This document shows, in pieces, positions 1 through 64,000 of a DNA stretch of 64,000 bases; position 1 is the stretch's first letter; every line of letters starts with the position of its first letter. The notes beneath the pieces were generated by a model. It was not told where the DNA came from. It made no database searches and saw nothing but the letters and a program-made list of their open reading frames with translations. Location: NCBI GenBank assembly GCA_963665845.2, contig OY762492.1, forward strand, positions 1,824,001-1,888,000. Reading direction: 5' to 3'. The DNA is from Candidatus Poribacteria bacterium. GTDB taxonomy: Bacteria; Poribacteria; WGA-4E; GCA-2687025. The position numbers and the translations under genes were made by a program.

Positions 1-1
1 C

Positions 2-817
2 TTCATCGTCTGGGGGCATCATATGTTTCAGAGCGGAATGAACCCGATGATGGGAACCACCTTCATGGTCTCTACGATGTTCATCGCGGTGCCGTCCGCC
101 ATCAAAACGTTCAACTGGCTCGGCACCATGTACAAGGGGCAGATACAGTACACCACCGCGATGTGCTTCGCCATCTCCTTTGTGTCGATGTTTGTCATCG
201 GCGGGTTGAGCGGGATTTTCATGGCGTCCACCATCGTGGACATCTACATCCATGACACGTACTTTATCGTCGCGCATATCCATTATGTGCTGTTTGCGGG
301 CAGCATCATGGGGGCGTTTGCGGGGATTTACTACTGGTATCCGAAAATGTTTGGGCGGATGATGAACGAGAAGGCGGGCAAGCTGCATTTCTGGCTGACC
401 TTCATCACGCTGAACGGCGTTTTCTTCCCGATGCATATCGTCGGACTCGGCGGAATGATGCGGCGCATTTACGACCCGACGCAGTACGCGCATCTGCAGC
501 ATCTGCAGCCGCTCAATGTGTTCATGACGGTGTCGGCAATCGGGCTGGGTTTTGTTCAGATCATCTTCGCGGTCAACTTCTTCGGGTCGCTTGTCTGGGG
601 GAAGCGCGCTTCCGGCAACCCGTGGCATGCGAATTCGCTGGAATGGCTCACCGCGTCTCCGCCGCCGATGTGGAACTTCGAGGAAACGCCGGTTGTTCAC
701 CATGGCCCGTATGAGTATTCCAGCCCGCTCACAGAGGACGATTATCTGCCTCAAACGACGCCGCTGCCGCCGCCCGCCGAAGAGCCTGTCCCCGTCCCAG
801 AGCCGACAGCAACGTGA
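2..817 (+). CDS. ctaD: Cytochrome c oxidase subunit I, C-terminal part (gene begins before the window)
   Basis: Frame open from the window edge; WGHHM (CuB ligands), HDTYFIVAHIHYV (heme a/a3 ligands), GMMRRIY, NPW..NSLEW motifs. Confidence 0.95.
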   Translation, partial: FIVWGHHMFQSGMNPMMGTTFMVSTMFIAVPSAIKTFNWLGTMYKGQIQYTTAMCFAISFVSMFVIGGLSGIFMASTIVDIYIHDTYFIVAHIHYVLFAGSIMGAFAGIYYWYPKMFGRMMNEKAGKLHFWLTFITLNGVFFPMHIVGLGGMMRRIYDPTQYAHLQHLQPLNVFMTVSAIGLGFVQIIFAVNFFGSLVWGKRASGNPWHANSLEWLTASPPPMWNFEETPVVHHGPYEYSSPLTEDDYLPQTTPLPPPAEEPVPVPEPTAT

Positions 818-1773
818 CGCGCGGACGAACGGCGTTCGCTTTTTTGACAGCCGCCTCCGCATGGGTTCTCATCGGCGCGGGCGGGCTTGTGACCAGCTCC
901 GGCGCCGGGCTGTCGATACCGGACTGGCCCCTCGCCTACAACAGAATCATCCCCCCATGGGTCGGCGGCATCCGCATCGAATTCACTCATCGGGTCATCG
1001 CGGCGGTCGTCGCTGTCATGACAGGCGTTCTCATGGCATGGACGCTCAAAGCGGACGACCGCCCATGGGTGAGGCGGCTTTCCGCCGCGGCGTTTGCGGC
1101 GGTGCTGTTTCAGGCGGCGCTGGGCGGCTTGACGGTGCTTTTTTTATTGCCGACCGCCGTTTCCATCGCGCATGCGGGCTTGGCGGAGCTGTTTTTAGGA
1201 TGCCTCGTCGTTCTTGCCGCGGCGACGGCGGCGAACGGATCGGTTGAAAAAACGGCAGACTCGTTCCTTCTGCGATGCGCGGCCGCCGTTCCCGTTCTGA
1301 TTTTTATTCAGATTATGTTTGGGGCATGGACGCGGCATATCGGCGCCGGGCTTGCCATTCCCGACTTTCCGCTCGCTTACGGACAGATCATCCCGCCCCT
1401 TTCATCTGACGCGCTGCCTGAAATCAACCGCCAGCTGTTCGACGAGCATTCGCTGGCGTTTTTGAGTTCGACCGCGCCCATCGCCGTTCATTTTACGCAT
1501 CGATTGGGCGCGTTGGCGGTGTCCGCGGCGGTACTTATTTTTCTGATTGCCGCGCTGCGCCGTTCCCCGCGCGACCGAAAGCTGGTCGTTGTCTCTGCCG
1601 CGTTGACCCTCCTGCTCGCCGTTCAGATCTGCCTCGCCGCGTGGACGATATGGAGCCGCCTCTCCGTCTGGCCGACGACGGCGCATGTGAGCGTCGGCTC
1701 CGCCATGTTCGCCCTTTCGGTTTACGGGGCGGCGGATTGCTTCTTCCGCTATCGAAACGAGGCGTACGCATGA
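814..1773 (+). CDS. ctaA: Heme A synthase (COX15/CtaA family)
   Basis: Duplicated GAGL.IPDW/FPL motif, EFTHR and HFTHR histidines, about 8 TM helices, GTGA overlap with ctaD. Confidence 0.9.
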   Translation: MTRGRTAFAFLTAASAWVLIGAGGLVTSSGAGLSIPDWPLAYNRIIPPWVGGIRIEFTHRVIAAVVAVMTGVLMAWTLKADDRPWVRRLSAAAFAAVLFQAALGGLTVLFLLPTAVSIAHAGLAELFLGCLVVLAAATAANGSVEKTADSFLLRCAAAVPVLIFIQIMFGAWTRHIGAGLAIPDFPLAYGQIIPPLSSDALPEINRQLFDEHSLAFLSSTAPIAVHFTHRLGALAVSAAVLIFLIAALRRSPRDRKLVVVSAALTLLLAVQICLAAWTIWSRLSVWPTTAHVSVGSAMFALSVYGAADCFFRYRNEAYA

Positions 1774-2660
1774 GCTTTGCCGCCGCCGCGCAACGCCTTC
1801 GCGTCTCCGCCTTTGTTGAGTTGACGAAGCCGCGCATCGCCTCTTTGGTGTCGATGACCGCCGCCGTGGGCTACCTCGCCGGCGCCTCAACGCCGATCCC
1901 ATGGACGGGGCTGGCGCATCTGATCATCGGAACGGCGCTGGCCGCCGGCGGAGCCAGCGCGCTCAACCAAACCATCGAACGCAACATCGACGGCAAAATG
2001 CGCCGAACGATGCTGCGACCGATACCGTCGGGGCGCGTCTCGGCTATAGAAGCGGGCGCCTTCGGATGCGCGCTCAGCGCCGCGGGATGCGCATATCTAT
2101 GGGCGGCGGTGAACGGATTGACGGCGCTGCTTGCCGCGTTGACGCTCGCCAGCTATCTGGGAGCCTACACGCCGCTCAAACGAATCACCTCGCTCAATAC
2201 GGTGGTCGGGGCCGTCCCAGGAGCGTTGCCCCCCGTCGGCGGATGGGCGGCGGCGCGCGGCGGCGTCGGGCTTGAAGCGTGGGTTCTGTTCGCTATTCTG
2301 TTTTTATGGCAGCTGCCGCACTTTCTCGCCATCGCGTGGATCTACCGCGACGATTACGCCCGCGCCGATCTTGCCATGCTTCCCTGCCAGGACGACAGCG
2401 GCGCCATGACAGGACGCCAAGTCGCGCTCTATACGCTTGCGTTGACGCCGGTGAGCCTCGCCCCCAGCGTTTGTGGGATGGCGGGCGGCTTCTATTTTGC
2501 GGGCGCCTTGGCGCTCGGATGCGCATTTACCGCGTTCGCCGGACGAATGGCATGGAAGCGCAGCGCCGTTTCCGCCCGCCGGCTCTTGACCGCCTCGCTG
2601 CTGTATCTCCCGCTCCTTTTCAGCCTTCTGATCATAGACCGATACAGCGGAGGATTCTGA
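1770..2660 (+). CDS. ctaB: Protoheme IX farnesyltransferase (heme O synthase)
   Basis: ELTKPRI, LNQ.IER..D.KM.RT..RPIPSGR, YTPLKR, WQLPHF; start placed at the ATGA overlap (1770). Confidence 0.95.
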   Translation: MSFAAAAQRLRVSAFVELTKPRIASLVSMTAAVGYLAGASTPIPWTGLAHLIIGTALAAGGASALNQTIERNIDGKMRRTMLRPIPSGRVSAIEAGAFGCALSAAGCAYLWAAVNGLTALLAALTLASYLGAYTPLKRITSLNTVVGAVPGALPPVGGWAAARGGVGLEAWVLFAILFLWQLPHFLAIAWIYRDDYARADLAMLPCQDDSGAMTGRQVALYTLALTPVSLAPSVCGMAGGFYFAGALALGCAFTAFAGRMAWKRSAVSARRLLTASLLYLPLLFSLLIIDRYSGGF

Positions 2661-3112
2661 TGCCGATGTCTGACGTCCCCCAATGGGTCAGGTCGCTGCC
2701 GCATCTGAACGCGAGTTTAAACGCTGTCAGCGCGGCGCTGCTGATTGCCGGATTTCGAGCCGTCCGCAAGGGAAACATAGAGCGGCACCGGAACGCAATG
2801 ATCGCCGCGCTCTGCGTATCCGCTCTGTTTTTGGCGAGTTACCTAACATACCATTTTTATCCAGGCGTCGGCTCGATCCGTTTTGAAAATCCCGCTTGGT
2901 TCCGCCCCGTCTATTTGAGCGTCTTGATTCCGCATATTGTCTTGGCGGTTCCGGTCGCGCCGGCGGCTCTTGTTTTAGTGTTTTTAGCGGGAACGCGCCG
3001 AATCGACGCGCACCGCCGGCTTGCGAAGATCGCCTTGCCGGTCTGGCTGTTCGTGTCAGGAAGCGGCGTCGCCGTCTATCTCATCTTATACGCGGTTTTT
3101 CCGCAGGTTTAG
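2660..3112 (+). CDS. DUF420 family membrane protein (CtaM/YozB-like oxidase assembly factor)
   Basis: LPHLNASLN, HRNAMI, FLASYLTYH, HIVLA, HRRLAK..LPVWL.VS.SG; start at the TGATG overlap. Confidence 0.85.
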   Translation: MPMSDVPQWVRSLPHLNASLNAVSAALLIAGFRAVRKGNIERHRNAMIAALCVSALFLASYLTYHFYPGVGSIRFENPAWFRPVYLSVLIPHIVLAVPVAPAALVLVFLAGTRRIDAHRRLAKIALPVWLFVSGSGVAVYLILYAVFPQV

Positions 3113-3121
3113 GAGTTCATC

Positions 3122-3415
3122 ATGAAACGCGCCATTCAACTATGCGCCGCCGCCATCGCGCTGCTTTTGTTGGGAGAGCTTTCAACGCTGCTCGCATGCC
3201 CATTGTGCAAAAATGCGGTTGATCAGTCGGTCGGGCAAGAAGCGGCGGCGATGCGCAACGGCCTCGGCAGCGGCTTCGCGTTCAGCATCTATATGATGCT
3301 CGCCGTTCCGTATCTGATCGTCGGCGGGTTTGCCTTTGCAATCTGGAGAAACATCCGCCGCAGCGACTCGTCTAAAGCGACAGGCGATAAGACGGGCAAA
3401 ACGGCGGACGCCTAA
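3122..3415 (+). CDS. Small exported/membrane protein with CPLC motif
   Basis: AGGAG RBS, signal peptide, CxxC, C-terminal TM (SIYMMLAVPY). Confidence 0.7.
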   Translation: MKRAIQLCAAAIALLLLGELSTLLACPLCKNAVDQSVGQEAAAMRNGLGSGFAFSIYMMLAVPYLIVGGFAFAIWRNIRRSDSSKATGDKTGKTADA

Positions 3416-3427
3416 CGGAGCGGCGAC

Positions 3428-4369
3428 TTGACGCAACATCCTCCCGCCATCGAAGTTGATCAGCTGTCGTTTCAGTACGGCGAACGGCATGCGCTGCGCG
3501 GCGTCTCTTTCTCGGCGGAGCAGGGCTGCATGTTCGGCGTCGTCGGACCGAACGGAAGCGGCAAATCAACCCTGCTGCGAATCCTTGCGACGCTCCTGCG
3601 CCCGTCCAGCGGAACGGCGCGCGTCTTCAGCATCGACGCGCAGAGCAGCCCGCGCGCCGTCCGTAAAACGATGGGCGTCGTCTTCCAAGGCACCTCTTTA
3701 GACGACAAGCTGACCGTGCGCGAAAATATGCAGTTTCGCGGAAAGCTATACGGCATGCGCAGATCGAAGCTCGCGTCCAAGATAAAGGTCAGCCTGGAAA
3801 GCGGCGGACTCATGGAGCGCGCCGACGACCGCGTCGAAACGCTGTCGGGCGGCATGCGCCGGCGCGTGGAGCTGGCGGCGGCGCTGCTGCATGAACCGCC
3901 CCTGCTGCTGCTGGACGAACCGACAACGGGGCTGGACCCGTCGGCGCGGCATGCGTTCTGGGAAGAAACGGCGCGTCAAAAAAAGGAGCGGGAATTGACC
4001 GTCATCCTCACAACGCATCTCATGGACGAAGCGGAGCGGTGCGGATCTCTCGCGCTGTTTCATTTAGGGGAGCTGATCGCGCTGGAATCGCCTGACGAAA
4101 TGAAGCGGAAGATGGGCTGCGACGTCGTCTCCATGCGCGCGGCAGACGCCTCCGCGCTTGCCGAGGAGCTGTCGGCGCGGTTCGGAATGCGCTGTTTCTG
4201 CAGCGGAAACGAAGCGCGGTTCAACGCTCCCGACGGACGCGAATGGGTCGGAAAACTGCTGGAAATGTTTGGCGAACGCATCGACTCGGTCGCCGTCAGC
4301 AAGCCGTCCATTGAGGATGTTTTCCTGGCGCGGACCGACTACGCGGCGCCGCCGGAAGACGCAGACTGA
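3428..4369 (+). CDS. ABC transporter ATP-binding protein (DrrA-like)
   Basis: GPNGSGKS, LSGGM, LLLDEPT, TTH. Confidence 0.93.
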   Translation: MTQHPPAIEVDQLSFQYGERHALRGVSFSAEQGCMFGVVGPNGSGKSTLLRILATLLRPSSGTARVFSIDAQSSPRAVRKTMGVVFQGTSLDDKLTVRENMQFRGKLYGMRRSKLASKIKVSLESGGLMERADDRVETLSGGMRRRVELAAALLHEPPLLLLDEPTTGLDPSARHAFWEETARQKKERELTVILTTHLMDEAERCGSLALFHLGELIALESPDEMKRKMGCDVVSMRAADASALAEELSARFGMRCFCSGNEARFNAPDGREWVGKLLEMFGERIDSVAVSKPSIEDVFLARTDYAAPPEDAD

Positions 4370-5133
4370 TGGGCGTTTGGCCGATCTGGCGCCGAGATTT
4401 CACCCGTTTTTACCGTCAGCCGAACCGCGTTGGCGGGGCGTTGGGCGCTCCGCTGCTGCTCTGGCTCTTTATCGGGTCGGGCTTTGGAGACGCCTTTTCG
4501 CCGCCTGCAGAGGTCGAGATGGGGTATCTGGAGTATTTTTTCCCAGGCTTCATCGCGCTGGTCGTTCTTTTCACCTCCATTTTTTCGGCGATGTCGATCA
4601 TTGAGGACAGGCGCGAAGGTTTTTTACAGAGCGTCCTGGCGGCGCCTGTGTCGCGCGCCTCCATTGTTACCGGCAAGGCGTTGAGCGCGGCGAGTCAGGC
4701 GCTGGCGCAGAGCCTCATCGCGCTCATTCCCGCGTTTTTCTTTTTAGACGATTTCAGCGCGGCGAAAGCGGGCTTCATCTTGGCGGCGCTGGCGGCGCTC
4801 TCCTTCGGGTTGAGCGCCTTCGGGCTGGCGATGGCGTGGCGAATGGATTCGACGCAGGCGTACCACAGCGTGATGAACCTGATCCTCATGCCGATGTGGC
4901 TGCTGTCGGGAGCGATGTTTCCGTTGACGACGGCGCCTGGGTGGATGAGCTGGCTGATGCGTTTCAACCCGCTTTTTTATGCGGTCGCGGCGCTGCGGTC
5001 CAGTTTTTACGGCGCGACCGAAGCGGAAGCGTTAACTGGCGTCCCGACCGCATGGGCGGCGGGCGCCGCGGTCGCTTTTGGGCTTGTCGGTTTTGGGGCG
5101 GCGGTCTGGGCGGCGCAGCGGCCTGAAGCATGA
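4369..5133 (+). CDS. ABC-2 type transporter permease
   Basis: YLEYFFPG, IIEDRREGFL...L.APV, LSGAMFP, NPL.YAV; 6 TM. Confidence 0.92.
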   Translation: MGVWPIWRRDFTRFYRQPNRVGGALGAPLLLWLFIGSGFGDAFSPPAEVEMGYLEYFFPGFIALVVLFTSIFSAMSIIEDRREGFLQSVLAAPVSRASIVTGKALSAASQALAQSLIALIPAFFFLDDFSAAKAGFILAALAALSFGLSAFGLAMAWRMDSTQAYHSVMNLILMPMWLLSGAMFPLTTAPGWMSWLMRFNPLFYAVAALRSSFYGATEAEALTGVPTAWAAGAAVAFGLVGFGAAVWAAQRPEA

Positions 5134-5159
5134 ATACGGCAGGCGCCGCCAACTAGACT

Positions 5160-5252
5160 GTCCCGCTTCCGCGAGGACATGCATTCCCGCCCTCGCGGTA
5201 AAAGCGCGGGAATCTTAAGGCGCCGCAAACCCCTAGCCCCCTTAAGGGGCAG
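5160..5252. repeat. Composite intergenic hairpin repeat (expanded ATTCCC..GGGAAT with an adjacent 20-nt inserted hairpin, plus CCCCTT/AAGGGG hairpin)
   Basis: ATTCCC...GGGAAT at 5183-5213; CCCGCTTCCGCGAGGACATG at 5162-5181; AAACCCCTAGCCCCCTTAAGGGG follows. Confidence 0.8.
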
Positions 5253-5280
5253 GGAGTTTTGAGCGCGCGGGTTGAAGTCG

Positions 5281-5379
5281 GTTTGAACTAGGATTGAAGG
5301 ATTTTTAAGATTGCCAAGATTAGCGGCTCACGGGAATTCTCTTGGCAATCTTTTCAATCTTGGCAATCCTAGTTCAGAC
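5281..5379. repeat. Inverted-repeat element with internal 9-nt periodic units
   Basis: GTTTGAACTAGGATT ... AATCCTAGTTCAGAC ends; GATTnnnAA-like units mirrored on both arms; half copy near 53280. Confidence 0.75.
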
Positions 5380-5395
5380 AACGAGATCAAGCTTT

Positions 5396-8300
5396 TCACT
5401 TGACCCGCGTTTGATATTTCTCAAAGAAGGCGCGCGACTTCTCCGTCTCCGGATAGGAAACGTCCGCTGGATACGGATAGCTCGGCATCGCCTTAAACGG
5501 CAGCGGACCGATCGTCATCGGATGCGCCGTGTAAAGGTCCATATCCTTGCAATACCCATGCGCATCGAACGCAAAACTGCGGACGCAGCCCTCTGGCACG
5601 GGCGGGAAATCGTCCGCGCGGAACGCCAGCTCCAGCCCGTCCCCCCGCCCCATGATGACAAACTGATCGTCCACCTCCGTCAACAGCGGCAGGACGTCGC
5701 CGAAACGGGTGTGAACGCCGCGCATGTTTTTGAACGGAAACGACGGGTCTATGCTGTCGTAATCGTATAGGCGCGGCATGCGTCCGTCGGGCGAGTATTC
5801 GCGCGGATAGCCCGCCCTTCGCAAGACGGCGCGCGACGCTTCGACTCGATGAAGCGCGGCGGGGCGCGTGGACGCCGCCGCTATAAACAGCTCGTCGATG
5901 TAGATTTCCTGATTCATCCGCAGACGCAGTTCGCGCCATTCGTTCGGCTGAAGGTCGGGCAGCTCCAGCGTCATCATTTTCGGCATGCCGGCGGGATAGC
6001 CGGCGCTCGGCGCCGCAGCGCGCCATTCGCCGTCCGCGCCCCGCGCGTCAACGCTCATCCCCTCCAGCGCCAGCCCTTCCTGCGCCGCCGCGTAATTGAT
6101 GTGCGAATACGGATACTCCACCCAGCCGTAAATGAACAGTACCAGCCGCTCGCCCGTTTTGATCTGAACCGCCTCCTCTGAAAACTGCAGATGAATGGAC
6201 GCCTCTTGCTCTAAAAAGCCGAGGCGCCGCCTGTGCCGTTTCAAGGGCTGATAGACGCGGTCGCGCGCCGCGAGAGCCGGAAGAATGTCAAGTCCCTCAT
6301 AGCCTGCCCCCGTGAAAACGGGGGTCATTTCCGCGCTGATCGGATAATGCCGCTTTGAGAACACATAAAACTGCTCCGTCGGCAGATTCCCGTCCGCCGC
6401 AAACCGCTCGTCTGGATACGCCTCCGTCCCGACGGGATGGTCAACCGCTGTCAGCCCGACCGCGTCCAGGTAGACCGCCTCCTCCATTGGCTCCATGATC
6501 TGAAACAGGTATTCGCCTCTTGCGCCTGCGCGATCAGAAATCTTCGGCGCCAGCTGCCCCGCCTCCAGTTGGACGCGCTCCGTCGGGTCGGGCTGCGCAT
6601 AGACGCCCGGCGCTAAAAAGAAACCGAGTCCGCCGACGCCTAGAAAGTCGCTGATAAACTCATACCGCTCGCCGTTCCACGCAAACAGAATCGGACATGA
6701 GGACGCTTTCCGCTGAACCTCCTTCACCCGCCGAAACTGATTGGCGGGCAGCTCCAGCTCCGACTGCAGAACGCCGTTTGGCCAGAGGATGCGCAGATAG
6801 TCGGCTCCTTCCCGCCGCCCTAAGCCGAACTCAAGATGCGGGTTGGATGCGATGAAGGCGCCGCCGATCATATGCCGCTCCGTCTGACGGCGCATTCCGC
6901 CCGATCGGATTTCAACCTGCGCGCCGTAGCCGGAACGGTTGGCGCGTTCCCCCTCCAGCGCGATATGAAGCCATCGGTTCGCATTTCCGCCTTCGTTTTG
7001 GTAGATGATCAGTTGTCCAGCGTCGTCCAGCGTGAGCAGGTCGCTGTCGCCGTCCGCGTCCATGTCAGCCGCCGCGATCGGTCCGCGCAGGTTTGCGGCG
7101 ATGTTTAAGCCGAATCGTTCGGAGGCGTCTTGGAACGCGCCGGCGCCGTCGTTTTCATAAAGGCGAACGCCGTTTTTTTCGGCGAAGGCGATGTCCAGAT
7201 CGCCGTCGTTGTCCGCGTCAAACGGAACGGCGGAATGCGCCTGGGGCGGGTCTGGGAATTGCAGCCGTTCAAATCTGCCGTCTCGGTTGAGCGCCATCTC
7301 CGCGCCGCTTGGATATAGAAGCAGCAGGTCGACGTTGCCGTCCCCGTCAAAATCGCCTGCTATAGGCGCGATGCGCTCGCCGCCTGGTTTCATTTCCGCC
7401 AGACCCGTCTGCGCGGAGATGTCTGTCCATCGGTTCAATCGGTCGTTTCGATAGAGGCGGGGGGAGCTTCGCTTTGGCAAGGCGATCAGGTCGACGTCCA
7501 TATCGCCGTCTGCGTCGCCGAGGGCGAAGGGCGCGCTGTTCTCTTCCTCTAATTTTTGCTCTATTTTTTGAAAGGCGCCGTTTCCGTTGTTGCGGTAGAC
7601 GGCGAGCGTCTCGGCGCCGGCGGCGATCAGGTCAAGGTCGCCCTCATGGTCCACATCCGCCCATGCCGCTGTATGAATGCCGCCCGCCGCCGCAATGCCG
7701 CTTTCAGCCGTCGCGTCCACAAAACGCATACCGCCCTCGTTTCGCAAAAGTCGGCTCTCTTTCTCCCCAAAGGCGAACAGGTCGGCGTCGCCGTCATCGT
7801 CCATATCGCCGAAAACGCCGCTCATGTACCCTTTAACCGGCATCGGCGCCGTTTCTATCAAACCAGCCTCCGATGAAATGCAGACGACGCCGGCGTTCGG
7901 CAGGTAGATGTCGAGCCGTCCGTCCTGGTTCAGGTCGATCAGCGCAAACCCGTTCTCGCTTGTTTTTACGGGCAGCTCCAGCCGCTTGCGCTTGAACAGA
8001 ACCTTGATTTTCGTTTGGACGCTTTCTTCTTCAGGAAGCGGATAGATTCGGACGACATCCGCATAGACGCCCATTTCGCCGTATGCCATCGCGCGCTTGA
8101 CGCCGGCGTTTGCCGCGTCCATTTCTCTAAAGAGAGCCATCTCTTTCACCGCTTCGTCTCGCCGTTTGAGCCGCACGAGCGCTTGTCCGAGAGAGTAGCG
8201 CGCCGACAAGAGATACGGGTTGATTTCAACCGCCCGCCGCAGCGCCGCCTCCGCCTGTTCATACTCGCCGCGCGTCAGCAGGATGGCGCCGATGAAATAG

Positions 8301-8716
8301 AGGCTGTCGGCGCTGTTCGGGTCGCGCTTGAGCGTCTCGTTGAAATGACGGAACGCCGCGTCGTTGTCGCCGCGGTAGCGCGCTAAGACGGCGAGCGCGT
8401 ATGGCGGATGGGGCATTTTGGGGTTGAGCGCGTCCGCTTTGAGAAAGGCGGCTTGGGCAAGGTCAAGCGCGTCCGCCGCTTCAGGGTCAGACGCCGCGTT
8501 CAGCTGGGCGACGCCGAGGTTCATCCACGCATACTCCCATTCGGGCGCGCGTTCAACCGTTTTTTGAAACGCTTGAACCGCGTCCGCAAACCGGTACTGC
8601 TCCATCAACCCGACGCCGCGGTTCATCCATTTGACCGCCTCGGCGTCCTGCGCTTGCGCGGCGCATGTCCATAAAGCGCATACGGCAAGCGCCGCCGCTG
8701 TCAAGATGCGTCTCAT
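5396..8716 (-). CDS. Secreted TPR + FG-GAP + ASPIC/UnbV (CRTAC1-like) protein
   Basis: Signal peptide, TPRs, multiple DxDxDGDxD repeats, NR.GYGAQV..HLEFGLG..WPNG (ASPIC/UnbV), C-terminal SSCP domain. Confidence 0.88.
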   Translation of the reverse strand: MRRILTAAALAVCALWTCAAQAQDAEAVKWMNRGVGLMEQYRFADAVQAFQKTVERAPEWEYAWMNLGVAQLNAASDPEAADALDLAQAAFLKADALNPKMPHPPYALAVLARYRGDNDAAFRHFNETLKRDPNSADSLYFIGAILLTRGEYEQAEAALRRAVEINPYLLSARYSLGQALVRLKRRDEAVKEMALFREMDAANAGVKRAMAYGEMGVYADVVRIYPLPEEESVQTKIKVLFKRKRLELPVKTSENGFALIDLNQDGRLDIYLPNAGVVCISSEAGLIETAPMPVKGYMSGVFGDMDDDGDADLFAFGEKESRLLRNEGGMRFVDATAESGIAAAGGIHTAAWADVDHEGDLDLIAAGAETLAVYRNNGNGAFQKIEQKLEEENSAPFALGDADGDMDVDLIALPKRSSPRLYRNDRLNRWTDISAQTGLAEMKPGGERIAPIAGDFDGDGNVDLLLLYPSGAEMALNRDGRFERLQFPDPPQAHSAVPFDADNDGDLDIAFAEKNGVRLYENDGAGAFQDASERFGLNIAANLRGPIAAADMDADGDSDLLTLDDAGQLIIYQNEGGNANRWLHIALEGERANRSGYGAQVEIRSGGMRRQTERHMIGGAFIASNPHLEFGLGRREGADYLRILWPNGVLQSELELPANQFRRVKEVQRKASSCPILFAWNGERYEFISDFLGVGGLGFFLAPGVYAQPDPTERVQLEAGQLAPKISDRAGARGEYLFQIMEPMEEAVYLDAVGLTAVDHPVGTEAYPDERFAADGNLPTEQFYVFSKRHYPISAEMTPVFTGAGYEGLDILPALAARDRVYQPLKRHRRRLGFLEQEASIHLQFSEEAVQIKTGERLVLFIYGWVEYPYSHINYAAAQEGLALEGMSVDARGADGEWRAAAPSAGYPAGMPKMMTLELPDLQPNEWRELRLRMNQEIYIDELFIAAASTRPAALHRVEASRAVLRRAGYPREYSPDGRMPRLYDYDSIDPSFPFKNMRGVHTRFGDVLPLLTEVDDQFVIMGRGDGLELAFRADDFPPVPEGCVRSFAFDAHGYCKDMDLYTAHPMTIGPLPFKAMPSYPYPADVSYPETEKSRAFFEKYQTRVK

Positions 8717-8803
8717 TATTTTGGCTCCAGCTGTTTCATTGTCAGCTCCGCCAACCGTTCGCCGTCAACAAGCCGATGACCGCCATAATGCCGATCCCTT
8801 CCG

Positions 8804-9598
8804 TTAAACAGGGCGAAACGCGAAGGAGGAGACGACGTCATACCATAAAACAAAACGCTCGCCGTTCACCTTCAGCGCGATGTTTCGGTTCAGCTCAACG
8901 TTGGTTCGACTTTCATGGCAGTAGTGCCGGCTCAACAGAACGCGCCCGTTCCGCGTCAGATACCCCTCCACCAGCAGATCGTCCAAAAAGGTACTCTTGT
9001 CGCCGACATCGTCCTCATAAACGCGCATGCATTCGAAGGTTCTGCCGCCGATGCGGACATCGAACGCGCCCGCGCCGAGCGCCTTGCCGCTGTTGCCGAG
9101 CTGTATCGGTCCGTTGGCGGGCAGCCCAGGCTCAATGCGCCGATTTACACTGCCCCAATCGAACTCAAAGTCGGGGTCCTTGTGAGTGTACCATCCGTAG
9201 CCCGCCGTATAGACCGCCAGATAGCGCGCTTGGTCGGATGTCAGTTGGGCGAAGACGCGCTCCGTTTCAGGCAGCCATCCGCGTCCCGCCGCCCACTCTC
9301 GCCGCTCAATTTCAACGCCGTTGAGCGGGTCGTTCGGTTTCAGTTTGAGCGCCCGGCGCAGCGATTCTTCTCTTGAGGCGCGGTCAAGGTCGCCGGGCTG
9401 CGCGCCGGCGCGCGATTCGATGACGCTGCGAAGCGAGCCGTCAACCGCTTCATACTCCGCATGGGACGCAAACTCGCCCTCTTTCGGCACAATTTGCCAC
9501 CAGCGCAGTTCGGGGCAATCGACAGCGATGGAGCGCCGGTCGGTCGGGAGAATCTCGATCTCTGGGCGCGTCAACGGGAAGTTGTGGTTGGAATTCAT
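8804..9598 (-). CDS. Hypothetical protein
   Basis: 264-aa ORF with protein-like composition, co-oriented with neighbours. Confidence 0.7.
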   Translation of the reverse strand: MNSNHNFPLTRPEIEILPTDRRSIAVDCPELRWWQIVPKEGEFASHAEYEAVDGSLRSVIESRAGAQPGDLDRASREESLRRALKLKPNDPLNGVEIERREWAAGRGWLPETERVFAQLTSDQARYLAVYTAGYGWYTHKDPDFEFDWGSVNRRIEPGLPANGPIQLGNSGKALGAGAFDVRIGGRTFECMRVYEDDVGDKSTFLDDLLVEGYLTRNGRVLLSRHYCHESRTNVELNRNIALKVNGERFVLWYDVVSSFAFRPV

Positions 9599-9693
9599 GG
9601 CGCTCTCTTTCTGTAGATGCAGTTATCGTTTTCGAAAAAGGCGGCGGACGAGCCGATACAAAAACCGCCTGAATAGATACTCCGCCAATCTTT

Positions 9694-10407
9694 TCATGGG
9701 GCGCCCGCGCTTTCTTGGACAGCGCGCATGAGCGACTCCGTTTTTTCAGCGTCGCGTTTGCCTCGTCTTGCTTCGACGCCGCTGCATAGGTCAATGCCGT
9801 ACGGCTGGACGAATCGGCAAGCTTCCGCCGCGTTTTCAGAGTTAATGCCGCCGGATAAAAAGGTCGGGACGGGAGCCTCCGCAATCAGCTCGCGGCATAG
9901 GTTCCAGTCGCTGCGCCGCCCCGTGCCGCCAAAGCGAAACTTCCCGCCGGCAAAGGCGGCTGTGTCAAACAGCAGCTTGTCGGCGCCCGCGTCGGCGTAT
10001 CGGCGCATCTGCTCCTGAAGCGCCGAGGCGTCCGCCGCGCCGCTTTCGCCTTCAGCCGGCAAAAAAAGCGATTTCCACACCTCGCCCTTGATGCGCTTTT
10101 TGAGTTCGGCGGTTTGCTTCGGCGTCTCTTGACCCAGCAGCTGGACAGCTTCGGCGCCGAGCGTTTGAAAGATGTCAGCCGTCTCTTCAGGCGGCGTATT
10201 AAAAAACAGCGCCGCGCCGGGCGCAGAGGAGGCGGCGAAGATTGCGCGGGCAATTTCTGGGGCGCGGTTCCGCTCGGAGAACGGAACGCCGACGCACACG
10301 CCGACATAATCCGCCCCATGCGCTTCCGCTAAAAGCGCATCCGCAACGGAGCCGGTGCCGCATAATTTGACGCGCGTACGGGGAGACGCCATAGCGTTTG
10401 CCTTCAT
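9694..10407 (-). CDS. trpF: Phosphoribosylanthranilate isomerase
   Basis: VKLCG, DKLLFD, FGGTG...DW, FLSGGINSEN, PYGIDLCSGVE; start at the ATGA overlap with the upstream MTase (10392 is an alternative). Confidence 0.88.
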   Translation of the reverse strand: MKANAMASPRTRVKLCGTGSVADALLAEAHGADYVGVCVGVPFSERNRAPEIARAIFAASSAPGAALFFNTPPEETADIFQTLGAEAVQLLGQETPKQTAELKKRIKGEVWKSLFLPAEGESGAADASALQEQMRRYADAGADKLLFDTAAFAGGKFRFGGTGRRSDWNLCRELIAEAPVPTFLSGGINSENAAEACRFVQPYGIDLCSGVEARRGKRDAEKTESLMRAVQESAGAP

Positions 10408-11693
10408 CGTAAGTAAGGGGGCTGTCCGTTCATGATAATCTCTTGCCGCCGCTTGATCCAACCCTTGTTGGTCAACAGCATGATGATCTCCTCGCGCGAC
10501 ATTTTGCCCTTATGCGAGTCGCAGTACGCGCAGAGAAGCTGCAGGTTGCTGATATGATCGTTCCCGCCCTTCGCCCGCGGGACGATACGATCCACATGAA
10601 AACGCCTCGGCTCAAAATGCGCCGCGCATCTGTTGCAGTAACCGCCTTGCTCTCCGTAAAGATAAAGGCGGTTCTCGGCGCCGTTGTATTTGGGGATTTT
10701 GCCTAGGTCGGTCCGTTTCGGTATGTCGGTCCGATAAGCGACCTGATGCGTTAGCCCAACCTCCTTCAGCAGCCGCGCTTGAACAAGTTCCGCCGCCTTT
10801 TCGGAAATGTCGATGCCGATCCATCGGCGGCCGAGCTGCTCGGCGGCAATGCATGTTGTCGCGCAGCCGCAGAACGGGTCCAGCGCCATATCGCCCTCAT
10901 TCGAGGACGCCCTGATAACGCGGCGGAGAAGCGCCAACGGCTTCTGCGTCGGATAGCCTGTCCGCTCTTTAGAGCTTCGGACGGCGAGCGCAATGCCTGT
11001 CCACCAATCTTCCAATATCTTCCCCCGCCGCCTCATTTTTTCAATGTTTTCTGGTTTGAAGGCGGAGCCTGTATCGAAGGCTTTTCGAGGTTTTTGATTC
11101 GGGTCTTTGTAAGGAACGCGCATTTCCTCGCGGTTGAATGTCCATGTTGTTTTGCTGTTGGAGTACCAATAGATCACATCATGCTTGCGGTTAAACTGGC
11201 GGATTTTGGGCGACCCAGGACCTGTGTACGCCCAGACAATTTCGTTTCGGTAATTCTCTTTCCCGAAAACCGCGTCCATCAGCAGTTTCAGATAATGGCT
11301 CGCTGTCGGATCGCAATGGAGATAAATGGAGCCGTCCGGCTTCAGCAGCCTGCGCATCTCCATGACTCGGATCGCCATGTAGATCAGGTAGCTCATCATG
11401 GAGTCGCCATGAATTTCGCGCGTCGCGGTCAAGAGGGAGTAAAGTCCAGGGTATGCATGCTTGATTTCGCCGTGCCAGACCAGTTTGACATCGTCCATCC
11501 CCCAGGTGTCTTTGAAGGCGGCGCCCGCCGCTTTGCTGCCGATGGGCGCGGCGTAGTTCGCCTTGCTGTTGAAGGGCGGGTCTAGGTAGATCAGGTCAAC
11601 GCTGTCGGAATTCATGCCGCGCATGATGTCCAGGTTGTCGCCTGTCCAGATTGTTTGCGAAGCGAAGTTGGCGGCGCGCGTTCCCTGTTTCAT
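10404..11693 (-). CDS. Beta-class amino-DNA methyltransferase fused to a C-terminal (degenerate) HNH domain
   Basis: DLIYLDPPF, YPTQKP, LDPFCGCATT; C-terminal CNRC...VDRIVP..KGG.D..SNLQLLCAYC. Confidence 0.9.
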   Translation of the reverse strand: MKQGTRAANFASQTIWTGDNLDIMRGMNSDSVDLIYLDPPFNSKANYAAPIGSKAAGAAFKDTWGMDDVKLVWHGEIKHAYPGLYSLLTATREIHGDSMMSYLIYMAIRVMEMRRLLKPDGSIYLHCDPTASHYLKLLMDAVFGKENYRNEIVWAYTGPGSPKIRQFNRKHDVIYWYSNSKTTWTFNREEMRVPYKDPNQKPRKAFDTGSAFKPENIEKMRRRGKILEDWWTGIALAVRSSKERTGYPTQKPLALLRRVIRASSNEGDMALDPFCGCATTCIAAEQLGRRWIGIDISEKAAELVQARLLKEVGLTHQVAYRTDIPKRTDLGKIPKYNGAENRLYLYGEQGGYCNRCAAHFEPRRFHVDRIVPRAKGGNDHISNLQLLCAYCDSHKGKMSREEIIMLLTNKGWIKRRQEIIMNGQPPYLR

Positions 11694-11725
11694 CTGCCCT
11701 CCTGCAGAAAGCGCAACGGACCTTT

Positions 11726-11754
11726 AATATAGCGCGGGAGGGCGGCGGAATCAA
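11726..11754 (-). promoter_or_regulatory. Putative sigma70 promoter for MTase-trpF
   Basis: TTGATT-17-TATATT on the minus strand. Confidence 0.5.
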
Positions 11755-12431
11755 ACGGGAGGGATGTTCCACACGACGCGCTCTAGAAACTCGCGGACGC
11801 AATCAAACGCCTCGTTCTCAAATTTCCAGACGCCTTTTTTTGCCGCAATTCCTACAGCTACATTGGGACTCTCCTGCGCTGCGATATAGATGCGGGCGCG
11901 CGCCTTGTCATTCGGATCCGCTACTCCGTTCCGCTTCTTGACGCATTCAAAAAATTCGTCCACGCATTGATTCAACGGATCATCTTTAAAGCTCTCGCAC
12001 AGCAACGTTTCAAGATAGCCAGAGCGACCGCGACCAGGGAGTATGAGCGCTGTTATAGCGGGATGGTCGCCCTCTACAGCGGTTTGGCCGATCTGGTTGG
12101 GAAAGGGTATTCTGGCGTTTCTCAACGCCGATTGGACGCTTTCGAACGCGCTCTCTTCCGATTTATCAGCGTCGCGAACGATGCCCAGGCTTCGTACATT
12201 CATTTTAAACCCTGGCATCACTGCAAACGCAGGAAGAAAATCTTTCAAATTGTCCTTTCCTTTGAGATCGAGAATGCGGACATCAACCTCCCCCATTGAT
12301 TTCGTCTGCCGCAAATATTCGATGAACGCCTCGAATAAGTGGCATTCGTCTCCGCCTTCCACGAGAATCTGGACACCTGACTCTATCGGTTTTTTGCGCG
12401 CCTCGGTAATGGTATCGATCACAACCCCCAC
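11751..12431 (-). CDS. DUF3226-like TOPRIM-fold protein
   Basis: ILVEGGDE, GK, GIVRDAD, ILPG...G.LETL motifs; 1 nt downstream of the ATPase. Confidence 0.8.
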   Translation of the reverse strand: MGVVIDTITEARKKPIESGVQILVEGGDECHLFEAFIEYLRQTKSMGEVDVRILDLKGKDNLKDFLPAFAVMPGFKMNVRSLGIVRDADKSEESAFESVQSALRNARIPFPNQIGQTAVEGDHPAITALILPGRGRSGYLETLLCESFKDDPLNQCVDEFFECVKKRNGVADPNDKARARIYIAAQESPNVAVGIAAKKGVWKFENEAFDCVREFLERVVWNIPPV

Positions 12432-12432
12432 G

Positions 12433-13491
12433 TTAACGAACCTCTAGGTTGAACTTTATTGCGCCTGCAACAGCGTCTCGGCTGTAAGGGACGCATCCGA
12501 TTTCTCCGTCTTTCATTTTTTGAAGTCGGTAAAGACGCATCCGCTCGGGGCCAATGGCCTTATAAGCCGCCGAAACACATTCCCAACTGTGCGTCGCCGC
12601 GAACACCTGCGTGTTGGATTCCCGCGCCGCTTCATCGATCGCCGCCCAGACATCGGACTGAACCGAATAGTGGATTCCGTTCTCGACTTCATCAATGAGC
12701 GCAACTCCGCCCTGCGCAGCGACCAGTTTCAGAATGATGCGTACGACCTGACTCATACCTTCGCCCATAACCGAGAGCGGAACCAATTTGGGCTTCCCAA
12801 TGTCGCCGACGATAACTGGATCGCCGGCGATGGAATTGTCGGTGACGCTTACCAGCCGCGGCTCAATAATTTTGAGCGCGCTTAAGACCGGTCCGTCTTC
12901 TTTTTTCCATATTAAATCCGCAAGCTGGCGCGCGTATTCAGGGTTGTCCCTGTTCAAATTAAACGACCAAGAAAACAGCGCTGGTACCCCTTCTGGAGGA
13001 TCTCTTTGAAGCTGTCCGTCCTTAAACCACAGGTGAGACGATGCGACAGGCTCAATAAGATAATGACGATACAGCTCCGCTTTGATACAGTGTTTGTGAA
13101 AAATGCTCTTCGTTATAGGACCGTCCACGACCCAAGGAATATTCGGCTCCTGGCGCTCTTCCAACGATATTTTCAGCCGCGCGTTTTCTCGACCGACAAG
13201 ATACGCTTCAATCTCAATAGGTTTCTCCATATTATGATCGTGAAACAACTGTTCAAAATACGGCTCAAGCGCCTGAATAGCCTGTTCCTGGATATTCGAG
13301 CGGGGAAGACGGAGGATCGTTGGGTTCACTGCGAAAACAGCGTCCCCGCCCCCAGCCAAGAGATAAACCGCTTCTAGCAGGCTCGTTTTCCCGCTGTTGT
13401 TCTTCCCGACGATGATATTCACCGCGCCGAGATCGTCCATCTCTAAGCAGCGGAAGCCCCTGTAATTTTGAATTTTCATGCTCTGCAACAT
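12433..13491 (-). CDS. AAA_15/AAA_21 ABC-type ATPase
   Basis: IQNYRGF, GKNNSGKTS (Walker A), MGEGM signature, LIDEVENGIH (Walker B), ATHS; start chosen from GGAG spacing. Confidence 0.9.
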   Translation of the reverse strand: MLQSMKIQNYRGFRCLEMDDLGAVNIIVGKNNSGKTSLLEAVYLLAGGGDAVFAVNPTILRLPRSNIQEQAIQALEPYFEQLFHDHNMEKPIEIEAYLVGRENARLKISLEERQEPNIPWVVDGPITKSIFHKHCIKAELYRHYLIEPVASSHLWFKDGQLQRDPPEGVPALFSWSFNLNRDNPEYARQLADLIWKKEDGPVLSALKIIEPRLVSVTDNSIAGDPVIVGDIGKPKLVPLSVMGEGMSQVVRIILKLVAAQGGVALIDEVENGIHYSVQSDVWAAIDEAARESNTQVFAATHSWECVSAAYKAIGPERMRLYRLQKMKDGEIGCVPYSRDAVAGAIKFNLEVR

Positions 13492-13531
13492 CGTCATCGG
13501 CTCCATTCGTCTTGCGCCCTGTCTGTCGTTA

Positions 13532-13560
13532 ATCGTAACATGGGGCGGCTTGTTTTGCAA
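13532..13560 (-). promoter_or_regulatory. Putative sigma70 promoter of the ATPase-DUF3226 operon
   Basis: TTGCAA-17-TACGAT on the minus strand. Confidence 0.45.
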
Positions 13561-13692
13561 TGCGCCGTTTGCGCCCGGCTCTCTATGCCGACGCGCGCCA
13601 AAGTTGCGCTTGCCAAAGCTGCCGCTCTCGTGTATCGTTTAGGCTGTATTTTGCGCTGTTGTTGATCAATCAAGACGCTGGGAGCCGTCATC

Positions 13693-16600
13693 TTGCTTCG
13701 CTACCGCCCCGACAATGTCCCTGTCGAACGCAAGTCGTTTTCTGGTCTGTTTTTCCTGCTTGGAGTGGTGTCGCTCATTGTGGCGGGCTGGGTCTTTTTC
13801 AACGAGTTTGAAACCCGCCGCCCCTACAAAAAATATCAGCGCGATTTCTACGCGCTGGAAACGACGCGGCTCAGCGCCGAGGTGGACGACCTCGCCCGCC
13901 AAATGCGCAACCTAGGGCAGGACCCTGAAGACATTGAGCCGATCATCAGCCCGAAAACGAACCTGTCGACTGACGAGACGGACGCTCTCGCCCGGCAAAT
14001 GCTGAACGAAACCTACGCGAACGTTGAGACCTTTAATAACGTATGGGCGGAGGTGCGCATCGAAACGGCGCACGGCAAACTTAGCCCCGTCGTCATTCCG
14101 CGGAACTTCACTGAGGATGAATTTCAGAACGCGCTGACGGTCGCCGATTTGGAACGCATGCGCGCCGAAGAGGATCGGAAACTGCGCGTCCAAAAATCGC
14201 TCCGAGACGCCGAATATTACCAGTACTCGCATGAGCGGCATGCGGACGACCCGAACCGCCAATACGAAGGCGCCGTTGAAATGCGCGAGGCGGTCGTTCA
14301 GCCGCGCGAAAATGTGATCGCAGCGATGACGGCGGTCGCGGACGCGATGCGCATCTGGCTTGCCGATTTTCAGAAGCGGAAAGGGGTTGAGGAGTCGCGC
14401 CGCATGGCGGAGCATCAAGCCAAGTACAGCGGCGAGGTTTCGGCGCTTGCCGTCGATTTGAGCTACGCGCGAGAGCAGCTTTCTTTGGTTGACCATAATC
14501 TGTTGGAGATGCTGAGCGACTTTGGGCGGGTCAAGCGGGTTGGAATTCAGCAGCAGCTGCTTGGCGATCATGGCTCGAAAATGAACGACGTCGACCGGTG
14601 CCAGTCATGCCACATCGCCGCGGCGAAAGAGGGGTATGAATGGTGGATCGAGATGACAGCGGTCGTGACGGAAAATCTAGAGATCGCGCTCGCCGCGCCG
14701 GATCCCGACGACCCTGAATTGTGGGTCGCGCGGCAAGGGCAGGAGATCGGAAACGCGCGGCAGATGATCTTGAACCGCCCCGTTCAACAGGGGGAGCTGT
14801 GGAACGATCCGCTGGTCTACATTGACGATGAGCCGTTTTATCCGCGCGACGGGTTCTCCATCGAGAAATGGACGATCGACTGGAGCGGCGAGTTTGCGGA
14901 CGCTTACCTGACGCAGGGGCGCGTTGTGAAGGTTTATCAGGCGTATCCGACGTTGTACCAGAGCCATCCGAACAGAGAAGCGCTGTTTGCGGCGCATCCG
15001 CCGGAGAGGTTTGGGTGCGTTACCTGCCATGCGGGTCAGGGGCGCGCGTTGACCTGGGAAGACGCCGGGTGCGATTTCCGAGAAGACCCGCACAATCCGA
15101 ATTCGCCGACGCATTGGTGGGAAGAGCCGATGCTGGCAAGCCTGCGCTCAAAAGACGAGCTGCGCGGCAAGGAGCGGTTCAAAGCGCATGAGAACGGCGA
15201 ATGGAGCGTCAAGGAGCTTGCTGAAAAGCTGAATCTGCCCGCAAGCGATCTTGTTGAATACGACGCGGAATGGTTCACGGAAGCGCTGTACCGTAAAAAA
15301 TCGCATTTTCATCCGAATGTGAATAATGAGCCGATCGGCGACTTTGCCGAAACGAACTGCGCGCATTGCCATTCCGAAACGCTGGAGCTGGACATGGCGC
15401 CGACCTTGTCTAAAGGGAAGCGGTTGTTTGAGCGGCTTGGATGCGCGGGCTGCCATCTTGTGAGCGATTATGAGCGGGTTGAGTACGACCCTGACGAAGA
15501 CTACATGGAGCATCGGCGGATGCAGGTCGGCCCCTCGCTTTCTTACGACAAGCAGATGGCGCAGTTGACGCAAGCCGACAACGATCCTGACATGGGCGGT
15601 TTTGGGTGGAAGTTGAACGAGAATACCGGCAAAGAGTGGCTTTTCAACTGGCTCAAAAACCCGCGCGCCTACCTGCCTGAAACGCGCATGCCGAACTATC
15701 GCTTCTCGGACGATGAAGCGAAAGCGTTGACCGCCTTTATTTTGACGGGAACGGGATGGGCGGAGAACGGCTCTGTTGAAGAGCCGCCGCTGGACGCTGC
15801 GAAGGTTGCGCGGGGCGAGGCGCTAACGCGGAACATCGGATGCTTGGCGTGCCACACAGCGCCCGACGCCGACGGAGAACCGGTAGGGAACACATTCGGG
15901 CCGGATTTGAGCCGCGTCGGATCTAAGTTGAGCCGCAAATTCCTGATGAAATGGCTGGCGAATCCGCGCGCCTACGACCCGAAGACGATCATGCCGTCCA
16001 TGTTTGACAATGTGCCGGAGCCGGAGAAGACGGCGCAGATTGAAGCGGTGGCGGAGTATCTGCTCTCGTTGAACGACCGCTCCTGGATGACATATGCCGG
16101 CGGCGATTTTGAGATCACGGAGGCGCTGGCGCAAGAGGGAGAGCGGCTGTTTGGACCGTCAGGCAAGGGCTGCGTCGGGTGCCATTTCATTGAGGCGGAA
16201 CTGCCGGCGGAGGATGGAGGCGTCCGGCAGGTCGGCGGCAGAGAATGGGTCGGACAGCAGATTGGCGCGGAGCTGAGCGATCTGGCGGCGAAAACGCCTG
16301 AATTTTTAGACTACGGCTTTGCGAGCCACCGCGCCGTCGTGTATTACGGCGACCGAAACGATCTGCGCTACGGAGAGCTGGTTAAGAAAAGCAAGGACGG
16401 TTCCGTTCAGGTTCGCGTTCCCGTAGAGGACGGCGCCGAAGGAGCGGTTGATCCGCTTGACTGGAAGGGGCTGTTCTATAAGACGGACGATCAGGTGAAA
16501 ACGATCACGCTTAACCCCGACGAGCCGAAGTCGATCACCAAGATTCATCACACATGGCATGACTGGGTCTTCAACAAGATCAAGGAGCCGAACATCTACG

Positions 16601-17697
16601 CGACGGAGGCGAATGCGGCGGCGCAGAACATGCCGAATTTCTACCTAAGCGACGATGAAGCGGCGGCTCTGCTCGTATTGCTGCGCAGCTTCGACACCTC
16701 CCATGCGCCGTCGGAGGAGTATCAGGACCGGTTGACGGAGCGGGAGAAACGCATTGAGCGCGGGCGCGCCTTGACAATACGTTATAATTGCGTCGGCTGC
16801 CATGCGATTGAGGAGTCGTTTGCGACGCGCGGAGGGCGCCTCTACAAAGGCTGGGCGTCCGGCAACCATACGCGCGATCATGAAGCGATGCCGAGATACG
16901 CCGGCCCCGACGGCGAATTCGACACCTTAGACGATATTCAAAAGAACGGATGGGCGGTTCCTGAACGCGGCTACGGCCTTTCTCTCACAATACAGCCCTC
17001 ATACGACGGAACGCGCCCGAACGCCGGCGCGCGGGCGGAGCCGATTCAGCTGCAGGCCGAGGAGATTATCCAGAACGGGCTGTCCAACGGGCCGTTTTCC
17101 TTTGACACGGTTGGCAATCCATTTTCATATATGCGCGCCGGGTATCCTGCCGACGGGGCGCGCATACAGCACGGACCTGTGTTGACCTTCGCCGGTGAGC
17201 GGTTCCGTACCGGATGGATGTTTGAGTTCTTGAAACGGCCGTATCCGGTCCGCGAATACCTGTTCGACCTGAACCAAGGGCGCATGCCGTATTTTCAGTT
17301 GACGGACGAGGAAGCGTCCGACATTGTGGCCTACTTCGCCGCGCTGGCGAACGAGCCGTATCCGTATGAGGAGCTGGATGACGAGGCGGAGCCGTCTCTA
17401 GTAAGTCTAGGGCGGACGATGTACGCCGCCGAAGCGGGATGCTCAACAGGGGAATGCCATCCTGCGTCGGGCGATTCGTCGCCGAAATACGCGCCCGATC
17501 TGCGCCATTCCGCCCGCTTGAAGCCGAGATGGATCAAGTCCTGGGTTACCAATCCAGAGGACTTTTGGCAGGGCAGCGGCATGCCGAAATTCCCATGGAC
17601 CAACGAGGCGGACGGGTCGCCGCTTTACCCGGAATACGGCGAGGTTGACCAGCTCATGTCGGCGCTCCGCGATTATGTCTTGACGCTGGGCGACTAA
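13693..17697 (+). CDS. Large membrane-anchored multiheme cytochrome c
   Basis: N-terminal TM; seven CxxCH (CQSCH, CVTCH, CAHCH, CAGCH, CLACH, CVGCH twice) plus CSTGECH; repeated GP.L...W..NP....P...MP units; GGAG before TTG. Confidence 0.9.
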   Translation: MLRYRPDNVPVERKSFSGLFFLLGVVSLIVAGWVFFNEFETRRPYKKYQRDFYALETTRLSAEVDDLARQMRNLGQDPEDIEPIISPKTNLSTDETDALARQMLNETYANVETFNNVWAEVRIETAHGKLSPVVIPRNFTEDEFQNALTVADLERMRAEEDRKLRVQKSLRDAEYYQYSHERHADDPNRQYEGAVEMREAVVQPRENVIAAMTAVADAMRIWLADFQKRKGVEESRRMAEHQAKYSGEVSALAVDLSYAREQLSLVDHNLLEMLSDFGRVKRVGIQQQLLGDHGSKMNDVDRCQSCHIAAAKEGYEWWIEMTAVVTENLEIALAAPDPDDPELWVARQGQEIGNARQMILNRPVQQGELWNDPLVYIDDEPFYPRDGFSIEKWTIDWSGEFADAYLTQGRVVKVYQAYPTLYQSHPNREALFAAHPPERFGCVTCHAGQGRALTWEDAGCDFREDPHNPNSPTHWWEEPMLASLRSKDELRGKERFKAHENGEWSVKELAEKLNLPASDLVEYDAEWFTEALYRKKSHFHPNVNNEPIGDFAETNCAHCHSETLELDMAPTLSKGKRLFERLGCAGCHLVSDYERVEYDPDEDYMEHRRMQVGPSLSYDKQMAQLTQADNDPDMGGFGWKLNENTGKEWLFNWLKNPRAYLPETRMPNYRFSDDEAKALTAFILTGTGWAENGSVEEPPLDAAKVARGEALTRNIGCLACHTAPDADGEPVGNTFGPDLSRVGSKLSRKFLMKWLANPRAYDPKTIMPSMFDNVPEPEKTAQIEAVAEYLLSLNDRSWMTYAGGDFEITEALAQEGERLFGPSGKGCVGCHFIEAELPAEDGGVRQVGGREWVGQQIGAELSDLAAKTPEFLDYGFASHRAVVYYGDRNDLRYGELVKKSKDGSVQVRVPVEDGAEGAVDPLDWKGLFYKTDDQVKTITLNPDEPKSITKIHHTWHDWVFNKIKEPNIYATEANAAAQNMPNFYLSDDEAAALLVLLRSFDTSHAPSEEYQDRLTEREKRIERGRALTIRYNCVGCHAIEESFATRGGRLYKGWASGNHTRDHEAMPRYAGPDGEFDTLDDIQKNGWAVPERGYGLSLTIQPSYDGTRPNAGARAEPIQLQAEEIIQNGLSNGPFSFDTVGNPFSYMRAGYPADGARIQHGPVLTFAGERFRTGWMFEFLKRPYPVREYLFDLNQGRMPYFQLTDEEASDIVAYFAALANEPYPYEELDDEAEPSLVSLGRTMYAAEAGCSTGECHPASGDSSPKYAPDLRHSARLKPRWIKSWVTNPEDFWQGSGMPKFPWTNEADGSPLYPEYGEVDQLMSALRDYVLTLGD

Positions 17698-17802
17698 ACC
17701 GCGCTTGATGCGCTCAAAAAATGGAACCGCAGCCGCGTTCGGAGTCGTTTATGAAACGGGCGCGGACGGCGCCCCAAGAACCTGCTGAATTATGAGGGCG
17801 GT

Positions 17803-19554
17803 ATGTTTATTGAACGCGATGAAGACGCGGCGCGGATTGCGCCGGAACTGGAGTCGATGCCGATTCTATGCGTCGACACGGAGACGACGGGGCTAGACCC
17901 GTTCACCTCCGAGCTGTTGCTGATTCAGGTGGGCGATCTGAAACAGCAGTATGTGATTGACGCGCGAAAATGCTCCTTGGAACCGATTCGTCCTGTCCTG
18001 GAAAGCCAAAAGCCGAAGGTTCTGCACAACGCCAAATTCGACTACAAGATGCTCAAAAATCTTGCCGGCATCCGCATGGAAAATGTGGTCGATACGATGC
18101 TCATTGAGCAGACGATTCTGAACGGCAAAAAGGCGGAAGGCGGATACGGACTCGCCGCCGCCTATCAGCGGTATTTCGACAAAGAGATTTCCAAAGAGGC
18201 GCAAACCTCTTTCGTGAACCACACGGGCGACTTTTCGAAGGAGCAGATCGAATACGCCCGTCTCGACGTTCTCTATCCGCTGGAGATGCTGTATCAGCAG
18301 ATGCCGAAGATTCGGCGCGAGCGGCTGGAGCATACGGTCAAGCTGGAGTGCCTTGCCGTTCCCGCCATCGCGGACATTGAGCTGAACGGCGTCGCCATCG
18401 ACACGGAGCGGTGGCTGCGCATTTCTCAACAGGCGCAGGAAGAAGCGGAGCGCGTCCGCGGCGATCTCGACGAGCAGTTTGAAGAGTATCTCAGCCAGAA
18501 CAGGCAGGGGCAGCTGTTCGCCGCGCCCGTTGAGACGATCAACTACGACAGCGACCAGCAGCTGAAAGAGGCGCTGGCGAGCCTCGGCATTGAGGTCGAG
18601 AACACCGACAAGTGGACGCTGACGCGGCTTGAGCATCCGGTTTCCAAAATGATTCTTGAGTACCGCCAGCATCAAAAGGTGGTCTCGACCTACGGCGAGA
18701 CGTTCCTTGAGTATATTCATCCGAAGACGGGGCGAATCCATTGCGACTTTCGGCAGATGGGCGCCGAGAGCGGGCGGCTTTCATGCACCAAACCGAACCT
18801 GCAGAACATTCCGTCCGATTCGGAATTCCGCTCCTGTTTCATTGCCGGCGAGGCGCGCAAGATGATCACCGCCGACTACAGCGGATGCGAATTGCGGATT
18901 CTGGCGGAAATGAGCCAAGACCCGGAATTTTTGCGCGCTTTCAAAAACAACGAAGACCTGCACTCGCTCGTCGCAACGATGATGTTCGACAAGCCGGTCA
19001 GCAAGTACGAAAACCCTGAACTGCGTCAAAAAGCAAAGGCGGTCAACTTCGGGCTCGCCTACGGCATGTCCGCCAGAGGACTCGCCAATCAGATCGGATG
19101 CGGGGACGACGAAGCGGAAGAGCTTTTGAAAAAGTATTTCAACGCCTTCCCGTCGATCAAGTCGTTTTTAGAGAAGTCCGCGGCGATGGCGGTCTCGCGC
19201 GGTTACTCAACCACCATCGGCGGGCGCCGGCGCCATTTTGATGTCAGCAACATGGAGGACCGAAAGAAACGCGGGCAGGTCGAACGGCAGGGCAAAAACT
19301 CGCCCATTCAGGGCGCCAACGCCGATATGATCAAACTGGCGCTGTATGAGCTGCGGCGCGGGTTCCATGAACGGCGGATCGACGCGCAGCTGGTGAACAC
19401 CGTCCATGACGAGATCGTTGTGGAGTGCGCGGAGGAGATCGCCGAAGAGACGCAGGAGATGGTGGAGCGCATCATGCGCGCCGCTGGAGGCTTTTATGTT
19501 AAATCGATACCGGTGGACGTGGAAAGCGCGGTCGCCGATTGCTGGTCAAAATAA
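17803..19554 (+). CDS. Family A DNA polymerase with 3'-5' exonuclease, lacking the 5'-3' nuclease domain
   Basis: DTETTG (Exo I), HNAKFD (Exo II), YA..D (Exo III), DYSGCELR (motif A), RQKAKAVNFGLAYG (B), VHDE (C); only 583 aa. Confidence 0.92.
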   Translation: MFIERDEDAARIAPELESMPILCVDTETTGLDPFTSELLLIQVGDLKQQYVIDARKCSLEPIRPVLESQKPKVLHNAKFDYKMLKNLAGIRMENVVDTMLIEQTILNGKKAEGGYGLAAAYQRYFDKEISKEAQTSFVNHTGDFSKEQIEYARLDVLYPLEMLYQQMPKIRRERLEHTVKLECLAVPAIADIELNGVAIDTERWLRISQQAQEEAERVRGDLDEQFEEYLSQNRQGQLFAAPVETINYDSDQQLKEALASLGIEVENTDKWTLTRLEHPVSKMILEYRQHQKVVSTYGETFLEYIHPKTGRIHCDFRQMGAESGRLSCTKPNLQNIPSDSEFRSCFIAGEARKMITADYSGCELRILAEMSQDPEFLRAFKNNEDLHSLVATMMFDKPVSKYENPELRQKAKAVNFGLAYGMSARGLANQIGCGDDEAEELLKKYFNAFPSIKSFLEKSAAMAVSRGYSTTIGGRRRHFDVSNMEDRKKRGQVERQGKNSPIQGANADMIKLALYELRRGFHERRIDAQLVNTVHDEIVVECAEEIAEETQEMVERIMRAAGGFYVKSIPVDVESAVADCWSK

Positions 19555-19593
19555 CTGAAAGCGGTCGGGGCTTGGCTCGCATTAGCCGCCTAT

Positions 19594-19947
19594 ATGGGCG
19601 CGTTGTTCTGGTTGAGCAGCCTGCCGCAAGCGTCGCTGCCGTATGATTTCACGATCTCGGACAAGCTGGCGCACGCGGCGGCGTATTTCGGCCTCTGCCT
19701 TGTGGCGCGGATGCCGGCGGGAACGCTGTTTCGGCGGCGCGGGTACGCCATTCTGTTCGCTTTCAGCGTGTCCAGCGCCTACGGAGCGGCGGACGAGTTG
19801 CATCAGTCCTTGACGCCGGGTCGAATGTCTGATATACATGATTGGGCGGCGGATGTGATTGGAGCCGCCGTCGGCGCCGCGCTTCTTTTTTATTTTGAAA
19901 TCATGCGCGGGAAGAAAGGCTCGAAGGTCAAGGGAGGCAAGGAATGA
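19594..19947 (+). CDS. VanZ family protein
   Basis: DKLAH...Y, YGAADELHQ...PGR.....DW.AD. Confidence 0.88.
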   Translation: MGALFWLSSLPQASLPYDFTISDKLAHAAAYFGLCLVARMPAGTLFRRRGYAILFAFSVSSAYGAADELHQSLTPGRMSDIHDWAADVIGAAVGAALLFYFEIMRGKKGSKVKGGKE

Positions 19948-20357
19948 ACTGGAAACGCGCTCTGATTGGCGCATTGGCATGTCTCTTCGCGGCGACCGCC
20001 CAGGCGGATTCTCTTCGGACGATTGGAGCTGTCTTTTTCACAGCCGGCGCCGGGATGAGCTTTGGCGGAGCCGCTGTCGGAGCGGACGCCAGCGAAACCT
20101 ACGATCAGTATCTCTTAACGGCGCGCCAAAGCGATCTTGCCGCGCTCCATGACGATTATTCAAACAAGCGGCAGATGAGCGACCGTCTCTCTAAAACGGG
20201 GGCTAGTTTGATGGCTGCCGGCGCGTTGCTGGCGATCTACTCGGCGCTGTCTGAAGACGCCCCGCTCCCCGCAGCGCCTGCAGAGGGAATGTCGGCGCTG
20301 ATAGGAGGCGATGCGTCGTTTGCGCGGGCGGGGGTTGTATGGCGGATGCGGTTTTGA
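19944..20357 (+). CDS. Hypothetical exported/membrane protein
   Basis: RBS, signal peptide, two hydrophobic segments, terminal aromatic strand (VVWRMRF). Confidence 0.7.
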   Translation: MNWKRALIGALACLFAATAQADSLRTIGAVFFTAGAGMSFGGAAVGADASETYDQYLLTARQSDLAALHDDYSNKRQMSDRLSKTGASLMAAGALLAIYSALSEDAPLPAAPAEGMSALIGGDASFARAGVVWRMRF

Positions 20358-20382
20358 CGCGGTTTAAAAGGAGAGAAAGACG

Positions 20383-21519
20383 ATGAGATTTGTTGTTTTA
20401 TATGCCGCCGCCGCCGCTCTTCTGATCAGTTGCGGCGACGCCGACCATTTCGCCAACCCATACGACGCGCGCAACCCGCTCACCGAAGGCGGCGTCGCCG
20501 GCGTGGAAATTGTCAACGGAGACCAAAGCGCCGTTGTGATCTGGCGCGGCCTCGGCATGGACGGCACATCCTCCTATCGAATCTATAGACGGTATATGGG
20601 CGATCCGAGTTCGACCTATACGCTCATCGGAGAGAAACAGGCGGAACTGGACCCGTCCACCGGCATCGAACTCAAAAACGCGCTCTACCGCTTTGAAGAT
20701 CCCCAAGATTCTCTGGACCCGACCGCTCTTTTGAACGATTCCATTGACGCGGCGACCGGCAAGCGCGTTCCGTATCTTTACCGCGTCAGCGCCGTGGACG
20801 ACGAAGGGGCGGAGTCTCCCGATCCATCGGCGCTGGACGAAGTCCCATGGCTCGGATATTCCGCGACGCCCAGCGCCGCCCCCGACGGGCCGATTCCTAT
20901 ACCCGCGGCGAGCGATCTGCGCGTTGAACTGAACTGGATCGAATACGCGCTGCCGGACGATGTGCAGGCATACCGCGTCTACAGATCAAACGACGGGATC
21001 GAATGGACGCTGGCGCAGGAGATCAACGCGCGGCAGATCGCCGGAAACGATACGGGTCAGATTGTGCGCGAAGACGATCTGAAGCAGTACATCGACATCC
21101 AGTTCACGCGGGACGGGCAGGTTCGGCATTATCGAACAGCGGCGGTGGACGACGCCGGCGTGGAGAGCGCGGCGGAACCCGCGAATCAGATTGAGGTGGA
21201 GACGCCCAATTTGCCGCCCGCCGCGGTTCCGTTCGTGTTTGAAACGCTTCCGCTTCCCGGCGGACTCCAGCGCGTTCATATCGTCTGGGATCCCGCGCCC
21301 GAAGCGGACGTCGCCGGATACAATGTGTACTCAATGGCCGCTGCGGATCCAGACGGCTGGACGCTGTCCGAGACATTGGAAGACCCGGCGGCAAGCGAGA
21401 CATGGGTCACGCAGGACGAAGGAGCGTTGGTCGACTATTTTGTGACGGCGTACGACGACACCCCTCTCGACGACGGCGGTTTTGATCAAATTTATCCGCC
21501 CGGTTTCATGAACCCGTAA
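20383..21519 (+). CDS. Lipoprotein with fibronectin-III-like repeats
   Basis: Lipobox LISC, NPYD, repeated W...Y.I/VYR...YRV.AVD..G.ES units. Confidence 0.75.
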   Translation: MRFVVLYAAAAALLISCGDADHFANPYDARNPLTEGGVAGVEIVNGDQSAVVIWRGLGMDGTSSYRIYRRYMGDPSSTYTLIGEKQAELDPSTGIELKNALYRFEDPQDSLDPTALLNDSIDAATGKRVPYLYRVSAVDDEGAESPDPSALDEVPWLGYSATPSAAPDGPIPIPAASDLRVELNWIEYALPDDVQAYRVYRSNDGIEWTLAQEINARQIAGNDTGQIVREDDLKQYIDIQFTRDGQVRHYRTAAVDDAGVESAAEPANQIEVETPNLPPAAVPFVFETLPLPGGLQRVHIVWDPAPEADVAGYNVYSMAAADPDGWTLSETLEDPAASETWVTQDEGALVDYFVTAYDDTPLDDGGFDQIYPPGFMNP

Positions 21520-21529
21520 GGAGATAAGA

Positions 21530-22453
21530 ATGCGGCGCGCAGTAGCATGGATGGTCTGTTTGAATGTGGTATTGGGAGCGTCAGCTTCTGAACTGGGAGC
21601 GTTTCCGCGGGCAGGACTGCAGGAAACGGCGCACACCCTTGGGGCGGGAGGTTTCAGCGCCTCTATCGGCTTGTCGGCGCTGGAAACGCGCCTGCCGAAA
21701 CTGGGCGGCGCGTCCATGTTTCAAACGCTCAATGTCGGCGGCGTTGAAGCGGAGCGGGAAGTCCTTTACGAAGCCGAAGGCTCGCTCATACCGATCATGA
21801 TCGGTTTCGGCGTCTCCGAATCGACCGACCTGTATCTGTCGGGAACGGTCTCCGTCGGAACGCGCCAGAAGACGGTCAAAAACTATTACGACTCGCCCAA
21901 TCCCGACGGAGCGCTTGACAGGATATACGACCAGCCGCTTTTTGACGCCGGGATCGGAATCAAGCGGCTTTTGAAGCCTGACTACGGGGACGGACTCCCC
22001 GCGGTCGCCTTCGGGCTGCGCGCGCGCGCCGGGTACGCGTCGGACGACTTCGAAGAGTTCAAGGACGACACCCCTGAAGACGGCTATTTTTCGGCGGGCG
22101 GAGACGTCTATATCGCGTTGAGCGCGTCGTTTGGGGATCTGTTCAGGGCGCATGGAAGCGCGGGTCTGGATGTGTCTCAAAAGATGGGCGCGCGGTCCTT
22201 AGCCGGCGTCGGCATTGAGGCGGCGGCGATCCCAGGACAGCTGACCTTCGCCGCCTCCTACCTGATGCGTCGAAACCTTGCCGGCATCGAGAGCAGCTCC
22301 ATCATGACGGTTGGGCTGCAATACCAGTTTTCGCCGACCTCCTCCGCCCAGGTCTACGCGACTGCCGAGCAGGAGATGTATTTTGAAGCGGCGCGGCTCG
22401 GCAGCAAGCGCGAAGGGCTGAAACCGACCGGCCCTGTGCAAGAGCTGTTTTAA
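21530..22453 (+). CDS. Putative outer-membrane beta-barrel protein
   Basis: Signal peptide, alternating amphipathic beta-strands (VGLQYQF). Confidence 0.55.
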   Translation: MRRAVAWMVCLNVVLGASASELGAFPRAGLQETAHTLGAGGFSASIGLSALETRLPKLGGASMFQTLNVGGVEAEREVLYEAEGSLIPIMIGFGVSESTDLYLSGTVSVGTRQKTVKNYYDSPNPDGALDRIYDQPLFDAGIGIKRLLKPDYGDGLPAVAFGLRARAGYASDDFEEFKDDTPEDGYFSAGGDVYIALSASFGDLFRAHGSAGLDVSQKMGARSLAGVGIEAAAIPGQLTFAASYLMRRNLAGIESSSIMTVGLQYQFSPTSSAQVYATAEQEMYFEAARLGSKREGLKPTGPVQELF

Positions 22454-22456
22454 GCG

Positions 22457-22906
22457 ATGCGGGCTGTTGTTCAGCGGGTGTCTCAAGCCAGCGTCTCGGT
22501 TGAGGGGCGGATTGTCGGCAAGATTGAGCGCGGGCTGCTCATACTTCTCGGCGCGGCGCAGAACGACGGGCTGAAGGATGTCCAGTATATGCGCGACAAG
22601 ACGGCGCATCTGCGCGTCTTTCCTGACCATGACGGCAAAATGAGCCTGTCGCTGATCGACATTGCCGGGTCGGCGCTGGTCGTGCCGCAGTTCACATTGC
22701 TGGGCGACGCGCGCAAGGGCAGGCGCCCCAATTTTATGGAGGCTGCCGCCCCCGACGACGCGCTGAACCTGTATCAACAATATGTCGAGGAACTGCGCGG
22801 CATGGAGATACATGTCGAAACGGGGCAATTCGGCGCCATGATGGAGGTGTCGCTCGTCAACGACGGACCGATCACGATCCTGCTCGATTCCGCAAAGCAG
22901 TTTTAA
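22457..22906 (+). CDS. dtd: D-aminoacyl-tRNA deacylase
   Basis: MRAVVQRV, PQFTL, GRRPNF, FGAMMEVSLVNDGP.T. Confidence 0.96.
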   Translation: MRAVVQRVSQASVSVEGRIVGKIERGLLILLGAAQNDGLKDVQYMRDKTAHLRVFPDHDGKMSLSLIDIAGSALVVPQFTLLGDARKGRRPNFMEAAAPDDALNLYQQYVEELRGMEIHVETGQFGAMMEVSLVNDGPITILLDSAKQF

Positions 22907-22907
22907 G

Positions 22908-23816
22908 ATGAAGCGGACGAGCCGCTTTGCGGATGAAATCGAAGCGTACCTAAGCTATCTTGAAGCGGAGCGCGGACTCTCCCCGCACACGATCTCCAAC
23001 TATCGGCGCGACCTGACGCAGACCGCCGCCGCCGCCGCTCAATACGGCAGAGGCTCCTTCGCCGAAACGACCTACATCGATCTGCGCCGCTATGTGCAGG
23101 AGCTGAGCGGACGGCTTAGCCCTAAAACGGTCAGCCGTCGTATCTATGCGCTGCGTTCCTTTTACCGTTACCTTGAAAGCGAAGAGGGGCTGAAAAACAA
23201 CCCGGCGCGCAAGCTGGAACCCATCAAGACATGGACGGAGCTGCCGGAGGTTTTGACGCCGGAAGAGGTCGCGCGGATGATCGACGCTTGCGGAAACGAC
23301 GCGGGCGACCTTTACAACTTTCGGGCGCGCGTCGTCATCGAAACGCTCTACGCGACAGGGCTGCGCGTCTCGGAGCTGGTCGGGTTGAAGATGGAGGACG
23401 CGCGTCTGGAAAGCGATTATCTGCGCTGCACGGGCAAGGGCGGAAAGCAGCGGCTCGCCCCGATCGGCGGATGCGCGGCGGAAGCGCTGCGCCGATGGAT
23501 CAACGAAACGCGGCAGAAGCTGCTCAACGGGGCGGAAAGTCCATGGCTGCTCGTCACGCGCGGGGGCGGACAGATGCGGCGTCGGCAGATCTGGCTCATC
23601 GTCAAAAACGCGGCAAAAAAGGCGGGCATACAGCGCCCCGCCTCGCCCCATACGCTGCGCCACTCCTTCGCAACGCACCTGCTGGAAAACGGGATGGATC
23701 TGCGCGTCCTGCAGGAGATACTGGGGCATGACCGCATCACAACGACGCAGCTGTACACGCGCGTAGAAACGGAGCGGCTTCGACAGGCGCACCGCGATTT
23801 TCATTTGCGCGGCTGA
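22908..23816 (+). CDS. xerD: Site-specific tyrosine recombinase XerD
   Basis: ERGLS..T..NY..DL, LYATGLRVSEL, GKGGKQR, SPHTLRHSFATHLL, LGH....TTQLY. Confidence 0.88.
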   Translation: MKRTSRFADEIEAYLSYLEAERGLSPHTISNYRRDLTQTAAAAAQYGRGSFAETTYIDLRRYVQELSGRLSPKTVSRRIYALRSFYRYLESEEGLKNNPARKLEPIKTWTELPEVLTPEEVARMIDACGNDAGDLYNFRARVVIETLYATGLRVSELVGLKMEDARLESDYLRCTGKGGKQRLAPIGGCAAEALRRWINETRQKLLNGAESPWLLVTRGGGQMRRRQIWLIVKNAAKKAGIQRPASPHTLRHSFATHLLENGMDLRVLQEILGHDRITTTQLYTRVETERLRQAHRDFHLRG

Positions 23817-23831
23817 ACGCCCGCCCTCGTC

Positions 23832-24896
23832 TTACTCCTCTTCCTCGTTTCTTTCGTCGTCATTTCCGCGCTCATCGCTGGAATCTAGCGCATCGGTCTT
23901 CTCCTGGCTCTCTGATTTGCCGGACGCCTCTTCCTTCATGAACTCTTCCCTCACCCCAGCTTTCTTTACACCCAGCCTGACGATTAACAATACCGAAAAC
24001 ACACCAACAATCTCGATGGCGACGGGCGCTGAATTAATCAGCGCATGGATCAAGGATGTCATCCAAAAAGCCCTCCAGAAAGAGACGCGCCGCCAATGGA
24101 CATAGACAAACGCAAAATAGAAGCCTGCTATTCCTGAAGAAATGCCGCGCCCAACAGAGAGGACAAAATGCGCAAGCGCAAACAGAATCATCGATACAAT
24201 GACCTGCGTTCCAAAAGACGCGCCTGCTAAGCTCAGCAACGCGATTGGAATCGCCTGGTATATCAGCGTTTCCTCAATGGGGGCATGTACGACGATGCGT
24301 CCGAATCTACGAGAGATCACATTTAAAAATCTTTTCAACGCTTCGCCGGCAGGGGCGCCTACCACTTGCTTAAGATCTTCAGACAATCTGGATTTATGAG
24401 CAGTTCTTATCTGATGAACGTCATCTTTTATATTATCTTTTGTCCAACCAAGTTTAAAGATCTTGTCGAAGATAGCGATTGCGATGGATACCCCAATCTT
24501 GGCGAGAAAGAGTTCCAGCGCAACGCGCCAGCAAAATGTCCAAGGGTCGGGCAGCGTTTCATGCCGCCGAAGCCACCCAACCGTCCATTCAAACGAGTCG
24601 GCTCCTAGGAGCAGACCCAGCGCCGCCGCCCCGACAGCAATCAGCGCCCATTTCCAGCGCCTCAACCGTAATTTGTAGTTGTGCAGAGTTTGCTCTGTTA
24701 TTACCGTAGGGATGATTGCGCATGATACTGCGAACGCATAAAACCCCGTCCACCCGACATATCTGCCGAGCAAGCCGAACGTCAACCCGCCCAGCAGCGC
24801 CGCCGCCCAGAGCAGAATCTGTCGGCGGGGATTGGGGCGTTCGTTCTGCGCGTCGTTGGTTTCTTTCTCGGTCGCGCCGTTTGCCTCTTCAGTCAT
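23832..24896 (-). CDS. CPBP (Abi/CAAX-like) intramembrane protease family protein
   Basis: APIEETLIYQ, LFALAH, HALIN; multi-TM; lower GC than flanks. Confidence 0.75.
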   Translation of the reverse strand: MTEEANGATEKETNDAQNERPNPRRQILLWAAALLGGLTFGLLGRYVGWTGFYAFAVSCAIIPTVITEQTLHNYKLRLRRWKWALIAVGAAALGLLLGADSFEWTVGWLRRHETLPDPWTFCWRVALELFLAKIGVSIAIAIFDKIFKLGWTKDNIKDDVHQIRTAHKSRLSEDLKQVVGAPAGEALKRFLNVISRRFGRIVVHAPIEETLIYQAIPIALLSLAGASFGTQVIVSMILFALAHFVLSVGRGISSGIAGFYFAFVYVHWRRVSFWRAFWMTSLIHALINSAPVAIEIVGVFSVLLIVRLGVKKAGVREEFMKEEASGKSESQEKTDALDSSDERGNDDERNEEEE

Positions 24897-25716
24897 CGCC
24901 ATCCTCACTCTCATGCCGCTCTTTCTTCTTCTTTATCGAGTCGAATAACTTTTTCAGCATTGCCGGCGGGATGTTTCCAAGCGAGTGGGAAAGAGCCGTT
25001 ATCCAGAACGCCTTTCTAAAGGAAAACTGCAGCCAGTAGGCGTAGGTATAACCGAAATACACGCCGCCGATATTTCCAGCGGCTAAGCCTGATCCGATGG
25101 AATTCGTATAATGGGCAAGCGCGAACAGCGCGGCGGAAGCGGCAACCTGCGTTCCAAACGACGCGCCGATCCAGCTCAGCAACCCGATCGGAATCGCTTG
25201 GAAAATCATCGTTTCTAGTGTCGGCGCGAGGAATACATAATCGGGGAGAGTGGGATGGATGTCGGGCTGTTTGTTCTTCATCCAACCGAGTTTGTATTTC
25301 ATGTCGATGACGCTGAACAGAACGGCAGCCGCTATGGAAACAATCATATTCTCCAATGCGATGCGCCAGCAGAATGCCCAAGGCGGATGAACCTCATAGC
25401 GGCGCAGCCAGCCGACGAGCCACTCAAACGCATCAGGCCCTTCAAGAATGCCCAGCGCCGCTGTTGCAACGGCGATCAACCCCCATTTCCAGCGCTTCAG
25501 TAAGAAGAGCAGAGATTCCCCGCGCGCATTCACTATCCTTGCCGCATAATACAATGCGGCCGTCGCCCAGAAGGGCGTCCAGTTAACAATCCCAACGAAC
25601 GCCGCCAACGCCGCAGCAGCCGCTATCGGCGCCGCGATCCATGAAAGCGTTCGGCGCCGTTTTTTGGCGCGTTCGTCCTGCGCCTCTTTCTTTTCTTCAA
25701 CTTTGCCTTCGCTCAT
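24889..25716 (-). CDS. CPBP family protein, tandem paralog
   Basis: APTLETMIFQ, LFALAH, HSLGN; shares FEW.VGWLRR and PW.FCWR.ALE with its neighbour; GGAGG RBS. Confidence 0.75.
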   Translation of the reverse strand: MSEGKVEEKKEAQDERAKKRRRTLSWIAAPIAAAAALAAFVGIVNWTPFWATAALYYAARIVNARGESLLFLLKRWKWGLIAVATAALGILEGPDAFEWLVGWLRRYEVHPPWAFCWRIALENMIVSIAAAVLFSVIDMKYKLGWMKNKQPDIHPTLPDYVFLAPTLETMIFQAIPIGLLSWIGASFGTQVAASAALFALAHYTNSIGSGLAAGNIGGVYFGYTYAYWLQFSFRKAFWITALSHSLGNIPPAMLKKLFDSIKKKKERHESEDGDD

Positions 25717-25761
25717 TTCCTCCAACTCTATGCATAGAACGCGATATGACAACTTTAAAAT

Positions 25762-25790
25762 ATCATAATTGACTTTTCGAATTAGTGCAA
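25762..25790 (-). promoter_or_regulatory. Putative sigma70 promoter of the CPBP pair
   Basis: TTGCAC-17-TATGAT on the minus strand. Confidence 0.5.
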
Positions 25791-25800
25791 CCTCGGATCG

Positions 25801-25835
25801 TTCCCCCCTTGAAAAGGGGGGCTAGGGGGGTTTAA
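25801..25835. repeat. CCCCCCTTGAAAAGGGGGG hairpin repeat
   Basis: Same motif followed by CTAGGGGGGTTT recurs near 32323, 45330, 46839 and (reversed) 53341-53641. Confidence 0.85.
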
Positions 25836-25848
25836 GGGGGTGAATACA

Positions 25849-26016
25849 CTGACCTCATGCATAAAGTAGGGACATTTAAACCGACAATCGCTTTATTCAT
25901 GGGAAAAAGGCGCGGCCAACCAAACCGTCATTCCCGCGCAAGCGGGAATCCAGAGTCTACCCCGAAACCGTCCGCGTTCACAACCAGAATTGTCCCGACT
26001 CTAAGGGTGAGGTCAG
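25849..26016. mobile_element. 168-bp MITE-like element with 6-bp target-site duplication
   Basis: Imperfect terminal IRs CTGACCTCATGCATAAAGTAGGGACA / TGTCCCGACTCTAAGGGTGAGGTCAG; AATACA on both flanks (25843-48, 26017-22); internal ATTCCC-N8-GGGAAT at 25930-25949. Confidence 0.75.
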
Positions 26017-26061
26017 AATACAGACTTGACGAATCCGTCTGAATCGCGCATACCATAACGC

Positions 26062-27924
26062 ATGCAGGAGCCGAAGAGGCGGGGGAAGATGAGCGCGCGA
26101 TGCTATTTCAAGCTGCGTCAAAACATCGTTCTGGAAGGCGACGTTGTATTAGCGAAGATGGAGCTTCAGGCGCTGACCGCCGCGCGCCTGACGCCCATCG
26201 AGTCGGCGGACGCCGTCTGCAGGCGTATCCCTTCCGCCGCGCATTTGAGGGGGCTGTCGCACCCCGCCTCCCATGTTCGTTCATCGGGCGTTTTAGGTTT
26301 TTGGGCGGATGTCGAAGCGGCGCGTTTGCCGGATCTGGTCAACAGCCTCAGCTTTGTTGAGCGGATCTATGCCGAGTTTGGCGACGCGCGCGCCGCCAAA
26401 AGCTGCTTCGATCTTCTTGAGCGGCGCTGCCCTCGGTTGTGCCGTTTGCGCTCGTCATCGGGAGACGGCTGTTTGATTGAGGCGGTTGCGCGATTCGCCT
26501 TCTTGGAGCTGTCCAGGACGGCGCTCAAGCGCGCCGAGTCGATCTCGGAGGTGAAAGAGAATCTAGGCGCGCTGCTGGACGGCCTCTTTCATATCGGCGA
26601 CGAGGGCGGAAACCCGTTTGGCAGGCGCCTCGCCGTTGAAGCGCTGCGCGCCAAGAACACGTCCGCGTTTCTGTCGCATGACCTACATTATTACAAGGCA
26701 AAGTTTTTTCCGCGAATGGCGCGCTCGCTTCTCAACATCGGACGGGCGGCGGTCGGGCGCGCGCGTCCGTTTGCGTTCGACAACTTTGTCGGCAGCGGCA
26801 CGACGCTTTTGGAAGCGGCGACGCTGGGGCTTGAAAGCGCCGGGGCGGACATCGACCCGCTCTCCGCGCTCATCTCCCGCGCCAAGATCGAAGCGCTGGA
26901 ACATTCAAGCCGCCGTCTCAATGCGGCGGTCGGAGCGGTCGTTTCCGAGTTAGAAGCGAGGCGGCGGAAGCAGGGCGTCTTGGGCGGCGGCGCGTCCAGA
27001 AGCGCGGCGTCTGAAACGGAACTGTTTCCCCCATGGCTGTTGAAAAACCGCAAAATGACGGCTGAAGTTTCAAGCGCGCTGGCGAAAGAGATACGGCTGC
27101 TTCAAACGGCTCTTGTCGACCATCCCCCAGAAATGAAGCGGCTGACGCAGGCGCTCGCCTCGGACGCCATCGCGCGCAAGATCAAGATGCGCGTTTTAGG
27201 GACCGGCAGCGGGCGGTTCTCGCTCGCCTTCGGCAAAACGCCGCTCATCGACAGCTTTTCCCGTTCGCTCCGCTGGGCGTCCAAGACGGCTGCCGCCGCT
27301 GAATGGCTGCGCTCCGAGTTGAACATAACGCCGGCCCCGTCGTCCGCGCTTGTTGGGGACGCGCGTCAATTGCCGGTTCGGAGCGGCGCTGTCGACATTG
27401 TTGTTACCTCGCCGCCGTATCTGCCGGCGTCCAGCGGGCGCGAAAGCTACGCGAAGGCGCGAGCCGTCTCGCTTAGGGCGATCGGCGTTTGGAATGTTGA
27501 CGGGCTGATACAAAACTCGGTCGGCAGCATGGAGAGCGGGCAAACTGATCATCATAAGTTGAGCGCGAAGGAGGCGGAGGCGGTCGATTTTCTAAAAAAC
27601 GACGAACTGCGGCGCGTCAAAGCGCTCCCGACAGCGCGGTATTTCATGGACATGCGGGCGTCGTTCCGAGAGATGTTTCGCGTTATGAGGCAGGGCGGGT
27701 TTGCCGCTGTTGTGAGCGCGAAGCAGAACGCCTTTTACCGTTTTGCAACGCGCGAACTGTTATACGCGGTTCCGTCCGCCGAATTGCTGGCGGAATCTGC
27801 GCAGGAGGCGGGCTTTCAGCTGGAGCGGCTTCTGGATGTTCAGCTGAAAAAGTCGAATCGAAACGCGCGTCCGCGGTCTTTGGACGACTATTTTGAAACG
27901 GTCATTATGCTGCGGAAGCCTTGA
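26062..27924 (+). CDS. Orphan DNA methyltransferase (alpha-order motifs, probably N4-cytosine) with N-terminal extension
   Basis: HDLHYYKAKFFP, FDNFVGSGTT, DIDP, VVTSPPY; start may be 26089. Confidence 0.8.
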   Translation: MQEPKRRGKMSARCYFKLRQNIVLEGDVVLAKMELQALTAARLTPIESADAVCRRIPSAAHLRGLSHPASHVRSSGVLGFWADVEAARLPDLVNSLSFVERIYAEFGDARAAKSCFDLLERRCPRLCRLRSSSGDGCLIEAVARFAFLELSRTALKRAESISEVKENLGALLDGLFHIGDEGGNPFGRRLAVEALRAKNTSAFLSHDLHYYKAKFFPRMARSLLNIGRAAVGRARPFAFDNFVGSGTTLLEAATLGLESAGADIDPLSALISRAKIEALEHSSRRLNAAVGAVVSELEARRRKQGVLGGGASRSAASETELFPPWLLKNRKMTAEVSSALAKEIRLLQTALVDHPPEMKRLTQALASDAIARKIKMRVLGTGSGRFSLAFGKTPLIDSFSRSLRWASKTAAAAEWLRSELNITPAPSSALVGDARQLPVRSGAVDIVVTSPPYLPASSGRESYAKARAVSLRAIGVWNVDGLIQNSVGSMESGQTDHHKLSAKEAEAVDFLKNDELRRVKALPTARYFMDMRASFREMFRVMRQGGFAAVVSAKQNAFYRFATRELLYAVPSAELLAESAQEAGFQLERLLDVQLKKSNRNARPRSLDDYFETVIMLRKP

Positions 27925-27958
27925 GGCGATGGCGTTGCGCGAAGACAGAACGCTTTAA

Positions 27959-28006
27959 GATTCCCGCGCGTTACGTTTTACCGCAAGGGGCAAGGGCGAG
28001 AATGAC
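27959..28006 (+). repeat. 48-bp expanded ATTCCC..GGGAAT repeat, copy 1
   Basis: 47/48 identical to 30170-30217. Confidence 0.9.
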
Positions 28007-28045
28007 GCCCTGCAAAAGTCAGGGCGAAGCGAAGGTTGAGCAGAT

Positions 28046-29137
28046 TCATTCGGTCTCCTCTTGGTTGATGCCATCCTCGCCGACGGGGCGCGCCTTCAAC
28101 GGAGCCCAGAAGGACGGAAGCCGACCCGACGGACTGACCGACAGCCAGCGGCCCCGACCCGCCAAAACCCAGGTCGCGCTGTTCCCGCCCGGCTGCCCAT
28201 GCGTCATGCGCACCATCTCCTTCGTCTCCACATGGATGCGGTAGAGGTCCCAAGGGATGCCCGAATCATACAGCCCCGCTGTAAACGCAATCCATTTGCC
28301 GTCCGGAGACCATGTCGGCATATAGTCCCATTCGGCGCTGCGCGTCAAACGCTCCAGGTTGGAACCGTCCGCGTCCATCACAAACAGATCGTAATGCGGA
28401 AATTCGGTGTCCATGTCCGATATGAACGCGATACGCTTCCCGTCAGGAGACCAGTCAGGCTGCTGATCATGGAACTCAGGGCTGTTTGTCAGGTTGACGC
28501 GGTTCTTTCCGTTCGCGTCCATCACATAGATGTCGCTGATCGTGTCCGCCTTCGGCGCCGCGGCGAACACAATCCTGTCTTCCACAGGAGACCAAGAGGG
28601 CGATTCATTTCTCCTCTCTTTGGATCTTGTCAGGTTGACCAGCCGCCCCGTCGAGATATTCAGTTTATACACATCAATCCCGGCGACGGCTCCTGCCCAC
28701 GTGAAGCCTTCAAGAACGAGCCATTTTCCATCCCTTGACCATTTTGGATGATGAAAGTTCATTTCAGGGCCGTGATCGGGCGTCACCTCAAGGGCGCGCC
28801 GCGCGTCAATATCATAGACAAAAGTTCGATACTCGTTTCTTGTGTAAGCGACAGCCGCAAAGCGTTTGCCGTCAAAGCTCGATTCCACTACGATGAAATG
28901 CATGGACGGGTCCCACATATAAGACCGGTCGTTCTTCCCGTCCCAATCAACCAAGCGGAGACCCATGGCGCCGTTCACTGGGTCTCCGCTATACAGTATG
29001 GTTGGTTTTTGAATCTCTCGGATGTCCTCCTCAGGTTGAGGGAAGAAACCAGGAGCAGCGTCAACGTTCGATTGAGAAGCGAACATCAGAACTGCAACGG
29101 TCAAAGCAATCCGAAGGTTGAGCAGGAATAGAGTCAT
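28046..29137 (-). CDS. Secreted TolB-like (PD40 repeat) beta-propeller protein
   Basis: AAGGAG RBS, signal peptide, repeated P.WSPDG..IAF / DIYVMDADG....LT; tail SVSPSGRLPSFWAPLK. Confidence 0.88.
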   Translation of the reverse strand: MTLFLLNLRIALTVAVLMFASQSNVDAAPGFFPQPEEDIREIQKPTILYSGDPVNGAMGLRLVDWDGKNDRSYMWDPSMHFIVVESSFDGKRFAAVAYTRNEYRTFVYDIDARRALEVTPDHGPEMNFHHPKWSRDGKWLVLEGFTWAGAVAGIDVYKLNISTGRLVNLTRSKERRNESPSWSPVEDRIVFAAAPKADTISDIYVMDANGKNRVNLTNSPEFHDQQPDWSPDGKRIAFISDMDTEFPHYDLFVMDADGSNLERLTRSAEWDYMPTWSPDGKWIAFTAGLYDSGIPWDLYRIHVETKEMVRMTHGQPGGNSATWVLAGRGRWLSVSPSGRLPSFWAPLKARPVGEDGINQEETE

Positions 29138-29212
29138 TTCGATCTCCTTTCGGTTGAGGTTGTCCGCCCGCGCCGCCTAAGTTTGGCAGCGCGGACGACA
29201 GCTGCGTCAGTA

Positions 29213-29927
29213 TTACTCGCCTTTGTTGGGCAGCGCATCCTTGGCATCGCCTTCCGGATAGTTGCTCGCCTCCCCGACTGTTCTCGGCGCGCCGTGACGC
29301 GGCCAAAGCGGCCCCGACCGACTCCGCGGATAGGTAACCGCCCCATTCCTTGTCCTGTTGTCAAACTGCCCTCCGGTGATGCTGGTGTATGCCTCAACGG
29401 CATAGAAAAAGCTTTTTTCCAACGTGCAATCCTGCGTCAATGAGAACGCTGTCGAGCCTGAAAACACTGGACAAAACCGCAAGTCTGGCTTTTCTTCTGT
29501 GTGGGCGTCCTGGACCAGAAGCCAATTATTTGGATCGTTTCCAGCTGCGAGGTCAAGGTTCGGGTCCCATTCCTTTCGCAACCATATCGCTTTGCCTTTC
29601 ACTTCTCGGTACAGGTCTTTCCTGTTGTCGTTGTAGAAGCCGACCGTATGGCTTGTCGAAAGGCGAAATGCGCTCCCGCCGAGCGCCGTGACGCTGTTGA
29701 CGCGCGCTGTTACGAACCGCCACATCAGCCCCAGATCCGCCCAGAACGTGATGATCTCTGTTTCGATGTCGGTATCGTCGAGAGGAAAAGCCGCCGCTGC
29801 CGCTTCAGACGAGTTCGGAGACAGGCTCAATGCGCTAGCCAACCCAATCGATTTTGAAAGCGTCGGCGCTGGTTGCCGCAGCCGCCATCGCGCCGAGAAT
29901 GAGAGCGAATCGAGCCGTTCGTTTCAT
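29213..29927 (-). pseudogene. Secreted hypothetical protein, apparently frameshifted just after the signal peptide
   Basis: GGAGG-ATG at 29927 gives MKRTARFALILGAMAAAATSADAFKIDWVG then TAG; a 209-codon ORF continues in the +1 frame (29842-29213). Confidence 0.55.
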
Positions 29928-29962
29928 TTCGTCCCTCCGTTTTTGAGTGTGAAGCCTGTATA

Positions 29963-29978
29963 AGCAAGAACCGTGCCA
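29963..29978 (-). promoter_or_regulatory. Sigma54 (-24/-12) promoter
   Basis: TGGCACG-GTTC-TTGCT, a consensus match 35 bp upstream of the ATG at 29927. Confidence 0.85.
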
Positions 29979-29996
29979 ACGCTAAAGGCGCCTTAT

Positions 29997-30065
29997 GCGC
30001 CCAATTTGGAACATGCGGGCGCGGAACTGTCCAAAATTTGACCAGCGCTGTATCAAAAATGGACA
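29997..30065. promoter_or_regulatory. Three putative enhancer-binding-protein sites (UAS)
   Basis: 17-bp imperfect palindromes GCGCCCAATTTGGAACA (29997), TGTCCAAAATTTGACCA (30028), TGTATCAAAAATGGACA (30049); offsets of 31 and 21 bp. Confidence 0.65.
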
Positions 30066-30169
30066 ATCTCGGCGGACAAGCCCGCCCGTCTAAATGAACG
30101 CAGGACAGATTTTACGTCTTTATAGGACATGCCGGCATATGCGAACGCGGACGGTTTATGGGGACTTTG

Positions 30170-30217
30170 GATTCCCGCGCGTTACGTTTTACCGCAAGGG
30201 GCAAGGGCGGGAATGAC
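30170..30217 (+). repeat. 48-bp expanded ATTCCC..GGGAAT repeat, copy 2
   Basis: 47/48 identical to 27959-28006, same orientation. Confidence 0.9.
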
Positions 30218-30229
30218 CGCCTGGGTCGG

Positions 30230-32260
<2,031 letters not shown>

Positions 32261-32309
32261 TTAAACGTAGGCAGCGCGGCATACGTTCCACCTTCACGAC
32301 AACGCGCGG

Positions 32310-32408
32310 CGCCGCGTCCGATTCCCCCTTGAAAAAGGGGCTAGGGGGTTTAAAAGACGGGCGCGGCGACTGCGATGCCTTAAGATTCCCGCTTACGCGG
32401 GAATGACG
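32310..32408. repeat. Composite repeat (CCCCTTGAAAAAGGGG hairpin + ATTCCC-N8-GGGAAT)
   Basis: About 100-bp unit closely similar to 46826-46927; ATTCCCGCTTACGCGGGAAT at 32385-32404. Confidence 0.85.
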
Positions 32409-32420
32409 AGCTGCCGGCGG

Positions 32421-32449
32421 TTGACATGCCGCTCGTAACGCATTAGCAT
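32421..32449 (+). promoter_or_regulatory. Sigma70 promoter, likely leaderless transcript
   Basis: TTGACA-17-TAGCAT, 7 nt before the ATG at 32457, no SD. Confidence 0.6.
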
Positions 32450-32456
32450 CTTTTCA

Positions 32457-33209
32457 ATGAGCGCATCTATCTTACCGCCTTTATCGGACCTTGCCGCTGT
32501 GAGCGCCGTCTTTTTGACCGCGTCGCTGCTGCAGGGAACGACAGGATTCGGCTTCGGCATGCTTCCGATGGCGCTGCTGCCGTTTTTTATGTCGGTGAAG
32601 TACGCCAGCGTTCTGGTCGCCATGCTCGCGGTCTTCAACGCGGCGTATTTGGCATGGTCGCTTCGAAAGTCGATACCATGGGGCGTTTTATGCCGCCTGC
32701 TGATAGGCTCCGTTGTCGGGCTTCCGCTCGGCGTTTATTTGTTGAAAGCGGCGCCGGAGTCGTTTATCAAGCGCATCGTCGGCGTCATGGTGATCGTGTA
32801 TTCGGTCTATCATGCGGTCAACCAGCGCAGGCAGGGTAAAACGGCAAAATTGCTGCCGCTGTGGTGGAGCTATCCGACGGGGGCGGTTGCCGGGTCGCTG
32901 GCAGGGGCGGCGAATGTCGCCGGTCCGCCGCTCATCTTTTATCTGTACAGCCAGCCGATCAAGCGGGATGTTTTCCGCGCCGCCTTGGCGAGTTACTTTC
33001 TCGCCGCCTCCTCCGCCAAAAGCGGATTGTCGATTGCGGTCGGTCTCGCCGAATGGAGCATGATCGCATACGCGGTCGTTTTGCCGTTCATCTGGATTGG
33101 GGCTAAAATCGGGTTGAAGCTGGGAACGCGCTTGAATAGAGATATGTTTGCGGGCGTAGTTCTGGTATCATTGGCCATACTCGGAATCATTCTGGTTGTG
33201 AAAGGTTAG
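32457..33209 (+). CDS. TauE/SafE family (sulfite exporter) membrane protein
   Basis: G..GFGFG, G..GPP motifs, about 8 TM. Confidence 0.85.
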   Translation: MSASILPPLSDLAAVSAVFLTASLLQGTTGFGFGMLPMALLPFFMSVKYASVLVAMLAVFNAAYLAWSLRKSIPWGVLCRLLIGSVVGLPLGVYLLKAAPESFIKRIVGVMVIVYSVYHAVNQRRQGKTAKLLPLWWSYPTGAVAGSLAGAANVAGPPLIFYLYSQPIKRDVFRAALASYFLAASSAKSGLSIAVGLAEWSMIAYAVVLPFIWIGAKIGLKLGTRLNRDMFAGVVLVSLAILGIILVVKG

Positions 33210-33219
33210 AAAGGCTCAC

Positions 33220-34233
33220 ATGAAATCAGCCCTTCTCGGCTGCGGCGGACGCGCGCGCGGACACGCCAACGCTTATCAACATGTCACCAAAGGGGAGCTG
33301 GCGGCAATCTGCGACCTGGACGAGCAGCGGCTCCACGGACTGGGCGACCATTTCGGCATCGACACGCGCTACACGGACGTTCATAAAATGCTGGACGAGG
33401 TGAAGCCCGACCTGCTGCATATCGTCACGCAGCCGCATCTGCGCGTTCAGCTTCTGACGCTCGCGCATGAGCATAATGTTCCCGCCGTTCTGGTGGAGAA
33501 ACCGATCGCGCTTCAAGGCGAGGATTACAATCAGCTGGTCAAGTTGGAAGCCGAATCGGACACGAAGTTTGCGGTCAACCACCAGCTCCATTTTCATAAA
33601 AAATCGCTGGAGCTGCAGGAAGCGGCGGAAAGCGGCGCCGTCGGCGAGCGGCGGTTCATCGACGCGAGCGCGCGGCTGAACCTGTCTGGGCAGGGGACGC
33701 ACGTTTTGGAGCTGGTCTCCGCCTTCAACTCCAACTCGGCGCCGACATCCGTCTTCGGGCAGGTTGCGGGCGGCGGCAGCATCGGCGGCGGCGGACATTC
33801 CGCCCCAGAGCAATGCGTCGCCATCATCAACTACGAAAACGGAACGCAGGCGCAGCTGCTGTGCGGTACAAACGCGCGCCCCATCAACGAAAACGGCGCG
33901 CGCCACATGCACAAGCGCATCGCCGTCTACGGCACAAAAGGCGTCGTCCACTGGACAATGGCGTACTGGGAGCGGACGCTTCCGAACGGCGATCTGGAGC
34001 GCGGCGACCACAGCTACGGCGCGGAAGATGTGGTCGGACAGGCGGGGCTGACCGACGCCATGTTTGAATGGTCGGCAAACGACGACAAGCCTTGCCCGAC
34101 GAACCTGTCCAACTCGCTGACGCAATTCAACATCATTCTCGGCATCTACATGAGCGCGCTGCAGCATCGCCCCGTCAATCTGCCGGTGGAGCCGGACGAG
34201 GATCTGTTGAGCCAACTCAAAGCGCGCCTGTAG
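33220..34233 (+). CDS. Gfo/Idh/MocA family oxidoreductase
   Basis: LGCGG.A..H, AICD, VEKPIA, GTH..EL. Confidence 0.9.
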   Translation: MKSALLGCGGRARGHANAYQHVTKGELAAICDLDEQRLHGLGDHFGIDTRYTDVHKMLDEVKPDLLHIVTQPHLRVQLLTLAHEHNVPAVLVEKPIALQGEDYNQLVKLEAESDTKFAVNHQLHFHKKSLELQEAAESGAVGERRFIDASARLNLSGQGTHVLELVSAFNSNSAPTSVFGQVAGGGSIGGGGHSAPEQCVAIINYENGTQAQLLCGTNARPINENGARHMHKRIAVYGTKGVVHWTMAYWERTLPNGDLERGDHSYGAEDVVGQAGLTDAMFEWSANDDKPCPTNLSNSLTQFNIILGIYMSALQHRPVNLPVEPDEDLLSQLKARL

Positions 34234-34250
34234 GTCGAAAGGAGAGCGGA

Positions 34251-34832
34251 ATGAGCGCAAACCCTGTCCGAGACGCCCTGCGCAGTCGGCGCACCGTCTT
34301 TCGGTTCAAGAAGGAGCCGGTCCCCAAAGAGGACCTGATCAAGATACTGGAGGCAGGCACCTGGGGACCGAACCATCATTTGACGCAGCCGTGGCGGTTC
34401 ACCGTCGTCGGTCCGAAGACGGACGATATTCTCGCGGAACGTTACCGCGACATTCAGATGGCGAAGGTGAGGGGGAAAGTCCCCGCCGATATACTGGCGC
34501 TCGCCGGTCAAAAGGGGGTCGATAAGTGGAACTCGAAGCCGACCGTCGTGTTCGTGTCGTGCCGTCAGGAAGGGGACGAGCAGGAGCGGCGGGAAGATTA
34601 CGCGGCGGCATGCTGCGCGATGCTGGGCATACAGCTCGCCGCGGCGGAGATCGGCGTCGGCCTCCAGTGGAGCACCGGCCCGATCACGATGGAGGACGCC
34701 TCCTACAAGCTGCTGGACATCGACCCCGAAAAAGAGTACATCATCGGGTTGCTTTACATGGGCTACCCTGAAGAGTTCAAAGACCCGACGCCGCGCATGG
34801 GCGTTGAGGAGGTAACACGCTGGACGGACTAA
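34251..34832 (+). CDS. Nitroreductase family protein
   Basis: GGAG RBS; SRRTV..F, GPNHHLTQPWRF, QLAA...GVG..WST, LYMGYP. Confidence 0.9.
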   Translation: MSANPVRDALRSRRTVFRFKKEPVPKEDLIKILEAGTWGPNHHLTQPWRFTVVGPKTDDILAERYRDIQMAKVRGKVPADILALAGQKGVDKWNSKPTVVFVSCRQEGDEQERREDYAAACCAMLGIQLAAAEIGVGLQWSTGPITMEDASYKLLDIDPEKEYIIGLLYMGYPEEFKDPTPRMGVEEVTRWTD

Positions 34833-34842
34833 ATCGACCGCA

Positions 34843-37800
34843 ATGACCATTCTATGCTTGATGGCATGCTTCGCCCTGGCGGCGTCCGACGCCGAACCGC
34901 TCTCCGAGCCGGCGATTCAGCTGCTTCACGCGGACGAGTCGGGCGTTACGTTTCGGGTGGAGTTTCCTCCCGTTGAAGCGGCGCCGCTGGATGAATCGGG
35001 CAGCGTTCTGCTCTCATTTCCGGGGAGTTATCCGACCGGTCGGGTTGGGGAACCGCAGCTGCCGGCGGCGTCGGTCGCGCTCGGCGCGCCTCATGACGCG
35101 CAGATTTCCGTTCAGGCGTCTCCTGGGCATGTCGTAGAGACGGGCGGACGGCGCCCCGCGCCGGTTCCGTCCGCCGTCAATAAACGCCCTGTCTACCGCG
35201 AAAATGCGGAGGCGTACCGTTCGAACGCATTTCTCCCCGCTCGGTGGGCTGAAGTCGCTTCGGACGGGCTGATACGGGATCGGCGCGTCGTTCAGATAGA
35301 GATGCGCCCCATGCGTTTTCAGGCGTCCACGGGGCGGATGCGGCAATGCGCCTCGATGACGGTGCGCGTTGATTTTATGCGTCCGCCTTCCGCTTCCGTC
35401 TCTTTTTCAGGCTCCGCCGTTTCGATGGCGAGGGCTGAATCGCCGACGTTTCAACGTTACTTTGAACGGCATCTTCTGAACGAGGAGGCGTCTCGCGTTT
35501 GGCGCGCGCCGGCGGCGCCGAGCGGCGATGAGAGCGGCGGCTCTGAAACGCGGCGGTTCGCTGTCAAGATGCATGTCGCCGAGGAGGGCGTTTGCCGAGT
35601 GACAGGGGCGCAGCTGCAGGCGCTGGGCGTCGATCTGGGCATGGCGCAGCCGAGCCGCCTCCGCATTGAATGGAACGGCAAGGAGCTGCCGGCGTATGTG
35701 TCCGGCGCGCAGGACGGGCGTTTCGACCCTGAAGATTATGTCGATTTCATGTCGGCGGCGCCCCAATCGCATTACTCGCGTTACAATGTGTATTGGCTCA
35801 TTGCGGGCGAGCGGCGCGGTCTGCGCCCCGCGGAGCTGGAAGGCGCCGTTCAAACCCTGCTGGCGGATACGACGACGGCGACGGCGTTTCGCTCCAAGAT
35901 CAAGCTGGAAGAAAATCTGCTCCATACGCGGCTTCAAGAATCTCCGCCCAAAGCGGAACCGCCCGAAGACCCGCATCAATGGTACGACAACCGAAACCAC
36001 TGGCTATGGTTCGGCGTCCAAAACGGCTCGATTTCGAACATTCCAAATACGGCGTCGCGCGAGTTTCCGATATACGACCCCGCCGTGTCGCTCGATTTCG
36101 TCCACATCAATGCGGCGCTGCAGGGCGGAACGCCTGTTGAGCATCAAGCGGTCGTTATGTTCAACGGACTCCTCGTCGGGCGCGCGCAGGGAAACTGGTA
36201 TGATCAGGATCCGCTTCAGATGCGCAGGACGTTCCGCATGGAGCATCTGATCGATCCGGTGGACGGGTTGAACACGCTGGAAATCACGCGCGTGGACGAC
36301 ACCGGAGACAAAGACGAGGACGGCGACGACGCTGTGAGCAACATTGATCTATACCCGTACCATATCTATGTGGACAGCCTTGAGATCGAGTACACGAGGT
36401 TATACCGCGCCGTGTCCGACTCTCTCTTCGCGTCGTCGCCGCCCTCTAAGGCGCCGATTGCGGATCGGGCGCAGCGGTCGCTTCAGTATGACGTCTCCGA
36501 TTTTTTGAACCCGAACATTGCGGTGTATGAACATGACGGGCTTGGGCTGACGGCGCGGCTTCGGAATGTTGAAACGCGTTCGGTTCGGCTAAATCAGGAG
36601 GCGCGGGAGCGTCTGCTGGCGATTCAAGCCGCGCAGGGAAAAACGGAGCCGCTGCCCGACCGAACCTACACCGCCCGTTTTCAGATGCGCGACAACCGAG
36701 ACTGGAGCTTCATCGCCGTGTCGGACGACGGGGTCGTTCAGCCCGACCGGCTGGAGCTGGACATCCCCTCCAACCTGAAAGACCCGGCAAACGGCGCCGA
36801 CTGGATCATTATCTACCATTCGCGGTATGAGGAGATTGCGCGCCGTCTGCGCGACTGGCGGGCAACCGCGAAGGGAGGCGGACACCGCGCCTTCATGGCG
36901 GACATCGACGAGATATACGATGAATTTTCGCATGGCGCCGTCTCGCCGTGGGCGGTCAAGGCGTTTTTGAGGCATGCGTATGCGCATTGGAGCGGCGCGC
37001 CTGTCACGCATGTTGTTATTCTGGGAGACGGCACCTACGATCTATTCGGCGTGGACGCGAAGCGTTACCCTGAAGCGCCGGAGTTTATGGGTTATATTCC
37101 GACGCATTATGTGTGGTCGTTCTACGGGGAGACGGGAATTGATCACTGGTATGCGGCGGTGAGCGGCATTGACGCGCTGCCGGATCTGTTTCTTGGGCGG
37201 ATACCGGTGGAGAATGTGGACGAGGCGCGCGCCGCTGTTGAGAAGATCATCCGCTACGAGGAGCGTCCGCCGAACGGGACATGGCGGCGGCAGATCATCT
37301 CCGTCGCGGACGACCAGACGACGAATTCGGGCGATTTCATCTTCAAAAAAAGCCTGACCGAGATCAGTCAGAACCATACCCTGCTCGGTTATGTGACGAA
37401 CAAGATTTTTCTGTCCGACCATTTGGAAGAACACAACGATATCAAACCCCTGGCGTCCAAGGCGGCGCGGCGGGAGATCATGGACGCGCTGAACCGAGGC
37501 GCTGTCATCGCGCAATACGCCGGACATGGCGGGCGGTTTGTCTGGGCGGATGAGATTATCTTTGACAACACCGGCATTCGCGGGCTTTCCGAGACGGACC
37601 GGCTCTCGCTCATGTTTGTTTTGAGCTGCAACAACGCCTACTTTGACGCGCCCTCCGAGCCGAGCATGGGCGAATTGCTGATGCGCATTGAAAACAGGGG
37701 CATCGCCGGCATGATCGCGGCGACGCGGTACACCTTCGGCAGCGGAAATGATTCGCTCGCCAAGATCATCTTCGATGACATCTTCAAGCGCAATGTGCGC

Positions 37801-40773
37801 GGCTTCGGCGAAATCGCCTTCAATCCGAAGACGCAGCTGATGTTGGAACGCGGCCTCGGACATCTGGACGTCATGCAGCAGTACCTGCTCTTCGGCGATC
37901 CAGCGACCCATCTGTATACGGCAAAATATGAGGCGCATCCGATACTGGAAGCGCGGTCGGTTGAACCGGGCGGAACGCTGCGCATTCAGCCCGGCAGCGT
38001 TCTGAAATCGACCTACGACCCGAAAATACGCGATAAAACCTACGCGCCTGTGCCGAGTTTCAACGGGCGGCTCTTTGCGACCGCGCAATTTGTCGACAAA
38101 GAAAGCGGAGCCGTCATTGAAAAAACAGCGGAAGCGGACGCCGTGAACGGGCGGTACCCCGCCGTGGAGCTTCCCGTCCCGATCAACGCGCAGAAAGGGC
38201 GCGCCCAGGTGGAGCTGTACATTCAATCCAGCTCCGATCTCGCTGTCGGCGGCAGCGGATTCGCGGTGTCAGAACCGGTCATTGAGGAGATCGACGTCGC
38301 CGAGACGGACGGAAATGTGGAGATCGCGCTGAAGGCGGCCGACGACGGGGCGGTCGAGAGCGTCGTGCTGGAATGGAAGCAACACTTAGAGGATGGCTCC
38401 GAGTGGCGCTCGGCGCCGATGGTTCCCGACGCGGAGAAAGGCGCGGGATGGTACCAGCAGAGCCAGACGATAACGGCGCCGCCCGCCGGCGATCTGTTTT
38501 ATTACAGCGCGGTCGTAACGGACGCGGACGGAAACGAAACGGACACCGAGACGTTCTCCGTCGCATTCCATCCTGTTCCCGACTGGAGCGTCGCCGTCGA
38601 CCCTCAAACAGGCGATCCGATGATCCGATACGGGTACGACAGCGAGCGCGGCTGGGGAATTCAGCTGCGCATTGAAAACAAGAAGGAGGCGCCGGCTGAA
38701 GCGCCGGTGAAGGTCGTTCTGTATCTTGGGAATCCGGATCTGGACGGGGACAAGGCGCCGGACGAGAGCGCCAAAACGATCGGAGAAGCGGTTGTGAAGC
38801 TGTCGGACTGGACGCGCCCCAACCCGCTTCTAGACAGCCCGGACGGCGAGAATCGGCTCCGCGACCCGGATACGCCTTTGAACCTGAACTGGAAGGCGGA
38901 GGCGTTTGTCCCGTATCGGCTGGAGAACGGCGCTTACTGGATCGCCGCATGGATCGATCCAGACCGCGAGACGGCGGAGACGGAGAGCCGAATCGTCGAC
39001 AACCTGTCGCATCGGCTCATACTGGCGGACGAAACGCGCCCCGGCGCCTCTCCCGTTCAGCTTCAGACGCGGGACGGGGCGATGACCGCCTCTCTAAGCC
39101 GTCAGACGCTGGGCGGCGCTTACACCGCGCGTCTTTCTGTCGAGGAGAATTCTCTGCCCGCGCAGGCGGCGCTGACTCCGCTTCCGTGGCTGAACCCTGA
39201 CGCGGCGGCGCTGACCATAGAGGCTGACGGATTCGCTTCTGACGGGTCATTGAATGAACCGGCGCCCATTCAGATACGCTTCGACCTGGACGCCGTCCGC
39301 AGCTCAATTGAAAAGGCGCAGCGCGAGGCGGCTTCTAAAAAAGACGACGAAGAGGATGACGAAGATGAGGAGGAGCCTGACATGGACGCGTCTTTGATCA
39401 ACTTTTTGACGTCGGCGGGCGTCTATGAATGGCGTCCGCAATTGGAGCGGTGGCGGCGTTTGCGGGGCAGCGGCTTCGTCAAAAACGCGCAGCGGCAGCC
39501 GCAAACGTTTCCCGTATTGACGGAGCCGACCGCGCCGAAATTTCGAGCCGACGCCCGATGGGTATTCGATCCCGCCTCCGTGGAGCGCGGGCGGTATTTT
39601 GCTTTCATGACCGGCGCGAGAATCTACGACCTGTACCGCCGCGACCCGAACAGCCGAACGCTTGAGCGCGTTCTGGAAAGCCAGCCGACGCGCCCTGTCT
39701 TTGAGCCGATGCCTCCCGACGCGGACCTGCGCTACCCGTCTCTTCGAAACGGGCTGTCGGCGCTGCAGTTTGGAGAGGTTTGGGAAGCGAACCTGAACTT
39801 CGCTCAATCAGGCGGGACAGGAACTGCGGACGCCTATCTTGGAAACTCCGGCGGCGGCGTCGTCCGACCCTTTCTGACGGGGGAAGAGGTTGAGGAAGAT
39901 GTGTGGACGGTCATGTTCATCAGCCGGCGCAACTTTGAAGTGCGCCGCCGTTCCCGCCCCAATGAACCGCCCCGCATCGGTTCCATTGCGGACGGATGGA
40001 CTAGCGAAGACGGAACGCTGCGCATTGAAGCGCTGTCAGGAAAGAAACCGTTTGAGCCGGGCGACGCGATACGGTTTGAAACGCGCCATGTCGGCGCTCT
40101 GGACGCGATGGCGCCGCGGCTGGGAACCTTCGCTGTCTTTCACACCACTGACGAGAGCGCGCCCGAAATCAGCTTTGCGGTTGAGGGGCAGGATTTTGCG
40201 GACGGAGACGCTGTCTCGCCGACGCCGGCTATCGCGGTCGCCGTATCGGACGACAGCGGCGTCGACCCGCTGGATGTGTCGCTCTCCTTGACGCGCGACG
40301 GGCAGCCCGCCCCGCCGATCTACGCCTCCGATCTGCGCTTCCACGCCGCGCCCGGTTCCAACAAGCTGCTCATCAACTACGCGCCGGAGCTGGAGCCGGG
40401 AAATTACCGACTCAAAGCGTCCGCTGCCGACCTGGACGGAAACGAAGCGAGCGGAGAGATACGTTTCAACGTGTCGCAGTCGGTCGAACTGATCAGCGTC
40501 TTGAACTATCCGAACCCGTTTCGGACGGAGACCGACATCGCCGTTGAAGCGGCGGGCGAAATGGAGACGCTGGACATCGCCGTTTATTCGCTTCAGGGGC
40601 GGGTCGTTCGGCGGCTTCAGCATCCGCCGTCGGCAGGTTTCGTCAGCGTTCGCTGGGACGGGCGGGACGCGGACGGGCGCGAGGTGGCAAACGGGGTGTA
40701 CTACGCTGTCGTCAAAATGACCGCGCGCGGAGAGACGCGCTCGCAAACCTTGAAGCTGTTGAAACTGAAATAA
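34843..40773 (+). CDS. Peptidase C25 (gingipain/PorU-like) with propeptide and C-terminal FlgD-Ig domain
   Basis: GEPQLP propeptide, ILGDGTYD, LGRIPV, VADD, YAGHG (His), LSCNN..FD (Cys), LLFGDPA, NYPNPF...WDGRD..G..VANGVY tail. Confidence 0.88.
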   Translation: MTILCLMACFALAASDAEPLSEPAIQLLHADESGVTFRVEFPPVEAAPLDESGSVLLSFPGSYPTGRVGEPQLPAASVALGAPHDAQISVQASPGHVVETGGRRPAPVPSAVNKRPVYRENAEAYRSNAFLPARWAEVASDGLIRDRRVVQIEMRPMRFQASTGRMRQCASMTVRVDFMRPPSASVSFSGSAVSMARAESPTFQRYFERHLLNEEASRVWRAPAAPSGDESGGSETRRFAVKMHVAEEGVCRVTGAQLQALGVDLGMAQPSRLRIEWNGKELPAYVSGAQDGRFDPEDYVDFMSAAPQSHYSRYNVYWLIAGERRGLRPAELEGAVQTLLADTTTATAFRSKIKLEENLLHTRLQESPPKAEPPEDPHQWYDNRNHWLWFGVQNGSISNIPNTASREFPIYDPAVSLDFVHINAALQGGTPVEHQAVVMFNGLLVGRAQGNWYDQDPLQMRRTFRMEHLIDPVDGLNTLEITRVDDTGDKDEDGDDAVSNIDLYPYHIYVDSLEIEYTRLYRAVSDSLFASSPPSKAPIADRAQRSLQYDVSDFLNPNIAVYEHDGLGLTARLRNVETRSVRLNQEARERLLAIQAAQGKTEPLPDRTYTARFQMRDNRDWSFIAVSDDGVVQPDRLELDIPSNLKDPANGADWIIIYHSRYEEIARRLRDWRATAKGGGHRAFMADIDEIYDEFSHGAVSPWAVKAFLRHAYAHWSGAPVTHVVILGDGTYDLFGVDAKRYPEAPEFMGYIPTHYVWSFYGETGIDHWYAAVSGIDALPDLFLGRIPVENVDEARAAVEKIIRYEERPPNGTWRRQIISVADDQTTNSGDFIFKKSLTEISQNHTLLGYVTNKIFLSDHLEEHNDIKPLASKAARREIMDALNRGAVIAQYAGHGGRFVWADEIIFDNTGIRGLSETDRLSLMFVLSCNNAYFDAPSEPSMGELLMRIENRGIAGMIAATRYTFGSGNDSLAKIIFDDIFKRNVRGFGEIAFNPKTQLMLERGLGHLDVMQQYLLFGDPATHLYTAKYEAHPILEARSVEPGGTLRIQPGSVLKSTYDPKIRDKTYAPVPSFNGRLFATAQFVDKESGAVIEKTAEADAVNGRYPAVELPVPINAQKGRAQVELYIQSSSDLAVGGSGFAVSEPVIEEIDVAETDGNVEIALKAADDGAVESVVLEWKQHLEDGSEWRSAPMVPDAEKGAGWYQQSQTITAPPAGDLFYYSAVVTDADGNETDTETFSVAFHPVPDWSVAVDPQTGDPMIRYGYDSERGWGIQLRIENKKEAPAEAPVKVVLYLGNPDLDGDKAPDESAKTIGEAVVKLSDWTRPNPLLDSPDGENRLRDPDTPLNLNWKAEAFVPYRLENGAYWIAAWIDPDRETAETESRIVDNLSHRLILADETRPGASPVQLQTRDGAMTASLSRQTLGGAYTARLSVEENSLPAQAALTPLPWLNPDAAALTIEADGFASDGSLNEPAPIQIRFDLDAVRSSIEKAQREAASKKDDEEDDEDEEEPDMDASLINFLTSAGVYEWRPQLERWRRLRGSGFVKNAQRQPQTFPVLTEPTAPKFRADARWVFDPASVERGRYFAFMTGARIYDLYRRDPNSRTLERVLESQPTRPVFEPMPPDADLRYPSLRNGLSALQFGEVWEANLNFAQSGGTGTADAYLGNSGGGVVRPFLTGEEVEEDVWTVMFISRRNFEVRRRSRPNEPPRIGSIADGWTSEDGTLRIEALSGKKPFEPGDAIRFETRHVGALDAMAPRLGTFAVFHTTDESAPEISFAVEGQDFADGDAVSPTPAIAVAVSDDSGVDPLDVSLSLTRDGQPAPPIYASDLRFHAAPGSNKLLINYAPELEPGNYRLKASAADLDGNEASGEIRFNVSQSVELISVLNYPNPFRTETDIAVEAAGEMETLDIAVYSLQGRVVRRLQHPPSAGFVSVRWDGRDADGREVANGVYYAVVKMTARGETRSQTLKLLKLK

Positions 40774-40774
40774 G

Positions 40775-41773
40775 GTGAAGATGCGCATCGCCCTTGCTGC
40801 CATGGCTCTTTTGATTTTGCCGCTGCGCCCCTGCGCCGCGGAGCCGTTTGCCGGCGAGTTTATGACCCTTGGGGCGGGCGCGCGCGCCATCGGGATGGGC
40901 GGGGCGTATGCCGCGCTCGCGGACGACGCATCCGCCGCCTACTGGAACCCCGCCGGCCTCGCCCAACTGGATCGAACGCAGGCGGCGTTCATGCACTCGA
41001 CGCTTCATGGGCTGGACGCCTACGACTATTTCAACGCAGCGCATCCGATCGGGAACGGCGTATGGAGCCTCTCATGGCTGCGCGTCGGCATTGACGATAT
41101 TAAACTCACCTCGACGCCGAATTCGCAGTCGGTCAGCTCGGTCAACCGCCCGACGGTTCGGGCGGAAGGGTCTGTGTCGAACAACGCCTTCACGCTTGCA
41201 TGGGGTACGCGCGCTTTTGAAGCGGATCGGCTCGCCGCGTATGTCGGTCTTGCCGGGAAGTTTATTTTCATATCGGCTCCTGAAGGCAACAACGCGTTCG
41301 GCGTCGGCGCGGACGCGGCGGCTCTCGGCGTCTACCGCCTCTCTGACGGGGCGCAGCTGCGCGCCGCCGCGAATCTGCAGGACGCGGCAGAGACGAAAAT
41401 TTACTGGAACACTCCGCCGAAAAGCGGCGAATCGTCTCACCGAGACGTTATCGATCAGAACCTGAAACTTGGACTGGCGCTGGCGCATTCCGTTCCGCCG
41501 GGGGAGAATTCGTCGTTCACCATCGCCGCGGAACTGAACTCAAAATACGATTATGAAAAAAACTTTGGCGCGGAATGGAACCTCGGAAACGCGCTGGCGC
41601 TGCGCCTCGGATTGATGGAGCGCAAATCTGCCGCCGAGACGCTGCGCGACATCTCCGCCGGCGCCGGCTTCAAGCTTGGATTCACAGGCGGTCAGTCGTT
41701 TATGGTCGATTACGCCTTCACCAGCGGCGAGATCGGCGGGAGCCATCGGCTATCGATTGCTGTCGGACTATAA
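40775..41773 (+). CDS. PorV/PorQ family outer-membrane beta-barrel
   Basis: FMTLGAGARAIGMGGAYAALADDASAAYWNPAGL, VDYAF....G..HRLS. Confidence 0.85.
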   Translation: MKMRIALAAMALLILPLRPCAAEPFAGEFMTLGAGARAIGMGGAYAALADDASAAYWNPAGLAQLDRTQAAFMHSTLHGLDAYDYFNAAHPIGNGVWSLSWLRVGIDDIKLTSTPNSQSVSSVNRPTVRAEGSVSNNAFTLAWGTRAFEADRLAAYVGLAGKFIFISAPEGNNAFGVGADAAALGVYRLSDGAQLRAAANLQDAAETKIYWNTPPKSGESSHRDVIDQNLKLGLALAHSVPPGENSSFTIAAELNSKYDYEKNFGAEWNLGNALALRLGLMERKSAAETLRDISAGAGFKLGFTGGQSFMVDYAFTSGEIGGSHRLSIAVGL

Positions 41774-42700
41774 ACCTAAAACGCGCGATTTCAACAGGGC
41801 AAGAATACGCGCTTCGTCCGCTTCAAACGCGGCGCGCGCGTTCGGGGTATCGTCCGCCTCTTCGTAGGTTCTGCCTAAAAACTTTCCCTCCGCCGTCTCC
41901 ACCCGCGCGGTGACGCGTTCCAACCGAAACATGCTTTTGTCGATCAGATAGGCGATGACGAGCGCGTCATGGACATGCATGCCGTTGACGCCGACCGCTT
42001 TTTGCGTGAACGCGAGCAGTAGCGCCGAGATGTCGCGCGTGAAACGCCCCAGAGAGCCGGGCGCCTCCGCCAGCGTTTGCGGAGGCAGCAGAACGGAGCT
42101 GGTCGCGTCCAGCGGAATGAAGGTCGGGCGCAAACCCGCCGAGAGAACCTCCTCAAGCGCATGCGGGTCGGCGTATACGTTGAACTCCGCATGCGGCGAA
42201 ATGTTGCCCGCCGTCCGAAACGCGCCGCCCATGACAACCATCTCTTGATAACGGCGCATCCTGCGGGCGTCGGCGCGCGCGGCGAGCGCGATATTTGTCA
42301 ACGGACCAAACGCGGCGAGCGCCGTCTCTTCGTCCGCCGCGTCTAAGATCAGGTCAACCGCATGGCGTTTGTCGAGCGGCGCGTCGGAGGGCGGGTAACG
42401 CATGCTTCCGTCTGGATTGCGCAGCTTGGTCGCCCCGCCGAGTCCGTCTCCGCCATGCACATGTTCCGCTCCGATGCGAGGGCGAAAGAGCGGCTGATCC
42501 GCCCCCATCGCTACAGGCGGACGGGGGGACGGGTTCAACACGTCCATGATGCGGAGCGCGTTTGCGGCGCCTTTTTCGACGGAGCAGTTGCCGTTCACAA
42601 CGCTGACGCCGACGACCGACAACTCTGGGGAACGGAACGCCAGGGCGAGGGCTAAGGCGTCGTCTATGCCTGGGTCGGCGTCTATGAGGATGCGTTTCAA
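41768..42700 (-). CDS. Nucleoside hydrolase (IU-NH family)
   Basis: IDADPGIDDA, GN, HGGDGLG, GPLTNIA, MGGA, AEFNVYADP, HDAL. Confidence 0.93.
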   Translation of the reverse strand: MKRILIDADPGIDDALALALAFRSPELSVVGVSVVNGNCSVEKGAANALRIMDVLNPSPRPPVAMGADQPLFRPRIGAEHVHGGDGLGGATKLRNPDGSMRYPPSDAPLDKRHAVDLILDAADEETALAAFGPLTNIALAARADARRMRRYQEMVVMGGAFRTAGNISPHAEFNVYADPHALEEVLSAGLRPTFIPLDATSSVLLPPQTLAEAPGSLGRFTRDISALLLAFTQKAVGVNGMHVHDALVIAYLIDKSMFRLERVTARVETAEGKFLGRTYEEADDTPNARAAFEADEARILALLKSRVLGL

Positions 42701-42769
42701 GCTTGACTTTCCCGCATCCAGTCGAGACAGTTGCTGTAGTAGAGCGTGTTGACGTTCATGAGGCGCGCA

Positions 42770-43186
42770 TCATTTCCGTGAATCAATGCGTGTTTTGATT
42801 TTTTCTACGTTCTCTTTTGCCTCAGAACACGCCTTATCTGCAGTGTCATATATCTCGAATGCCGGAGGCGGATCCATCATTTGAAGCCTGGCAGTTGCTG
42901 CATATTTTTGTTCCTGCGCCATCCGCAATAAGCCCTCTGCCGCGGCCAACATTTCCGCAACTCTATTACATTGGGCAGGATTTTTCCATCCTCCGTTTAT
43001 GTTTTCTTTGCGGATCTTTTCTAGCGTCTCTCTCGCTTGCTGCTTCATCTTCCTGACCGCAACGTACTTCGTCCATTCTTTGCCCCTGGTCTGTTCCAGT
43101 ACTGCGATTGCTGCGCTTCTTACAGACTCCGCGATTTTCAGTTCTCGCTGCGCTAATTTCAGCTCCTGTTCATCCGTCATGGCCAT
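42770..43186 (-). CDS. Hypothetical alpha-helical protein, low GC
   Basis: AAGGAG RBS; upstream TTGACA-18-TATTCT (43271-43242); charged coiled-coil-like sequence. Confidence 0.6.
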   Translation of the reverse strand: MAMTDEQELKLAQRELKIAESVRSAAIAVLEQTRGKEWTKYVAVRKMKQQARETLEKIRKENINGGWKNPAQCNRVAEMLAAAEGLLRMAQEQKYAATARLQMMDPPPAFEIYDTADKACSEAKENVEKIKTRIDSRK

Positions 43187-43613
43187 GCGTATCTCCTTCC
43201 GTTTGTGAACGCCATCGGTCAACCTCGCTGCCAACACTCGTAGAATACACCATAGTAGTCGGACATGTCAACTTTTATGACGCGATTTTACTACATCCGA
43301 CTAAGCCCTATTAAGTGGGATGTTCGCCGACCACTCGGAAACGATTTCGGCAGCTAAAATAGCGCGCCTTCAATGCGCTTGCCTGTGTAGGGATCCGCCA
43401 TGGGCGGCAATACCAATGGGCGGTCATCGAAGTAGTCGGCAGGAGTTTGATCTGATGGCAAAGCCAATGACTCTTGGAAAACGGCGTGAAAATACACCAC
43501 AGCGGAGTCGGAGGTTGAAGCGAAACACAAAGATTCATCCTGAAAGCAAGGGTATATTTGAAGGTAGGCGCGCCCCGCCGGGTCGCGTTAGAGGGGCGTA
43601 CAGGCGTCCGCTT

Positions 43614-44310
43614 TTAAAGCCGTCCTTGAATTGACGGCTGTTTGCCTCGGACGGGCGGTGTGTTGAACCGCTTGCCTTCCAGCATTTCCGCGACAGTCAA
43701 GAGTTGCATTCTAGGATACTTGATTCCGCCGAAAACCGCCTCGCCGTGATTTTCCATGATATCTTCGATGTTCTTGCGGCGTCCCGGTGATATTTCCATG
43801 ACGATCAGCCCCGCGAGGGCGGCGTCCCCACCGTGTAAAACGCCGGCGAGCCGCTGCGCGTCGGGACTGCCTACAGTCTTCCCACCCTTGACCTGCAGAA
43901 TCATGTGCTTATACCCTTCACCGACCGCTTCCTCAAAGTAGAGCCGACCATCAATGCCGCCGTCTCTTCCACGTTTTGCCATAACAAAGCCGTCAACGAG
44001 TTCCACTGCCCAAGTTTGAAAACGGTACGGATCGCTTTCCCACAGCGCGCGCGCGCGCCATCAACGCTGTTCGGCACCCCGTCCACGACAAAATCCTTAC
44101 CCTCCGTCAGTCCTAGGCGGGCTTCTAAGCGCGCGCGGGTTACCCGGTTGATTGCATGAATTGTAATGTCGATGCCAATCCATTGGCGGTTCAAAGTTGC
44201 AGCAGCCTCCAGTGTCGTACCGCATCCGCAAAATGGGTCAAGCACAACGTCGCCTTCATTCGATGAAACTTGAACAATGCGCTTTAGCAACGCAAGAGGC
44301 TTCTGCGTTT
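43614..44310 (-). pseudogene. 3' remnant of a DNA methyltransferase-Mrr-like endonuclease fusion, truncated by the IS and frameshifted
   Basis: Begins at TQKPLALL..LDPFCGCGTT; (GC)7 tract at 44045-44058 breaks the frame; downstream DGGIDG...LQVKGG nuclease motif. Confidence 0.85.
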
Positions 44311-44333
44311 GGCAGTCTCTACAGGCGATGATT

Positions 44334-44795
44334 TCAAATCCATCGCTTTTTCAGAACCACAAGCGCAATGGAGGCTTTTAACGCCCAGAGCCGCTTTGTG
44401 TAGCCTTTGGTCTTCCGACGAAGGCGGTATAAACAGTCCCGCAAAACCGAATGTTTTGTTTCATTACGGTTCACCTCCGCGCCCTTGCCAGCCACATGCG
44501 GAAGAGGCGAAAGATAGCCGTAAACGGGATACTTGTCAGAGTAGTAACACCGTGCCGGAGGCAGACGAAACAGAAGCTTCAGAAACGTCTCTAAATCTCG
44601 ATCTCCAACCTGAAAATCGAAGCTGAAAGAGCCATCATCCTGCTCTATGACAGCCGTCCAAATCCAACGAATCTTCCGACTCGGACCCCTGCAGGCAGTC
44701 TGGTACGTGCACATCTCATCGAACGAAATCGCCCTGACCATGCGCGATGAACGCGCTTTCCTCCGTCTTTCAAGCGCCCTCTTTGCCCAGAGAAG
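44334..44795 (-). CDS. IS1 transposase catalytic ORF (InsB-like, DDE), reached by frameshift
   Basis: FDEMCTY, WIWTAV, VGDR, YSDKY..Y, N.NE..HS.LR....L.RKTKGY. Confidence 0.85.
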   Translation of the reverse strand, partial: LLWAKRALERRRKARSSRMVRAISFDEMCTYQTACRGPSRKIRWIWTAVIEQDDGSFSFDFQVGDRDLETFLKLLFRLPPARCYYSDKYPVYGYLSPLPHVAGKGAEVNRNETKHSVLRDCLYRLRRKTKGYTKRLWALKASIALVVLKKRWI

Positions 44796-45063
44796 TTTTT
44801 TTGATCCAGGAATAGATCGTCCCGGTTTTCACATTCAAAATTCGACCGATGGCGGAAACGCTGATGCCTTCGGCATACATCAAAACCGCTTGTTGGCGCG
44901 TCTTTTCTGGGTAGAAATGACGCTCGGCTGACGGCGTGTGCCGGTGATTGCACTGCCGACAAATAAAGGTTTGCTTTCCACGGTCTTTGCCGTTCTTGAC
45001 CATCCAGTCCGAGTTGCAATGGGGACACCGAATATTGTGGTCGACAATCCGCTTGACTTGCAT
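44770..45063 (-). CDS. IS1 transposase N-terminal ORF (InsA-like, zinc ribbon + HTH)
   Basis: CPHC..VKNG....Q.F.CRQC, HTH ending TIYSWIKK. Confidence 0.85.
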   Translation of the reverse strand: MQVKRIVDHNIRCPHCNSDWMVKNGKDRGKQTFICRQCNHRHTPSAERHFYPEKTRQQAVLMYAEGISVSAIGRILNVKTGTIYSWIKKTSLGKEGA

Positions 45064-45221
45064 ATGCGACGACTCCTGTTGGACTCACGAATTCGGATAA
45101 ATTATAGCGCATCATCGCCTGTAGAGACTGCCAAAAATTTCAAACAACGTTTGACCTCTGACCTTACGTCGTTAGTTGGGCATGACAGCGGGCGGGCGCG
45201 GACGGTTTCTGCGGCGCCTCT

Positions 45222-45361
45222 GGATTCCCGCGCGTTTTACCGCAAGGGCGGGAATGCATGCCCCCGCGGGCATGTCCTCGTGAAAACGGGGAAGCGGGGG
45301 ACGATAATGAAGCGCGGGGTTTCTGGACTCCCCCCTTGAAAAGGGGGCTGGGGGGGTTTTA
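45222..45361. repeat. Nested hairpin repeat cluster
   Basis: Expanded ATTCCC..GGGAAT, a 22-nt hairpin holding a second 22-nt hairpin (45257-45300), CCCCTTGAAAAGGGG hairpin. Confidence 0.85.
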
Positions 45362-45487
45362 GCCGCGCCCAGCGGCGGCGCTTTAGGGTCAAAATGAAAT
45401 TCATCGTATGAGCGTACTGCCTGAGATCAACGGCAAATGCCTTATCTCCATGCGTACGTTATCATGAAACACAATACGGAGAAAAAC

Positions 45488-45898
45488 ATGCGTTTGACAA
45501 CATTCTGCGCCGCGTTTCTGTCGTCGGGTTTGTTTTTGCTCATGTCCTGCTCTTCGATACCGAATCCGCTTGAAGAAAGAGAGCCTTGGGAGCATGCGTT
45601 TGCGCAGGCGAAACGGGCGGCGCAACGGGAAGCGGAGTATACCGTTCGCGCGGAGAAGGCTCAGGGCGATCAGGACAAACGCAAACGGAGAATTGATGTG
45701 GGCGGAGCCGCCGGCATAGGGGGAAGTGAAGACTATTCCTCCTTTATTGCGAATGCGCTGCGCTGGAACAGGGAAAAGATGAGATGGCTGGCGGAAGCGC
45801 GCCAAAAAGGATTCACCGGCGGCGACGATGCGGCGGATCCCGAATGGTTTAAGAAATGGAAGCTTCAATACGAGGAGGATGAGAAGACCGCCGAATGA
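45488..45898 (+). CDS. Hypothetical lipoprotein
   Basis: GGAG RBS, hydrophobic stretch and LMSC lipobox. Confidence 0.6.
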   Translation: MRLTTFCAAFLSSGLFLLMSCSSIPNPLEEREPWEHAFAQAKRAAQREAEYTVRAEKAQGDQDKRKRRIDVGGAAGIGGSEDYSSFIANALRWNREKMRWLAEARQKGFTGGDDAADPEWFKKWKLQYEEDEKTAE

Positions 45899-45901
45899 AT
45901 C

Positions 45902-45930
45902 TTGACACAGCGCGGCGTCGTCCCTATACT
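45902..45930 (+). promoter_or_regulatory. Strong sigma70 promoter
   Basis: TTGACA-17-TATACT. Confidence 0.75.
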
Positions 45931-45958
45931 CCAGCAGCGGACGGGAGAGCGGAGCGGT

Positions 45959-46861
45959 ATGTCAACGCGCGATGGACTGGATCGGTTTTACACGGCGCCT
46001 GAAACTGCGCAGAAATGTTTGCGCGTTTTAAAACAATTCATCGCCGACGCCGGCGTCCAACAGCCTGGATACATTGAGCCGTCCGCCGGCGCGGGCGTTT
46101 TCTTGTCGGGCTTGCCCTCCTCAACCATCGCCATGGACATTGCGCCGCCTTCCGATTGCGGCTGGATGCCGAAGCGCGACTATCTCGCTTGGAAGTACAC
46201 GGGTTCGCGGCGGCGAAGCCGCATGGTCGTCGTCGGCAATCCGCCGTTTGGACAGCGGGGGAAAACGGCAGTCGCGTTCATCAACCATGCCGCCTCTATG
46301 GCCGACACCATCGCGTTTATCCTGCCCTCCTGTTTTCGCAAATGGGGTTCCCAAAAGCAGGTCGCGTCCGACCTGACGCTTCAATCGTCAACGGACCTGC
46401 GCGGGGATCTGTATTTAAAACCGGACGGCAGAACGGTCGCGCTCAACACCGTTTTTCAGATTTGGAGCCGGCATACGCCGTACCCGAACTTGCGCAAGAC
46501 GGAGCGCGAGCCGACCGCCCATCCCGACTTCAAGATGCGGCAGTATAACAACACGCGGGCAACGGAGCGGTATTTTGACATGCCGTTCGACTTTGCGGCG
46601 CCGTGTCAGGGCTGGCAAAATTACGCCGTCAAGCGGCGGCGCGCCGACGAGTGCGAGCGGCATAAGCAATGGATGCTTTTCCTCGCGACCGCGCCGCATG
46701 CGCTGGATATGCTTTACCGCATCGACTTTCAGGAGCTGGCGCACCGGAACGGCACTGCGGTTCCGGGTTACCGCAAGAACGATGTCGTATCAGAATATAA
46801 GCGGCTCGTTTCTCTCCATCGAACCGCCGCGTCCGATTCCCCCCTTGAAAAGGGGGGCTAG
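45959..46861 (+). CDS. Orphan SAM-dependent (probably N6-adenine DNA) methyltransferase
   Basis: LDRFYT, YIEPSAGAG, VVGNPPFG, IAFILP; GGAG RBS. Confidence 0.82.
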   Translation: MSTRDGLDRFYTAPETAQKCLRVLKQFIADAGVQQPGYIEPSAGAGVFLSGLPSSTIAMDIAPPSDCGWMPKRDYLAWKYTGSRRRSRMVVVGNPPFGQRGKTAVAFINHAASMADTIAFILPSCFRKWGSQKQVASDLTLQSSTDLRGDLYLKPDGRTVALNTVFQIWSRHTPYPNLRKTEREPTAHPDFKMRQYNNTRATERYFDMPFDFAAPCQGWQNYAVKRRRADECERHKQWMLFLATAPHALDMLYRIDFQELAHRNGTAVPGYRKNDVVSEYKRLVSLHRTAASDSPLEKGG

Positions 46862-47192
46862 GGGGGGTTTAAAGAACGAGCGCGGCGGCTCCGAAACCTT
46901 AAGATCCCCGCTTACGCGGGAATGACGATCCGGTTGACGAGGCTTTTTTCCGATTCATTCGGCATGGGAACGCGGACGTCATCCCCGATGCCTCTGGATT
47001 CCCGCTTACGCGGGAATGCATGTCCTCGCGGAAGCGGGGAACGGTCTGGTTGGCGACGCCTTTTTCCCATGAATAGAGCGATCGTCGGTTCAAATGTCCC
47101 AACTCTGGTTGTGAACGCGGGCGGTTTCGGGGCGGACTCTGGATTCCCGCTTGCGCGGGAATGACGATCCGGTTTGCGGCGCCTTTTCCCAG
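46826..47192. repeat. Mosaic repeat cluster (three ATTCCC-N8-GGGAAT-type hairpins, an inserted 22-nt hairpin, MITE-internal sequence)
   Basis: Hairpins near 46903, 46998 and 47143; reverse-complement similarity to 25869-25990. Confidence 0.85.
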
Positions 47193-47326
47193 AGGCCAGT
47201 CAGATATTTTGATTGACGCCTCGGATTTACGTATCATAATCATGGCGGAGCGCCCCCGCGTCAATTTTTCTTGCAATACGGGCGCATGAGGTTATAGACT
47301 ATGGACGCTTGACCTGCGAGAGTAAA

Positions 47327-48094
47327 ATGAACGAGCCGTTTGTTTGCCATCAATGCGCCGCCGAAATCGAGGCTGACCAGTTCGCCCGCTGTTTCAAAGT
47401 CTGCCCTAAATGCGGCATGCATTATCCGCTCAAGGCGGGCGAGCGGCTTGACCTCTTGACCGACGAAGGCTCTTTTGTGGAATACGACGCCGATCTCTAT
47501 TCGGTCGACTTTCTAGAATTTCCGCGCTACCGAGAGCGTCTCAAAACCTACCGAGAGCGCACCGGCATGCCGTCCGAGATGATGTCGGGGCTGGCAACCA
47601 TCGGTGGACATGAGGCGTCCATCGCCGTGACCGACATGCATTTCATCATGGGAAGCATGGGATCGGTCGTCGGAGAAAAGATCGCGCGCTGTTTTGAACG
47701 GGCGGTGGAGCGGCGTTTGCCTGTTGTGATCGTATCAGGCTCCGGCGCCGGCGCTCGAATGGACGAAGGCACCGTCGCGCTCATGCAGATGGCAAAAACA
47801 AGCGCCGCCGTTCAACAGCATTCCGACGAAGGTTTGCTGTATATTTCCGCGGTGACGAATCCGACCATGGGCGGCGCCGCGGCGAGCTTCGTTCTTCTTG
47901 GGCATGTCGTCATTGCGGAGCCGGGGGCGATGATCGGTTTCGCCGGCCCCCGCGCCAGAGCCGCCATCGGCGAAGAAATGCCGCCCGAACTGCAATCGGC
48001 TGAAGCGCTGCTCAAAAACGGCATGATCGATAAAGTTGTTCCGCGCCGCCAATTGCGCCAATCTTTGATTCAGCTGCTAGAATACACTACCTGA
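47327..48094 (+). CDS. accD: Acetyl-CoA carboxylase carboxyltransferase beta subunit
   Basis: C4 zinc finger, FIMGSMGSVVGEKI, GARMDEG...LMQMAKTS, PT.GG..ASF, IGFAGPR. Confidence 0.95.
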   Translation: MNEPFVCHQCAAEIEADQFARCFKVCPKCGMHYPLKAGERLDLLTDEGSFVEYDADLYSVDFLEFPRYRERLKTYRERTGMPSEMMSGLATIGGHEASIAVTDMHFIMGSMGSVVGEKIARCFERAVERRLPVVIVSGSGAGARMDEGTVALMQMAKTSAAVQQHSDEGLLYISAVTNPTMGGAAASFVLLGHVVIAEPGAMIGFAGPRARAAIGEEMPPELQSAEALLKNGMIDKVVPRRQLRQSLIQLLEYTT

Positions 48095-48129
48095 ACCGAA
48101 CCTGCCGCTAAAGGAGATAGAAACCGTCT

Positions 48130-50298
48130 ATGCCAAAAACGCTGGTGATTGTGGAGTCCTCCGCGAAAGCCTCCACCATCGAAAAAACGCTGGGAAACGA
48201 TTATGTCGTCCGCGCCTCCAACGGGCATGTCTGGGACCTGCCCCGTTCCAAAGAGTCGGTCGATACCGAGAACAATTTTGAGCCGTCCTACGAGATCATC
48301 CAGGGGAAAAAGAAGGTTCTGAATTCGCTCGTCGCCGCCGCAAAAAAGGTGGACGAGGTGATTCTCGCGCCCGACCCCGACCGCGAAGGCGAAGCGATCA
48401 GCTGGCACCTTGCGCAGTCGCTGGAGCCGGCAAAGAAACCGATACGGCGCATCACCTTCAACGAAATCACCCCCAACGCGATACGCGCCGCCATGCAAAA
48501 ACCGCGCCAGATCGACGAAGACCTTGTCGAAGCGCAGCAGGCGCGCCGCGTCCTGGACAGGCTGGTCGGATACCGCATCAGCCCGCTGTTGTGGCGCGGC
48601 TTGCGTCCAGGCCTCTCCGCCGGGCGCGTTCAATCGGTCGCGGTGCGCATCATTTTAGAACGCGAAGAGGAAATCCGCGCGTTCAAACCTGAAGAGTACT
48701 GGACAATCTACGCGCATCTCAAAACGGATGGCGGGGACAAGTTCACTGCCCGTCTGTTCCGCATCGGCGACGAAAAGCCGACCTTTGGAACCTACGGGTT
48801 CGGCATCGACGAGGCGCGCGCCCAAGAGATCTGCGGGGACGCTAAAAAGCGGCAATTCATCGTCGACTCGGTCAAAATGCGGCAGCAGCGCCAGTCGCCG
48901 AGGGCGCCGTTCATCACCAGTTCGCTTCAACAGGACGCGAACAACAAGCTGCGTTTTCAGGCGCGGCGGACGATGCAGGTCGCCCAGTCGCTGTATGAAG
49001 GGGTTGACATCGGAACGGAGAAGATCGGTCTCATCACCTATCTGCGAACCGATTCGACGCGCGTCTCCAAGGAGGCGCAGGCGGAAGCGCGCGCGTTTAT
49101 ACATGAGCGGTACGGCAAGGAGTATGTCCCCGCCAAGCCTCCCGTCTACAAATCGAAGAAGCGGGCGCAGGACGCCCATGAGGCGATTCGCCCCACCTCC
49201 ACGCTGCGGACGCCCGACTCGGTCAAGCAGCATCTGAACGCTGATCAGTTCAAGCTCTATGACCTAATCTGGCGGCGTTTTGTCGCGAGTCAGATGGAGC
49301 GCGCCGTTCTGGACATCACGACCATCGACATCAAGGCGGGCGATTATCTCTTCCGCACAACAGGCTCGATTCTGCGCTTTCCCGGCTTTCGGGCGGTATA
49401 TATGGAGTCGGAGGAGAACGGGCAGAACGGCGATCGTCAACCGCTGCCGGATGTGAAAAAAGATGAGCGGCTGAATCTAGAAAAAATCGACCCGGAGCAG
49501 AGCTTCACCAAGCCGCCGCCCAGATACAGCGAGGCGACGCTGGTGAAGGAGCTGGAGGAGCGCGGCATCGGTCGACCCAGCACCTACGCCCAGATCATCT
49601 CCACCATTTTGAGCCGAAGCCGCAACTATGTTGTCAAGGAGAAGGGGCGGTTCAAACCGACCGATGTCGGCGAGCTGGTCACGCGCATGCTGATGAGCAG
49701 CTTTCCGAACATCCTCGACCCAGAGTTCACCGCGAAAATGGAGAACGAGCTGGATGAGGTCGAAGAAGGGAAGCGCAACTGGGTCGCCATGATGCGCAGT
49801 TTCTACGACCCGTTCACGGAAGCGCTGGAGGGCGCCGCCGACAAAATGTACGACGAGCGGAAGCGGCTTGAGGAGGTCACAGAGAACGAGTGCGCGGAAT
49901 GCGCCAAACCGCTCATCATTAAATGGGGCAAGTACGGGAAATTTATGGGCTGCTCCGGCTATCCCGACTGTACCTACACCGAGCCGCTGAACGGCAAGGG
50001 GACCGGTCCGGAGCCTGTTGCGCCGTGTCCGGTGTGCGAGAAAAATCAGCTCGTGGAACGGCGCAGCCGGCGCGGGCGCATCTTCTACGGCTGCAACGGC
50101 TACCCAGAGTGTGAGTTCGCCGTATGGGACCCGCCCGTTCTGGATAAGCCATGCCCAGAGTGCAACGCCCCGTTCTTGACGCTCCGCAAGACGAAAACGC
50201 GCCAGTACTACCTGTGCTACCGCCGGGACGAATGCGGCTACCGGACCGACCCGACGCCTGTCGAGGCGCAAGACGACGAACAAAACGCGGAATACTGA
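48130..50298 (+). CDS. topA: DNA topoisomerase I
   Basis: VIVES.AKA, DPDREGEAI, SAGRVQS, ITYLRTDS, GIGRPSTY, C-terminal zinc ribbons. Confidence 0.97.
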   Translation: MPKTLVIVESSAKASTIEKTLGNDYVVRASNGHVWDLPRSKESVDTENNFEPSYEIIQGKKKVLNSLVAAAKKVDEVILAPDPDREGEAISWHLAQSLEPAKKPIRRITFNEITPNAIRAAMQKPRQIDEDLVEAQQARRVLDRLVGYRISPLLWRGLRPGLSAGRVQSVAVRIILEREEEIRAFKPEEYWTIYAHLKTDGGDKFTARLFRIGDEKPTFGTYGFGIDEARAQEICGDAKKRQFIVDSVKMRQQRQSPRAPFITSSLQQDANNKLRFQARRTMQVAQSLYEGVDIGTEKIGLITYLRTDSTRVSKEAQAEARAFIHERYGKEYVPAKPPVYKSKKRAQDAHEAIRPTSTLRTPDSVKQHLNADQFKLYDLIWRRFVASQMERAVLDITTIDIKAGDYLFRTTGSILRFPGFRAVYMESEENGQNGDRQPLPDVKKDERLNLEKIDPEQSFTKPPPRYSEATLVKELEERGIGRPSTYAQIISTILSRSRNYVVKEKGRFKPTDVGELVTRMLMSSFPNILDPEFTAKMENELDEVEEGKRNWVAMMRSFYDPFTEALEGAADKMYDERKRLEEVTENECAECAKPLIIKWGKYGKFMGCSGYPDCTYTEPLNGKGTGPEPVAPCPVCEKNQLVERRSRRGRIFYGCNGYPECEFAVWDPPVLDKPCPECNAPFLTLRKTKTRQYYLCYRRDECGYRTDPTPVEAQDDEQNAEY

Positions 50299-50299
50299 T

Positions 50300-51301
50300 A
50301 TGCCGCTTCGAACCGCGCTTTTAGAGGTGAACCACTGGCACACGGGAATGTACGCCGAGGCGTTAAAAAACCTTGGCATCCCCGTCGCCGCCGTGAGCGA
50401 CGCGGACATCCATCGAGCGCGGGAATGGGCGGATCAGATCGGATGCCGCGCCTACGACTGCGCGGAGGAGCTTCTCGACAAGGAGTCGGTCGATTTCGTC
50501 TTTGCGCTTGCCCCGCATCATCGTATGTTTCCGCTGGCGTCTATGTTGACGAAGCGCGCCCAGCCCTTTTCCATGGAAAAGCCGATGGCGTTGAAGGCGG
50601 AGCGGCTCGCCGAGCTGGTGGAGCCGATGGAGCGCAGCGGCATGTTTGCTTCAGTCGCCTTCGTCCGCCGGTTGAGCGGATACGGCAAGGCGCTGCTGGA
50701 CAGGCGCCGGCAAATCGGCGCCGTCGGACATTTTCAGGGCAGATTCATCGGCGGACCGATGCAGCGGTATGTGGAGGACGGCTGCCCATGGATGCTGGAC
50801 AAGCAAGAGGCGGGCGGCGGATGCATGATCAACTTCGGTACCCACTTCTTCGACCTTTTCATTGAAATGACCGGCGAAAGGGTGGACCGCGTCTTCTGTC
50901 AAACAAGCCGACGCCTGCATGGCGCCTCCGCGGAAGATTTTTCAAGCGTCCTTTTAAAAACAGAATCGGGCGCCCTAGCGACGCTAGAATCCGGCTATCT
51001 CCTCCCAGGCGAACCGAAAGAAAACATGATCTCCGTCAGCGGCGCCAACGCCTACGCCGGCAACGAAGGCGCCCGATGGGGAGAAAAACCGATCATCGCG
51101 TATCGAAACGGCAAAACGGAGCGCATAACCGACCCAGAGCCGAACTACGCGGACTACACCGCCGACGTCCTCCGCCGATTCCAAGCAGATGAAAAACCGC
51201 TCGCCGGCATACGCGCCATGGTCCGTGTTCTAGCATGCGTCAACGCGGCGTATGAATCGGACGAAACAGGGGAGCCGGCGCAGCCGCCATGCTGGATATA
51301 A
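50300..51301 (+). CDS. Gfo/Idh/MocA family oxidoreductase
   Basis: MEKPM, AGGGCMINFGTHFFD. Confidence 0.88.
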   Translation: MPLRTALLEVNHWHTGMYAEALKNLGIPVAAVSDADIHRAREWADQIGCRAYDCAEELLDKESVDFVFALAPHHRMFPLASMLTKRAQPFSMEKPMALKAERLAELVEPMERSGMFASVAFVRRLSGYGKALLDRRRQIGAVGHFQGRFIGGPMQRYVEDGCPWMLDKQEAGGGCMINFGTHFFDLFIEMTGERVDRVFCQTSRRLHGASAEDFSSVLLKTESGALATLESGYLLPGEPKENMISVSGANAYAGNEGARWGEKPIIAYRNGKTERITDPEPNYADYTADVLRRFQADEKPLAGIRAMVRVLACVNAAYESDETGEPAQPPCWI

Positions 51302-51363
51302 GTAAACGCTTAAGCGAACGAATACGTTCAAACATAAACACGCGCAGATCAAGAGGTATTCCG

Positions 51364-52557
51364 TTGAAAAGCCGCATACGATTTATTTTCACGCCATTGC
51401 TCACCGCCGCTCTCCTGTGCTTCGGCGCCGTTCCAGAGGCGTTTGCCGGAGCCGGACGCCAAGCCGCGCTCTTTCTAGACTACCCGCATCGAAGCGTCCG
51501 CGCCGCCGGCCTCGCCGACACCTTTGTCACCGTCGACAACGACCCAGGATCGTCGTTGTGGAACCCCGCCGGGTTGAGCGCCATTCAGAAGACGACCGTT
51601 CTGATTGGTTACAACTCCCATAGCCAGGCGTTTGGAGAGGCGGGCGAGGGACTGTATTACGCGGTCGGCGCCCTCTCAACGCCTCTTGGAAACGGCGTTT
51701 TGAACGCGACGCTCCAGCTGAACGGGCAGGGAACCATCGACTACACAACCGACTCTCCCGACGTCCTGGATGTCGTGAACCTTGGCACCAACTGGGTTTT
51801 CAGCGCCTCCTACGCCGAGGCGTTGTCGGAGAACCTGCGCGCCGGCCTCACCGGCAAGATCATTCGGCAGGTTCTGGGCGCGGGGCTTGAAGGCGGGGGG
51901 CATTCCTCCACCTCTTACGCTTTGGACGCCGGCGTTCAGTGGGATGTTCTGGACAACAGGCTTACGACAGCGGCTTCCATCCTGAATTACGGCACGCGCG
52001 TTCAGTTTAAGGACGCGAATCAAAGCGACCCGCTGCCCCGAAAATTCCGCGCCGGCGCCTCCGTCCTGGCAATCAACATGCCGGGCGAGTTTGAAATGCG
52101 CGTCAGCGCTGAAATCGCCGCCGCCGTCGACGCCCTATCGCAGAACCGCGAAGCGGAAGATTTCGTCCTGACCGTCGATGAACGAATGGCGGAAGGCGCG
52201 GACGACGCGAACTCCAAATACGCCGACCGCTCAAGAGACGACGTTGAGGATGAGCTGATCCGTCAGCGCGGCATCGGCATCCACGCTTTTGGATGGGATC
52301 GGCTGGAGCGCTCCTTCGGAGCGGAGGCGGTCGTCGCGCGGATCCTGGCGGTGAGAGCGGGACTCAAGTGGCATGACGAAGGGGTTGAAATCGGCTCGCA
52401 GCTGGACATCATGGACAGGGCGGCGTTCGGGTTTGGGGTTGATCTAACCGCGGCGACGGGGCTTCCAATCGTTGTGGATTACGCAAACGGGCTTTGGGGC
52501 ACAGGCGGCCCGACGCGCGAACGCATCCACAGCTTCTCTCTTTCGCTCGGCTTGTGA
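51364..52557 (+). CDS. Second PorV/PorQ family outer-membrane protein
   Basis: LFLD....VRAAGLAD.FV...NDP....WNPAGL, A.DAG, SILNYG, DPLP.KFRAG, VDYA, HSFSL; start uncertain. Confidence 0.8.
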   Translation: MKSRIRFIFTPLLTAALLCFGAVPEAFAGAGRQAALFLDYPHRSVRAAGLADTFVTVDNDPGSSLWNPAGLSAIQKTTVLIGYNSHSQAFGEAGEGLYYAVGALSTPLGNGVLNATLQLNGQGTIDYTTDSPDVLDVVNLGTNWVFSASYAEALSENLRAGLTGKIIRQVLGAGLEGGGHSSTSYALDAGVQWDVLDNRLTTAASILNYGTRVQFKDANQSDPLPRKFRAGASVLAINMPGEFEMRVSAEIAAAVDALSQNREAEDFVLTVDERMAEGADDANSKYADRSRDDVEDELIRQRGIGIHAFGWDRLERSFGAEAVVARILAVRAGLKWHDEGVEIGSQLDIMDRAAFGFGVDLTAATGLPIVVDYANGLWGTGGPTRERIHSFSLSLGL

Positions 52558-52583
52558 GCTTTTTACAACGTTAAAGGAATCGC

Positions 52584-53258
52584 ATGATGGGGCGAATCGC
52601 CGCCGTTTTTCTAATCTGTATGCTGCTGGTTGCGCCGTCAGTCGTCCGCGCCGATGATGCGGCGACTCTGCCCGAATCGGACGCGGCGTATCTCGTACCA
52701 GGGACAAAATCTCCCAACCGCGCCTTTTTATATTCGGCGATCCTCCCCGGCGCCGGACAGCTTTACGCCGACGCCAACCGCGGCTTTCTTTACATAGCGG
52801 CGGAGGCGGCGCTCTTGACAGGCTACGCCGTAATCCGCCGTTCCGCCCAGCAGACGCGGGACGATTACTTCAACCTTGTCCGCGCCGGCGTCACCTTCGA
52901 AGGCCCAGGCTCCACCGACAACTGGAACGAAGAAGATTTTGAGCATGCCACCGATTTCAACACATGGGACAACATCTATGTCAACGACGGCGGAACGCCC
53001 ATTGAGCGCGTCGGGGCGTATTCATGGCGCGACCTGTCCGAAGCCGCCCCCGATTCGCAGCTGCGCAAGGCGGCTTTAGAAAAACGGCTGGAAAGCAACG
53101 ACCGCTTTAGAGACGCGCGGACGCTGCTGGGCGCGCTGCTTTTCAACCATCTCATCAGCGCGGTAGACGCGCGCTTCGCCGCCCGCAGCGGCCGTTCCGT
53201 TTCGGCGCGCCTGTTGCCGGACGGATCCTCGGCGCTGACGTTTCGCGCCTCGTTTTAA
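52584..53258 (+). CDS. DUF5683-like exported/membrane protein
   Basis: KSP..AFLYSAILPGAGQLY, NHLISAVDA, terminal F. Confidence 0.65.
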   Translation: MMGRIAAVFLICMLLVAPSVVRADDAATLPESDAAYLVPGTKSPNRAFLYSAILPGAGQLYADANRGFLYIAAEAALLTGYAVIRRSAQQTRDDYFNLVRAGVTFEGPGSTDNWNEEDFEHATDFNTWDNIYVNDGGTPIERVGAYSWRDLSEAAPDSQLRKAALEKRLESNDRFRDARTLLGALLFNHLISAVDARFAARSGRSVSARLLPDGSSALTFRASF

Positions 53259-53279
53259 AGAACATTGCCGCGTCTCGCT

Positions 53280-53650
53280 TGTCTGAACTAAGATTTTCAG
53301 GATTGAAAAGATGGACAAGAAGAGTGTTAGCCGCGACTAGAAAACCCCCTAGCCCCCTTTTCAAGGGGGAAGAGAGGCGCGCTCTACCCGCCGTCATTCC
53401 CGCGCAAGCGGGAATCTTAAGGCGCTGCAGAAACCGTCCGCCCGCCGCGTACGGCGGAAACCCCCCCAGCCCCCCTTTTCAAGGGGAGAGTCCAGAAACC
53501 CGCGCCCTATGCGCTGTCCCCGTTATCCCGCGCCATAAACCCCCCCAGCCCCCCTTTTCAAGGGGGAGTCTAGAAACCCGCGCCCTCTCCGCTGCCCCCG
53601 TTACCCCGCGCCATAAACCCCCTAGCCCCCTTTTCAAGGGCGAAGAGTCG
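53280..53650. repeat. Intergenic repeat cluster including about 78-bp tandem units
   Basis: Half 9-nt-periodic element; ATTCCC-N8-GGGAAT at 53396-53415; units start at 53458, 53537 and 53615, each with CCCC(C/T)AGCCCCC(C)TTTTCAAGGG. Confidence 0.85.
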
Positions 53651-53727
53651 CGTCAGATTCGCCCTCTTGATTCATGGCGCAAAATAAAGCATCCTATGCG
53701 CGAAACGAAACTCAACGGGAGCCGCCC

Positions 53728-54438
53728 ATGTTTAGACAAATCGAAGCCGCTTTAGTCGACTACAGCGGCTTAGGCGATCAGGCAATCGACCTTCTCAACG
53801 ACCGCATGCAAGATTGCTTCCGCGCCTGCGGCATTGGACGCGCCGCTTTCATAGGAGCCTGGATTCTCTTCACAGTTCGGGGCGAGCTGAAACAGGGCGG
53901 CCGTAAGCCGCCCCGAGGCGTCGAACTGAAACAGACCGCCTTTGAAGTCCGGCTCGGCAAACTGCAGTACGAAGGCGCAGGGTATGATCTGCTGGACGAG
54001 ATACTTGATCATTACGAGATGGAGGGGGATGGCGCCTATGTTTGGATCGTCCCGGACGGGTATATGGCGTCGCTGTCCGATGTTGAAAAAGTGTGGGAAG
54101 CGGAAGGCGGCGGCTATTTCTCGCATGAGTCGATGTGCGTCTTAAACACCTCCGACAAGCCGACCCGCTGCCGTCTGGAAGCGTTTTTTGAAGACACCAG
54201 CATCCCGCCTGTCTCGGTCGAGTTTGTCGTTGAAGCGAAGCAGTCGCTCCATTACCGCATCGATAAACTGAAACGGGAGGACGGAACCGATCTGATACCG
54301 AAGGACGCCCCCGTCAGCTACAAGATCACCAGCTTTGACAAACGAGTCGTCGTGCAGGGTTCCCGCATCCTGACATCAGGGCGCAGCTCTGAATTTGGAA
54401 GCTTTGGAACCGTCGTCGCATGGACGCCCGCCAACTAG
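53728..54438 (+). CDS. Protein with C-terminal sensory-rhodopsin-transducer (ASRT)-like domain
   Basis: VWIVPDGY, SHES.CVLNT.D, FFED, V.A....H.R, VVVQ.SR; GGAG RBS. Confidence 0.7.
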   Translation: MFRQIEAALVDYSGLGDQAIDLLNDRMQDCFRACGIGRAAFIGAWILFTVRGELKQGGRKPPRGVELKQTAFEVRLGKLQYEGAGYDLLDEILDHYEMEGDGAYVWIVPDGYMASLSDVEKVWEAEGGGYFSHESMCVLNTSDKPTRCRLEAFFEDTSIPPVSVEFVVEAKQSLHYRIDKLKREDGTDLIPKDAPVSYKITSFDKRVVVQGSRILTSGRSSEFGSFGTVVAWTPAN

Positions 54439-54447
54439 GAGAACAGC

Positions 54448-55518
54448 ATGGACGCCCCCATAGAGCAGCCCCGCGGATTTTCAATACCCCTCGTTGACCT
54501 CGACGCTCAAACGGAGCGGCAGGTCATCATCGACCGAGAGCCTGGACAGTATCTCGGCCATCCGACAACAGCCCTCCTCGGCGACGGCAGAACGATCATC
54601 GTCGTCTATCCAAAAGGGCATGGGCGCGGCGCGGTCGTCATGAAACGCAGCGAAGACGGCGGACTCACATGGAGCGAACGGCTTCCGACCCCCAAAAACT
54701 GGGAGACTTCCCAAGAGGTGCCGACGCTCTACCGCGTCCCAGACCCGTCCACAGGCGGAATGCGTCTCATCATGTTCTCCGGCATGAAACCGATCAAGAT
54801 CGCCTCGTCCGACGACGACGGCGACACCTGGACGCCGCTGGAGCCGATCGGCGACTTCGGCGGCATCGTCGCCATGGGCGATGTTGTGCCGCTCAAAGAC
54901 GGAACGCTCATGGCGATGTTTCATGACGACAGCCGCTTCTTCAAAGGAACAAGCGGCTTCACCGTCTATAAAACGCTCTCCAGCGACGGAGGGCGGACCT
55001 GGGGCGATCCGATCCCTGTGACGAAGCATCCGCAGGCGCATCTGTGCGAGCCGGGGGCGATTCGTTCGCCGGACGGGAATCAGATTGCGGTTCTGTTTCG
55101 GGAAAACAGCCGAACGCGCAACTCGTTCATCATCTTCACCGACGACGAGGGAGAGACATGGACGGAGCCTGCCGAACTGCCGGGCGCGTTGACAGGCGAC
55201 CGCCACGTCTGCCGATACGCGCCGGACGGGCGCATCCTGATCCAGTTCCGCGACACAACCCATGAAAGCCCGACCAAAGGCGACTGGGCGGGCTGGGTCG
55301 GAACCTACGAGGATTTGCTCACTCAGCGGGAGGGGCAGTACCGCATCCGCTTGATGGACAACACGCGCGGAGCCGACTGCGCCTATCCCGCTGTGGAGCT
55401 GTTGCCGGACGGAACGTTTGTGTCGGTCACCTACGGCCACTGGACGGAGGGCGAAAGCCCGTATATCGCCTCCGTCCGCTTCAAGTTAGAGGAGCTGGAC
55501 GCCTTAGCGAACCCGTAA
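54448..55518 (+). CDS. Sialidase-family (BNR/Asp-box) protein
   Basis: Asp-boxes SEDGGLTW, SDDDGDTW, SSDGGRTW, TDDEGETW; CEP; DCAYP. Confidence 0.88.
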   Translation: MDAPIEQPRGFSIPLVDLDAQTERQVIIDREPGQYLGHPTTALLGDGRTIIVVYPKGHGRGAVVMKRSEDGGLTWSERLPTPKNWETSQEVPTLYRVPDPSTGGMRLIMFSGMKPIKIASSDDDGDTWTPLEPIGDFGGIVAMGDVVPLKDGTLMAMFHDDSRFFKGTSGFTVYKTLSSDGGRTWGDPIPVTKHPQAHLCEPGAIRSPDGNQIAVLFRENSRTRNSFIIFTDDEGETWTEPAELPGALTGDRHVCRYAPDGRILIQFRDTTHESPTKGDWAGWVGTYEDLLTQREGQYRIRLMDNTRGADCAYPAVELLPDGTFVSVTYGHWTEGESPYIASVRFKLEELDALANP

Positions 55519-55521
55519 GGT

Positions 55522-56103
55522 TTACAGGTCGTTGGCGGCGCGTATCTCATCGATCGTGAAGCCGTAGTCTTCCCATGTGACGATGCGCCACTCCTGTTCG
55601 TTCGTCTCAGGGTTGACGCGCTTTTCGAAGGTGAAGACGCTGTCGCCTTCGGCGTAAGCGCCCGTATGCCCTTCTTCAAGCGTGCCTTCTGTGACGGTGA
55701 GCTGAAGGCGGTAATGGTTCCGCGCTTCGTATTTTGTCTTGTCGTCGTTCAACGCCGCGATTTCGGGCGGCTCCGAGATTTCGATTTCGATGTCTTGGAA
55801 CCTGTTGAAGACGCGGATGGCGGCTTCCCGCTCCTGGACGATGTCGTCAAAGATGACGTCGTCTTCAATCGCGTCGGTGCCGAGGTCGGCAGAGTACTGA
55901 AATCCGATGTCCCAGAACGCCGACATGTAAAGATCGACATCCTCGGTCATATATCCGCGCTGCCATTTTTCGCGCAGCACCTTGTTGATTTCGATCAGGA
56001 CAGGATCCTGATCAATCGGCGGTTCCACATCCCCGCAGCCGGCGGACAAGAGAGTTCCGCAGAGCAGGAATGCCAAACCAGCCCGAACCTGTACGCTTTT
56101 CAT
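55522..56103 (-). CDS. Lipoprotein, NTF2/SnoaL-like
   Basis: SAGC lipobox; W..GY.TED.DLYMS.FW; EWRIV.W.D end. Confidence 0.7.
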   Translation of the reverse strand: MKSVQVRAGLAFLLCGTLLSAGCGDVEPPIDQDPVLIEINKVLREKWQRGYMTEDVDLYMSAFWDIGFQYSADLGTDAIEDDVIFDDIVQEREAAIRVFNRFQDIEIEISEPPEIAALNDDKTKYEARNHYRLQLTVTEGTLEEGHTGAYAEGDSVFTFEKRVNPETNEQEWRIVTWEDYGFTIDEIRAANDL

Positions 56104-56295
56104 TTCGTCAAACCTTTCCGTGTGCGTGGAGGACGCTGCCTCGCTTCCATGACGTTGTTTCCGTTTTGCTGTTGGCAGTTTCGTTTTGAAACCTGAGTCC
56201 GCTCATTAAGAAAACGATCGCATTCCTCCGCTTGTGGTTCATCCATGACTTCATGCGCCGCGTTGAAAAGAAACGGTTCGCGCCGGCGATTTCAT

Positions 56296-56901
56296 CTAGT
56301 CCGCGTCTCCAGTCGGATCGCCGTAATCGTAATATTCTACAATGCGCCATTCCAGCTGGCTCGTTTCAGGATTCAGACGCTCCTCAAAAATAAACTGATT
56401 TTCGCCCGAACCATATACGCCGGTAGAACCGTCTTCGAAAACGCCGCCCTCTATATCTATAAAAAATTCATACCGGCTTCGCGCCTCATACCGCGTGTTC
56501 TCGTCGTTCAGGGAGAGAACCTCGGACGGCATTTCTATATCCAGATCGATACGAAATATATCGAAGAAGCGAATCATCGATTTTCGCTCCTGCGCAATGT
56601 CGTCAAAAACCACATCGTCGTCGGGATACGGCGTTCCGAGACTGGCGATATAGACAAAACCGTCCTCCCAGAAAGACGACATGTAAAGATCGATGTCCTC
56701 GGTCATGATGCCCTTCAGCCAGCGCTGCTGCAGAACGTCGTGGATCGCGTAAAGCGCAAGCGTATCCGGCGACAACGGAGTGACGGTTCGCTTCGTTTCG
56801 CAGCCGAGAGCGCAAAGGACGCTCCATGCCAGAACCGCAGCGGCGCCCTTGATATGCGCATTAAAATCGGAACTGGAATACGCCGCCAAGTTCTTCCCCA
56901 A
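56296..56901 (-). CDS. Lipoprotein, paralog of 55522-56103
   Basis: ALGC lipobox; TEDIDLYMSSFW, DDVVFDDI.QER, EWRIV. Confidence 0.7.
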   Translation of the reverse strand: MGKNLAAYSSSDFNAHIKGAAAVLAWSVLCALGCETKRTVTPLSPDTLALYAIHDVLQQRWLKGIMTEDIDLYMSSFWEDGFVYIASLGTPYPDDDVVFDDIAQERKSMIRFFDIFRIDLDIEMPSEVLSLNDENTRYEARSRYEFFIDIEGGVFEDGSTGVYGSGENQFIFEERLNPETSQLEWRIVEYYDYGDPTGDAD

Positions 56902-57415
56902 CCGAAAAGATCGTAAAATCGTTCATCTGTTCGCTCTCCTTCATGACGCGCTTTCCCAGAATTTCAGCGTTGCGAATGTTCGCGTCGATATAGGCGTCGA
57001 TCAGCCCGTACGCCCAGACGCCGATGCCGGCAAACAGAAAAAACTGGCTGATCTTATACCGCTCATTCACGCGGTTATAGACCGCCTTCGCGGTGGGCGA
57101 TGTGATCCCATGGTTCCGTATCGCCGGCAGATATTCGTTGTCGTACATATCCTTGAAGTTTGAGCGGGCGACCCACCATCCAGCGAACAGCCCGATCGTC
57201 GCGGCGCCAAAAAAGGAACCCTGCAGCGGCTCCCCGATGGCGAACTGCCCCCACCCCGGCAAAACGGCTGAACGCGCCATCGCGCTATACGGATGAACAA
57301 GCCGCAGGTCAGCCTCTCCCTCCTCGGCAAACGCAAACGTCGTCATAAAGCAGCACGCAAGCAAAACAGCGGCGGCGCGTCTCAACGGCTTATACTCCCG
57401 GCGTTTGATATTCAT
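56861..57415 (-). CDS. DUF5683-like membrane protein
   Basis: P..AM.RSAVLPGWGQF, WAYGLIDAYIDA, terminal FQFRF. Confidence 0.72.
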   Translation of the reverse strand: MNIKRREYKPLRRAAAVLLACCFMTTFAFAEEGEADLRLVHPYSAMARSAVLPGWGQFAIGEPLQGSFFGAATIGLFAGWWVARSNFKDMYDNEYLPAIRNHGITSPTAKAVYNRVNERYKISQFFLFAGIGVWAYGLIDAYIDANIRNAEILGKRVMKESEQMNDFTIFSVGEELGGVFQFRF

Positions 57416-57422
57416 ACCGCTC

Positions 57423-57451
57423 AGTTTAACGCCTCTTCTGCAGCCTGTCAA
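57423..57451 (-). promoter_or_regulatory. Sigma70 promoter, likely leaderless transcript
   Basis: TTGACA-17-TAAACT, 7 nt before the ATG at 57415. Confidence 0.65.
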
Positions 57452-57486
57452 CCTTTCTCCTTTGAAATCATTTCCCGACCGACCTC

Positions 57487-59823
57487 TCATTTCAACAGAA
57501 CCATGCGCCGCGTCTCTGAAAAGCCGCCCGCCTCAATGCGGACGAAATAGACGCCGCTGGCGGCGGGCGCGCCGAGAGCGTCCTTGCCGTCCCAGTACGC
57601 CGCCTTCTCTTTAACGCGGTAGGAACCTACCGGCAGTTCGCCCAGCTCCAACCGCCTGACGGTTTGACCCGCCGAGTCGTAGATCGTTATCGTCACGGCG
57701 CTTTCTTGCGCCAGATCGAACGGGATCCAGGTTTCAGGGTTGAACGGGTTTGGGTAATTCGGGAGGAGCGCGTTCTTGAATAAATGAGGCGAATTCGGGC
57801 GCTTCACGTCTGACCAGAAAATCGGCAGGTCTTCAACGCGCCACAGTAAAACGCGCCCGTCTTTTCCGCCGCTGATGAGCGAACGGCTGTCGGGAGAAAA
57901 CTCAACCGAATTCACATGCCCGAAATGCCCCTTCAGCGTTTTCTTCAGCGCAAACGTTTCGGCGCTCCAAATCCGTACCGTTCCATCCTCGCCCGCGCCG
58001 GCGATATGCTTGCCGTCAGGCGAGTACGCCATCGTCTGAACGACGCCTTCATGCCCAGCCGTCTTTCCCTTTAACGCGCCATTTTCGGCGCTCCAGACGC
58101 GCACAGTGGAGCGTTCTCCTCCAACCGCTATCGATCTCCCGTCCGGCGACAACGCCAACGCGCCATAGGACCCGAGCCCTTCCGCCGTTCGAAGAAGCTC
58201 CCTCGTCTCCACATCCCAAAGATGGACGATCCCCCCTCCCCCAGCGGCGGCTAAAACGGTTCCGTCTTGTGAAAACGACAAATGAGAAGCCCATCCGCTC
58301 GGAGACGCGAGCGCGTCCGTTGCCTCGCCCGTTGAGATGTCCAGAAAGCGCACGATCTCTTTTTTAACGAGCCTGTTGTTGAAGGCGAGCGTCTTCCCGT
58401 CAGGAGAGTAGGCAAACGAACTTGGAGAGTAGCCTTTCAATTCCACAATCTGCTCTCCCGTCTCCGCGTCCCATACGCCGATCGCATACTGCTCGCTGAA
58501 GCCGGCGACGGTCCGCCCGTCCGGCGAAAACGCGGACGGTCCAGGATAAGCTCTGATGCGCCTCTTCTCCTCCCCTGTCGAAACATCCCAAATGTGAATC
58601 CCGCTGCTCGTAGAGTACGCGTCAACGCCGGAAGTGGCGACCGAAAGCCCATCCGGCGAAAACGAAACCGACCGGATCGGGGAGCTGCCCGGTATCCTGT
58701 ATTCAGCCTGCTTTTGCGCCTGAACATCCCAATAATGAAACGGAGCGGCGGCGGCTAGATAAGAAGAATAACCCGCCAACCGACCTTTCGACGCGAATAG
58801 AAGATTCGTTGTTTCTGGATTCTCAACAGCCGCCAACCGCTCGTTTTTCTTCGGATCCCAAACCTGAATCGTCATGGTACGATTTAAGACGTCTCTTTTA
58901 AAGGCGGCGATGGTTCGGCTGTCCGGCGAAAAGCCGGCAAAGCCGAAGCCGTCGGGCATCTCCATCAACGCTTCGCCCGTACTCAAATCCCAAATGCAGT
59001 TTTTCGCTCCGCTTCTTCCCGCGGCGGCGCTTCCGTCAGGCGCAAACGCCGCATAGGTCAAACCTTCCCCAATGACGCGCAGGCGCTCGCCCGTTGCCGC
59101 ATCCCAAACATAAACCGACGCAACCCGCTCAAAAAATTCCCCCGTGTAGTTGACGCTCGCAAGCGATCGGTTGTCAGGCAAAAACATAATCCGATACCGG
59201 GATGGATAAATCAAGTTGCCCCGCACATCGACAGGCGTATTGAACCGAGTTTTTAACTGCGCCGTTTCCACATCCCAAACATAAACGGCTTCCTTTCCCG
59301 CGCCGGCGAGAAGCCGCCCGTCATGTGAAAACGCCAGCGACTGTATCGGTTCGCCGACCAGCTCAACCGCCGACAGCGTCTCTCCCGTTTCCACATCCCA
59401 AACATAAATCCGCTCCTCCCTTTTGCTTGCGGCAATCGTCCGATTGTCAGGCGAGAAAGCGATGGCTCCGTAATAGCCGAGTTCGTTTGAAACAGCCAGC
59501 ATCTTGCCCGTTTCCACATCCCAAATGCGGGCGTTGTAATAACTAGAGGAAATGAGGTATCGGTCGTCCGCCCAAAACTTCAACCAGTCCACCTCATAAT
59601 CGTACGCTCCAAGCGTTGAGACCGGCTCCCCCGTTTCAGCTCTCCATAGACCGACCAATCCGTTCGTGTCCCCTGTGGCAAGCAGCTCCCCATTGGAAGA
59701 CAACGCCGCCCGCCAGATGGTTCCTGGGGGCCGCCCAACAAGCGTCTGCGCCTCCCCCTTTTCAACCGGCAAGCAAACTGCCGCCAACGCCGCCAAAATC
59801 CATGCCGCCGCGCTTTTTCTCAT
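57487..59823 (-). CDS. Secreted WD40-repeat protein with FlgD-Ig/T9SS-type C-terminal domain
   Basis: Signal peptide, many FSPDG...WD repeats, LLPNYPNPFNPETWIPF...WDGKD...ASGVYF...MVLLK. Confidence 0.9.
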   Translation of the reverse strand: MRKSAAAWILAALAAVCLPVEKGEAQTLVGRPPGTIWRAALSSNGELLATGDTNGLVGLWRAETGEPVSTLGAYDYEVDWLKFWADDRYLISSSYYNARIWDVETGKMLAVSNELGYYGAIAFSPDNRTIAASKREERIYVWDVETGETLSAVELVGEPIQSLAFSHDGRLLAGAGKEAVYVWDVETAQLKTRFNTPVDVRGNLIYPSRYRIMFLPDNRSLASVNYTGEFFERVASVYVWDAATGERLRVIGEGLTYAAFAPDGSAAAGRSGAKNCIWDLSTGEALMEMPDGFGFAGFSPDSRTIAAFKRDVLNRTMTIQVWDPKKNERLAAVENPETTNLLFASKGRLAGYSSYLAAAAPFHYWDVQAQKQAEYRIPGSSPIRSVSFSPDGLSVATSGVDAYSTSSGIHIWDVSTGEEKRRIRAYPGPSAFSPDGRTVAGFSEQYAIGVWDAETGEQIVELKGYSPSSFAYSPDGKTLAFNNRLVKKEIVRFLDISTGEATDALASPSGWASHLSFSQDGTVLAAAGGGGIVHLWDVETRELLRTAEGLGSYGALALSPDGRSIAVGGERSTVRVWSAENGALKGKTAGHEGVVQTMAYSPDGKHIAGAGEDGTVRIWSAETFALKKTLKGHFGHVNSVEFSPDSRSLISGGKDGRVLLWRVEDLPIFWSDVKRPNSPHLFKNALLPNYPNPFNPETWIPFDLAQESAVTITIYDSAGQTVRRLELGELPVGSYRVKEKAAYWDGKDALGAPAASGVYFVRIEAGGFSETRRMVLLK

Positions 59824-59835
59824 CTCATCCGCCTT

Positions 59836-62100
59836 TCATTTCAACAGAACCATGCGCCGCGTTTCTGAAAAGCTGCCCGCCTCAATGCGGACAAAATAGA
59901 CGCCGCTGGCGGCAGGCGCGCCGAGGGCGTCCTTGCCGTCCCAGTACGCCGCCTTCTCTTTAGCGCGGTAGGAACCCGCCGCCAATTCGCCCAGCTCCAT
60001 GCGCCTGACCGCTTGACCCGCCGAGTCGTAGATCGTTATCGCCGCGGCGCTTTCTTGCGCCAAATCGAACGGGATCCACGTTTCGGGGTTGAACGGGTTC
60101 GGGTAATTCGGCAGAAGAGTCGTCTGCAATAGCCGAGAATTCGGCTGCCGAAAGTCGGACCAAAGGACAGGCAAATTCTCAAGCAGCCATAGCAGGACGC
60201 GCCCATCCTTCCCGCCGCTGATGAGCGAACTGCTGTCGGGGGAAAACGCGACCGAATTCACCCGCCCTACATGCCCCGACAACGTTCGTTCCAGCTGAAA
60301 CGTCTTCGCGTTCCAAAGCAGTATCAACCCGTCGTTTCCCGCGCTGGCGATCGTCTCTCCGTCTGGAGAATACGCGACGGAATATACATACTTCTTATGC
60401 CCTCTCAGATTTGTCCGAAGATAGCCGCGCTCCGCGCTCCAAATCCGCACAACCAAGTCCTTCCCGCTGGAAACAAGCGTTTTCCCGTCCGGCGAAAAGG
60501 CGATCTCATCCGCCTCCGCGATGCCCACGATGTTTATCGATTGTTTCAGCTCGTCTGTTTCCGTATCCCAAAGGCGAATCGACTCCTCGCCTGCCGCGGC
60601 GAATGCCGCCCCGTCCGGCGAATACGCGATCGCTTGAATGCTGCTGTCATGCTCGTAGGTCTTCTTTAAACGCGCGCTTTTTGCGGCGTCCCAAAAATAC
60701 ACCTTTTTCGTGGCATTACCGACCACATAAGCGAGCGTCTTTCCGTCTGGAGAATAGGCGACCTGCCCCATAAGAGCTTTAGCAATCTCTGCAATCGTCT
60801 CCCCTGTCGGAACTTTCACCGCTTCAAAGCTCACGCCATCGTTGGATGCTACGGTACGGCCGTCCGGCGACAGCGCCGCAGCGCCGGTGGAGGCGGGTGT
60901 CCACATGCGCAGTTCCCCTGTCGACGCGTTCCAAATGCGGGCTATATAGCTCCAATCCCCTCCGACGCTCAAAACGCTTCTGCCGTCTTGGGAAAACTGA
61001 ACCGAGACGACCTCCGATCCATGCCCCTCCAACCCTTGATGCGTCTGAAGCGTCTCTGCATCGTAAATAGCGATGTCCAAGCCGGCAAGCCCGACGATCC
61101 GCGTTGAGTCCGGCGAAAATCTCATTTTATACACGTGGATTTCCCGCTCAACTTTCAACGCCCCTGTCTCAACATCCCATACCCCGAACGAATCTACATC
61201 CGTTCGCCCGGCGGCCAGCTTGCCGTCGGGGGAAAATCCCAGAAACGAGTACACCCCCTCCAGCTCCGATTTGACCGCCCCTGTTTTCACATCCCATAGC
61301 AATATCTTACGCCAAGCCGACGTTTCCTTTTCGCCGTAAGTCGCCAGCGTTGCGCTGTCCGGCGAAAGATAGGCGCGGTACAGACCGGCGTCATAAGACC
61401 GCTTCACCTCGCCCGTAAGCGCGTCCAAAAGATGAACGGCGACGACGTTATCGGCGCGAAAGCTAACAGCAGCGATCGTTCGGCTGTCCGGCAGAAAGAC
61501 CAGATCGCTCAAGTCTTCCGGCGTTTCGATCAAGGCGGTCAGCTTCCCCGTTTTCAAATTCCAAACCTCAACCTGTCCCTCTTCCTCGCAGGCGGCGAGC
61601 CGTCCGTCAGGAGATAGATTCGCTCGAAAAACTATGCCGAAAGAGCTCTTCATTTCCGTTAAAATCCTGCCTGTTTCCGCATCCCGCAGGCGCAAAACTC
61701 CTTCACGACCGCTGGCGATAAACGCCTTGCTGTCCGGCGTAAAGGCGGGGTAGGAACAAAGATACTCATCCTGCGGCAACCGCTCTGGTTTTCCTGTCTC
61801 AACATGCCAATAAGCTTTTCCTGGATAGGCGGCGAGGTAACGTCCATTCGGAGAAAAATACAGCCCATATATCCAAGATTTCCCGTCAATGATTCGCAAT
61901 AATTCGCTTGTCTCCGCGTCCCATATGCGAATCAAAGAGTTTTCCCCGACGCTGGCGATCCTCTTGCCGTCATGCGAGAATTCCGCCCATCTTGCCACCC
62001 CCTGGTGACGCCCAATTTGCCTCTGCGCCTCACCGCTCTCAACCCAGAAACAGAGCGCCGCCAAACCCGCCAAAACCGATGCCGCTGCCCGTGTCATCAT
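59836..62100 (-). CDS. Secreted WD40-repeat protein with FlgD-Ig/T9SS-type C-terminal domain
   Basis: Same architecture; AAGGAG RBS. Confidence 0.9.
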   Translation of the reverse strand: MMTRAAASVLAGLAALCFWVESGEAQRQIGRHQGVARWAEFSHDGKRIASVGENSLIRIWDAETSELLRIIDGKSWIYGLYFSPNGRYLAAYPGKAYWHVETGKPERLPQDEYLCSYPAFTPDSKAFIASGREGVLRLRDAETGRILTEMKSSFGIVFRANLSPDGRLAACEEEGQVEVWNLKTGKLTALIETPEDLSDLVFLPDSRTIAAVSFRADNVVAVHLLDALTGEVKRSYDAGLYRAYLSPDSATLATYGEKETSAWRKILLWDVKTGAVKSELEGVYSFLGFSPDGKLAAGRTDVDSFGVWDVETGALKVEREIHVYKMRFSPDSTRIVGLAGLDIAIYDAETLQTHQGLEGHGSEVVSVQFSQDGRSVLSVGGDWSYIARIWNASTGELRMWTPASTGAAALSPDGRTVASNDGVSFEAVKVPTGETIAEIAKALMGQVAYSPDGKTLAYVVGNATKKVYFWDAAKSARLKKTYEHDSSIQAIAYSPDGAAFAAAGEESIRLWDTETDELKQSINIVGIAEADEIAFSPDGKTLVSSGKDLVVRIWSAERGYLRTNLRGHKKYVYSVAYSPDGETIASAGNDGLILLWNAKTFQLERTLSGHVGRVNSVAFSPDSSSLISGGKDGRVLLWLLENLPVLWSDFRQPNSRLLQTTLLPNYPNPFNPETWIPFDLAQESAAAITIYDSAGQAVRRMELGELAAGSYRAKEKAAYWDGKDALGAPAASGVYFVRIEAGSFSETRRMVLLK

Positions 62101-62112
62101 CCAATCTCCTTT

Positions 62113-63999
62113 TTATTTCAACAGAACCATGCGCCGCGTTTCTGAAAAGCTGCCCGCCTCAATGCGGACGAAATAGACGCCGCTGGCGGCGGGCGCGCCG
62201 AGGGCGTCCTTGCCGTCCCAGTACGCCGCTTTCTCTTTAGCGCGGTAGGAACCTGCCGGCAGTTCGCCCAGCTCCAACCGCCTGACCGTTTGACCCGCCG
62301 AGTCGTAGATTGAGATCGTCACGGCTCTTTCTTGCGCCAAATCGAACGGGATCCACGTTTCGGGGTTGAACGGGTTCGGGTAATTCGGCAGAAGCGCGTT
62401 CTTGAAAAGAAGAGGCGAATTAGGGCGTTTAACGTCTGACCAGAAAACAGGTTGATCTTCAAACCTCCACAGCAGAACGCGCCCGTCTTTTCCGCCGCTC
62501 ACAAGCGAACGGCTGTCGGGAGAAAACGCGACCGCGTTCACCCACCCGACATGCCCTCTAAACGTCTTCTTCAGCGCAAATGTTTTGGCGCTCCAAATCC
62601 GTACCGTCCCGTCCTTTCCTCCGCTGGCGATATGCTGTCCGTCAGGCGAATACGCCAAAGCATAAACGGCGCCCTCATGACCGATCATCTTTCCTCTCAA
62701 CGCGCCGTTCTTCGCGCTCCAAACGCGCGCGATGGAGTCTTCTCCTCCAACCGCTATGGATCCTCCGCTCGGCGACAACGCCAGCGCATGAACAGACTTG
62801 ACCCCTTCCACGGTGCGAAGAATCTCCCGCGTCTCCACATCCCAAAGATGGACGTTTACCTCGCTCCCAGAAGCGGCTAAAACGGTTCCGTCTTCTGAAA
62901 ACGCCAGATTAGAAGCCCATCCGCTCGGAGACGTGAACGCCTCCTCCGTCCTTCCCGTTAAGACGTTCAAGAAACGTATGTCGCCGCGGCGATTGGCCGC
63001 ATTGTTGTTGAAGGCGATCTTCTTTCCGTCGGGAGAATAGGCAAACGAACTGGGAGAGTAACCTCTCAATTCCATGATCGTCCTCCCCGTTTCCGCGTCC
63101 CATACGCCGATCATATTGTTGTAGCTGACGCTGGCGATGGTTTGCCCATCCGGCGAAAACGCGGACGGTCCAGAATAGGTTCTGATATGCCTCTTCTCCT
63201 CTCCGGTTGAAACATCCCAGATGCGAATGCCCTCATCGGCGCCCCATATATCGTTGCAGGAGCTGGCGACAGAAAGCCCATCCGGTGAAAACGACAGAGA
63301 CGCAATCTCCGAACTTCCCGCAACGAAGAATTGAGCGTTCAGCCGCCCCTGGATGTCCAAACGAGCGAACTCGGCCTCCCGAAGCGGCATGAACATCCTC
63401 GCCAAAAGCAGGCTGTTTGAGGAGAGCAGGACATAGTTCCGATTGCCAGCCTCTACGACCGACGCCAGATCCGTTGCCTCTACATCCCAAATCTGAATCG
63501 TCCTCGTACCGCGTTCCCTGTTGTCTCTTGAAGCGGCCATGAATCGGCTGTCAGGCGAGAAAACCGGCGGGCTAAAACCTTCCTCAAACATGATCAGCTC
63601 CTCACCCGTTCTCGGGTCCCAAAGACCGGCCTTCCCGCCGTTGTACGCCGTCAGCGCGCTCCCGTCCGGCGCAAACCTAACGTTCGTGAGATTCCCGCCA
63701 AACTCAAGCAGATTCTGCCCAGTTTCCACATCCCAAACATGGACAGACGCAACAACCTTTTGGTCGTACTTTGTATAGCTGACGCTGGCGATGGAGCGGT
63801 TGTCTGGAAGGAACGCAATGCGGCCATCATACGGATACGGCTGCCACCATCCCCGCGAATCGACCGGGGTCTTGAAGCGCGTTTTCAGCTCCCCTGCGGC
63901 TGCGTCCCAAATATACGCTTCCTCATCCCCGGCGCCGGCGGCAAGCCGCCCGTCATGCGAAAAAACAAGCGATGCGATCTCCTCGCTGGAAGCCTCCAG
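62113..63999 (-). CDS. WD40-repeat protein with FlgD-Ig/T9SS-type C-terminal domain (5' end beyond the window)
   Basis: Frame stays open to the window edge (LEASSEEIASLVFSHDGR...); closest to 57487-59823. Confidence 0.9.
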   Translation of the reverse strand: MEASSEEIASLVFSHDGRLAAGAGDEEAYIWDAAAGELKTRFKTPVDSRGWWQPYPYDGRIAFLPDNRSIASVSYTKYDQKVVASVHVWDVETGQNLLEFGGNLTNVRFAPDGSALTAYNGGKAGLWDPRTGEELIMFEEGFSPPVFSPDSRFMAASRDNRERGTRTIQIWDVEATDLASVVEAGNRNYVLLSSNSLLLARMFMPLREAEFARLDIQGRLNAQFFVAGSSEIASLSFSPDGLSVASSCNDIWGADEGIRIWDVSTGEEKRHIRTYSGPSAFSPDGQTIASVSYNNMIGVWDAETGRTIMELRGYSPSSFAYSPDGKKIAFNNNAANRRGDIRFLNVLTGRTEEAFTSPSGWASNLAFSEDGTVLAASGSEVNVHLWDVETREILRTVEGVKSVHALALSPSGGSIAVGGEDSIARVWSAKNGALRGKMIGHEGAVYALAYSPDGQHIASGGKDGTVRIWSAKTFALKKTFRGHVGWVNAVAFSPDSRSLVSGGKDGRVLLWRFEDQPVFWSDVKRPNSPLLFKNALLPNYPNPFNPETWIPFDLAQERAVTISIYDSAGQTVRRLELGELPAGSYRAKEKAAYWDGKDALGAPAASGVYFVRIEAGSFSETRRMVLLK

Positions 64000-64000
64000 C

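Follow-up and report, generated by a model that had tools for sequence, protein, structure and literature searches.

A very small mobile hairpin that inserts into repeats, itself and genes, spread far beyond cyanobacteria

The closest known elements to the short hairpin described here, unit A, are the SDR elements of cyanobacteria. SDR1-8 of Nostoc and relatives (Elhai et al. 2008, Genome Res 18:1484) are reportedly dispersed sequences of 21-27 nt that fold with compensatory changes, insert precisely into other repeats and into themselves, have an unknown mover, and are said to be confined to a cyanobacterial subgroup. The accessible text of PMC4390886 also cites SDR elements. REP repeats with GTAG or CGTC tags and their RAYT/TnpA-REP proteins are covered in the available portions of PMC3733652 and PMC8266576, and those of the latter describe guide pairing 5' of the palindrome for IS200/IS605 and for REP/TnpA-REP. 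A further family, NTS/SRM, is associated with the Ssn GIY-YIG single-stranded DNA (ssDNA) nucleases in the available text of Chenal et al. 2025 (PMC11893778), where SsnA binds GNRA-looped NTS only as ssDNA and the Neisseria enzyme cuts a few bases upstream of NTS (about 3 nt, reckoned from oligonucleotide lengths). NTS is the CGTC-1 REP described by Di Nocera et al. (PMC3733652).

Hairpin units in the host repeats of the window

The window is the whole 64-kb stretch analyzed here, from a genome that is 90% complete (G000); a congeneric genome is called G001. The host repeat of the window matches the NTS consensus, and its exact pattern occurs 707 times in G000, 164 times in G001, 11 times in G003, and never in the other 38 genomes searched. 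We also found an ssnA-like gene of 102 aa (PF01541, GIY-YIG; G000:C1:2298872-2299177) flanked by inverted SRM copies; its 91% identical orthologue in G001 is also SRM flanked. The other two GIY-YIG matches of G000 are longer UvrC-like genes. This host-repeat layer, SRM plus Ssn gene, is already known. Plain SRM repeats read GGGAATG-AC, and unit A occupies that junction at 47019 and 5162; a second unit, B, lies in SRM loops. A first-pass annotation of the window had placed the copies of both units correctly, as we found on re-examination, and had overlooked a CCTG-tagged unit A at 6302-6323. The units are not chance matches, with 197 exact matches to the unit-A pattern in G000 against 0 for the reversed control, and 81 against 0 for unit B. 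The window contains the following features (a slash marks an insertion point).

45223..45303, minus strand: host NTS/SRM hairpin, CGTC-tagged, GNRA sense on the minus strand, matching the consensus in the available text of PMC11893778; unit B splits its loop and a nested unit A lies between stem and tag
45232..45247, minus strand: unit B, 16 nt, replacing the 4-nt host loop; the minus strand reads C-CTTG-CGGTAAAACG-C
45256..45299 (45256-45269 plus 45292-45299), plus strand: outer unit A, C-type, GGAA loop
45270..45291, plus strand: inner unit A, T-type, GAAA variant, inserted at GG/AA of the outer loop
46997..47017, minus strand: host SRM hairpin with unit A at its tag junction
47018..47040, plus strand: unit A, T-type, 22 nt plus the 3' purine closing the stem
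5162..5182, minus strand: unit A, short in its G run
5191..5205, plus strand: 15-nt variant of unit B, filling the loop of an SRM that spans 5182-5214
6302..6323, plus strand: CCTG-tagged unit A adjoining half an SRM, inside a TPR/FG-GAP/UnbV gene (5396-8716, minus strand)
27968..27995, minus strand: doubled (nested-looking) unit B in an SRM loop
30179..30206, minus strand: doubled (nested-looking) unit B in an SRM loop
25930..25949, plus strand: empty SRM hairpin, the reference state
32385..32404, minus strand: empty SRM hairpin
46904..46923, minus strand: empty SRM hairpin
47143..47162, minus strand: empty SRM hairpin
53396..53415, plus strand: empty SRM hairpin
25801-25833, 32320-32352, 45328-45360, 46837-46869 and 53342-53652: second hairpin family

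The second hairpin family (C-run, TTGAAAA, G-run) has 476 loose copies in the genome, and we found neither a DUF559 gene nor another partner gene for it; at one G001 locus (L045), unit A lies within a hairpin of this type. A third repeat family (5340-5381 and 53279-53320; 92 loose copies) contains internal units of 17-18 bases in variable number, and three tandem paralogous genes of WD40-like repeats occupy 57487-63729. An Rfam search of the window gave no match. The composite of half an SRM and unit A at 6290-6340 adds 24 nt, or 8 residues, in frame to the TPR/FG-GAP/UnbV gene; these residues are missing from the orthologues in five relatives (G001, G002, G003, G005, and G007), and the arrangement recalls the Rickettsia RPE insertions in proteins.

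The consensus of unit A is (A)G-CHTG-Y-CCYCGY-GNAA-RCGGGG, followed by a purine. The unit is 22-23 nt long, with net inserts of 21-23 nt, a 5' end that varies and a 3' end that is precise, and its ends are uncertain by one base. The first-pass boundaries enclosed a real unit, for which the better frame, G-CATG...GGGG, lies one base further left. The strand that reads tag first folds into a 7-bp stem (z scores of -2.9, -3.3, and -4.0), while the opposite strand folds poorly (z about -1.2). Stem covariation, which the annotation had proposed as a check, is seen as compensatory pairs among 145 non-redundant sites from other records: the pair at positions 11 and 16 is C:G in 87, T:A in 52, C:A in 4, and T:G in 2, and that at 5 and 22 is T:A in 66, C:G in 60, T:G in 12, and C:A in 7, under a search pattern that allowed all four combinations. 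The 145 include a few same-genus sites and a few chance matches; L061 and L107 (chance matches in coding DNA, judged by eye) and L174 were kept in the counts. Tags in this set, for which search patterns fixed CHTG or CATG, are CCTG in 60, CATG in 43, and CTTG in 42. The three bases 5' of the tag are purines in 127, 128, and 126 of the sites; the unit itself contributes one or two of the three, and the target just 5' of it is purine rich (AAG, CAG, AAA, or GAA). We take unit A to resemble the hairpin half of type I-E CRISPR repeats, possibly by convergence, and L174 may be such a repeat.

Unit B is almost confined to this genus, with 10 exact copies in G001 and 0-3 in each of 40 other genomes. 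It fills 102 SRM loops, 16 nt replacing the 4-nt loop, and also replaces 5 nt in a second repeat; about eight copies are doubled, and half-doubled forms exist. The proposal that all units are stems capped by GNRA loops fits unit A and fails for unit B, whose fourth loop base is A, G, T, or C in 58, 34, 6, and 4 of the 102 copies, with no conserved GNRA loop. The evidence does not make unit B a clean mobile unit: none of its copies was shown to lie in unique DNA, and when it was modeled as a clean 12-base insertion, no cut left a normal host loop. It may arise by slippage or recombination between repeats, or may be a fixed part of a composite repeat. Read on the opposite strand, its copies start with C-CTTG (55 of 102), C-CCTG (30), or C-CATG (5), and since these starts are the tag set of unit A, unit B is likely, on its sequence, a degenerate sibling of unit A read on the other strand.

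Insertion sites of unit A and the landing rule

Beyond G000, the exact unit-A pattern has 44 copies in G001 and 0 in the other six family members. A loose search of G000 gave 265 matches at about five types of junction: the SRM tag junction (152 filled versus 997 empty), the loop of unit A itself, the 3' stem of the SRM, a junction at a CCTG tag on the opposite strand, and a single related hairpin. Because the junction types are few, copy number overstates the number of insertion events, and the 197 copies likely reflect a few insertions into the SRM that were then multiplied with it by copying or gene conversion. Nearly all copies (230 of 236) lie outside the deep interior of ORFs of at least 300 aa. 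Self-nested units account for 27 copies, and in 25 of these a GAAA-type inner unit lies in a GGAA-type outer one; this difference between inner and outer rules out tandem duplication. Some half-nested forms look like later deletions.

The SRM is also the site of a larger element. All nine examined copies of an IS110 family in G000 (C1:534696, 3504287, 3073743, 3698695, 527264, 3809945, 1263916, 1533233, and 746215; loci L188-L192 and others) share a right end at one SRM position (..GATAC, then TCCCGC or a variant), and the left ends begin after CGTCAT in 8 of the 8 displayed. This IS110 is SRM specific, with a site 2-3 bases from the main site of unit A. We considered it as the mover of unit A and rejected it, since it inserts at its own SRM site.

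In G001, we examined 36 loci around the exact copies and scored 46 copies, which lie mostly in the SRM loop (GAA/A or GCA/A), in the loop of the unit itself, nested to several levels, and in the stem of the SRM. We found no empty hairpin whose loop reads GAAG in G000 or in G001, which assigns the G ahead of the tag to unit A. The sister-genome comparison that the annotation had suggested yielded orthologous filled and empty sites, in which unique flanks 87-91% identical align around gaps of 22 nt. At L039 and L036, G001 carries the unit and G000 lacks it; at L024, both genomes carry one, at two different sites of the same SRM, so that each is filled where the other is empty. Since gene conversion from filled repeats could also yield such pairs, they show turnover rather than new insertion. 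The 20 sequencing runs listed were all contigs, and the four that we compared break at these repeats. At the G001 repeat loci (L014-L045), the two flanks often map far apart in G000, and repeat clusters coincide with rearrangement breakpoints between the two genomes.

The best proof of independent movement comes from insertions in genes. Unit A interrupts Pfam-recognised genes on the sense strand at 11 distinct positions, and deleting 21-23 nt restores the frame at each. The interrupted genes, whose IS family names are partly our interpretation of Pfam labels, are as follows.

IS256: L124
IS3-type integrase core and first ORF: L359; L334 and L226
IS66: L316 and L362; L302
IS630-like: L313 and L367; L346
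Phage integrase: L330 and L353
IS5-like: L366
ISAzo13: L331
ISL3: L304

Nine positions have a net insert of 23 nt, L124 has one of 22 nt, and L302 has one of 21 nt, the last judged from the upstream frame and by eye. Pfam profile positions are continuous across the junction at L330, L353, and L346, and L359 carries the empty form of the L334 site. An antisense insertion in a Cas1 gene also returns to frame when 22 nt are deleted, so that 11 of 12 insertions in Pfam-recognised genes lie on the sense strand, a weak, post hoc bias (p about 0.025 versus motif frequency). We left L056 and L089 (frame kept with the unit) and L125 and L343 (without firm Pfam support) out of the 11, and 60 further flanking frames gave no new Pfam match. 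No gene site has a target duplication. Together with the orthologous filled and empty pairs, these interruptions bear out the earlier claim that unit A is an ultra-short element with insertion sites of its own. They also refute, for unit A, the reading that the units belong permanently to composite REP-like repeats, spreading only by duplication and gene conversion and nesting by slippage. In favor of that reading are the concentration of G000 copies at one junction, the repeat loci that are rearrangement points between G000 and G001, and the half-nested forms; against it are frame-breaking inserts in unrelated genes without a flanking repeat, the 145 non-redundant sites, and the unlike partners in the nests, and we regard it as very improbable.

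All 11 gene insertions lie at codon boundaries, where the following G is the first base of the next codon and hence target DNA. We asked whether the boundary bias links insertion to translation and set this aside: in these genes, 40 of the 53 sense-strand occurrences of AAG, CAG, or AAA before G are themselves in frame, so the bias is largely explained by the motif. All 11 units are C-type and land before G, a base that comes after 38% of such triplets in these genes; the raw probability overstates this preference, because the search pattern demanded a purine after the unit. In a separate scan of viral loci, the base after the core was a purine in 36 and a pyrimidine in 2. At loop sites in G000, G001, and G069, T-type units precede A. 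One non-SRM repeat, empty in 14 copies of G069 and 9 copies of G046, is filled differently in each genome, at TCAA/A by T-type units in G069 and at TCAAA/G by C-type and wobble T-type units in G046. At most sites, the 3' purine comes from the target and forms a base pair with the stem foot, C-type units lying before G and T-type units mostly before A. Exceptions occur at the SRM tag junction of G000, where 68 T-type copies end in an A that is missing from the empty site (a final G is found there in 22 T-type and 36 C-type copies), and at a GCAAGC/GGG site that requires an A from the donor; in light of these, the ends of unit A are defined to within one base. The junctions seen are AAG/G, CAG/G, AAA/G, GAA/A, GG/A, and AAT/G, with no target complementarity seen beyond one base, further downstream.

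We also found unit A well outside this genus. A pattern search of GTDB gave at least 101 stretches, with many phyla and one archaeal record among the matches listed, and a metagenome search gave at least 124; viral records contain 36 unit-A loci, and 40 other carrier genomes have 1-102 copies each, with 0 control matches. A plasmid BLAST search gave only chance-level matches. Of 64 non-redundant empty sites, 20 fold better than shuffled sequences at z below -2. The first-pass annotation had called the units hairpin targeting, and for unit A this holds in part: hairpin targets are favored but not required, as ordinary coding DNA is also struck. At three loci from viral and metagenome records (L163, L167, and L321), unit A is preceded by repeated left halves of 9 bases, and at two of them (L163 and L167) it is followed by repeated right halves of 12 bases, a pattern that deep nesting or slippage would give. 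Some SRM loops (L348, L327, L338, L164, and others) hold unit A together with a differently tagged sibling, the two arranged head to head, and CCTG-tagged units with other loops occur near unit A (L053, L086, and L372). These sibling and other-loop units make up a wider family.

Candidate routes of movement

The first-pass annotation had proposed an HUH/RAYT-like or other nuclease encoded outside the window and had suggested a search for a partner gene. A profile search of G000, at 90% completeness, gave no match to Y1_Tnp/RAYT (PF01797), DUF559, RVT_1, or Cas1; of the partner genes that the annotation had named, only a GIY-YIG gene, the SRM-flanked Ssn gene, was present; the Y2_Tnp profile matched nothing anywhere, its controls included, and was uninformative. 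Among 31 repeat-flanked ORFs of G000, ssnA was the sole nuclease that we recognised by eye. The 40 other carriers contain profile matches to Y1 in 23, to Ssn-like proteins in 30, to reverse transcriptase (RT) in 18, and to DUF559 in 24; G053, with 31 copies of unit A, has no match to Y1, RT, Ssn, or DUF559, and no candidate mover family is common to all 40. Across 146 unit-A loci, no neighboring gene family recurs except related phage genes and the interrupted mobile genes.

We tentatively propose, at somewhat less than even odds, that unit A moves as folded ssDNA through a cut-and-join enzyme of HUH-like type that acts in trans or has since been lost. We favor such a mover because the joint is precise and lacks a duplication, the fold is confined to one strand and leaves the tag unpaired, and a base pair governs the landing site, all of which resembles IS200/IS605 and TnpA-REP as described in PMC8266576. 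In the proposed mechanism, the folded strand of unit A would form a single-stranded intermediate, the target would be exposed in hairpin loops or on the non-template strand, the pyrimidine at the stem foot would select the target base by pairing, and the predicted enzyme would carry out a phosphotyrosine-type strand transfer. Against this proposal, neither G000 nor 17 of the 40 other carriers has a Y1/RAYT match, G053 matches none of the candidate families, no neighboring gene family stands out, the pairing rule has the exceptions given above, and reverse transcription explains the variable 5' end (21-23 nt) equally well. In the contig runs, neither an excision intermediate nor polymorphism within the population was seen.

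An RNA route, in which reverse transcription copies a short, structured RNA into a nicked site, primed by the one-base match between 3' purine and target, has reportedly been proposed in this form for cyanobacterial SDR elements. The precise 3' end and variable 5' end, the GNRA loops and G-T wobble, and the sense-strand insertions are consistent with it, but RVT_1 is unmatched in G000, in G001, and in 22 of the 40 other carriers, the strand bias is weak and post hoc, and GNRA mini-hairpins suit ssDNA as well, given that SsnA binds the GNRA-looped NTS in single-stranded form only (PMC11893778); we consider this route unlikely. Alternatively, Ssn or a paralogue might nick ssDNA, and host repair, by template switch or by ligation of a released mini-hairpin, might capture the unit. 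Unit A shares the tag-stem-GNRA layout of the SRM, with loop variants common to both, the ssnA-like gene is SRM flanked in G000 and G001, and Ssn-like matches occur in 30 of 40 carriers versus 3 of the 41 genomes of the relatives search (G000 included). That association is confounded, however, since SRM-rich genomes multiply filled copies, and five carriers with 18-61 copies lack a match to the query (G043, G045, G046, G053, and G069). The published cut site lies upstream of NTS in Neisseria, whereas unit A lands inside tag, loop, or stem, and the gene insertions are far from SRMs; an Ssn origin therefore seems quite unlikely to us.

The hairpin might instead hijack a universal host enzyme that cuts and rejoins single DNA strands, such as a type IA topoisomerase, without a dedicated transposase. 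This would accord with the absence of a family common to all carriers, with the span of carriers over many phyla plus an archaeal record among the matches listed, and with targets in loops and sense strands. TopA prefers C at -4, and 9 of 11 gene sites have it; over the 145 sites, however, C at -4 shows no clear excess (33% versus 28% background), and in genes it follows from GC-rich third codon positions. The patchy distribution among relatives, with 0 copies in 6 of 7 family members, is also at odds with a universal enzyme, and we judge the hijack distinctly improbable. A bolder, doubtful version holds that such 22-base, transposase-less elements are pan-prokaryotic and hijack a universal host single-strand enzyme, with one base pair choosing the landing base; if true, this would be the smallest programmable, scarless insertion system known.

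Comparison with known elements

Whichever enzyme moves it, unit A is likely among the smallest mobile DNAs known, and it bears on how bacterial repeats of 20-30 bases move. It offers a defined 22-mer substrate, many natural filled and empty targets, and a testable rule (C before G, T before A), so its mover can be hunted biochemically; a duplication-free, base-guided ssDNA insertion reaction would also serve as a tool. Since unit A frameshifts transposase and integrase genes, it may parasitise larger mobile elements and ride them between phyla. Full-text searches of open-access articles, together with citation and neighbor searches, gave no description of this unit, whether as a nested or as a 22-bp hairpin insert.

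By consensus, the host repeat of unit A belongs to the NTS/SRM family and has its SRM-flanked ssnA-like gene, but the available text of PMC11893778 mentions no unit inserted into NTS. With REP/RAYT, as described in the accessible parts of the sources above, unit A shares a four-base tag 5' of a short, strand-specific stem-loop, a tag region that guides the site, and a mostly extragenic palindrome within the 20-40 bp range. In contrast, its tags are CATG, CCTG, and CTTG rather than GTAG or CGTC, it moves as a single 22-mer where REP moves as a doublet, its junction precedes a purine where that of REP is C/T or C/A, and we found no cognate RAYT gene in G000. MITEs have terminal inverted repeats and a target duplication, whereas unit A has an unpaired 5' tag and no duplication at any site. 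Unit A is therefore outside REP/RAYT, by tag, junction, and lack of a RAYT, and outside MITEs. With IS200/IS605, as presented in the available portions of PMC8266576, it shares a single-strand hairpin and insertion without target duplication. There, a tetranucleotide guide 5' of the palindrome selects the target by base pairing; in unit A, a similar pairing is seen for one base only, with exceptions, and the element is one gene-free hairpin of 22 nt in a genome where no Y1 transposase was found.

The likeness to the SDR elements, as these are reported to be, goes further. At 22-23 nt and 197 copies, unit A falls within the SDR size class, its fold is conserved with compensatory changes, and it inserts precisely into other repeats and into itself. 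Compared by description only, it differs in its presence in many other phyla, its CHTG tag, and its one-base target rule. Unit A is a very small mobile hairpin that has spread far beyond cyanobacteria and has a testable landing rule.
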